Shown piece after piece: positions 1-64,000 of a DNA stretch of 64,000 nt; positions within the stretch are counted from its first letter, which is position 1; the number at the start of each line of letters is the position of its first letter. Below the pieces are notes generated by a model. It made no database searches, had not been told where the DNA came from, and saw only the letters and a list, made by a program, of their open reading frames with translations. The stretch is from the human T2T-CHM13v2.0 reference genome, Homo sapiens. A program made the position numbers and the translations under genes. Location: assembly GCF_009914755.1 (NCBI RefSeq), contig NC_060934.1, one strand, 5' to 3'.

Positions 1-325
1 GGCCGGGCACGGTGGCTCATGCCTGTAATCCCAGCACTTTGGGAGGCCAAGGTGGGTAGATCACCTGAGGTCAGGAGTTTGAGACCAGCCTGGCCAACAT
101 GGTAAAACCCCATCTCTACTAAAAATACAAAAATTAGCTGGGCATGGTGGCAGGCGCCTGTAATCCCAGCTACTCAGGAGGCTGAGGCAGGAGAATCGCT
201 TGAACCAGGAGGTGGAGGTTGCAGTGAGCCGAGATCATGCCATTGCGCTCCAGCCTGGGCAATAAGAGGGAAACTCTGTATCAAAAAACAAAACAAACAA
301 ACAAAAAAAAACAGAAAAAAGAAAA
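1..325 (+). mobile_element. Alu (AluS-like), full length
   Basis: GGCCGGGCACGGTGGCTCA start, central A-rich linker and A-rich tail. Confidence 0.95.
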
Positions 326-409
326 TATGTATTACATTTCTTTTAAGAAAAGAATTATCATATTTTGATAAAGTCATTTTATTTTAATGATGCTTATCAT
401 TCTGTGTCT

Positions 410-696
410 GGCAAGTTGGTGCTGGCTGTTGGCCAGGGACCTTGCTTCCTGACCCCACAACATGACTGCCATCACAGCACGGTGACTGGCTCCTTCTGAA
501 GTGGGTGATCCAAGAGAGGGAGGCAGAGGCTGCAATGCCTTTTATATGATAGCCTTGGGAATCATACATAGTCACTCTTGCCATATTGTACTGATCACAT
601 AGGACAGCATGGATTCCTTGTGGGTGGGGACTGCACAAAGCCACAAAATCAGGAGATGTGGACCATGGGAGGCCGTCTTGGAGGCTGGCTGCCACA
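410..696 (-). mobile_element. Old MaLR LTR fragment (MLT1-like)
   Basis: Resembles the MLT1 antisense consensus (gtgatccaagagag...gccatattgtactgatcaca...ggccgtcttggaggctggctgccaca); by eye, approximate ends. Confidence 0.55.
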
Positions 697-1357
697 TACC
701 ATGTTCTAGATTCTCTTATTACAGGAACGGCCTCAGAGTGACCTATGGAGGCCTAGAGTGAATGGGACTTTAAGATTCAACTGAGTTTAAATCCAAAATC
801 CAAGAAGACCATAGAACCTGGTGATTTCCCTAAATGAGGAATAATCTCAAACCAGGACAGACCTCAACATTGATCCCAGTGCATTTTGTCTCACACCCCA
901 GACCCACTGCTGCCTAGTTTCATGCTCCTATATTTGGCTTAAAACTAAACTGATCTTTACAGATAGATAGGCGAAAGTACCACGTATAATAGGTCTTTTG
1001 TTGACAGCTATTCTGTACACAGGAGATAAGTGGCCAGATACTCTTATGATGCAATGATTATGGAGGCAGAGCTTATATGTGCACTTTTAGGTTTGAAAGT
1101 GTTTAGGTTCCAAGCAATTAACTATTACCAACATAATAGAGATTTTTTTTATTTTTTAAGCAATTAAATGGGAAGAGAAAGCATACTTATTAAGTGACTT
1201 TGGTTTTTTTATGGACATTGTACATTTTGCTTCCTCTAACTAAATTCTTAGCTCTCTTAAGCCACTAGTAAGAAGTACAAATATTTACAATCAAGAGTAT
1301 TTACTCAGTCATGGTGTCAGTTTAAAATAACCCAAATGAACAACAATAGGAAAATAG

Positions 1358-2010
<653 letters not shown>

Positions 2011-2721
2011 TGAAAAGTTTTTATATCATTGGAAAGCAGGAGACACATAATACATGAATCTATCTGGGAACAAAACTGTCTATCCCTAATAACCTCAGCA
2101 ATATTTATATGCCCATATAGACAAGAATAGAAGAAATACTGAAAGAAAATATACCTAATGTCTGTGTGTGGTAGAATTGTAAGTGGGTTTTCTATATTTT
2201 TGATATTTTCTAGATTTTCTACAATGAGTAGTATCTTTATAATCATAAAGATGAATAAAAGTTTTAAAAATAGTTTCAATTCTCAATTCAACAATAAAGA
2301 ATTGATCTTTGCTGAAGTTTGCCCTTTGCCCCCAAGTGAACCATAACTACTTCATTACTCACACAATAAGAAACCAGTGAGAACCATGTCTCATTCATTC
2401 ATTCACTTCATTTGTTTGTAACCTCCACTTCATTCCCCAAAAAAGAATTCTCACTGTCTTATAAGAATCCAGTTATAGGACAAGCTGGATTTAGTGGGAT
2501 GAAATCATAAAATGCTTTTACTTTTCTGATTTGATTGCCTTTCAAAGCTTCCAACCAGCTCTCCCTCCCTCAACCCTGGATTATGCTACATTGAGAGATC
2601 CTGTAGTTTTCCAGTCACTTTCCTAGTTAACACACAATCTCATTCTCCTATGCTCTTGAATATGAATGAGTCTTGCAAATTTAAGGCTGTATAAAAAAAA
2701 AAAAAAGCAAGTTGTTTAAAA

Positions 2722-3068
2722 CAGGGATCCCCAGCCTTTTTAGCATCAGAGACCAGTTTCATGGAAGACAATTTTTCCACAGACTCGGGGTGTGGGGGTG
2801 GGGGCAGATGGTTTTCAGATGAAACTGTTCCACATCAGATCATCAGGCATTAGATTCTCATAAGGAGCGTGCAACCTAGATCCCTTACATGCACAGTTCA
2901 CAGTAGGGTTTGCGCTGCTATGAGAATCTAATGCCACTGCTGATCTGACAGCAGGCAGAGCTCAAGCTGTAATGCTTGCTTGCCCGCTGCTCATCTCCTG
3001 CTGTGCAGCCCAGTTCCTAACAGGCCATGAGCCAGTACTGGTCTGCGGCCCAGGGGTGGGGACCCCTG
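2722..3068. mobile_element. MER1B-like hAT-Charlie DNA transposon fossil
   Basis: TIRs cagggatcccc / ggggacccctg; internal ttagattctcataaggagcgtgcaacctagatccc; 8-bp TSD-like gtttaaaa / gtctaaga. Confidence 0.85.
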
Positions 3069-4682
3069 GTCTAAGACTATCTACCATGTGATACTATTTA
3101 CATAAAGTTTAAAAATACACAATTCTGTAACTTGCTTAGTGATATATGCATATGTTGGAAAAGTATTAAGAATTTTAAGGAAAGGAGAACCCCAAAGTAC
3201 CAGTGGTGGTCCTGTCTGGTGAGGGAAGAATAGAGTATGTGCTCTTGGAGGAATACACTAGGGCCTCAACCACATTGTTGATGTTTGATTTTTTAAACTG
3301 AGAGATTGGCACATGGGTGTTTGTCATGTTGTACTTCTTTATGTCTTTGGATGTCTTATATATTACACAGTGATTTTGTAACCCAGTTAATCTAAATCAA
3401 AATTTTAATATCTCATTCAATATATATCTTCTTCCCTTCCTTACGTTTCACAACCCAACCAGTCTCAGAGACTTGTAGTAGTGAGGAAGATAGAGTTTAT
3501 CTTTTTTCTTCCTTTTCCCTGCAACTGGGTGTCTGCAGAAAAGAAGTGGACAGGAGAGGAGATGGGAAAGGATGGGGATAGAGGGAGCACAGAGTCTTAC
3601 TTGATGGGGCAGTTGTAATCTGGCCTTGGTGCCCTCACAGAGACCAATGGAGGGTGCTTTTAGGTTTTCTTACTAGTTACTCTCTCTAATTTTTTCCATC
3701 TCCCCACTGCACAATTACCTAGCAAAATGCAGTGTACCCTCTGGTCAACCTCTTATTCCTCACCCCCTGGGGTCCTGTCCTCACAGGCCCTTTCTGCTAG
3801 GGTCGCCTCATTTGGCAGGCAGACCCTTCAAGACAGCTCAAGCCCCACCTCTTTGCACAGTATCCCCTCCTGACTCACAGGAAATAGTCAGCATGTTGCC
3901 CTCCCAACTCTGCAAGCACAGGACATATCTACTGGAATCCTCTCTCCCTTTGCCACCAGGGAGCTCCAGCTAGCCTCAAATCTTTAGGCAAGAGTCATGC
4001 ACCAGTTCACGTGATCTACAGACTGCCCGGGACACAGGTCAATGTCCCCAGGGAATTCACTTACTGCCCCCTGCACTTGGGGTGACTTCATCCTCTCACA
4101 GAAAGGTGAGCTCTCCCACAATTCCCCCCAGAGAAATATTCCCAAGCTATCTGCTCAGATCCACTTTCTCTGCATGGGCTGAAAGAGAGTGGGAGACCAC
4201 TGTGGGCAAAGCAGTTCAGGTAACACCTTGTGAGGGCCTCTCTTTAGAAGGTGTGGTGCATTGTCATCTGTGGGTCTCAGCAGGAGTTTCAGAATAGGGA
4301 AAGTCCCACTTAACATCCTGTAATGCAAATAATACTTTACAACAAGGTCCCCCAAAATGGGCTGGTGGCTTCATGTCAAAGCTTGATTCAGTAAAAATCA
4401 ATTCTACAGAAGAGGTGAAAACAATGGGCTTCATGTTGATCACTAAGGGACTGGATTGATCCAAGAGTAATATTTAAAAGATCAAGAGGGCCAGATGGGC
4501 CAAGTTTCCCCAGGCAGTCCTCCTCCACCAATATCTGTACAAACCACATTACCCTCTACTTTCCCCTTTTGGCCATAGCTGCCAGAAAAACTCAAACCTA
4601 CATTCAGTGCCCAGCTTCCATAACTAACGCGTCCCATATGCCTATTTGTGTTTGTATCTGTCCTATTTATTTTTCAGTTTCA

Positions 4683-5123
<441 letters not shown>

Positions 5124-5132
5124 TCAGTCTGA

Positions 5133-5441
<309 letters not shown>

Positions 5442-6160
5442 TGAAGAGCCACTGTTGCTGGCTGTCTCATCAGGCCCTGTCTGTGCTCACCAAAGAAATG
5501 ATCACTGATTGAACACAGGGTTAATAGTTGTTATATTATTTCTGGGTAGCACATAGATCCTTGGAAGTTCTGTAGAAAAGAATGCCAACTAGCGCTGTGT
5601 GGGACATAGTATTGTGAAGTTAGTTTTAATGTATTAGGTTTAATATGTAAGTACAAGTCAAAAAGGGTGTTGTTTTCTGATGGTTTTTAAAGATTGACAG
5701 GTTTTTCTTATTGGGTGGGAATGTCTGGATGCAGGGGATGAAGACAGTCAATTGAGAGTATTAAGTTTTCCACATCAGTGGAAGAAAAAAGAGGGGAAGT
5801 CAACACTGCTTTCTGTTCATCCTTTGTGGGAAAATGCTGGGGAGCCTGGAGACGCATGTAGAGACAAGCTCCAGGCTCCTGATCCTCAGAGCCTTGTTTC
5901 TCCCAGATCCATTGCCTCCTGTTCCTGATTCCCAGAGCAGAAGGGACAGTGTGAGCTTTGACCCAAGGCATTGGGCATTGGAGAGAAGGGGAGTTGAGAA
6001 ACTGGAGGGAAAAGATAAGGAGGCTCCCTCCAAGGTGTTTAAAAATGAAAGAAGTGACTAAAATGGAAAGAACTTTATGGAGATTTTGAGAAGTCCCTTA
6101 CCGGGGACCAAACCCAAATCTAGGATCATTCCTGCCATGATGACAGAACCTACTACTGAC

Positions 6161-6164
<4 letters not shown>

Positions 6165-6204
<40 letters not shown>
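6165..6204. repeat. (CA)n microsatellite, about 20 units
   Basis: Direct reading. Confidence 0.95.
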
Positions 6205-6208
<4 letters not shown>

Positions 6209-7018
6209 CATGTACATGCCTTCTCCATGGAGTGGGAAGACTCTCCTCAACCTTCAGCCTCTTCTTTGTCACCTGGGAGCAAAGGCATCACCTGATATCA
6301 GAAAGACTTAAGAGCTCCTGACAGGTACAGGCAACACCACCGGCATCTCTCTGGGTTATGAGCTAGGATAAAAGGGCAAGAAATGGAGGAGAAAGCTTAA
6401 AGGAAGACTCCCGGGCCACACCCCCTAGCTTCCTCATGTCTTAAGAAGAGGGAACTCCACATCTCTTATCCCAGACACAGCTCTCACCTCTGATGAGAGA
6501 AGCTTCCTAATCAACTGTATGAACAATAAGGCTTAAAGAGCTTAAAAACCAGGAAGAAGCCACTGTGTTATTATAGAACACATGAGCAATAAAGCAAAAC
6601 ATCACCTCTTCTCAGTGTTTTGCTTGGGCCCAGTCATTTTTTCTGGTTCCATAGAATAGCATACTTTACTCATGGTTTTTCTCAGTTCTCACTATAAGGA
6701 TAAAATAACCATGCTCTTCCTCTGCAAATTGGCTAATCTTCTCCTTAGGGAGCCCTGAAATAATATTTTTTTTGTTTTAAATTTGAAGTGGAGTGTCGAT
6801 TCCCAGAGGGATTAAAGTTGTCTCAGTGGAAACAAGGGTGAGTTTTGATATTTCATGTGGTGAAATGAAAAAATGTTTTTCCTGGAGGCTCTTGTTTTCT
6901 TTCCCATAAAATAGGCACAAATGCCATTATTTATTACTTTATGATTTCATTTCCCTAGCCAAGTATGTTATCCAGGCATATTAAGTTGCAATAGCAAATT
7001 CTCGATTTTTTTTTGTAG

Positions 7019-7225
<207 letters not shown>

Positions 7226-9242
7226 TAAGTTTTACACGTTAAAAGTGAGGAATGCTCATCTCTTCTTTTTTCCTGTTGATGAGTTGTTTCCTACTTCAGC
7301 TTAGTTTCAGATGGACACCTCATCAAAACCTGCCACTTTTATCATTAAGCCACACTTCTTTATCTTCAAACCTTACCAATTCCAAATTCACATTTACCTT
7401 TCTCATTTTGCTGCTTTGTTCTAAAATTACTGCTCATAATTTAACTTCTTACCATCTGTTACCCCTTTAAAAAAAAAACAAAAACCTAGAGCTATCCTGC
7501 CATTTCTAAGAATTCAACACATTAAATTTCAGAAGGAGAGCTGTGATCTTTTATTTCCTAGTTTTTGTAACAGTGGTTTTTTTAATTCTTGGGTGGGGTA
7601 CTAGGGTGGGTATTAAGATATTTTTAAATCAAATCTACTGACTTAGTTAGGTCTGGGTGATACCTAGAAATCAGTATTTTTATCTCTGCCAACCTCTGGG
7701 TGATTCTAAGTCGAGGGTTAGTGATCTCACTTCGAGAAACACTGCTCTGTAAGGTGTGTTAAAATTAACCCTACACACACAAGGCATCTGCAGGTTTTTA
7801 AATTGCTCAGTAATTCCAGTTTCTCAGAGATTATTTCAAAGATTTTTCACTTAACAGGTTGCTAACATTAGTGGCAATCTATATATAGAGAGAAGACCAT
7901 CTGCAAATAATCACCTCTGCACAGAAAGCCTCTCAGAGCCATTTAAGTTCTTAATCTCCCTCTCTCTCTCTCTCGGCATCTATGTATATATCTATTTCTT
8001 CCAACAAAAGATTTTGTAGATGCTTTTAAGAATAACTATGAATAATTGAGGATATTAAAGAAAAGAAAAATAAGAATATGAGAAAATAAAACATACAAAA
8101 ATGTATACTATGTAGTCTATACAGTGACTAAATTTTGTTCTGAGATTCCTAGCAGTCAAAGGAAAGAGGAAATCACAATTCATTATAAGTTTCACAGTAT
8201 TTGTAAGAAAAATTAAACAGATGTTTGGGAGAAGAATGCCTTCTCCTCATACTGGATCTGGCTGAAATTCCTTCCTTAAATCCTACTGTTAAGGCTAGGA
8301 TACATCAGATAGGAATAGATAAAATAATGAATTTCATATGGCTCTTTTTAAAGAGCCTTCATCTTTAAAGATGAAGCTTTACAATGTGGCTTCATCTGGG
8401 GCTGTGTGTGTATGTCGTTTGACCTTTCTAAAACACCTTCAGGACTGCCACTTTTACTGAGTGTCAGACCCCTAGACTATCCTTTCCTTTCCCTCGAAGT
8501 TCCTTCAAGTGGTAACTTTCTTGCATCATTTTCACCCGTTATGAAATTTTTGTCTCTAATTTTCTCCACAGTCTCTTGTCTTTTTCCTAATCATTTTATC
8601 ACGTACATCCTAAGAACATTTCTCTTCCACTGCCCATTTTCCAAGCCCTGCTGCAAGCACTCTTAGAAGAGGAGAAAAACACAAAAATGCAGATATTTCT
8701 TTTATAAAACCTGTGAAGTCATATTGAAATCCTCACTTTGAAACTTGTGTACCTAAGTGCCAGTGATAGCTTCTTTACCTCAAGTGACTGCTACTCTGAA
8801 AGGAACCTCAACACACAAGTTAGGTTGGTGGGGCTGTTTAATAGAATTCACCAAAACCAGATCAGTAAGCACTATTTCTGTGGCCATCTGCTGGGACTTG
8901 GGAATCCATTCCTGATTGAGAGCCCCATGTTTTGTCCAGTGCAGGGTTATGTGTGCCAAAGATGTGCAGATTGAAAAGCCCATAGGAACTATGCTTTGTT
9001 GATCTGGCTGAAACAGAGACTCTACAAACAGCAACCTCTAGCCCCTGTTCACTTGGCAACAACCAGCCCTGTGAAAACTACAGCAAAGAAAGAAGGGACA
9101 ATCTCATGGTCCTTTGGTTTACCCCACCTACAGGGTGCTCTTATAATTCTTCCCAAACCTCACAGCTACTCCTGCCAGAAAACCACTAGAAACACTCATA
9201 GAAATCTCAAAAAGTGATTATAAAAAGTTCAAGATTTATTTT

Positions 9243-9380
9243 TGCTGGGCCCGGTGGCTTATGCCTGTAATCCCAGCCCTTTGGGAGGCCAAGGCAGGTA
9301 GATCACTTGAGTCCAGGAATTCAAGAGCAGCCTGGGCAACATGGTGAAACCTTGTCTCTACAACAACAACAAAAAACAAA
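9243..9380 (+). mobile_element. Alu left monomer / FLAM
   Basis: Single monomer followed by a (CAA)n/A tail. Confidence 0.85.
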
Positions 9381-10019
9381 CTTCAAGATCTCAGCAGGAA
9401 GGGAATTGGGTTGAAAAAATCTTGAAATGTCAATGGGGTCTTCAAGTAGGCTTGTCTAACTTCTGTACAGATGAAGTTGTGCCTAGCGAGCTGAAGTCGC
9501 TTGTCTGACTAATAAACAGTAGAGCCGGGTCATGAGCCTGACCATGTGTTCAGTCACAGGGGAGGATCCTTTGTCCTAAAATGCTTAAGGCATTTCTTTT
9601 GATTGTAGAGAGACTAACCCTTAGCCTCTTTTTATGTCTAACTCCTGAAGATTAGGAACATCTGAATTCTGAAAGCATTCCAATTACATTTCATATGAAT
9701 TATAATGCTCATTAATAATTACTTTTTTATTTACCAGCATAAAGAATAAATAAACTATGCGTTTGTATGTTTAAAAACATATAGAGGCATGGAGACCTAA
9801 GAGTAGCATGTGGCACCATTGTTGGGAAATAGAAATGAGGAGTATGAAGGTGTGTAGAGAAGAGTATAGAGTCATATAGGAGCTGCAAGTTCTTATTGTC
9901 ATCATTTTCAATATTGTTGACCCTCTTTGGCATGCTGCACCTTAAGAAGGATTTGTACATTTGGAAAAATAAGATATAAGTAGATGATGCCAGAAACCTA
10001 CAATGGAAGCTGCTTCAGC

Positions 10020-10225
10020 TGATTAAGAACTCAAACCTTCCAGTCACATTGCCTGGGACTGAATTTTGACACCACCTCTTACTATTTCTGTCACCTAGGT
10101 AGGTAGCTGAATCTTACTAAGCCTCAGTTTTGTCATCTGTAAACTGGAAATGACAATACTACTTGATAGGGTTTTTGTGAGGATTATAAATTAAGCAAAT
10201 TGCACGGCATACTATAAGTGCCAAT
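10020..10225 (+). mobile_element. MIR fragment
   Basis: Core motif ctaagcctcagttttgtcatctgtaaactgga...gtgaggatta. Confidence 0.7.
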
Positions 10226-10293
10226 ATAGATGGTGGCTATCGTGATTAATGTGTGTATCACACCCTTAAAATACCAAGCTGAAGTTCTGAGGG

Positions 10294-10680
10294 TGATATG
10301 GTTTGGCTGTGCCTCCAGCCAAACTCTCATCTTGATTTGTAATCCCTATAATCCCCACGTGTCAAGGGAGAGACCAGGTGGAGGTAATTGAATCACGGGG
10401 GCGGTTTCTCCCATGTGTTCTCACGATAGTGAGTTCTCATGAGATCTGATGGCTTTATAAGTGTGTGGTTGTTCCTCCTGCGTTCATTCTTTTTCCTGCC
10501 ACCTTGTGAAGAGGATGCAGCAAGGCTTCACCTTCTGCTTCCCCTTCACCGTCCACCATGATTGTAAGTTTCCTGAGGCCTCCCCAGCCATGCTGAACTG
10601 TGAGTTAATTAAACCTCTTTCCTTTATAATTACCCAAACTCGGGCAGTTCTTTATAACAGTGTGAAAATGGACTAATACA
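10294..10680 (+). mobile_element. Solo MaLR LTR (THE1/MST family)
   Basis: Begins TGATATGGTTTGGCTGTG and ends TGGACTAATACA; internal ccatgattgtaagtttcctgaggcctccccagccatgc. Confidence 0.9.
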
Positions 10681-12613
10681 GGAGGTTCCAGCACTTAAGT
10701 GTGGACACCCTTGGCAGTAATCACCATTTCAGAGGCAATCCTCAGTCATCCTCCTCTCCCTTACTGCAAAGAGGTATTTTCTGTGTCCTTCTACCTCAAT
10801 AACCTCGTTAGAGACGCGCCTGGACGATAATCCAACCCCATAGGGATAGGAAAAAAAGAAAGCTAAGCATGAGAAAGTAGAATATCTGAGAAAAGATAAT
10901 AGTTACCAGGATTAACCACACACACACACGTACGCATGTGGATGCCCCAAATCATAAAATGATAGGAAATCAGTTATTCTCCACAGGGAAGGATGCAGAC
11001 AGGCCTCAACCTTATCAATGCCCAACACACAACATCCTTTATCTGCAACAGCTGCCTCAGCCCAGCCCAGACCTTCATACAGTCTCACTTTCTGGCTTTG
11101 CTGGGGATACCTGGGATCCTGTATTTCTCTCTTTCTGCTTCTTTGGCCAACACCTGAGACCCAACATGATTTGTAACAGAGACCATTTTCCCACTATCTG
11201 CACAACATTCACCTTAGGCTTTTTTCTCACTTAAATCTCAACTTGAAACTTGGACACCATTTTTACAGAGAAGCTCTATTTGTATGGATGTCTTTTGTTT
11301 TATGATACTAACTTAAACTCAAGCCAGACAACAATAACATTAGCAATATTTAAGATGCTAATGTTTATTGAGAGCCTATCTTTAAGCAAACACTGCTCTA
11401 AATTCTTTCCATATATTAAACTATTTAATCTTCACAACAGTTCCATTTTACTCTCATAGCTAGCAGGGCCAGGATTTAAATTCAGGCAGACTGGTTCCAA
11501 AACCCACAGACTACTCACATATAATAAGAGAATGCTTATAGTCAAGGAAGGTGCTAGGTTAATTAAAAGCAAGAATTTTCCAGAAGAGAGCATTAAAAAC
11601 GCTAGATTTTATTAGAGAGAACAGCTGTGGCAAGTCCTTTGGAAAGGACATAGATTTACTTCTATCTTAAAAAATTAAATTTACGCTTGTTTGTCACGTG
11701 GTAATTCATGTTCAAGGGATTATGTTAAATTGGCAGGAAGCAAACGAACACTTACAAAGAAAATATTTAACCAGGTTAACAAATACCTGTTGATCACCCA
11801 ATGTAAAATTTTCATCAGGGAACATTAGACAAGTATTTATCTGTCTACGGTTTCTAACTGAATGATACCATGGAAGCTCTTTAGGAACAGGATAAAAACC
11901 TTTCTTCTATTTTTACTCCTTGGTCCTCTCCTTAAGGCATACAACCTGAGTTTGACAAGATAGTTTCTTTGCTGGTAAACCACATCTTTGATCTTCGGTT
12001 AACATTATTTAGTTCCTAAATAAGTCTTAACATTCCACCTTATCCCTTCTTGTAAACCCACAGGAAATTATCTTCTAAGAGAATCAGGCACAAAATTGCA
12101 TAACATTCACTATATCATGTAAGAGACAAAAGCTACTAGTTTCCTGCTTGAAATGAACTTATTTCATTACAAACAATTGTCAATTTTATTTTGAGCATTA
12201 GTCCCTGGAAGATTGCTTTTTAATGGAATTATTACCATCTGGCATTAGTTCTTTTTTGCATTCTAAAATAAAAACTGACGCCAAGAAAGACAGCGTCCCC
12301 TCTCTCCCAGCTTACATCATCTCTGAGCAGCAGAAACAGGCTCCAGAAAAGCCTTATAATTTTTCTTTCCAGACACTATTTTTTTATAATGCTTGTGGTA
12401 TTTCACTGGAACATGCTTGACTTAACTCAGAACTTAAATGGAATATGGAAAACACCATTTATCTTGCTAAATTAAAATCAGAAGTTCTATGTACAAATTT
12501 ACATGTTGTATTTTAATGGGTACTAACACTCACCAATTGAATCCTTTTTGCTCTTAAAACAACAAGAAGTAGGACATGGAGAATGTGGAAATGGTCCCAA
12601 AAGAAAGCCCCTT

Positions 12614-12917
<304 letters not shown>

Positions 12918-13380
12918 CTAGAGGAACAGCTGGGCTGGGCTGAGGTAGCCTAGAGAAGAGGAAGTGAGAAAGGAAAAGTGCAAAGAATTGGTCTTCCTAT
13001 ATTTAATGAGTGTACTTTACCAAGACAGGCGCTGTGCTAAGTGCTTTCCAACTGTTATCTTATTTGATCTTCACCATTATTCTATGAGATGAGCATTGTC
13101 TTTTTGCCATCTAATAGTGAGGCTCAGAGAGGTTGAGTGTTTTGATGAGGTCACACAGGAAACAGGTGGTGATGTTTAACATTAAACCCAGGATGACTGC
13201 AGCAGGCATGTATGAAGCCATTGTGTAAGAGGACATAAGTATTGGTTTTCCAGTGTTACCGAGAGCAATTTCAGAGGGATGGAGCTAAATAAGACACAAA
13301 TGATTTTTTTCTTATTTCACTTTTTATTATGAAGTAACATTAGGAAAAGAGCATAAAATATCATGTAACCCCAGATCTTG

Positions 13381-13714
13381 TGTTTTTTTTGTTTTTGTTG
13401 TTTTATTTTTTATTTTTATTTTTTTGAGACAGAGTCTTGTTCTGTTGCCCAGGCTGGAATGCAGTGGCACAATGCCAGCTCACTGCTCACTACAAGCTCA
13501 GCCTCCCAAGTTCAAGCAATTCTTGTGACTCAGCGTCCCAGGTAGCTGGGACTACAGGTGCCTGCCACCACGCCCAGCTAATTTTTGTATTTTTAGTAGA
13601 GACGGGGTTTTACCATGTTCGCCAGGCTGGTCTTGAACTCCTGGCCTCAAGAGATTCACCTGTCTTGGTCTCCCATAGTGCTGGGATTACAGATGTGAGC
13701 CACTGCGCATGGCC
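13381..13714 (-). mobile_element. Alu
   Basis: Reverse Alu with TSD cagatcttg. Confidence 0.93.
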
Positions 13715-14720
13715 CAGATCTTGGTTTCTAATACCATTCTTCAGTAAAGGGAGGCAAGGTTTCTCCTAGAGAGGCTGATTCGAGGACTGGGGCAGAAAAT
13801 ACACAAGGTGAGCCTGGAGCATGTTGTAGTAAGGAAGTTCTCAAAAGAAACACACAGTGATGGGAGCTGTGAAAGGAATACAAGAACCAACTGGAAGAGC
13901 TCCCAATAGCCACAGCAACAAAATAAATAAAGTAGTATCACATTATAAATCACCCAAAGTATTAAATTAATATTCATGAGCTCATACTGATACAAGTAAA
14001 TGATATGTGTAAATGATAAATAAACAAATGGGGGAGAAGAGATCCATCTTTTGTGCAAAAGAATTCCCAATAACTTAGGCAGATTCTTCACCCTCAAGGA
14101 AGTGCAACATAACTCCCCACTCCTTAAGAGTGAGTTGGGCATGGTGACTTTTTCCCAAAGAGTAGAGTATGGAAATGAGTTAAAAATAATAATAGTAGTA
14201 ACTGTACAGTGGCACATGACACACAGGTCCTCAGCCAGGTGATCAGTATCACCAGAGAGAAGTCATGTTGGTAGTAGGTGCCCTCAATATGATGTGATAA
14301 GAATGATACTTTACCTCTATGGTCTTCCCTCCCCAAACCCATAACCTGCATCTAGTTATGGAAAAAATATCAGCCAAGTCCTAACTGAGGGGCCTTCAAG
14401 AAAACACCTGAGCAGTACTCCTCCAAACTGTCAAGAGCACCTAAAACAAGGAGAGACCCTCATAGTCAAGAGGAGCCTAAAGAGACCTGACAAGTAAATG
14501 TAATGGGAGATCCTGGAAGAGAAAAGGGACATTAAAAACTAAGAAAATCTGAATAAAGTGTGGACCTTAATTAGTGATAATGTGTTAGGATTTGTTCATG
14601 AATTATGACACATATACCAGACTAATGTAAGATGTTAATAGGGAAATTTTTGTGTGAGGTACACTGTCTTTGGAATTTTCTATAAATCTAAAACTATCCT
14701 AAAATTAAAAGTTTATCGAA
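13715..14720 (+). mobile_element. Old LINE-1 3' region (L1MC-like)
   Basis: Motifs cataactccccactccttaag, ggagcctaaagagacctgacaagtaaatgtaat and tataaatctaaaactatcctaaaattaaaagttta, typical of L1M 3' ends; by eye. Confidence 0.6.
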
Positions 14721-15809
14721 ACAGTGTATTTGAATAATTATCAGGTGACTGAGCATAACTAGCATCCAGGGTTAGAACATTGCCAGCACCCCTAAACTTC
14801 TTATTTCCCTTCTGAATTATTACCAGCCTCCCCCTAGAGAAAACTACTATTATAAGTTTTACAATAACATCTTGTTTTTCTTTGTAGTTTTTCTACTAAT
14901 ATGCCTTCCTAAATAGTACAGTATAGTTTTTGCCTGGTTTTGAAATTGACATTTACAGAAATGTATGTATTTATGTATCACAAATACATACCATATGCAT
15001 TCTTGTGTGTCTTGCTTAAAATTTGTGTTATTCCATGTAGTTAGCTATTGCTTATTCATTTTCATTGCTGTACAGAATTACATTGCATGAATACACCAAA
15101 ATCTATGCATACATTTTATTGTTGCTGGACTTTTGGTTATTTCTGGTATGGGGCTCTGAAATGGATTTTCTCACCGTCAGATTTGTGAGACACTAAAATT
15201 CAATATTTGTGGTAGACTTTTTTTTTAAAGAATATCCACGTGTGGGGCAAGGATGTAGAACCTGCTGTTTGAAAGCAAGAATGGTAATCTTGTTCAGGGA
15301 CCATAGTCTAAACTGAGGAGTATCAACAAGCCCCATGATACTGTCGTTGCCTCATCAAGAGGCAGTAGGTGGCCCAAGTGTCTCCTGAGCATGAGAGCCT
15401 TCCTTCCCAGAGACGCGTGGACCAGCCTATGTACCAGCTCCTTCACAATTTTACTCACCACTTTGCTGGTGATGTCTGTGGACCAAATAGCAGAAACCTT
15501 GATCTTACTAACAACTTCCTATGCTTTGAAAAGAATGAGACTCTTGGGCAGGTTCCTGCCAAGGTGGCCATGTAAGAAAGAAGCAATCGCTTGCCTTCAC
15601 TGTTCTCTGATCCTCTTGGCTCAAATAATCCAGGTTCCTGACTCAGCGGAGGGAACGTGCTAAATTTTCTATGCAAACTAGCCTTTTCTGTGTATACCTA
15701 CACACATGCACAGAGAGAGTAGAAATCTAAGGTTGAGTCCAGGAGAACTGTTATGCTTTTCTGGCCACCGTGACCATATTTCCCAAGGAGTGTCCTTTTT
15801 AAATGTCAT

Positions 15810-16050
15810 TTATTTTTATTTTTTGAGACAGGGTCTTGCTCTATTGCCCAGGCTGGAGTTCAACGATGCCATCACAGCTCACTGCAGACTCTACCTCCCA
15901 GGCTCCAGCAATCCTCCCACCTCAGCCTCTTAAGTAGCTGGGACTATAGGCATGCCACCATACTCAGCTAATGTTTGTATTTTTTGTAGAGATGGGATCT
16001 CACCATGTTGCCCAGCCTGGTCTCAAACTTCTGGGCTCAAGCAGTCTGCC
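15810..16050 (-). mobile_element. Alu (AluJ-like, truncated)
   Basis: Diverged reverse Alu lacking its 5' end. Confidence 0.88.
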
Positions 16051-16574
16051 TACTTTCTTTCCAAGGAGTATCTTTGAACTAATTGTATTTTATTTTTAAC
16101 AGTTTAACAGAGGTACTTCTCAAGCCAGCCTATTAAGTCCTTTTTTAACCTAAAAAGGTTAAAAAAACCTAAAAAGGACTAAAGTCCCAGTATATTCAGA
16201 TCATGACTTGTGTTTATGATTTAATTGAAGGCAAACAAGCCTAACAATGAAAATCCCAGGTATAAAGTTAGACCAAAATCTCACCTTGGCTTGGCCTCCT
16301 CTGAGAGGGGTTACCTTGAACAAATTACTTTCCCTTTCTGAACCTCGGTTTCCTCATAGGTAGAAAAAGAATAATAAAACTTACCTTGCAAGTAGATTGG
16401 ATTTAGTACAAAAAATGTACATAAAGTATTTAACACGGTTCCTGACACAAGAAGGAAAACTAATACATAATAAAGATTATTGTTGTTGAGAATAAAAATA
16501 CAATAACTCATCTAGTAGTTGTTTTCTTATGCTTATGGTCAGATACCTTGCTAAAGATAAGAATACAGTTATAA

Positions 16575-16887
<313 letters not shown>

Positions 16888-16969
16888 TCGGTTATTAGAA
16901 GTTACTGTGTGCTATTTAGTATTTTGTATTTCCTATGCTAATTTGAATTCATAGTGCGATGAAAAATAA

Positions 16970-17761
<792 letters not shown>

Positions 17762-17940
17762 TAATACTCAAGAGCACACACTGGGTGACCAGACCACCAG
17801 GTTCATGCTCCCAGCTCTGACAGTTACTACCTGTGGTGACCTTGGGCAGCTTTTACTTAACCTCTTGGTACCCCAATCCCCTTTTCTATAAAATGGAAAT
17901 AATAACACCTGCTCACAGGGTGGCTGTGAGAATTAATTGA

Positions 17941-18293
<353 letters not shown>

Positions 18294-18347
18294 TCATAGG
18301 TGGTCCTATTTGTATTTTGTATGAAATACATTTTACTTAGATTTTAT

Positions 18348-18531
18348 AGTAACTGAAAATGCTTATGTTAACTGGTTTCTTTGCAGATGGGAGAACTATA
18401 ATGACCCTGGTCGCGGTTTTTATTTTGTATTATATTTATATATTGTATTATACTACATAAAAATAGTCCCAGGATCATTGTAGTTCTCCCATCTGCAAAG
18501 AAACCAGTTAATATAAGCATTTTCACTTACT
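18348..18531. repeat. Inverted repeat with 63-bp arms (18348-18410 and 18469-18531) and a 58-nt AT-rich spacer
   Basis: Arms are reverse complements at 59 of 63 positions, read directly. Confidence 0.95.
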
Positions 18532-19423
18532 CAGGTTTCAATGGAAAGCATTGTTATCTGAATACTTTTATTATTAGTTAGTGACTAGCTGATTCACTGA
18601 AAACTGTCCCTATTGAAATTAAAATCCTGGTTCATTTCCTAACATGCTATGTGACTTTTGGAGAGTTCTTTAACTTACTGCATATTGCTGCCTAATTGTA
18701 GAGGTGAGGGGTTAATTTCTTTAAGGTTGAAAGAAATTTTTCCAAATGTGGGATAATTCTTATGTGGAGTTCTTCTTTATTAGGTTTGTAGTGGTGGCAG
18801 CCCTTAGTGGGCAGTTTTTCACAGTCAGCTGCTTACATTGAGTGAATTAGTCTTTCATTAACCCTACGTTATCAGGTACTCTAACACTATAGTTTAGCGT
18901 GGCAACAGGGCTGGGCTGAATGAGATAGAAGAGACACAGGCATAACCAGAGTAGCATCCCTTGGGGAAAAGAGGATACAGATTGCTTGGAAATCTTAAAC
19001 TCCACAAGCAGGTGACACTTGAAGTGTCATTCTCAAATGAGTTGTGTCAAAGTATTCAGTTTTTCTTTGCTATGCTTTTCTATCTTCATGGCAAAAAGAA
19101 ATATCTTTTGTATTGTCACAGAACAAATAGAACTACCACTTGAACTACTCAAATGCCTGATTTCATGTACTTGTCACAGTTCTAATACATTTCTGACAAT
19201 TAAAAACATTTCTCGCCCCAGGAAGTTAGACAAGGCACATGTAATGCCCCTTCTTTCTTCTTTCCCTACACCCATGTCACGATTATGAGCAGAGACCATA
19301 TCCTGAGTGACTAACTTGATTAATTGATTAATAAGCAGATAGGCCTATGTACACAATTATCCTAATGTTACACAGAACAAAGCCAGTTTTAGTTAACTCG
19401 TCTAAAATGGAAAACAAATACCT

Positions 19424-19756
<333 letters not shown>

Positions 19757-21193
19757 TCAGTGTACTCAGCTGGAAAAAAAAAAAAAAGTCTTCAGGAGCT
19801 ATTGTGAATGTCAGTTTTTAATTACAGCTATTCCTTGGCCTTCTAGAATCAGGAAAATTCATCAAATATGGACATAGACCAGTGTTTGAGCTCAATTACA
19901 ATTCCTGTCACAAAGTCTATGTGGTTTAGTTGTTCCATTTGTCTGCTTCTCAAGCTTATAGCATAGGTAACTGAATTAATACATAAGAGGTACTTGGTTT
20001 CTCATTTACCCTGGCACTCTTCAGCTTTTACTGAAGGAGGCACCAGCTGAGACCACGAACGGCAGGTGAAGAGGTAAGAGTTGCTGCTAGAACAGAGACA
20101 GAAGTGACTTAGAGAAGACTCAGTCCTACCCAGCTGCAAACACAGCTCCACCCTCCCCCACCACCCCTGCACAGAACCAAGATGTTACAGTGTAGAGGCA
20201 AAACAGCTCATACTCAACCACTTCTGAAATATAGGTGATGTTATTCCTTGACACTGCTCTCTCTACATGAGCCATTTATGAAGTCAGGCAACGTGCCTTA
20301 GAAACAGACACTCAAGATTTCTTTCGAAAGAAAAAAGTTGGAAAGACCAATGGACTGATCATTTTCTCATCATATAAACCAGTTCCCAAACTGACTCAGG
20401 GATCACCAAAAAGATGCTAACTTAGTACTCAGAGAACAAAAGATCAAATCTTTTGTTAATGTTTAATAGCTGTATTGGTGATTTATAATACCTCTTAGAA
20501 AATTAAATTCTCTCAGATGCCCTAAAGTTAAAAAAAAAAACTATTTAAATTTACCTATAAGCTAAAGAAATTTGTGAAACAATGTTTGGGTTTTTCCAAA
20601 CTTCTGTTAACAGCTCTATAAGAGGATTTTTTAATCCCTAGTTTGGGAAGTGCTTATATGGAAAATAATCATTCTGACATTAGAATTTCCTTATGTAGTA
20701 AATGTAAGTGAAGTTACTTTCAAATACTACAAGTATTTGAGTACTACTGATGGAAGTAGTAACAAGAGATAACACAGAAGACAAGAAGAAGTAATAACAT
20801 TTGTAGAGAAGCCTAGAAAAATACAGGAAAATCCAAGAAAGTAAACTGCAGAGATGTTGATGTGGGGTGTGGAGGAAAGACCAATGTCTTGAGCTTTGGC
20901 CCAAGGTTATCATGGACAGAACTGATGGCCCATAATCCTGGGTATTTGGAAGGTGCTCTGGGAGGCTAAGAAAGTTAAATATGGAATTACCAGGTAAATA
21001 TCTTTGGTTATAAGCAAAAAAGATTCTGGCTATCTTTACGTGGGGGAAAAAAAAAAGATTCATTCAAAGGATGTAGATTAGTTTAATGGTCTTCAAAATG
21101 TCACATGCAAAGATATGCCAAGAGGTAACAGTGCATGGATATTTTTTAAGGAATCTATTTTCTAATCTTCAACTTTCACATAAACTGTTTTCT

Positions 21194-21254
21194 CCACTGC
21201 ACTCCAGCCTGGGCAAGAGTGCGAGACTCTGTCTCAAAAAAAAAAAAAAAAAAA
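21194..21254 (+). mobile_element. Severely 5'-truncated Alu (42 bp plus poly-A)
   Basis: Alu 3' end flanked by a perfect TSD aaactgttttct. Confidence 0.9.
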
Positions 21255-21323
21255 CTGTTTTCTAAAATTGAACATGTGCCTTCACTTACAGTAGTCCATC
21301 TCCCACATTAAAAAAAGAAGGTA

Positions 21324-21628
21324 GGCCAGGTGCGGTGGCTCAGAGCTGTAATCCCAGCACTTTGGGAGGCCGAAGTGGGTGGATCACTTGAGGCCAGGGG
21401 TTCGAGACCAGCCTGGCCAACATGGTGAAACTCCATCTCTACTAAAAATGCAAAAATTAGCTGGGTGTGGTGGTACGCACCTGTAATCCCAGACACCTGG
21501 GAATTGAGGCAGGAGAATCAGTTGAAACCGGGAGGCGGAGGTTGCAGTGAGCCAAGATCACACCACTGCACTCCAGCCTGGGCGACAGAGGGAGACTCCA
21601 TCTCCAAGAAAAAAAAAAGAGAAGAAAG
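21324..21628 (+). mobile_element. Alu
   Basis: Full dimer. Confidence 0.93.
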
Positions 21629-23272
21629 TATATCCTTCATCCATCCCAAACAAGTTTATTATTTTGTGTAAAACAAAAGAAAGATTAAAACTACATTTTA
21701 CTTCCCAGAAAGCTTCCTTTAAAGACTAAACAAAGGTATCCTTCCTTTTCCTGACCTAAACATATTTCTGTTAGTGGTAAAGTTTGACCCATGTTGGGAT
21801 GTTCTGAAATTAGAAAAATCAAAGCAGTATAGGTTAATGGTGCCAATTATTTTACATGTAAACTATAATGGGCCTATTAAGCTTTTAAAGATGTATTGGT
21901 TAAAATCCATAAATAAAAGTTTTACTCTTCTTTCAGATTCAGAGTATGTTATTCAAAATGGTAGTTAAAACGTATCCATTAGGTTTCATTCATGAAATGT
22001 TTATTCCAATTTGAAGTCACTCCTAGTGACTTGTTAGCAGGGATTCTCTTCAGCAGGCCTCCAGCAGATGGACTGATCTCCAACCATTTTCATTCTCTGT
22101 ATCACTGCATTCAAGAACCCTGCTCCAGGAAGGGGCTTCTGATTGGCTTATTGGGATCATGTGCCAATCATTGGTCAAAGGAGGATATTTCATCTTGATT
22201 GACACACCCATCGAGACTATATCCAGTGGAGAATAGACAGTTAAAGTAAAATCGGGGTATGGTTAGAGAAGGGAGAAACAGATCATGGACAGCCATAAGT
22301 CACAATGTCCCACTATAAGAGGTCACCCAAAGGTTTCTTTGTCAAGTACCCAAGTTATTCAGCATCCTGGGATCCACAGCAGGATGCAGGAAGTGGGAAT
22401 GCACAAGTCATAACATCAGATAGTTATTAAACATTAGGCTGAAGGAGCAAGCACACACACACACAAAGCTTCTTTGTTTTTTGCATATGATCTGCAACAA
22501 AGCAAAATCTATCCATAAGCATTTCTTTGGAACTGCAAAGGAGAGCCAGCCTGAAATGTTTTTGAAGAGTAAACACAGTACATGGAAATTAATTTTTAAA
22601 GAGCCCGCTTATACAGTGTATGAAATATCAATATCATCTTTAGCTCATAGGCAACTTTTTGTGGTTTTATTAACTGACTTATGGGGAGAATCATTGACAA
22701 TTGTTTAATTAATAGATCCCTGCTGTTACTTACAGGATGCTACACAGAGTTGCCTTAGAAGCAGTAGCTACTGTGAACAATTGCCTGCCCCTTGAGTGTG
22801 TTGTTGCTGCTCAGAGCATCCTAATATGTATGGTGTTCTGAGTCCCATGGGCTCCCTATCTTTAGATTTCAGCCACTCAAGGGGATGGCAGCCCAACTAT
22901 TTTAGGAGCTCCCTGGGGCCCTTCAAAGGGAATTTCATGCATGTCACACACACCCTGTATTTCAAGTCCGACTGTCCCAAGCATCAAACTAGTTGAAAAC
23001 CTACCTGGCAATAATGGACAAATACAACTTGATTTTACTTAGATTGATACCCTGCCCCTCTCCCTTCCAGGATGTCCAAGGCCCTAATTTGCAAAGTAAG
23101 TCTAAATGAATTTTCCTACAGTGGTAGTTCTGCAATTTAACCTCTGTAAATGGGATGGGAAGTTTTTGTTCCCCAGTTGATGTATTAAAGCATGTCACTG
23201 GAACTCAGCAGTGATGTGACCAGGACAACGGGGGACATGATGAAATTCCTGACAGAGAATCTTGTGAGTTAG

Positions 23273-23629
<357 letters not shown>

Positions 23630-24229
23630 TAAACCCATCTTCCAGGACCGCTGTATGGTGAACATCACCATAAAACACTTAAGGTTGTTTGGGTTGAGGA
23701 CAAAGTCAGGTATAAAATAGAAGATACAAGGGCTTACCACATACCTCCATGGTGCCATGCTAGTGCCAGGAACACCAGGGAAAAGACAAGGTCCGCAGAA
23801 GGACATAGACATGTAAACAAACACAGTGCGAGCTAAAAAGAGACATCGTTGAGTCACCCACAAAGTGCTGTGGGGGCAGAGAGAAGGAAAATAGAGAGCT
23901 GAGGGGCAGGCACAGAGGGCTCCACAGAGCAACTGACACGCAGGTCTTGAAGAACGTGTAGGATTTTACCAAGCAAAGAACATAGGAGAAAGTATCCCCA
24001 GCAGAGGAGACAGCATAGAGGCATAAAAGACAGCTTGTTCAAGGAAGCACATGCTGTTCTGGATGGCTAGAGCATGAGCACTCTGTGGGCAAGGAAGGGC
24101 TAGAAGAGAACAGAGATCACAGAGGCCCCAAATACTGTGTGTAGAACACAATGTAAAGTATATTAGCACTGTGTATTATAAACTATATAATATGAAATAT
24201 CACTATGAAGTGATAATATATTTGCTTCA

Positions 24230-24951
<722 letters not shown>

Positions 24952-25278
24952 TCTATCTAGAAAAAGTGCCACTCTCTTTGCTTATGGGAGGCTTTGATGC
25001 TCATGTCAAATTTTATCTGCTTCACAGTTTTTTTCTGTACACAGAGGTTCCGGAGGTTCTGTGCCGCCTCTTGTCTGCCTCCCTCCCCTGAGGAGTACTG
25101 CTGTATAGTAAAGAACAACTGAAATAATATGACATGAGAATACTCGGTCAGCCTTAATGTAGGTCTTTACCGGTTTTACCAGGAAGAGGCAGTATTGAAG
25201 GTGGGTAGGTCAGAAAATAGAGACCTACCTGAACTAAAGCAGTGATGGGAGAGAAATACAGGCTTGGAACCATCGTGA

Positions 25279-25584
<306 letters not shown>

Positions 25585-25660
25585 TAAAATCCCCATTAAT
25601 TAACTTGCCATTACTGACAGGGAGTATTAGATATACATGGTATAATTTGATGGATTAAAC

Positions 25661-25835
25661 CAGTGATTCTCAACCTTGGCTGCATATTAGAGCTTTTAAG
25701 AAAATCTGATTCCTCTGGCCACATCTAAGAATAACTGATTCAGATATTCTCTGGCTGGGACCTTGGGACCTGGACATCTTATTTATTTTTGAAGCTTCCC
25801 AGACAGTTCTAACATGTAGCCAGTTGAGACCCCAC
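25661..25835. mobile_element. MER5-like hAT-Charlie fossil
   Basis: cagtgattctcaaccttggctgcatattaga ... gttctaacatgtagccagttgaga. Confidence 0.7.
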
Positions 25836-25962
25836 CAGATTAGCCCATTCATAAAGATATTTTGGTGCTGCTTGTATAGAAACCAGCTGCATAGGTTGAT
25901 TTGCTCAGACATCCAGAAGCCTCTCTGGTTTGTATTTGGTTCTGAGGGAAAGTATAATCTGA

Positions 25963-26262
<300 letters not shown>

Positions 26263-26391
26263 TAGTTGAACTGAAAACTGAAAAATCCCAAAATTTTAAA
26301 TGATCCTAATTCTCCCAATTTTGTACTCCTACCTTCTCATATTACTTCAAAGGTCAGTAGCAGTAACAAAACCTAAGCCATGATTCTCCAA

Positions 26392-26612
26392 ATCTGTACT
26401 ATCCAGTACACTAGCCACTAACTAGATGTGGGTATTTAAATTCAAATGTAAATTAATTAAAATTAAAGAAAATTTAAAATTCAGTTCCTCAGTCACAGTA
26501 GTGACATTTCAAGTGCTCCATAGCCACAAGAAGCTGATGGTTATTATCCCAAAGAGTGTAGATAGAGAACATTTCTTTTTATCATTGCAGAAAGTTCTAT
26601 TGGATAGCACTG
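26392..26612. mobile_element. MER3-like hAT-Charlie fossil
   Basis: aaattcagttcctcagtcacagtagtgacatttcaagtgctc ... cagaaagttctattggatagcactg. Confidence 0.8.
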
Positions 26613-26980
26613 CTCTAAACGAAGAAGAGAGAATAGATTGTTTTTATGTAAACTATTTGGCCCCTTTGCTAATCGATGAAATATATTTAATACTTTTCTC
26701 ATATGTAAGTTATGCATGTCTAGAGGAATGAATTCAAGTATCACAGCAAGTTGGATATGTTTAAGTATAAATCTAAAGCTGGATAAATTACTTTATAAGT
26801 TCCATGCAAATTACATATTTGAAACAATATCTTCCCTCTCAGAAGAAGGAATGATATTAAAATGGCAGACTTCCAAAGGGAACCAGAATGCTGCTCCATC
26901 CTCCTGTATCCCACATTAAAGTTTAAGAGATGTGGAGGTTCCAGACAGAACCAAGCTAAAACAGGAACTCTTTACTTTAT

Positions 26981-26981
<1 letters not shown>

Positions 26982-27063
<82 letters not shown>

Positions 27064-27120
27064 CACCCCTCCCTCTCTCCCCACGCCCCTCTCTCTCTTT
27101 CTCCCTTTCTCTCTCTTTCT
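26982..27120. repeat. Compound (CA)n(CT)n microsatellite plus pyrimidine-rich tract
   Basis: Direct reading. Confidence 0.95.
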
Positions 27121-27146
27121 CTTGGAAGCTTCTTATTAACAATCCT

Positions 27147-27491
27147 GGCTGGGCACGGTGGCTCTCACATGTAATCCTAGCACTTTAGGAGGTCAGGGAA
27201 GGAGGATCACTTGAGCCCCCAGGAATTCGAGACCAGCCTGAGCAACAGAAACCCCATCTCTACAAAAAGTAAAACAATTAGCGGGTGTGGTGGTTCTCAC
27301 CTCTGGTCCCAGCTACTCAGGAGGCTGAGGTGTGAGAGTATCACTTGAGCCTGGGAGGTTCCGGCTGCAGTGAGCCATAATCATGCCATTGCGCTCCAGC
27401 CTAGGCAACAGAGTGAGAGCTTGTCTCAAAAAAAAAAAAAAAAAAGAAAGAAAGAAAGAAAGAAAAAGAAACAGAAAATAGAAAGAAAAAA
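27147..27491 (+). mobile_element. Alu (AluJ-like) with an (AAAG)n tail
   Basis: Diverged dimer. Confidence 0.9.
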
Positions 27492-28479
27492 GAATCCTAC
27501 AGTAAATTATCTTTTAAATAAAAATTCTTTCACAATGTGAGCAATGAACTTATAATTTATGCTTTATACATTCACATTCTACAATGGGTGAGCATGGGTC
27601 AAGGTTATATGGGAATTCTTTGTACCACTCTTGCAACTTTTATGTAAATTTAGATTCATAACAAAACTAAAAGTTACAAAAATCAGAATCCTGTTTATTA
27701 TACTTTCAGCCTGTGTAGTATCCTGGGTAAACAGCAAGGAACCTGGATTAAATGGCATTTCCCGTTTATTTCAATCATTCATGAGCAGGAAAAGAAAGGA
27801 CGAAGTAAGGGAGGAAAATATTTTAAAAAGAGAAATTAACATGCCAGATGCAAGATCAGAAGGCCAACCCCAGGAGGACAGGGATCAGCACCCACTCAAG
27901 TGTTTTAAAACAGAAAGAAAACACAAGACAGGAGGAAAAATCAGCTTGAATGCTATTAAGGGAGAAAGCTAGACTGAATCCTAAGTCTGATAGTGGGAAG
28001 AGTGGACAAACAGAGTTTCCTAGAATCAAAGGGAGATGGGTTCCTACAGACAGTAGCTGGATCTGCAACCAGAAAGAAGCAAGACAGGAAATTTACTTCT
28101 TTAGCTGCAAATGATGAAGTCACCTTTTTCCTCTTCCTGCACCTCTACCCTATGTTTCCTGCACTACACTGGGGATCGACAACCTACAACCTATGACTAC
28201 AAAATGCTAAAAAGCTATCAATTTGTAGTGCTCTTTCATTGCTGAAGGTGACCTTCAAATGTCAGCACAAATTAATTTTCCATGAGTGAACATTGTTAGC
28301 AGGGTTGAGAGTCACTTCAACAAACTATATATTTTATATTTATAGTCTTAAATATATAGTTTTTAGATTATATATTTAATATACATAAAATAGACTTCAT
28401 GATATTCTCTATACTTTCTTATATATTTGAAATATTTCAAAAAAAACTTTTAAAATCCAAGACAAAAAAAAACAGGTCC

Positions 28480-29032
28480 TCTAGAACTAGAAATACCATT
28501 TGACCCAGCCATCCCATTACTGGGCATATACCCAAAGGATTATAAATCATGCTGCTATAAAGACACATGTACACGTATGTTTATTGCGGCACTATTCACA
28601 ATAGCAAAGACTTGGAACCAACCCAAATGTCCATCAATGATAGACTGGATTAAGAAAATGTGACACATAGACACCATTGGAATACTATGCAGCCATAAAA
28701 AGGATGAGCTTCATGTCCTTTGTGGGGACATAGATGAAGCTGGAAACCATCATTCTCAGCAAACTATCGCAAGGACAGAAAACCAAACACCGCGTGTTCT
28801 CACTCATAGGTAGGAATTGAACAATGAGAACACTTGGACACAGGGCGGGGAATATCACACACCAGGGCCTGTTGTGGGGTGGAGGGAGGAGGGAGGGATA
28901 GCATTAGGAGATATACCTAATGTAAAGGACGAGTTAATGGGTGCAGCATACCAACATGGCACATGTATACATATGTAACAAACCTGTACATTGTGCACAT
29001 GTACCCTAGAACTTAAAGTATAATTTAAAAAA
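28480..29032 (+). mobile_element. 5'-truncated primate LINE-1 (L1PA) 3' end
   Basis: ORF2 end and 3'UTR (gaaataccatttgacccagccatcccattactggg ... tgtaccctagaacttaaagtataat); TSD-like aaaaacaggtcct / aaaaatagatcct. Confidence 0.93.
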
Positions 29033-29207
29033 TAGATCCTGTTCATTAATTTGACTACAAACCATAATCAAAACATCTCTCATACCATTGTGTCAGGAAA
29101 TCAGTATAGAAAATAAAAAATGTTGTGAAACAGTAAGTCTGTTCTGAGTTGACTGATATTTCTACATTGAATAGATGCAGCCTTGGAAGGTGCAAATATA
29201 ATCCTAG

Positions 29208-29414
<207 letters not shown>

Positions 29415-29883
29415 TAAAAGCTCTTCTCTGTTTTCATCTAAGGACTGGTTAAGAAAGGAATCAGACAATACACTCAAAGGTTTCTTCTTAAATGTAATTC
29501 TATAACTTAGAATATAGAAAAGAACGTGCATTATTTCCCATAGATTAAGAGTGAGTAATTTGGGGCTCTTTTTAATAGACATCTTCAGAAACACTGAGTT
29601 ATTTTGCCCATTGATCTGCAATTTCAAAGAACTGATTTGATTAATAGAGGAATATTAACCTCAGCCCTGGGCCCTTATTAAATAGACTAGAAACATGTTT
29701 TCTTTTTCACATAGAACATGTTTTATTTCCTCTGATACAATATAGGTTAAGAGATGTGAAAAGAGAGTACTGGAAAATAGCTTCAATCTTAAATAACTTG
29801 CACTCATCCTTTTGCTCATATTGCTAATTGGAGCAAGTCTGGTGGGACAGAATCACAACAGTGGCCTGCCCTTGTGCCCATGA

Positions 29884-30304
<421 letters not shown>

Positions 30305-30389
30305 TAAGGTCAGAGGTCCAGTCACACAAACTCTGAGCCTGTCCCACATAGTGTGCTATTACTGCTGTGTAGGGAAAGACTTAAGAGAA

Positions 30390-30686
<297 letters not shown>

Positions 30687-30846
30687 AACACTTAGAGAAT
30701 TATTTTAAGGTGTCATCTGGTGTTGAGGGAGCAGGTGCTACTGGCATTTTGAGCAAAGAAATTCATCATTGTGTGGTTCTGCCCATGTATTTATTTAACC
30801 AATAAAGCCTTCCAGTCATTCTGACAACCAAAAACCCTTTCCCGAC

Positions 30847-31204
30847 TATATTAGTCCATTTTCATGCTGCTGATGAAGACATACCCAAGACTGGGTAATT
30901 TATAAGGAAAAAGAGGTTTAAGGGGCTCACAGTTCCACCTGGCTGGGGAGGCCTTACAATCATGGAAGAAGATGAAAGGCGTGTCTCACATGGCAGCAGA
31001 CAAGAGAACTTGTGCAGGAAAAACTCCCCTTTATAAAACCATCAGATCTCATGAGACTTATTCACTATCATGAGAACATTTTCACATGGGAAAGACCTGC
31101 CCCCATGATTCAACTACCTCCCACCAGGTCCCTTCCACAACATGGAATTGTGGGAGCTACAATTCAAGATGAAATTTGGGTGGGGACACAGCCAAACCAT
31201 ATCA
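30847..31204 (-). mobile_element. Solo THE1-family MaLR LTR
   Basis: tattagtccattttcatgctgctgatgaagacatacccaagactggg ... gccaaaccatatca; 5-bp TSD ccgac / ctgac. Confidence 0.9.
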
Positions 31205-31799
31205 CTGACCATTTCCAAATGTCTGCTAGGTATGTGGTGTGTGTCACAGTGGAGAACCCCCAGTCTCTTCCCTACCTACAGACAGTTGTGTGTTCAATCA
31301 CAGGGCAGTAGTCTCCTGCCCTTTGACAAGGAGAGTCTTTAGCGCCTTCCACAGGGTACTTCTGTCTGAATGATTGTCCAGGATATATTTCCTACTGTAT
31401 AAACAAGAATGTCTCATTCTTCTATCTCACTCACCACCACCACCATTACTATCACCACCCATGCATTTTCTAACCACTTATGCATTTCCAGCCTATCATT
31501 TTCCTCCTCTGTTCTTCCTGGAAACTATAAACACAAATAGCAAAACAAAAAACTTTCCTCTTTTATGCAGTTGCTTCATAATTATTTATAAGTTTATGTT
31601 GTCCTTGAGCTAAGACTATTAAGTATTGTTCAACTTTAGTCATAAAATCTCCATAACCATGGATTAGTCAAGTAGTTACATTTTTCAAAAATTATTGGAC
31701 TTTATTTTTTGTTCTATTATATTTTATTATTTTATTATTTATCATGATTTTCATGTATTTTTTATTTTTGTTTTATTTTAAAATATTATTATTTTAAAA

Positions 31800-31932
31800 T
31801 AATGTAATTTTTTGTAGAGACAGGGTCTTGCTCTGTTGACCAGGCTGCTCTCAAACTCCTAGCCTCAAGCAATCCTCCTGCCTCAGCTTCCCAAAGTGCA
31901 GGGATCTTAGGCATGAGCCTCCATGCCCAGCT
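31800..31932 (-). mobile_element. Alu monomer / FLAM
   Basis: Reverse monomer with a decayed AT-rich tail upstream. Confidence 0.8.
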
Positions 31933-31934
31933 TA

Positions 31935-32920
31935 GACTTTATTTTTAGAGCAATTTTAGGTTTATGGAAAAATGAGTGGAAAGTACAGAGTTCCAATATA
32001 CTCTCTTCTACTCTCCCACACAGACTTTCTTCTGTTAGTAATATCTGGCATTAGTGTAGTACATTTGTTACAATTGAGTTAATATTGATATATTATGATG
32101 AACTGAAGTCCATAGTTAACGTTAGGATTCACTGTTTGTGTTGTGCATTCTATGGGTTTTGACAAATGTGTAATGACATGTATCCACCTTTACAGTATCA
32201 TACAGGACAGTTTCACTGCCCTGAAAGTTCCTTATGCTTCATTTTTCCATCCCCCCCGCGACCTCCCTCCAAATCCCTGGCAGCCACTGCTCTTTTTATT
32301 ATCTCCATAGTTTTGCCTTTTCCAGAATGTCATATAGTTGGAATCACACAGTACATAGCATTTTCAGACTGGCGTCTTTCACTTAGCAATATGCATTTAA
32401 GTTTCCTTCCTCCGTGGCTTTTTGCAGCTTGGTAGCCCATTTCTTTTTACCCTGGGTAACATTCCATTTTGCGGAGGTACTACAGTTTGTTTATCCATTC
32501 ACCTACTGAAGTATATCTTGGTTGCTTCCAAGTTTTAGCAATTATGAATAAAGCTGCTATAAACATTTGTATTCAGGTTTTTGTGTGGGCATAAGTTTTT
32601 CCATCATTTGGGTAAATACCTAAGAGTGCAATTGCTGGATCATATGGTAAGCCTATGTTTAGCTCCATAAGAAACTGCCAGACTGTCTTCCAAAGTGGCT
32701 AAAATTAAAATGGCCATACCAAAGTTGGTGCGAATGTGAAGCAATTGGAACATTGCAGGTGGGAATGTAAACTGGTACAACCACTTTGGAAGACAGTGTG
32801 GCAGTTTCTTACTAAGCTAAACATATTCCTTCCATGTGACCAGCAATTACAGTACTTGGTATTTACCCAAATGAGTTGAAAAATTTATATTCACATAAAA
32901 ATCTGTAAACAAATGCTTAT
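31935..32920. mobile_element. Old LINE-1 (L1M) 3' fragments, antisense to about 32700 then sense
   Basis: Typical L1M 3' motifs (gttttgccttttccagaatgtcatatagttggaatc; aatgtaaactggtacaaccactttggaagacag). Confidence 0.75.
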
Positions 32921-33057
32921 ATTAAACAGTAAAACTGTAATTTTAAGGGTATATCTTCAATCTCTACAAACAAAAATGTGCAAGTAGTTACTCCCTAAAA
33001 CCAAAGCCTGAATTTCACCTAAGTCCCCAGCTGAACCTACATTTAGTTGCCATGTAA

Positions 33058-33417
<360 letters not shown>

Positions 33418-33542
33418 TGATTTGTTTTTTATTCCTATCACTATGTGAAGCCAGAAATAAACACTTCTTTGATGGCTTGTTTAGGTACATTAGTAAAGAG
33501 CTTCTCCATTTTAATAACTCCACACCATTATCTCCAAAATGA

Positions 33543-34815
<1,273 letters not shown>

Positions 34816-34827
34816 ACAAGTATGTAA

Positions 34828-34958
34828 GTGTTCTTCTTTAACATATTATTAGTGTATTATTACATAATATGTTTTTCTTTAACATATTATATGTTCTTCT
34901 TTAACATTATTAGTGTAATAATATTAACATATTATTAGTGTATTATTACATATTAATG
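34828..34958. repeat. Degenerate AT-rich local tandem repeat
   Basis: Recurring ttctttaacat(t)attattagtgta units. Confidence 0.8.
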
Positions 34959-35064
34959 TAGGTCCCAGGCTTTCTCTAACTCAGTAACTATTATAAGGAG
35001 TTGGTACATAATTTTTTGTTGTTATTCTAGAACATGCAACAGATTTAGTCTAGGTTTTCAACCT

Positions 35065-35924
<860 letters not shown>

Positions 35925-35949
35925 TGATTTATTTTTTATGAGATTACTC

Positions 35950-36080
35950 TGAGCCACGCATGGTGGCACAAACCTGTAGTCCCAGCTACTCAGGAAGCTG
36001 AGGCAGAAGGATTGCCTGAGCCCAGAAGTTTGAGGCCAGGCTGGGCAATATAGTAAGACCCTGTCTCTAAAACAAAATTT
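35950..36080 (+). mobile_element. Alu monomer / FLAM
   Basis: Single sense monomer head-to-head with the preceding Alu. Confidence 0.8.
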
Positions 36081-36683
36081 TAAGTGGTTACTCTGGCCCC
36101 ATTGTAAACTGTGTGGGTGAAGGAACAGATGCAGAGAGACTGCTTAGGAAGCTATCATAGTAACCAGCAATAGCTGGTGAAGGTTTACACTACAGGGTGT
36201 CAGCAGAGAGGAGCGGTGTGGCTCCATGCAACAAATGAGTCTAGGTTTCAACCTCCCTTATCACCTGACTGGGTATCAGTGTATTAGTTGTCCAGCAGTT
36301 GGATTTGATCACCGAAAATGCTAAAATTGTGAGATTACTATCACACTGTTGAGTGCTCATTATGATTTTACTAAATACAGGCATGGCACTAAGTGCTCTA
36401 TGTGAATCATCTCAGTTCACCTCTCACCAACTTTATGGTAGCTGCTATTATTATCCCCATTTTCACCTGGATAAACTGATACACTTTGTTTTCATAGAAA
36501 TCAGCCTTCTTTTCTCATTCTCTTCTTTTTTCTATTAAATAAATATGCTTAGTATAATAAACTCACATATAATAAATGTTTTCTTTTGGACTAAAAACTA
36601 CTTCTTACCACTACGTTACTAAATTAGTTCAAATATTTGGTTTAGATGTTTCCTGATGAAAACAGAACAGCTTTAAAAAATGA

Positions 36684-36815
<132 letters not shown>

Positions 36816-36854
36816 TAACTTTTAAAATATCTTTTGCCCATCTTTTAAGAGTAG

Positions 36855-37139
<285 letters not shown>

Positions 37140-38214
37140 TGACCCCAGACTCCTTTGAAGAGCTTATAGAGTAAGCTATTACATGTCAAATGTGAGGAAC
37201 CATGATGTGTGGGAAAACTGGCTATACTACAGCAGTCGTTTTCTTTACTTCTTTTGTTTTGTTTTCCCCCATCTATACTTAACCTTTATTCTGGGCCAAA
37301 ATGAAAGTGTTTGTTTGAGACTCATAGCTTTTAGATCCTAGTTAGTCTGACCTACTCCCACTAAAATTAGATTTTCCCATGGGAAAATTATCTAATCGTT
37401 TCTCTAACTGCTAAATAATATATTGTAGTGGGAAAGCATAGTAGAAAATGCAACTTCCTATGTACTTATTCCCAAAATATTGTTTGTTTTGCTTTTCAGT
37501 TTGTTAAATAATCAATCTATCCCTATGGTAACCAAAAAAAATGCAGAAAAAAATCTACACAGACTTTAGGCACTGTCCCTACACATTAAATTCATCAGAA
37601 TGTTCTTTGAAACTCAGTAGGTTCTCTAGACTAGAAAAAGTACATCCTTTTGACCTAAACATCCAACTTGCAATGATCTGCGTGTCCATTGCCTCTCTGC
37701 TGGATGGTCTGCAGCTTCCTCATCTATTCTGCCTTTTTTCTTAACTCTTTCAAGAAGGGTCAATTCGGTTGGAGCCAGGCAGGGAATATAAGTGTGTCAT
37801 TGTGTGCACACGTGGGTCCAGGTTTGAAAACTACAGGTGTATTGTTTACATAACCCCAGCACCAGTGAGGTTTCTTTGTTCTCCAGATTAGTCCAGATAT
37901 TCCTCAAAGCATGGGGCAATTTTTTGTCCCAAAGCTTGCTTAGCGGGAATATGTATTTTAAACTCTATTTTCTAAGGAAACTTTATTATGAATGAAGATG
38001 TGTTCTTAGAGCAGTGATTTTCAAAATAGAAGTTCTGTCATGGGGCCTCAGCCCCCCACACTGAGATGAGGAAGCCAGAGAGTAGGAGGGGTGCCATACG
38101 CTGCCCCATTTCAGGTAATGTACTACTCCTCTACACACTACATACTGGCCCTCCCTTCGCACACAGAATGCCAAAGTTAAAAGAAGTTTGAAATCCATTA
38201 TTCTATAGGAATGA

Positions 38215-38355
38215 AATTAAATATACATATAAATACAGATACTTATATATATTTCATATACACATTTGTAGGTACACACATATACATGCGTGTACATATA
38301 TGTGTAAGTGCATATATACATATCTATGTATATTTATGTACTTGTGTGTATCCAC
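38215..38355. repeat. (TA)/(CA)-rich low-complexity tract
   Basis: Direct reading. Confidence 0.8.
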
Positions 38356-40034
38356 ATTTATCCCAGGGAAATAAACAAGGACCAGTGTCCTGGCTTTAAT
38401 TTCTATTTCATTCCTCTGTTTGACTTCAAACAGTTTTTAAACCTCTTAATATCACACCCCAAGGAGAGACTCTCACAGCTTTTGAATAAGGCACAAGAAC
38501 CCCTCAAATAGACTCAGAGATGTGACTAAACCTAGTGTGCAGGTGGATCCCTCTTACTTCATTTCTAACCCCTCTCCACTCTTCCTTAGCCCTTCCTAAT
38601 TACCTCTTAACATTACTCCATGGGGCAAATGGGAAGTGAGAATAAGCCCTGTTCTTCTCATCTAGAATTTCCAGCCCAGGTTTTCCTCTTCTAGCCATAT
38701 GTGGATATCTAAGGTTACACAGACTTTGGTGAAGACCTTTAGTCCTTCAATGCTGAAAAGCCATCTCATCTGTTGCCAGTTGCTGAACATTATTCCTGGT
38801 CTGGCAGGGGCACCACAGAGATAAGCAGCTTGGTGTTCCAGCCACCATTTTACATAGCAATTTCCAGCCCAAGGCACTGCACCTCTAGATACTCTAGCTG
38901 CTGAAAGAAGCAGATAGCCTTGAGATTCTAGGCCACTGACTATGCTGTAAAATAGGAAGAATATAGCACTTATCCCATATAAAAGTGTTAAAATGAGAAT
39001 CATTCCACTATCTGAGCTTAGTTGCAGAAACTCTAGTGGCCACTAAGCCCCAGTAATGGATTGCTGTCACACAGAAATAGTTATGTGCATTCTAAAATCA
39101 GTGGGTAGGCACATTTACAGATGTATCAATTTCTTGGCTTGGGTCACTATTCCAGTATGTAATAATTTTTTAAGATGATGTACAGATCTATGGAGGAAGA
39201 GGTTGCTTCAAGCAAACTTTATAGAGTTGCAACCCAAGCACATGTATTGAGCTCTGCTTCCCACTTCAGATCCAGGATAACAAATAGGTATCAGCTCATC
39301 TGATTCTTTGGTAGTGTTTTCTGGAGCACTTTAATAAAGAGGTTATGAGCTAACATATTAAAGCTTAAAGGACAAGTGTGCCTAGCTTGATTACTGATGT
39401 CTGCTGTGGGTATGGGAGAAAGGAACCATTTATGGATTATTTGCCATCCCTGCTCTAGTTGCTATTCTGGAATTAGATAGCCAGGCAAATCCTTGATAAC
39501 TCTGCTTCCACTCTTCTTACATGTTATGCATTCACAGCAAAGATGTTTAATCGTGGCTTAATTTGGGTCTTAATGGAAGTGATTTTATCCTGATTGGCTT
39601 GCTGTAAATGTTTAGCCAGTTCATTAAGGACTCAGTGGCCTTATTTTCTCTGGGCTGTGGCATCAGCATTTTCACCTCCATTGATGTCTACCCAGATAGA
39701 GAGCACTTGCCTGGCTCTCTAATTTGAAGACGTGCCCTTTCAAGGGGCCAAAGTTGCTAGGAAAATGGCCATATGGTTTTGCTATCAAATTTTACTTTCC
39801 TTTAATATCCAGCTCTGGTAAACACTCTTTCTACCTTAATCTGTTCCCTTCCTTCCCCACTCTGGATTAATTGTGGCCTTTGGCAAAAATGCCATGTTTG
39901 TTTTAGACCATTTGCCCTTCTGCTTTAGTCCTGAGTGTAAACACTGCCTGATATGTAGAACTACATGCTGGGTTTAGTTCGAGGCTTTATCTCCAGGTGC
40001 TCACCTGGGGTGGATTCGCTCATTGATCACACAG

Positions 40035-40142
40035 GTCCTTTTGCAAGGCTGTCGAAGTGTAGAATTGGACTGCTGGGACGGAGACGATGGGATGCCCATC
40101 ATTTATCATGGACATACGCTGACAACCAAGATCCCCTTCAAG
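40035..40142 (+). CDS. PLCE1: PLCE1 coding exon (recalled exon 17), X box
   Basis: cacacAG|gtcctt and ttcaag|GTaatc; encodes [36 protein letters not shown], with the [11 protein letters not shown] motif and second catalytic His at 40107-40109; 108 nt, phase 0 to 0. Confidence 0.98.
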
Positions 40143-40200
40143 GTAATCCTTCATAACTTTCTTTAAATCAAATCACAAAGAGACATTATCTTCATTTGTC

Positions 40201-40510
40201 TTTTTTTTTTTTTTTTTTTTTTTTTTGAGACGGGTTCTCGCTCTGTTATCCAGGCTGGAGTAGAGTGGTACCATCTTGGCTCACTGCAACCTCTGCCTCC
40301 GAGGTTCAAGAGATTCTCCTACATCAGCCTCCCAAGTAGCTAGGATTACAAGCCCATACCATCAAGCCCAGCCAATTTTTGTATTTCCAGTAGAGATGGG
40401 GTTTCACCACGTTGGCCAGGCTGGTCTCAAACTCCTGACCTCAAGTGCTCCGCCCGCCCCTCAGCCTCCCAAAGTACCGGGATTACAGACGTGAGCCACC
40501 GTGCCTGGCC
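40201..40510 (-). mobile_element. Alu
   Basis: Reverse dimer starting 58 nt after the donor at 40142. Confidence 0.94.
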
Positions 40511-41592
40511 TTCATTCTTTATTTAAATCAGTGACTTGACCAAATTACACCTTAGATCAAGGGTCTTTATGCTGGGTCTAAATGAAGACTTCCCAAAAGT
40601 GTTTGCTGTATCATGTGGAATGTGCACATGTTCATTTTTCTGGAGTTAATCTAGAACTCTCATTAGATTCCCCATTCAACCCAAGTTAGTAACCATTACC
40701 TTACATTAGTTAGCATGTAATAATATTGTTGCAATTTTTACGTAATATGATATATAAAGGCAAGGTCTATTTTCCTGCTATAGGAATTAATGGTCATTTG
40801 TCCTAGTGTCATGCTGACAAAGGCCAATGTCAGGAGTTAGGAGATGGTTAAATAGTTAGCATTATAATGTAATGAGCATCAGTTCCACCTAAGAAGATTG
40901 GTCACCCAGGAAGACTGATCTCACTGGATTTGTGTTTCAAATTCTGGGTAGCTTATTAGTTGAGTTATGCAATTACTACCTTCATTCAGAGGGTCTTAGG
41001 CTATATAACATAATTTTTCTCTGAACTGTGGCCAGGTTGTGAAGGAATATTATTTTTATTTTACATGTAGAAATAGTGGCTAAAATGCATTTTCTCCTCA
41101 ACTTGGTTTCCTATTTAGCATTCCTAAAACTCCTGTATGCTATATTGGCATGGGCATGAGTTGATAACTGTGTTTACATATACACATAAATATATGTGAC
41201 ATATGTCTTATTGCCTCAAATAAATTATAAACTCTTTATAAGCAAGAAAGTATTTTATGCTTAATTATGTTTGCTGCTATAACTAGGACAGTGTCTTTTA
41301 CCTGCAATATACTCTATATATGTATACAGAGAGAGTATATGTATATAAATAGATTTGTTAAATTCAATATGATAGTTGTTCCTTATAGTATGTGAACAAT
41401 ACTCACTATAAAGTTTAATGTCTTTCTACAAAATGGCCTTATCCTCATGCTTCATTTGAAAATACGAAAACCATCTTTGGCCAGAGTCTGCTGCATGTAA
41501 CAATTGAGATGCTTTCTGTGGCTATAACTACCCTGCCTTCTGACCACCTTGACAGATATCTGGACTCTAATGAGCTGTTTTGGCTCTCATAG

Positions 41593-41709
41593 GAAGTGGT
41601 TGAAGCCATTGATCGCAGTGCCTTCATCAACTCTGACCTGCCAATCATCATATCGATTGAGAACCACTGTTCATTGCCTCAGCAACGAAAAATGGCAGAA
41701 ATTTTCAAG
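41593..41709 (+). CDS. PLCE1: PLCE1 coding exon (recalled exon 18), X box
   Basis: ctcatAG|gaagtg and ttcaag|GTgagc; encodes [39 protein letters not shown]; 117 nt. Confidence 0.97.
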
Positions 41710-41713
41710 GTGA

Positions 41714-42076
<363 letters not shown>

Positions 42077-42367
42077 GTCATTAGGTTTAAATGAGGCCTT
42101 TGTGGACTATGCTGCAATTAGACCTTGGCTGTGAAGCATATACAGTTAGGGTCCCACAAACCTGAGAAATTGGGCTGTTCTTAGAGCCTGGGCCCTCTCT
42201 GGGATGGTCCCTATTTTCAGCTGGAGTGATATAAGTATTGCTCTCTGGTCTCCTTACCCTTTCCAGAAAGCCTTAGGAGATTAGGATAGACCAACTCTCC
42301 AACACTTCTGGTACCACAAGTCAGGGATGCCAGGATGTCATCTGTCAGTTGTATGTGGAAAAGCTGA

Positions 42368-42720
<353 letters not shown>

Positions 42721-42834
42721 AAGAAGATCTTCTTATACCACAGTACAAAGATCCAAGTTAGCAAAGAGCTTAGACTGGCCAGAACAGTTGCTGTGTTAAC
42801 AGTCAGTCCTTCCTTATATAAGGGTATGATAATG

Positions 42835-43819
42835 TATCAGGGGAACCTGCCCCCAATGTTTCAACGTAGGTTCTTTCTATTTTCCCTAAGTGTCAGCCAG
42901 TCTGAGATATAAAGAGAAAGAATACAAAGAGAGGAATTTTACAGCTGGGCTGCTGGGGGCGACATCACATATTGATAGGTCCATGATGCCCACCTGAGCC
43001 GCAAACCCAGCAAGTTTTATTAAGGATTTCAAAAGGGGTTTACAAACAGGGAGTAGGTCACATGCTTCAAGGGACAAAAGGCAGAGCAAGGATCACATGC
43101 TTCTGAGGAAACAGGACCAGGGCAAAATCAGAAACTCCTGATAAGGGTCTACGTTCAGCGGTGTACGTATTGTCTTGATAAACATATTAACAGAAAACAG
43201 GGTTCAAGAGCAGAGAACCGGTCTGACCTCAAATTTACCAGGGCTGGGGTTTCCCAATCCTAGTAAGCCTGAAGGTACTGCAGGAGACCAGGGCATGTCT
43301 CAGTCCTTATCTCAACTGCATAGGACAGACATTCCCAGAGCAGCTGTTTATAGACCTCCCCCCAGGAATGCAATTCTTTTCCTAGGGTCTTAATATTATA
43401 TTCCTTGCTAGGAAAAGAATTTAGCAATATCTCTCCTACTTGCACGTCTGTTTATAGGCTCTCTGCAACAAGAAAAATATGGCTCTTTTTGCCTGACCCT
43501 GCAGGCGGTCACACCTTGTGGTTGTCTTCCCTTGTTCCCTAAAATCGCTGTTATTCTGTTCATTTTCAAGGTGCACTGATTTCATATTGTCCAAACACAC
43601 ATGTTTTACAATCAATTTGTACAATAGTGGTCCTGAGGTGACGTACATTTTCAGCTTACAAAGATAACAGGATTAAGAGATTGAAGTAAAGACAGGCATA
43701 AGAAATTAAAAAGTATGAATTTTGGGAACGATAAACGTCCGTGAAATCTTCACAATTTATGTTCCTCTGCCACGGCTCCAGCTGGTCCCTCCGTTCGGGA
43801 TCCCTGACTTCCCACAACA
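42835..43819 (-). mobile_element. Solo MER11 LTR (HERV-K11/HML-8 family)
   Basis: Minus strand begins TGTTGTGGGAAGTCAGGGATCCCGAACGGAGGGACCAGCTGG and ends GGGGGCAGGTTCCCCTGATA; perfect 6-bp TSD ATAATG at 42829-42834 and 43820-43825. Confidence 0.9.
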
Positions 43820-44025
43820 ATAATGCACCCAGATTTAGAAGCAGATATTCCATTATACTTCCCCCTTCCTTTAATGGTAGAGGCATTTGTGGAAATGAGG
43901 CTCTCAGTGGGAAAGAGGGGCACTGACAAAATGTCCCCAAATATTAATGCCAACAAAACTAATTAACTTTTCATATTGTCCTGGCCTAAGCTTTGATTTT
44001 TTTTTTCAATTAAAAAATAACTCAA

Positions 44026-44125
44026 GGCCAGGCCCAGTGGCTCACACCTGTAATCCTAGCACTTTGGGAGGCTGAGGCGGGTGGATCGCTTGAGCTCAGG
44101 AGTTCGAGACCAGCCTGGGCAACAA
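44026..44125 (+). mobile_element. Alu left-arm fragment
   Basis: Ends abruptly with no tail. Confidence 0.85.
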
Positions 44126-44668
44126 TGGAGTTGATATAAGCATTGTGTCTGCTTTCCCTCCACCCACCTCCTTGACAGACACACATTCTGCTTTGGAGAT
44201 CCATGCTCAAAATCTTTGTGAGAATTGTGTCTGTGGTTCTTTACACTATGTGGACGCAAATTCTACCTATGTCTTTGTCCCTACTCCCTACCCCCTCCAA
44301 AGTTTTATCCTTTTGACTTGACTTCATCTGAAACTAACCTTATTCTACAAACAACAGCCTCTAACTGATTCTCTGTTTTCTTATTTAATACATCAGACCA
44401 CAGAATATTTTCCTAAATAGTTAGAACTGACACCAGCTGCAGAGTGGCCTCGACCTCTCCTCCTGTCCTTCTAAACACCTCCCTTCCTTTCAGTAAGAAA
44501 CTGTGAAGGGGGCAGGAGCAGGGGACAGCTTCTTTCCTAGTTCCTCTTCCTAAGACTTTTTAAATAATTCAACCAGTCTAAAATATCTACTATGTTTATG
44601 AAGTGTACATATATTTATCAATTATAGATAAAAGGCATTGATTGTATGTTTTCCTTCATTCTTTTTAG

Positions 44669-44869
<201 letters not shown>

Positions 44870-45251
44870 TAGAACAAAGAAAAATAACATCATTCTAACC
44901 TTTCAGATGACCTGCTGGTTTACTAGTTTTTCAAGACTGACTTTCCTTAAATGATAAGTTTGATTTTGGGCTTTTCATTCCATAGACCAATAAATTCTCT
45001 CATCTCACTCACCCAAGATTTAATTTGTGGAATAGTTCCCACATAGAATATACCTCCGTTATTTAATTTATTCTGAGTGGGATGAAGTGTGACTGTTGTG
45101 TCTGAAACTGAGCTTAGGGGGTTGTTCATCCCATAATGGCTGCTATAGTCCCCTTTAGGGAGAGTCCCCTTAGGGGAGCCCTTGGCATGGGGCCTGTAGT
45201 AGAAGCCCAAAAGCCATAGCCCTGTGATCCCAGCGTATCACTAGTTTATGC

Positions 45252-45294
45252 TGCTTGGGCCCAGATCCGGACAACAGAGATCTGGGCCCAAGCA
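45252..45294. repeat. Perfect 16-bp inverted repeat with an 11-nt loop
   Basis: tgcttgggcccagatc-cggacaacaga-gatctgggcccaagca. Confidence 0.95.
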
Positions 45295-46660
45295 CGACAA
45301 ACCCACCTGTGTAGGAGACCCTCGGCTCAAAGGTCTGTGAAAAAGTTCAGGTACAGAACACTGAGTCCATTTTCCAGTCTGCACCTACTTATCCCACAGG
45401 ATGACAGCTGACAAAACTATTTGTCCTACTTAGGAGGGCACTGTTGGTCCTAAAACATCACTTTGGAAACTAGCCAGCTACAGACTTGCTCTCAGGCTGG
45501 CTCAAAGAGTACAGGCACACAGATGCTAAACATACAGAAACCAGTTTCTTTACAAACATCCGAACCTGCATATTCCCTTGAAGTGTTTGTGTCCTCTGAA
45601 GGTAATACATTACCCAATTTGAAGATCACCCATGATTCTGGGCCAAAAGTTGCAAAATCAGCCACTTTCAGGGGCTAAGCAGGAAACATCAGTGTGAGGA
45701 GCCAGCTGGATACAGGACAGCTGGAAGTGGTGAGGACAGGAGTGGAGTGTGCACGCCGTGTCAAAGAACAGCTCTAATTCAATTATTTTTAAACACTGCA
45801 CCAGCCAAACAAGTCAGGTCTGGAGGTGCAGTCAGCCCCAAGGGCCACCAGTTGGAGACCTCCAGTAGGTCTACCTTTATCCAGATCTGCACTTCCAAAT
45901 CTGCTCCAGGTGACCTTGCTTTTGCTTGGGTTTCAGAGGCCATGGCACCTATGCTGATGGGCCTTGTTACAAAGTTATTTAAATGTTAGCATGTATACTC
46001 TACCTTGCCTTCCTCAAATGCCACATCAGTGACTGACCACCCAGTGTGGTGCTTTTTCTTCTAGAGCCCTGTTCATCTGTGCTGTTTTCTTTATCCAACA
46101 ATTCCTGCCCAGTCCTCACTGCCAAGCAGATAAAGCTGCTAACCACACATACCACTGTGGTCTTCAAGATAAATGATAAATGTGAATGTCCTTGCCTTTT
46201 CCATTCTGTGCACAGTCATTTGCAGTTACTTATAAGGCCTTCATTCCACTAATGAACAGAAGTCTTTTTTATGTTGAGCCCAAATCTTCCTTCCTTTTCC
46301 TCCTTCTCATTGGCCCTCCCTCTTCCCTCTGCAGCTGTACAGACTAATTTTATATTTAGAAAGCTATCATGTGTTTCCCCACCAGCTTTTCTTCTCCAAG
46401 CTAAAAATTCTTGTTGTGCCAACTGTTCCTGACAGGATATGGTTGCTAAGACTCTTTACTTACCATTAAGAATATCGTAGATATTCTTAAATTTGTGGAT
46501 ATTCTTGAATTCGTCAATCTGAAAATGTGATTTCCAGAACTAAATCAGTATTCTAGGTAGTATATTACAGCACAAGAACAGTGAAACCATCACCTCCCCT
46601 AATTTGAACTTTAAACCTTTGTTAATACAGCCTCAGACTGTCTGCTTTTCAAAAATTCTT

Positions 46661-46954
46661 GGCCAGCCGCTGTGGCTCACGCCTGTAATCCCAGCACTTT
46701 GGGAGGCCGAGGCAGGTCGATTGCTTGAATCTAGGAGTTCAAGACAAGCCTGGGCAACATATCAAATCCCCATCTCTACACAAAATATAAAAATTAGCTG
46801 GGCATGGTGGCATGTGCCTGTATTCCCAGCTACTGGAGAGGCTGAGGCAGGAGGATCACCTGAGCCTGGGAGGCCAAGGCTGCAATGAGCCATGTTGTGC
46901 CACTGCATACCAGTCTGGGCCATAGAGTAAGACCCTGACTCAAAAAAAAAAAAA
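46661..46954 (+). mobile_element. Alu (AluJ-like)
   Basis: Full dimer with TSD aaaaattctt. Confidence 0.93.
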
Positions 46955-49329
46955 ATTCTTTAGCACACACTGAGCTCATGTTGAGCTTGTAGAAAACAAA
47001 AAGCATTCAGTTATTTTCATATAGACTGTTCTTATGCCCAGCGTTCCCATTTTTCCAGATTAACAATGAATTTTAACCTTTTGTATATGGGAGCCTCACA
47101 TTTATCTCTATTTCTGCTCTTCTTGGTTTTGGTATATTATTACGTCCTACAAAGTTCTTTGTGAATTTTGTTTCTGTCATCTGGTACATTTATTAGCAGT
47201 TTCTCAAACTGTGTCTTCATCCCAAGTTGCCCTTGAGTCAGCCAGCCACATGGAGAGGCCTGTGCCCTTCTTAAATAAGCCCCCTGGCATTTGATGATTA
47301 TTGCCCCCGTCTGGTGCTCTCCTCTCTTGTAGCCTGCATTTCCCAGAGTGTGCTTCGACTTCTTTATTGATTTCTTTATTTATAAAATAGAAAACTGAAA
47401 CCTGGCCACTTGTGTGACTTTCTCAAGGCCACCCAGCTCATAGCAATAGAGCTTAGTCTCAGACTTGGGTCTTTAGAGAAGCCCTTTTCAAAGGTGATAC
47501 AGAAGTCAGAGTACATTAATAAGAATAATCGCTGGAGCACTTTGAAAAACAGATTCTAAGGTCACAAATCTGACTGACTAAGTCAGAATTTCCAGAAGAA
47601 AGGCCTGGTCATCTGTTTATATAAAAATAATTCCTTAAGTCACCATGGTGTCTGCGTAAAAAATAATAACAATAATAATTCTTATTATCCTGGAAGTTTG
47701 AGAAACACTATTTATCTGCTGTTTTTCCCATAAAGTGAATTATCTTATCCAAAACAGCTAAGGAGGTCACTGTGTGGTAAACTTGTTCTTAGTAGATCCA
47801 CTCTAACTCTTGCAAATCACCTCTTTATTTTCTAAGTTCTCACAAACCAAGTGATTAATACCCCATCATGAAATTTTGTCAGCTATCACCTTGACACTGC
47901 CCACAGTATAATTTCCACAACTTACTTGTTCCTTATTTTGGAAAAATGGGACAATATAATCCCTATTGCCAGTTTTCTAAGACTGCTTGCAACCTTTCAT
48001 GATGACTTCCCAAGGGGTACCAGCAATGATTCCACAGTCACATCCGTAAGGCCTTTCTGTTTTCTGGTAGATCATGGGTCTAGACCTAGTGATGATCTGA
48101 CCTCAAATAAACCAGGTGATCCAGAGCTCCAGTGGGCTCAGACCTACCCGCTAACATAGAAGGCCGGAGTCATTTCCCATACAAAGAACTCACCCTCAGC
48201 AAGGATGGATTGACTCAGAGCAGGATTTCTGAAGCCCTCCACCTGCCTCTGGCTTGTACTGAGATGCATCCTGAGGTCTCCTAACTATACCCCACCAGGA
48301 TCCTCCAGGATTCTGACATTCCTCTCCTGAATTTGAACCCAAAAAACTCAGTTCACCTTAAATGACAGACACTGCGGCTAGGTACTGGGGAAACAGAGAA
48401 GTGTAAGACATTGCTCCTGCTTAGCCCTATGAGGGCCAGTCTCCTCATCTGACCCATACCTCCAACCACAACCTATATCCGAGTTACTTTTATTCAGGGG
48501 CTGAGGTCCCATTTTTCTACCCTAGAATAAGTAGGATATTGCATAGAAGGGTCCCAGCTGTTGGCCGTTTGTTGGGCTACCTCTCCCATGCTTCTCCTTG
48601 AGCATCTTGGGGGCCTTGGCACTCCACTTTCAGACACTGCTATTCGTGGTTCTTTGAGCAGTGTCCTTCTCCCATACAGTTCTCATGCTTCCCTGCCAGT
48701 GGGGTCTGTCCAGCCCTTGGCGTCATCATTCCCAGCACTTGGCATTACCTTGAGTGCTCGCTGAGTCAAGGCCCTTCTCTTATCAGCGATAAACAGACCT
48801 GCTTTTGTGGCTCACTTGTGCCTACAACAGATTTCCCAAAGTTTTGAAGAACACTAATCCTATGAGAGACTCTGAGAAGAGAAAGACAGGGGAAAAAAAT
48901 TTCCTGGTTAAGTAAGCATGGGAAATGCTGCACTGGAGATCTTTGAAGACTCGTGATGCCCTTTAGCGTATTAAATGAAGGCTGTGTGAAACCCTGTAGT
49001 AGGAATGTGTTCAGGTTTGGTTAAGCTGCTGCTTCCAGGCATTCAGTGTATCTTGTGGTTCCTGTAATTGTCAGTTTTTCCATAACACCTATTAACACCC
49101 ACCGAGCTCCATAAAACCCACTTTGAGAAATCGCAGCCTAGACCATGTCCAGTTATCTGGAATGGACTGCTTTGTAATACATTTCATCTGGATATGGACA
49201 CAGCCTAAATTGTATCTTCCTTATGTATACATATTCATTATAAAGGTAATATAACCACATTTCAAAAATTTAGGGAATAGAGAATTATTTTAAAACATAC
49301 ATAATTCCAGGGTCAAACACAACTGTATT

Positions 49330-49806
49330 ACACGAGTTCTTAACCTTGGTAATATCCACAAATAGAATTTAGGGAGTCTACGAATATAAATGGAAAAAAA
49401 TTACATCTTTATTTTCACTAACCTCTAGCTGAAATTTAGCATTTCCTCTGATCATAAATGTAGGGAATAAACTACAGTAATATAGGCAATACCTATTGTC
49501 ATCAATAGAAATGGCAACTTTTTCATTATACTTCACAGTTGTCGCTAATATCTCCAAGAATTATTTATGCTCAATTTATATTTTCAAAAATGTTAATTAA
49601 CTTACTACTATGTTTTCTACTGTGTTAATAAACACATATATTCTAATAGCACAAATTTGTTCCTATAACATGTGATCACTGTATTCAACAGTATTTCCTT
49701 TGTAACCATTTCATTTTATGCATTTAAAACATCATTCTGAGAAGGGATCCTGTCTCACCAGACAACCAGAGAAGTCTGTGATGCAAAAACAAGTGAAGAA
49801 CCCCTG
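49330..49806. mobile_element. Old hAT-Charlie-type DNA transposon fossil (subfamily uncertain)
   Basis: Ends gagttcttaacctt / gtgaagaacccctg; internal ttacatctttattttcactaacctcta; by eye. Confidence 0.5.
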
Positions 49807-49849
49807 CCATATTAACATTTAATATCTAGGACTTCGTGACTGTCATTTT

Positions 49850-50055
49850 ATATAATTGCACTTTAAATATATAAAACAAATACAGAATTATATGTATATT
49901 TATATAGTGTATATATTTACATGTATAGCTATTATCTGTATGCACACACATACATTATATATAGTATATATTAGCACACATGTATGCACACATACACATG
50001 CAGAATTATATATGTGTGTATATATAATCTATATAGTATATTCAATGCATAAATA
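49850..50055. repeat. (TA)/(CA)-rich low-complexity tract
   Basis: Direct reading. Confidence 0.8.
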
Positions 50056-50837
50056 TTGAATAAAAGAATTTGTTCACTTCCTTTGTTCAATAAATATATA
50101 TCAATTATTTTTTCATATCTCATTCTCTCCAGCAGACAACCATTGCTTACTGACCCCGTTCCTCTACCCCGTTTAGATTGTTTCCTGCATTTAGTTCATG
50201 CAAGTAACGTTTCCTATATTTCAGATGATTTTCTTAAGCTAGGTAGGTTCCCAGACCTGTACTGATGCTTATCACTTCACAGTAATTCCAGTAAACACGG
50301 AGTATGTGACCTCCCTGGCTGCACACATCAAGTTTCCTAAAGTTTCTAGGCCTGTTTTGTTAATCTGATTTATGGTTCAGAAAGCCGTTTGAAAACAATT
50401 TTATTTAAACCAACAACAATTCTTTTGGCCTCTTTGTCCATAGGGATTCTAATATTGTTCTCAAGGTCAGGAGCCTGTAGATATTATTTTAAGAAGGGGA
50501 AAAAATGGTTTCTTAACAGAGACATACTTCTGAAAAATTGATGGGTGATTCACTTCTTCAGTCACTTGGGATTGATGCTGGTTCTCCAAATCACCAAAGC
50601 TTTCTCTTGGAGGGGTTGTCCTGGGAACCTGGCTAGCTGGGCACTGCACACAGTCTTCTGGAGATTGTTTATAAAAGCTCCAGGATTCTTCCTGTAGGAA
50701 TGCTAACGTTCACCCAAGTGTTGACATTGCATTTCGAGGGAATCTAGATTTTTTTCTCCTCTCCCAAATGTATCAAAATAGGTTAAGCCACTTTTAACGA
50801 TTGTGTTAAACATCAGGGGTAGTTTTAAAGGTTATAA

Positions 50838-51149
<312 letters not shown>

Positions 51150-53096
51150 TGAATTCAGTCACTTAGCAAGGACCGAGGAAGGAGGGGATTCTGTTAGCCA
51201 ACACTTACAGAAAGAAGAGGCAGGTGTGGGAAGTTACAGGGAGTCATTCCTACGACAAGTTTCTAGAGGAAGAGATGGAATTGCAGCAGAGAAACCCTGT
51301 TTTCACCCTTTAGTTTCTAGCGTGGCTGATAATCTTGGCAGGAGTCGTAGACTGAGGTTGCGTCCTTTCTCCTGCACCACCGGCAGGGGGCAGCATCACG
51401 GCTCTGTGCTCTCTGTTTCACACTCTTGCTCTGGCATTCTAGTAGTGAAAAGAAAGGAGAGGAGCCTCATTTCCCCTCCCTCCCTGGTTTTCATACCACT
51501 AAGCCAACAAGATCTTTCCTTCTGGCCCCACCAAAGAGAAAAAACATAGGCAATGCTAATGACGCAACACAAAAAGTCACACGAATGATGTTAACTACAG
51601 ATTACTAGCGAAGGATTCTTCTCACATGAGAATTAGGTTTTCAGTGTGTTTCATTTGCATTAAACATTTGTTAGAGATTGCAGAATGTTTACTCAGGTAC
51701 CTTTGCTGATAGTAGACTGTTTCATTTTGGTGATGTCTGAAAGGCAACAATATAATAATAAGAAAATGCCAAGGTTCCTATTTCTATAAACATTATATAG
51801 TAGAATATATTCTTTCTATGTAGAATAATTGTTTTGCTAAATATGCAGATATGCCCAGACCAGAAACCATTTACCATTAAGTTGTCTCATGCATTAAGAC
51901 AACTGAGCCCCCTCCTCCAAATATCTGCTCCTCAGCAGAAATTTGAGTTGTCTCCAGTCATAGTTCAGTTTTGTGAGCCTCCATCACTGGTTATACTGCA
52001 AATATAATACCAAACTGTCTGCCCCCAAATATAATACCAAACTACATCATTTAGTATTTGTCCTTAGTAATAGTTGATTGCTCCATACCACCAATTAAAA
52101 GCCAGTTTGCTACACCTGAAACCCCATGAGCTAATATGAGAGACATATCTCATCAGATAGTAAGAGGGGAAAAAATTAAAAGGAGTCAAGACAATTTCTC
52201 TGCAAAGTCATGGGAATGTGAATTTTTTATATTAACTTATTCTTCCCCATGGTTTTCTTCCCCATTACAGTTGCAGTAATGCCCCATAGAACTAATTGAT
52301 TCAGATATGAAATAAAAATCACACCTAAGAAATCAACTAATCTAGATGTCATATGCCCCTATAAGTAGTTAGTCCACTAGAAAACAAATTTGCTCTTTCA
52401 TAAATTACTCCTGTGCTTTTTCTGTACTTCTGAGAATAAGAAAGGAAAAGCCTTTTTAGAAATTATTATTATACTGTAGATTTCACATAAAGAAATAACA
52501 AAAAATTATTATAGATGGTTTTGATTTGCAAGTAACAAAATGAACAGGTGGGAGAAGGATTTTCTGATTTATTTTCATTTGGGAAATTTAGTCCTATACC
52601 ACTGAATTTCTAAGATAGTTGCATGTATTTTTAACAATCCACATATGCAGAGGTGGAGTATCATTGGAAAAGGGGACCACACCAGGCTCTGTTCCAGTAG
52701 ACTGTGATACCTGGGGCAATGTCTTCACCACCTTAGGCCTTAGATGCCTCAGATATGTAATCAAAAGTTCTGCGAAGTGTTTGGTGATGTTCTTCCTCTA
52801 CTTCCAGCACTAAGATCTGTAATGTATGACCACTTAAGCCCACTACCACTACATGAGTATTTCCCCCTTCATTGAAAGATCGCTCTGACTGGATGATTCT
52901 CAAACAGGCCTTGTAGTTATGCTGTGACTTGTTGAAGCTTGTCCAGTTAAGGCTTCCGTATGTGACTATTAGATGCCTTACTAACCACATGCCTTTGATT
53001 ATTGTTGTGACCATCTCCACTTTCTCCAGCAGGGATAGAGAACAGAAATCTACCTGCTGTGGGAAGCACCGTTACCAGCCTCTTAGGGGGCCTAAA

Positions 53097-53250
53097 AGGT
53101 TTCCTAGCTTCTCGTAATAATGGGTCTTTTTGAGAATCAGATGAAAGCTATCACCTCTGAAAAATAAAACGTGCTCTCAAAATTCTGCACAACTGCAAGA
53201 GTTTCACAAGTTTCCTGAGACCCTCATAGGCATCCTAGATTAGGAACCCA
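53097..53250. mobile_element. Charlie4-like short hAT fossil
   Basis: ttttgagaatcagatgaaagctat ... gattaggaaccc; by eye. Confidence 0.5.
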
Positions 53251-53897
53251 TCTCTAAAGTCAGGGTGCCCGGTTTATCTCTGTGATCTCTCATCCTTGGT
53301 TTTCATGCCCATTAAATAAAGGAATTAATCTAACACCATTTGGGCTATAAAAATGAGATAATGCCTAGCCACAGAATTATTGCAAGAAAACGCTAAGGAA
53401 GTTGCAAATGAGAGTTATTTATCTGAGAAATTGTAACTCTGCCTTTTGGGTAATAAATTCTTAATATTTTTCTCCCAACCTTGTTGTTTACCTTGTGTCT
53501 AGTTTTGAACATACACTGCAGACAAATTTGAATTTACAACTTAACGCAGACATATTCTATGACAATGACAGCACAATTCCAAGAAATTAATCTGTTTCTG
53601 TACATTTGAAATGAAGTCATATTGGGAGTATTACAGCAGTCAGTAACTGAAAATATGTAACATGAATGTGTCAGCCCTTGGCATGATTCACATTAATAAT
53701 GTTTACATTTCGTTTACTGCTAGTCCTTGCATTGTTCCACAGTCAAAATATTAAATCTATAGAGCATTTCCTGTTTCATTTATTTATAATCTAAGCTGCT
53801 GTTATTTGTGCTTTGCTTCATGCCTTTGTTTAATTTATCTGGTGTTTGTCTTAATTTTCTCCTTCCTTTACCCCTTTCTGATTCTGTTTTTCTGTAG

Positions 53898-53939
53898 CAG
53901 ATGTCCTTACTGCCTCCCCTGCTCCTAACGGTCAGGAAG
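53898..53939 (+). CDS. PLCE1: Putative alternative cassette microexon of PLCE1 (42 nt from TAG, or 39 nt from CAG starting 53901) encoding (A)DVLTASPAPNGQE
   Basis: Long pyrimidine tract, tandem TAGCAG acceptor and donor GAAG|GTAAAT; phase 1-1 and stop-free between the exons ending 51018 and starting 54897; predicted from sequence only. Confidence 0.65.
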
Positions 53940-54896
53940 GTAAATGCCATTTGAACGGGGCATTTTAACTGCATGGATGTCAGCATTCTGTTTCCAATTT
54001 CTTGGGCCCGGTTAGCATGACGTTGTGATACTTCTGTGAATACAAATGTAATGAAATGATTTATCTCATTTACTTCTTGTCAGCCTGCATGGCCCTGATT
54101 TGGTATAAGGTCCTTTTGGTCTAATCGTTTGTGCTCTGATGATGCGATACTAAATCTTGAGTGAGAAATTAGCTTTCTTGTTTTTCATTTTAAAAGGTCA
54201 TCATCACGATACACTTCTAATACCTTTAGAGTCATTCCAAATAGAAAAGCAAAAAAAGAGCAAAATATAAGATTATATCTTATGATATAATATTCAGATA
54301 TATTTTATTTTCTGTTATGATTATCACTTAGTAAATTAATAACAATCATGAAAACTTTACTTTTTAATTATAATTGTGAAGACTTTGCATTGCACCCAAT
54401 AATAAGTCTTTCCCCCTAGGTTTTGGCATTTCTCAAGGTAAAAGAAGTAAATAGCTTCATTTCAAAGTGAGAGTGAGTCAATCATGTATGTACCTTCTAG
54501 AAGTGCTTCAGCCACTAAATCCTTCCCAAACGTGTGTGCTGTCAGCTTCTTGACACGGGGTATCTTCCATAATATTTGCACAGTTCCAATCATCTGTATG
54601 AAAATTGGCATCTTCATTTAGATTATGTCTATATGCCAGATTATTTTGAATCATTTAAATTATGTATATAAGTGACAAAAACTACTGGTAAATAAATCAA
54701 TTAAATTGAAAATAACTGCATCAACCCAATTTTTACAGTTATGCTTCAAGCCATCATTTTGTTAACATACTATATAGTTAGAGCCTCATTCTTATAGATA
54801 AGTACAAGTATCTGGATGTCCTCACAGTGATGCACATGTAGCTCTTAAGTGAAGCATTGGGTTCGTTTTCACTGAAGTCTGCTAACTTATTTTCAG

Positions 54897-55018
54897 ACAA
54901 CATTCTGGAAGACAGACCTGAAAATAAATCATGTAATGACAAGCTTCAGTTTGAATATAATGAAGAAATCCCAAAGAGGATAAAGAAAGCAGATAACTCT
55001 GCTTGCAACAAAGGAAAG
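54897..55018 (+). CDS. PLCE1: PLCE1 coding exon (recalled exon 21), X-Y linker
   Basis: attttcAG|acaac and ggaaag|GTgggt; encodes [41 protein letters not shown]; 122 nt, phase 1 to 0. Confidence 0.95.
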
Positions 55019-55882
55019 GTGGGTGAACGGTTTCTGTTAAATGACACTTTGACCATGTGGTACTCTTGTCAGTTTCAGATGAGATTCCACTTGCTCCCTG
55101 TCCCTCCCTTTCACCTTTCCCCTCACTTTCCCTTAGATACCTGCCAAAGTTCACTTGGTGATATTAAAAGACACCCACCTTCCATTTGTGGAAAGTTAGT
55201 CACTGATTCATCCAGCCAATACCTACTAATGGTGTATGTGTGGCAGGTACTGAAGTGGCACAGAGGTGGTTTAGTGATGAAGGCAGACATGTCAACTGTG
55301 TTGAATGTAAGTGCATAGAACAGTGATTATACTGTGTTATCAGAGAATCAAGGACAGGCTCTCAGGGAAGATGAGGTTTCAGAAGGAAGATTTGGCTAAA
55401 CAGACAAAAACAGAACATTCGGGCCAAGAGGGCAGCCTGGTATGTCCAGGGAATTGCAAGAAGTTTTAAAGGCATTTGGGATGACCAAGAAGATAAACGG
55501 GCCAGATAGCAGAGGAATGACACTGAGAATAGGAAGATAAATGAGATACCCAGACCCTATCCTCAAGTGCCTCACAGTTTATAGACTCTGAGCAAATCTT
55601 TAGACGCAGTTGCAGTGACATTGTTGGACAATGGAATTGTAAGATATGTCAAAAATTTGAGCCACGGAAGATACATAGTCAATCCTCTATTTATTTAACA
55701 AAGATTTATTGACCATTCCACATGTAAGACAGTGGACCATGCACTGAGGGAAGATGGAGGATGAATTAGACTCACCTCCTGCCCTCAGAAAGCTTTTACT
55801 CTAGGAAAGCTGTTGGGACATGTATATGGATAATTACCATGCAAGGGGAAATACAGTAATAACACCAGAGGAGGACAGATAA

Positions 55883-56095
<213 letters not shown>

Positions 56096-56157
56096 TAACT
56101 TTTAAAGATATCAAAGGTTAAAAATATGCCATTTATTTAATTGGGCATTGTGAACAC

Positions 56158-58484
56158 TCTCAAAATAACTAAATTGTGTTGCTGAAATCATTGTTATAAT
56201 ACCTCCTAAATATCTTTATTATTATAATTTGCCTTGATGCTCATGAAGAAAAATACCATAAAGTATTCATTTTTCAGGTCACACAATGTCTTTTTATAAT
56301 AGTTAATAATTATAAAAGTTATAATACTCATAATTTCTAATTGCTAAATGTATTAAATACTTAAGTACTAGGATTTGTGCTATTTTACGTACATCTCCTT
56401 TACCGTTCATAATGATTCTACAAGGTAGGCGGTATTATCTCCATTTTAAAATAAAGTCTGAGAGGGATGAAGTAATTTGCCCCAAGTTTCAGAGTATATC
56501 AGTCAAGATTCTTTTGTTTGAAAGTGGCAGAAATTGACCTAAGTAAAGGGAACTTTATTGACTCATGTGCTTAAAAATGAAGACACACAGGTTTCAGGTA
56601 TAGCTTAACCAAGGTACATGCTTTCTCTTTCCTCATTTCTCATTCCGCCTCCATCATGTTGGCTTTCTCCCCTTTATTCCCTTCTGGTTGCGAGACGGCT
56701 ACAGCAGGCCAGCACTACATGCTTCCAGTTTCAGCTTCAGTGTAAGAGTCTCTTCCAGAACTTCCCGCAGAAGTGTCATTGTTTCTCATTGGGTCCTTTA
56801 CCAATCACTGTGGCCAGGAGATGCAGTGCTCTGATGGTCTGGATCCCATGTCACATTCTCCACTCTGAGCTGGGTAGCAAGGCCCCACCCAAACCACAAG
56901 GACCAAGGATGGCGTTGAAGTGGAAGGAGAGATTTCCCCCAATTGACCGTTTTTAGAAGTACAGTGGACAGGCTGATGAACCACTTTCCAAAAACAGTGT
57001 CCTTTTCAATTAATGAATGGTAGACCTATGGCTCTGAAGCCTGTCTGTCTCCAAAGTCCTGCCCTTACCCGTTATACTGCCTGGCCTCTCTTGTTTCGGG
57101 CTGTTTTCAATGAGGTACTCAATTATGTGTCCCACAAATGGGGCACCAGGGGGTAGAAGACAAACAAGAAAGTCCCTAAGTACATGGAACTCAGAAAAAT
57201 TCATCTCCTCATACTAAGAAAAAGGATTCTCTTGAATATAATTTCTGAGAACAGGAAAGTGGCTGAGATAGGAGGATCAGTCTAAATGTTAGTAAACAGG
57301 ATTTATAGACTTGGCCTGGAGAGAGGCACTAAAATGCCCTCATCTTTTCAAGATGGGCTGAACTCAGGTCCCTCCCAGAGCATATCTTAAGCACCTGGTC
57401 TCACACAGTGCCTGACAAATGGGCCAGAGGCATTGGGCTATTTAAAAATTAGGCAAACTGGGTGTAGTGGTGCGTGCCTGTAATCCCAGCTACCAGGGAG
57501 GCTGAGCAGGAGAAATGCTTGAGTCTAGGAGTTCAAGCCCAGCCTGGGCAAGATATATAGCAAGACCTCATCTCTAAAAAATAATAATTAAATTTTTAAA
57601 ATCACAGTTAGGTAATAGTGAGCTTTTCACACATCAGAGTAAAAAAAATCATATTATTTAATGATATGATAAAAATCATATATTTCATGATATTAAAATC
57701 ATTTTAATTGTAAGTTTTCTCCTATAAGCTGTTTTTAAACTTTTGGCAGCTGCTACTGCTTGTCTGCTAGCAAATCCTGTTGAGGAGGATATGAATCAAT
57801 AAGTAGCCAGCAAAGATTTCAGAGAAATGCAGGAACCTGGCCATTTAAGTTTAATTTCACAGACCATGACCTCATGGCATATAAGTACAATATGACCATT
57901 ATTTGCAACTGGCAAAACTCTTTTTCTGATGGAGTAAAACCCTTTACCTGTCAAAGAGCCTGGAGGCTGGCATGTCCTTCATTGCAGGAACAAGGATGAG
58001 CGCCACTCTGTCCAAGAATCACACCCACTGCAGCTCTTATTCTTTATAAATGCAGCGGATGCCACACTCGGACCATTCCACTGGCTTTGTCTTTTCTTCT
58101 CAAGCACTCAGTAAATAAGGAGCACAAATTCCCAAAGATATTTGAAGTCTGTGTGAAAGATAAAGTCTCTGTACCAGTAGAGAATCGTGGAAGATCAGGA
58201 GGTCATGTGATAGAGCTTCTAAGCATGTGGTTGTTCGGCTTATTTTAAAAATTCCAAGTATGTTGTTTTTTAAAAGTGTTCACATAGCATACATTTCTTC
58301 ATAGGTATAGTGTATTTTCTCTTTAGAAAAATGAAATTTCTTACATTTTTTCCCTGATTTTATTTCCTGTCTCAAAATAGCTAAATTGGATTGCCAGAAT
58401 GATTGTTATAATACCTTCTAAATATTTCTTTTTACAATCATTTGTTTGATGCACATGAGGAAAATACTATAAACTGTTCATTTT
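56158..58484 (+). repeat. Degenerate direct repeat of about 115 bp (copies 56158-56273 and 58370-58484)
   Basis: Shared blocks tctcaaaata.ctaaattg, attgttataatacct.ctaaatat, ttgatgc.catga.gaaaa and ataaa...ttcatttt. Confidence 0.85.
57458..57590 (+). mobile_element. Alu monomer (FLAM/FRAM-like)
   Basis: Single monomer with an A-rich tail. Confidence 0.8.
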
Positions 58485-59184
58485 GCTATGCCGTTTATTT
58501 TAATTTTGCTACATTATCAATTTCAGTGTATGTCACCTTTCATCATCCCAAGTCCCTTCTTACAAGCCATATGCAAAAAAAAAAAAAAAACCCTTCATTG
58601 CAATGAGGCACTCAACAATCATGTGGTATGAGGCCCACAGAAAGGAAGGAACTTCCCCACCATCAGAAGCTAGGTCAGTGGCAGGGCAAGAGCCAGAATT
58701 CCTGTCAGCTCCCAGGGGTGGGCTCTTTGCACCACACTATGGAAGTAGTTGAATTTTTTCGACCTGCTTTCTCTTAGGGTTTATTTCTCGGTTGCATTTA
58801 GTACTTCTATTGTCCTGGGTTTTTTTCTCCTTCTAATAGAAAAAAAAAAGGATATGGTATTTTTATTTTATGACCCCATCAACCTAGTTTCCAATATCTT
58901 CCCACAAGCTCCCCTGCATCCCCCACTCTCCTCAGGCACCTACATACACTGCCGTCTTTCTAGTGCCAGGCCATTGCTCAGAGTGTTCTCAACCTTGCCT
59001 GGCCTTCCTTCTCCCCTTGGCCCCATTCCAAATTCCAAGGACGGGGTCCTTGGAAAGTATCTGAGACTCTTCAACTCATTGTGACATCTCCTTTCTGGAG
59101 CTCCTTCATTTATAGGCATATGTTTGGGTACCTCCTAGATACCCAGTTGTTCCACAGTTAGGAGTGCAACCTTGTTCTTTTATT

Positions 59185-59404
59185 TTGAATTTTTTTATTT
59201 TGACAGCTTTAGTGGTACAAGTAGTTTTTGGTTACATGGATGAATTGTATAGTGATGAAGTCTGGGATTTTAGCGCACCTGTCACCCAAGTCGTGTAAGT
59301 CATACCCACCAGGTAGTTTTTCATCCCTCACCTCCCTCCCACTCTCATTCTGAGTCTCCAATGTCCATTACGCTGCTCTGTATGCCTTGACATACCCATA
59401 GCTT
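59185..59404 (-). mobile_element. LINE-1 3' end (L1PB-like)
   Basis: tttttggttacatggatgaattgtatagtgatgaagtctgggattttag ... acccatagctta. Confidence 0.8.
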
Positions 59405-60523
59405 AAAAGATTACAACCCTGTAAGACAAAAATTATTCAGTGGTGACAAGATCATCAGATAAGATCGTGGGTCAGAGACCTGGGCTCTTGGCTACCATGC
59501 TTTGTGATTTGGCCAAGGCAAATCTCTCTGAGCCTTTCTCACTCAAAAGTGGAGTTGACTAGAATCCTTGTTTACTACACTTGCTGAAATCTCCAGAATC
59601 ACCCAGGCCACTTGATTAACATACCCAGTCTCAGGCCTCTCTACCAGGGATTTACATTTGGAAGGCACTGGGAGGTCCTGGTCCCTGGGTTTCTAAGGCA
59701 GGCAATTCAGGAGCAGGTAGAGCCAGATGATCTGGAAGTCTGATTCTGAGGGGGATTTTGCCTCATTCTCCTTTGGATCCACCACACAGTCCACAGAGCA
59801 GGTGCCCAGGGATTCCATGGTGAGGCTCGTCCGGAAGATTCTGTGACTTCCAGGGCTCATTTTTATTCCTACACTGAAGGAGCCACATGGGGAGAGCCTT
59901 GCAAGTGTCAGTCCATTCCCTGGACACACACTGTCATTTTCTCAGCACTGAGAGACAAGCTTTGTTCATCAAACAGTGGTTTGCTAACAAGCCATTTGAA
60001 TGACAAAAGTAGAACCCTGCTGCCTTGGACAGCTTTGGGCTAGCTGGGTGTAGGTCCCTGGCACTGAGAGTTGCCTCCCCCACAGAGAGCCTTGGCCATC
60101 CCCCATGGCTGTTCTGGGTTACTCAGACCCACAGTAGTGCTGCAGGTTGGAACACCTTGGAGGGCAAAGGGATGCATTTCAAGAAATGAGAGGGCTTGGA
60201 ACAGAACTCTCGGGAGAATGTCAACCAACACACCACTGAGAGGTAGCCCTGTTCACTGAAACTTAATTACCCTCGGTGCCTCCCAATATCTTGCAAAACC
60301 AGTGAACACAGCTTTTCGGACCTATAGTGACTGGGTAAGATGAGGCCCTGCAGAGCATGGCAGGCAAGGCACTCAGGAAGGAAAAGTAGCCGTGTGACCC
60401 TGAGTGGCTCTCGGACCATCCCCAGACTCAGCTTCTCTCCTGATTTTAGCAGTGCCAATATGTTGAATCCTCTGATGTCTCTGGGAGAGCATCCAGAAGA
60501 AAGCCTAGCACTGATTATATTTA

Positions 60524-62150
60524 CAGTAATGCATCACTTAATCAGGGAGAGACATTCTGAGAATGCTTCATTAGATTATTTTGTCATTGTGTGAAACATC
60601 ATAGAGTGAACTTAGACAAAGCTACAGTGTAGCCTGCTACACACCTAGGCTAGATGGTGTAGCCTGTTGCTCCTAAGCTACCAGCCTGTACGGCATGTTA
60701 CTGCACTGAATACGGTAGGTAAGTGTAACACAATGATAAGTATTTGTGCGTTTAAACATACCTAAACAGACAAGGTACAGTAAAATTATGACATAAAAGA
60801 TTTAAAATGGTACATCTGTATAGGGCACTTATCATGAATGAAGCTTGCAAGACTGGAAGTTGCTCTAGGTGGATCAGTGAGTGAGTGATGAGTGAATGTG
60901 AAGACCTGGGACATTACTGTACATGACTATCGACTTTATAAACACTGTACACTAAGGCTACACTACATTTATAAATAAAAATTTTTCTTCAAAAATAAAT
61001 TAACCTTAGCTTACTGTAACTTTATATTTTATAAATTTTTATTTTTTTAACTTTTTGACTCTTTTGTAATAACACTTAGCTTAAAACACAAACACATTGT
61101 ACAACTGTATAAAAATGTTTTCTTTCTTATCTTATTTTTATTTTTTAATTAAAGACCTGGCCTTGCTCTGTCATCCAGGCTGGAGTGCAGTGGTGGAATC
61201 ATGGCTCACCGTAACCTTGAACTCCCAGGCTCAAGTGATCCTCCCACCCTAGTCTTCTGAGTGGCTAGGACTACAGGCATGTGCCACCAATACCTGGCTA
61301 ATTTTTCTTTTTTTTTTTAGAGACAAGGGTCTCACTATGTTGCCCAAGCTGATCTCCTGGACTGATCTGCCTTGGCCTCCCAAAATGCTGGAAATACAGG
61401 CATGAGCCATCGCACCCGGCCATTTTCTTTCTTATTTTTCTCCTTTTTTTTTTTTCCCATTCTGTGACTCCAGCCAAAGACATTTTCTTTCTTTATTCTG
61501 TAAGATTTTCTCTATTTTTAATTTTTTTTACTTCATTTTATTTTTTATTTTTTTACTTTTTAAACTTTTTTATTAAAAACAGATACAAGCACCCACATTA
61601 GCCTCGATCTACACAGAGTCAAGATCACCAATATCATTGTCTTCCACTTCCACCTCTTGTCCTACTGAAGGTCTTCAGGGACAATAACAAGCATGGAGCT
61701 ATCATCTCCCATGATAACAACGCTTTCTTCTGGAATACTTCCTGAAGGACCTGCCTGAGGCTGTTTTACAGTTAACATATATATATATATGTAACTTAAA
61801 AAAAAGTATATATATATATACACACACACATATATACACATGTAATGTAGAATGAGTATACTCTAAAATAATGATAAAAAGTATAGTAAATATATAAACC
61901 AGTAACATATTTATTATTATTACCAAGTATGTTCTGTACATAATTGTATGTGCTAGACTTCTATATGACTGGCAGTGCAGCAGATTTGTTTACACCAATC
62001 TAATCACAAGCACTTGAGTAATGTGTTATGCTATGGATGTTAGGACAGCAGAAGGTGATAGGAATTTCTCAGCTCCAGTACAATCTTAAATGGGACCACC
62101 ATCATATACGTGGTCTGTTGACCTAAATGTTGCTATATGGCTAATGACTG
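60524..62150. mobile_element. Tigger3-family (Tigger3b-like) TcMar transposon fossil, interrupted by an antisense Alu at about 61131-61421
   Basis: Ends cagtaatgc... / ...taatgactg flanked by TA TSDs; internal gcctgctacacacctaggctagatggtgtagcctgttgctccta. Confidence 0.85.
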
Positions 62151-62269
62151 TACATCGCTTGTCTAGTTAGGGAGTTGATTTCAAAGCTTCCAGACAGATT
62201 AGGATTTCTGAAGGAAGATACCATCATATGCACTGGAGTCAATTTATTCTTTTTTTTTAAGTAATTCTT

Positions 62270-62392
62270 TTTCTTTTTAGAGACAGAGTCTTGCTAAGTT
62301 GCCCAGGCTGGCCTCAAACTCCTGGGCTCAAGCGATTCTCCTGCCTCAGCCTCCCAAGTCGCTGGGACTACTGGTGTGCACCACTGCATCTG
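62270..62392 (-). mobile_element. Alu monomer
   Basis: Reverse monomer. Confidence 0.8.
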
Positions 62393-62774
62393 GTTCTGGA
62401 GTTGGTGTATTCCTAAATACCTAGATGGCTTCTGCTCAAACTTCCATCTCGAAGCTTTAGTCATGTCAGATGTTCCAACATCTATATCTAAAATAAGCAT
62501 TCTTATTCACAATCACAAGTAAAAACACAGATGAGAGGAAGACCCTAAAATTAACTAGAGACTCAGCTGAGGAAGAGAGGCAGCCACCAGGCTAACCATG
62601 TGGATTTAAATCCCAGCTCTGTCTCTCCATGACCTTGACTTGAACAGTTATGTATTATAGCTGCTCTGCACCTGGGATTCCCTATCTGTAAAAGGGGTGT
62701 AACAGTCCTAACTTAAAGGATTGCTGTAAAAAGTAGCAATAAAGTATCTAGTGTGATTAGCACATCGTCGGGAG

Positions 62775-62888
62775 CATGGTGGGTGGATCACTTGAGGTCA
62801 GGAGTTCAAGATCAGCCTGGACAACATGGTGAAATGCCGTCTCTACTAAAAATACAAAAATTAGTGGTGCACACCTGTAATCCCAGCT
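62775..62888 (+). mobile_element. Internally deleted Alu fragment following a MIR
   Basis: ggtggatcacttgaggtcaggagttcaag...ctactaaaaatacaaaaattag-tggtgcacacctgtaatcccagct. Confidence 0.8.
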
Positions 62889-63389
62889 TTCTGGAAATGT
62901 TGTTATCGGTAAGTGAGCCAACGGGGTAGATGAAGGTTCTTTGTTGCTTCTTCATTATTTTTCTGGGCCCCTTCTCACAATTCAAAATCCTTCCCCTTCT
63001 TTGATCACTCAGCCCTTGTTTACATTCTTCCCCTCCCCATCCCAAAAGAATAACCAGGCTCTTCACTGAAGTACCCACATTCTGGTAGAAGATATTGACA
63101 TGTGGCAGGATACAGGCAAAAGTCCAGAATGAACAGAGCCCCTCCCCACTGGTCCCTCATCAGTTTTACTTGGGAGAAAATCCATTATTAAGTAATTGTG
63201 TCAAGAGCAAAATGTACACAAATATTAAGATCAAGGTATGAGAACTCAATAGTCTAAGTTTGTGCATGTTTGCTATTATGAATACTTTGGAGGTAAAAGA
63301 AAACCTTAGAAGCCCCACATTAAGCTATAATAATAACAGCTACTATGGACTGAGCACTTCCCTGAACAAGACACACTACTAAGTATGGA

Positions 63390-63612
63390 CAAGTTGAGCA
63401 TCCCTAATCCAAAATGCTCCAAAATCCAAAACTGTTTGAACGCTGACATGATACTCAAAGGAAATGCTCATGGGAGCATTTCGGATTTTGGATTCTCAGA
63501 CTGGGGATCCTCAACCAGGTGAGTATGATACAAATATTCCAAAATCCGAAGAAATCTGAAATCTGAAACACTTTCATGTCCCAAGCATTTCAGATAAGGG
63601 ATATTCAGCCTG
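63390..63612. mobile_element. Tigger4a-like (MER46) fossil inserted in a MIR (about 63330-63770)
   Basis: TIR-like caagttgagcatccct / agggatattcagcctg; repeated aaatcc(g/a)aa motifs. Confidence 0.8.
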
Positions 63613-64000
63613 TATATGTATATTATCTTGTTTATTCCTAACCACAGCCCACTTACAGATGAGGAGGGAGTGTTCTAGAGAGGTTAAGTAACTTGTGTGA
63701 GATTGCCCTGCTAGGAACAGATTTTAAATCCAGCTGTCTCACTCCAAAGTCTATGCTCTTAAACACTACTCTATCCTGTCTCCTCTGATGATGTTCTTGG
63801 AATGTGTATTATCATCTGAAATACGACCTCCTGAATGCTGCTTCAGCTTAGGGAATTACTCTCCAAAGGTACAGTTATGACAGTGGGAACAATTTGGAGG
63901 CAATTCTGGCCTCACTGGTGCCTTCAGCTCACTCTTTTTACATTGGAGCCAGGTCTATGTGGTTTGCATTCATTTCCTCTTTCAGCAAATATGTATTCAG

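What the first reader, a model, noticed from the sequence alone, without database searches (positions are those of the whole stretch)
53795..54095. Candidate regulated microexon in the autoinhibitory X-Y linker of PLC-epsilon
Seen: a 100-nt AG-free zone (53796-53895), a CTTAAT branch-like site (53850-53855), a roughly 40-nt pyrimidine tract, a tandem TAGCAG acceptor and a good donor GAAG|GTAAAT. These define 53898/53901-53939 (42/39 nt). Both lengths are multiples of 3, fit the phase-1 intron between 51018 and 54897, and are stop-free: ...YESLSD-(A)DVLTASPAPNGQE-DNILED.... Four YGCY motifs lie upstream (53797-53824). Downstream are TGCATG (53970, 54086) and GCATG (54015). Known: downstream (U)GCAUG sites typically mark RBFOX-activated neural/muscle exons, YGCY is the MBNL motif, and the acidic X-Y linker autoinhibits PLC enzymes. 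Inference: a tissue-specific 13/14-aa insert, including a Ser-Pro kinase-type site, next to the acidic lid could tune basal or Rho/Rap-stimulated activity. The peptide is not in the canonical protein as I recall it; it may exist in predicted isoforms.
Basis: partly seen in the sequence, partly recalled or inferred. Interest (0 to 1): 0.85.

Follow-up and report, generated by a model that had tools for sequence, protein, structure and literature searches.

The report
Known conserved alternative PLCE1 linker exon
This is a real, already catalogued, mostly skipped 39/42-base alternative exon of the human PLCE1 gene that adds 13 or 14 amino acids to the enzyme's self-inhibiting linker and is conserved from fish to mammals, but what it does has not been studied.

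Summary
The exon is real. RefSeq (hub table) already carries 53898-53939 and 53901-53939. VastDB lists it as HsaEX0048105 (42 nt, mean inclusion 6.8 %, range 0-55 % over 53 samples).

In a search that was blind to the insert, the encoded peptide ADVL[T/N]AS[P/T]A..[Q/L]E was in 22 of 71 long PLCE1 gene models. These came from mammals, a bird, squamates, amphibians and teleosts. A second search added turtles and non-teleost ray-finned fishes, and four mammalian models with the 13-residue form.

The insert sits between the Pfam X and Y boxes, directly after the acidic stretch of the autoinhibitory X-Y linker.

The three downstream GCATG sites are unlikely by chance (0.06 % of windows; 11 of 2000 shuffles). 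The YGCY cluster is explained by local composition. RBFOX or MBNL control, tissue specificity and an effect on autoinhibition remain untested. Two PLCε reviews (2025, 2026) name only the N-terminal 1a/1b variants.

Verdict: observation confirmed, exon already known, functional idea plausible but unproven.

The parts
50889..51018 (+). Upstream constitutive PLCE1 exon. It encodes AHQLAS...[19 protein letters not shown] (the acidic stretch) and ends in codon phase 1.
   Evidence: Hub table; translation.
53796..53895 (+). 100-nt AG-free zone, ending in a tract with 35 of 40 pyrimidines (53856-53895).
   Evidence: longest AG-free zone of the 19 exons scored, and the highest pyrimidine fraction at -40..-3 (0.87).
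53797..53824 (+). Four YGCY (TGCT, TGCT, TGCT, TGCC). They are also the only TGC triplets in the 100 nt upstream of the exon.
   Evidence: The count is not above shuffles of the local sequence (1098 of 2000).
53850..53855 (+). It is one of six yUnAy matches in the zone. Another, CTGAT at 53878-53882, also fits CTRAY.
   Evidence: The branch point itself was not determined.
53895..53900 (+). Tandem (NAGNAG-type) acceptor TAGCAG.
   Evidence: The hub table lists exons starting at both 53898 and 53901. Both the 14-residue and the 13-residue peptide forms occur in mammalian models.
53898..53939 (+). Alternative cassette exon, 42 nt (39 nt from 53901), encoding (A)DVLTASPAPNGQE.
53940..53945 (+). 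Donor GTAAAT. With the last three exon bases it matches 8 of 9 positions of MAG|GTRAGT.
53970..53975 (+). TGCATG at +31 of the downstream intron.
   Evidence: The quail read-through model has HFNCM at the same offset.
54015..54019 (+). GCATG at +76.
54086..54091 (+). TGCATG at +147.
   Evidence: Only 11 TGCATG lie on this strand of the 64-kb window.
54897..55018 (+). Downstream constitutive exon, encoding (D)[12 protein letters not shown]...
   Evidence: Hub table.

Best explanation
53898/53901-53939 is a genuine alternative cassette exon of PLCE1 that dates back at least to the common ancestor of ray-finned fishes and tetrapods. It is skipped by default.

Shown: the exon exists, it is alternative, its peptide is conserved, and the insert sits in the X-Y linker.

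Inferred (splicing):
- The exon is too short for easy exon definition, yet it has a strong donor and a long pyrimidine tract with a distant branch point.
- Inclusion therefore probably depends on trans-acting factors. The best candidate is RBFOX, bound at the three downstream (U)GCAUG sites.
- The TAGCAG acceptor gives a 14-residue or a 13-residue form.

Inferred (protein):
- Inclusion puts (A)DVLTASPAPNGQE directly after the acidic stretch of the autoinhibitory X-Y linker, in the part not seen in the crystal structure.
- This lengthens the tether between the acidic patch and the distal linker elements near the active site.
- In tetrapods it also adds a Ser-Pro pair that could be phosphorylated.

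My odds: the exon is real and conserved about 0.97, RBFOX is its activator about 0.45, and the insert measurably changes autoinhibition or its regulation about 0.3.
For: Existence:
- The hub RefSeq table lists both exon forms.
- Supplemental Table S4 of PMC5630039 lists PLCE1 HsaEX0048105, chr10:96042548-96042589 (42 nt), with flanks 96039668 and 96043547. The spacings of 2880 and 958 nt equal those in the window.
- That entry gives N_samples 53, PercAS 23, AvPSI 6.82, MIN 0 and MAX 55.36.

Conservation:
- The insert is in 22 of 71 long models from a search blind to it.
- It is in 109 of the 165 long models held after the second, insert-biased search.
- Of 106 models with clean junctions, 102 have the 14-residue form and 4 the 13-residue form.
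- The mean fraction of the commonest residue is 0.80 for the insert, 0.69, 0.77 and 0.68 for neighbouring linker segments, and 0.94 for the acidic stretch.
- In alignment A1 of 62 sequences, D299 and E311 are invariant. A298, V300, L301, A303, S304 and A306 are at 90 % or more.

Place in the protein:
- In P0016, Pfam PI-PLC-X ends at 1027, the insert is at 1085-1098, and PI-PLC-Y starts at 1208.
- Passages of PMC7427993 say the linker is autoinhibitory and that its deletion raises basal activity about 20-fold in cells.
- They also say that only residues 1529-1541 and 1621-1631 of the linker are ordered. The insertion site is at about 1580 in mouse-type numbering.

Splicing signals.

Conservation of the first TGCATG (hint only): the quail model P0083 reads through the donor and gives HFNCM at the same offset as human CATTTTAACTGCATG.
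Against: - Mean inclusion is low (6.8 %). The event falls in the 'low-frequency AS' class, which the same paper says is less often conserved and mostly frame-disruptive.
- The tissue with 55 % inclusion could not be read.
- No RBFOX binding or knock-down data were found. PLCE1 with 'rbfox' gave 6 papers; none looked relevant from the listing, which is all I read.
- PLCE1 is absent from the 5 of 6 supplementary files of the RBFOX/PTBP1 micro-exon paper that could be searched.
- Conservation of the intronic motifs could not be tested on DNA, because no vertebrate genomes were on hand.
- The quail hint is a 5-residue match. Its score of 34 is equalled or beaten elsewhere in the window (best 44).
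- Ser-Pro is replaced by Ser-Thr in 39 of 106 models.
- All orthologue evidence comes from predicted gene models, not proteins.
Confidence: 0.6

Rival explanations
1. The main control is repression through the upstream pyrimidine tract (PTBP1/2 type). The long AG-free zone and distant branch point let a repressor cover the tract. The exon is included where that repressor is low, and RBFOX plays a minor part or none.
For: - The AG-free zone is 100 nt and the pyrimidine fraction is 0.87, both the extremes among the 19 exons scored.
- The zone holds TTCT four times, and TCTT and CTTTCT once each.
- PMC4317164 reports PTBP1 binding enriched just upstream of alternative micro-exons and repression by it (passages).
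- The link between long AG-exclusion zones and PTB-regulated exons is recalled, not checked here.
Against: - There is no CUCUCU, and only one TCTT.
- PLCE1 with 'ptbp' gave 39 papers, of which 15 were listed and one opened; nothing relevant was found.
- This idea does not explain the GCATG enrichment downstream.
Confidence: 0.3
2. The exon is conserved, but the insert is functionally near-neutral. It is a tolerated spacer in a disordered linker, spliced in at low level, with no regulatory consequence for the enzyme.
For: - Mean PSI is 6.82 and the event is classed as low-frequency AS.
- The site lies in a part of the linker not ordered in the crystal structure.
- Two reviews, read as passages only, describe just the 1a/1b variants.
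Against: - Peptide conservation of 0.80 is as high as or higher than the constitutive linker segments beside it.
- Eight of the 14 positions are at 90 % or more across 62 vertebrate sequences.
- Frame and length are kept in all 106 clean models.
- Maximum PSI is 55 % in at least one sample.
Confidence: 0.2
3. It is a member of the SRRM4/SRRM3 (eMIC)-dependent neuronal microexon programme.
For: It is a short, in-frame exon in a disordered region of a signalling protein, with a strong pyrimidine tract.
Against: - The length is 39/42 nt, above the 3-27 nt class (definition recalled).
- vast-tools types the event 'S', whereas a 3-nt exon in the same table is typed 'MIC'.
- There is no UGC in the 70 nt before the acceptor. 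The nearest TGC is at 53821.
Confidence: 0.05
4. MBNL proteins bound at the upstream or exonic YGCY repress the exon.
For: Four YGCY lie in 53797-53824, and two more lie inside the exon at 53911 and 53920. Four in 28 nt occurs in 0.034 % of windows.
Against: - 1098 of 2000 shuffles of the local 100 nt give four or more YGCY.
- PLCE1 with 'mbnl' gave 23 papers; none looked relevant from the listing, and the one opened did not bear on this exon.
Confidence: 0.12

Closest known systems
Micro-exons of 51 nt or less regulated by RBFOX and PTBP1 (Li et al. 2015, PMC4317164; passages read)
   Same: The length is 39/42 nt. The exon is alternative and in frame. It has pyrimidine-rich sequence more than 20 nt upstream and GCAUG downstream.
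   Different: PLCE1 was not found in the 5 supplementary files of that paper that could be searched. No binding or knock-down evidence was seen for this exon.
NAGNAG tandem acceptors (general knowledge, recalled)
   Same: TAGCAG gives two products that differ by one codon (Ala). Both are annotated in human (hub table) and both appear in mammalian models.
   Different: The proximal 13-residue form is in only 4 of 106 models. The VastDB entry records only the 42-nt form.
PLCε1a/1b splice variants (Sorli et al. 2005, as cited in PMC13022664 and PMC12627389; passages)
   Same: Alternative isoforms of the same gene.
   Different: Those variants differ at the N-terminus (308 residues). This exon changes the catalytic-core linker and is not mentioned in the passages read.
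X-Y linker autoinhibition of PLCβ, δ and ε (PMC7427993 and PMC13022664; passages)
   Same: The insert lies in the element whose deletion raises PLCε basal activity 10- to 20-fold, next to the conserved acidic stretch invoked in interfacial activation.
   Different: No published construct seen here contains the insert. Its effect is unknown.
SRRM4-dependent neuronal microexons of 3-27 nt (recalled)
   Same: A short in-frame insert in a disordered region of a signalling protein.
   Different: It is too long, there is no UGC near the acceptor, and vast-tools does not type it as MIC.

Membership tests
Alternative cassette exon of PLCE1 | AG acceptor and GT donor, with the frame kept against both neighbouring exons | tested here: met
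Alternative cassette exon of PLCE1 | Transcript evidence for both inclusion and skipping | tested here: met
   The hub RefSeq table. VastDB HsaEX0048105 has PSI 0-55.36 in 53 samples. No reads were examined directly.
Alternative cassette exon of PLCE1 | Conservation of the exon in other species | tested here: met
   22 of 71 long models and 109 of 165, from mammals to teleosts. All are gene models.
NAGNAG tandem acceptor | Two AGs three bases apart, both used | tested here: met
   TAGCAG at 53895-53900. Both starts are in the hub table. The 14-residue form is in 102 models and the 13-residue form in 4.
RBFOX-activated exon | (U)GCAUG within a few hundred nt downstream | tested here: met
   Sites at +31, +76 and +147. 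This is reached by 0.058 % of windows and 11 of 2000 shuffles.
RBFOX-activated exon | Motif conserved in other vertebrates | tested here: inconclusive
   There is only the quail read-through peptide HFNCM at the matching offset. No vertebrate DNA was available.
RBFOX-activated exon | RBFOX binding (CLIP) and a response to RBFOX loss or gain | not testable with these tools
   Literature searches found nothing for this exon.
RBFOX-activated exon | Higher inclusion in brain, heart or muscle | not testable with these tools
   Table S4 gives only the mean, minimum and maximum. Per-tissue values were not read.
MBNL-regulated exon | YGCY cluster beyond what composition gives | tested here: not met
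   1098 of 2000 local shuffles reach four or more.
SRRM4/eMIC neuronal microexon | Length 3-27 nt (recalled definition) | tested here: not met
   The length is 39/42 nt, and the event is typed 'S'.
SRRM4/eMIC neuronal microexon | UGC motif close upstream of the acceptor (recalled) | tested here: not met
   The nearest TGC is at 53821, about 75 nt upstream.
PTBP-repressed exon with a distant branch point | Long AG-free, pyrimidine-rich upstream zone | tested here: met
   100 nt and 0.87 pyrimidines.
PTBP-repressed exon with a distant branch point | UCUU/CUCUCU motifs and PTBP binding | tested here: inconclusive
   TCTT once, TTCT four times, no CTCTCT. CLIP could not be tested.
Insert in the PLC X-Y linker | Position between the PI-PLC-X and PI-PLC-Y boxes | tested here: met
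   In P0016, X ends at 1027, the insert is at 1085-1098, and Y starts at 1208.

The most novel reading that the evidence does not exclude
A deeply conserved, RBFOX-dependent switch exon sets the length and phosphorylation potential of the PLCε autoinhibitory linker in a few cell types. PLCε would then exist in two forms with different basal or GTPase-stimulated activity. Structural and cell studies so far would have examined only the short form.
Probability: 0.2. Interest if true: 0.6.

Novelty: already known. Interest (0 to 1): 0.35.

Why it matters
PLCε links Ras, Rap and Rho signalling to calcium and protein kinase C in heart and kidney. Its X-Y linker is the element that holds basal activity down.

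An alternative exon in that linker has been kept in length, frame and most residues since at least the common ancestor of ray-finned fishes and tetrapods. That makes it a reasonable and cheap target for a with/without activity comparison. The recent PLCε reviews I read in passages do not mention it.

As a genome feature it is not new. It is annotated and is in VastDB.

Tried and rejected
- RNA structure hiding the splice sites: folding 53846-53960 gave z = -1.40, and 17 of 200 shuffles fold as well. No inverted repeat of 8 nt or more was found in 53700-54200. Rejected.
- Structured RNA gene in the intron: Rfam gave 0 matches in 51000-55100 at gathering score.
- AlphaFold2 of a 700-residue core segment with the insert, using alignment A1 of 62 vertebrate PLCE1: mean pLDDT 44.8 and pTM 0.32. 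The insert region scored about 26-29 with no secondary structure. The whole model is too poor to count for or against disorder.
- Literature on this exon, main text only:
  - PLCE1 with microexon: 2 papers, both on circRNA.
  - With alternative splicing and rbfox: 6.
  - With cassette exon: 2.
  - With mbnl: 23.
  - With exon inclusion: 5.
  - With ptbp: 39, of which 15 were listed.
  - HsaEX0048105: 0.
  - With vast-tools: 0.
  - Only five of the papers found were opened, and none bears on this exon. The rest were judged from the listing alone.
- Supplements: PMC4317164 had no PLCE1 in the 5 files searched, and 1 file was unreadable.
- Four papers asked for by identifier were not held. Their supplements may list this exon.
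- In PMC5630039, PLCE1 occurs once, on the human sheet, and not on the mouse or chicken sheets.
- Earlier findings of this scan were not open.
- Cartilaginous fishes, lamprey, coelacanth and lungfish did not appear among the 120 rows listed by each protein search. The age of the exon beyond bony vertebrates is therefore open.

Full report
**Observation**

The sequence at 53700-54200 and at the two neighbouring exons was read and checked by script.
- An AG-free stretch runs from 53796 to 53895.
- CTTAAT lies at 53850-53855.
- 35 of 40 bases in 53856-53895 are pyrimidines.
- The acceptor is TAGCAG and the donor is GAAG|GTAAAT.
- The exon is 42 or 39 nt and keeps the phase-1 frame between 51018 and 54897. 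It reads (A)DVLTASPAPNGQE.
- YGCY occurs at 53797, 53809, 53814 and 53821.
- TGCATG occurs at 53970 and 54086, and GCATG at 54015.

**Is it more than chance?**

Openness and frame alone are not. The intron 51019-54896 holds 68 stop-free, frame-keeping AG..GT stretches of 27-63 nt. This one ranks first in that list for both donor match (8 of 9) and upstream pyrimidine fraction (0.87).

Among the 19 exons scored in the window, it has the longest AG-free zone (100 nt, against 11-66 for the others). Only 6 of 4549 AG-to-AG gaps in the window reach 100 nt.

Three GCATG within 152 nt is reached by 0.058 % of windows of that size and by 11 of 2000 dinucleotide shuffles. Only 11 TGCATG lie on this strand of the whole 64 kb, and two of them are here.

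The YGCY cluster does not stand up. Four in 28 nt is rare window-wide (0.034 %), but 1098 of 2000 shuffles of the local 100 nt give four or more.

**What it is**

The hub table already lists exons 53898-53939 and 53901-53939 in other RefSeq transcripts of PLCE1.

Supplemental Table S4 of Tapial et al. 2017 (PMC5630039) also has it. I read the header in part 1, the matching row, and main-text passages. The row reads:
- PLCE1, event HsaEX0048105, chr10:96042548-96042589, 42 nt, flanks 96039668 and 96043547.
- Type S, N_samples 53, PercAS 23, AvPSI 6.82, MIN 0, MAX 55.36, class LFAS.

The spacings of 2880 and 958 nt equal 53898-51018 and 54897-53939, so this is the same exon.

The exon is therefore known, mostly skipped, and included up to 55 % in at least one sample. 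I could not read which sample. The other tables held for that paper are benchmarking and raw RT-PCR data.

**Conservation**

The first search used the upstream exon (43 residues) against the large protein collection. It was blind to the insert and returned 120 rows, 71 of them 900 residues or longer. Of these 71:
- 46 have the skipped junction.
- 21 carry a 14-residue insert.
- One quail model carries the insert but then reads on into the intron.
- Three are otherwise odd.

The second search used a linker segment that contains the insert, so it is biased towards insert-bearing models. It brought the total held to 165 long models: 52 skipped, 109 with the insert, and 4 others.

By the names the sources give, insert-bearing models come from:
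- many mammals, pigeons and quail;
- turtles, lizards and snakes;
- frogs, salamanders and a caecilian;
- sturgeon, paddlefish, gar, bowfin and bichir;
- many teleosts.

Of 106 models with clean junctions on both sides, 102 have the 14-residue form. Four (dingo, arctic fox, beaver, vole) have the 13-residue form, so the tandem acceptor is seen outside human too.

The peptide is as well kept as, or better kept than, the constitutive linker around it. The mean fraction of the commonest residue is 0.80 for the insert, 0.69, 0.77 and 0.68 for neighbouring segments, and 0.94 for the acidic stretch (91 unique segments).

In an alignment of 62 sequences, D and the final E are invariant. A, V, L, A, S and A are at 90 % or more.

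Ser-Pro is present in 64 of 106 models, Ser-Thr in 39 (mostly teleosts), and neither in 3.

All of this rests on gene models. It does not give inclusion frequencies.

**Place in the protein**

In model P0016, Pfam PI-PLC-X ends at 1027, the insert is at 1085-1098, and PI-PLC-Y begins at 1208.

The insertion point follows residue 1599 in a 2303-residue primate model. It follows residue 1580 in a mouse-type model.

Passages of Rugema et al. 2020 (PMC7427993) state the following, in rat numbering:
- The X-Y linker autoinhibits PLCε, and its deletion raises basal activity about 20-fold in cells.
- A 10-15-residue acidic stretch is the conserved element of the linker.
- Only residues 1529-1541 (a helix) and 1621-1631 (a hairpin, seen in one chain) of the linker are ordered.
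- A loop at 1631-1643 passes over the active site.

The insert therefore falls in the unseen part, directly after the acidic stretch and about 40 residues before the hairpin. The transfer of numbering from mouse to rat is my inference.

Two reviews read in passages name only the N-terminal variants 1a and 1b (PMC13022664, 2026; PMC12627389, 2025).

**How it most likely works**

Shown:
- The exon is alternative and conserved.
- It has a tandem acceptor.
- It has a strong donor, a long pyrimidine tract and a long AG-free zone.
- It has an unusual density of GCATG downstream.
- The insert is in the linker.

Inferred: a 42-nt exon is hard to define on its own (Li et al. 2015, PMC4317164, passages). 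Inclusion therefore probably needs an activator. Downstream GCAUG is the classic RBFOX arrangement; that general rule is recalled and is consistent with that paper's title and abstract.

One indirect hint of motif conservation exists. The quail model P0083 reads through the donor. Its peptide has HFNCM at residues 8-12, the offset at which human has CATTTTAACTGCATG. The match is short, and its score of 34 is equalled or beaten elsewhere in the window (best 44).

A rival or additional control is repression through the pyrimidine tract (PTBP type). It fits the AG-free zone but has only modest motif support.

At the protein level I infer that 13-14 extra residues, with net charge -2, lengthen the tether after the acidic patch. 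In tetrapods they also offer a proline-directed phosphorylation site. Nothing seen here tests that.

**Rejected or uninformative**

- An RNA structure occluding the splice sites: z = -1.40, and no inverted repeats.
- Rfam matches: 0.
- An AlphaFold2 model of the core with the insert: mean pLDDT 44.8, too poor to use.
- Membership of the SRRM4 microexon class fails on length, on the lack of UGC near the acceptor, and on the vast-tools type.
- Nine literature searches found no main-text treatment of this exon (one search served for the linker papers).
- Supplements of four papers I asked for were not held and may list it.

**Verdict**

The exon is real, deeply conserved and already catalogued, so it is not novel as a feature.

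The RBFOX idea has statistical support but no direct evidence. The MBNL idea is weak. The functional idea is untested.

Interest is moderate to low. It is a cheap, well-founded experiment for PLCε biochemists rather than a surprise.

Noticed in passing
window 54420-54578 (+): The other alternative exon in this intron has a good acceptor (ccccctag|GTT). It has no GT after 54578 and no AATAAA inside. Spliced after 51018 or 53939 it reads GFGISQGKRSK-stop, which would truncate PLCε inside the X-Y linker or mark the transcript for decay. It overlaps the minus-strand PLCE1-AS1 exon 54494-54593.
   Followed up: partly
protein P0083 (quail model), matched to window 53961-53975: This gene model reads through the donor of the alternative exon into the intron. 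That gives an accidental look at bird intron sequence: HFNCM at the same offset as human CATTTTAACTGCATG.
   Followed up: partly
protein P0016 (Nasalis model), Y box, outside the window: The model carries an extra EQTKAEIGEFVED within NYQTDD...LPLHL of the Y box, which the other models lack. It is either a prediction artefact or another alternative exon.
   Followed up: no
proteins P0185 (tree frog) and P0210 (carp): In these models the insert is followed by further non-homologous residues before NILED/NILDD. This is probably read-on or extra exons in the models.
   Followed up: no
proteins P0001-P0008 and others, matching window 50889-51017: Short open reading frames from metagenome sources are 88-98 % identical to the human exon. 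They presumably come from host DNA in those samples.
   Followed up: no
window 25997-26105 versus 25997-26153: The hub table lists a shorter form of this exon in other transcripts, an alternative donor 48 nt upstream that keeps the frame. I did not examine it.
   Followed up: no
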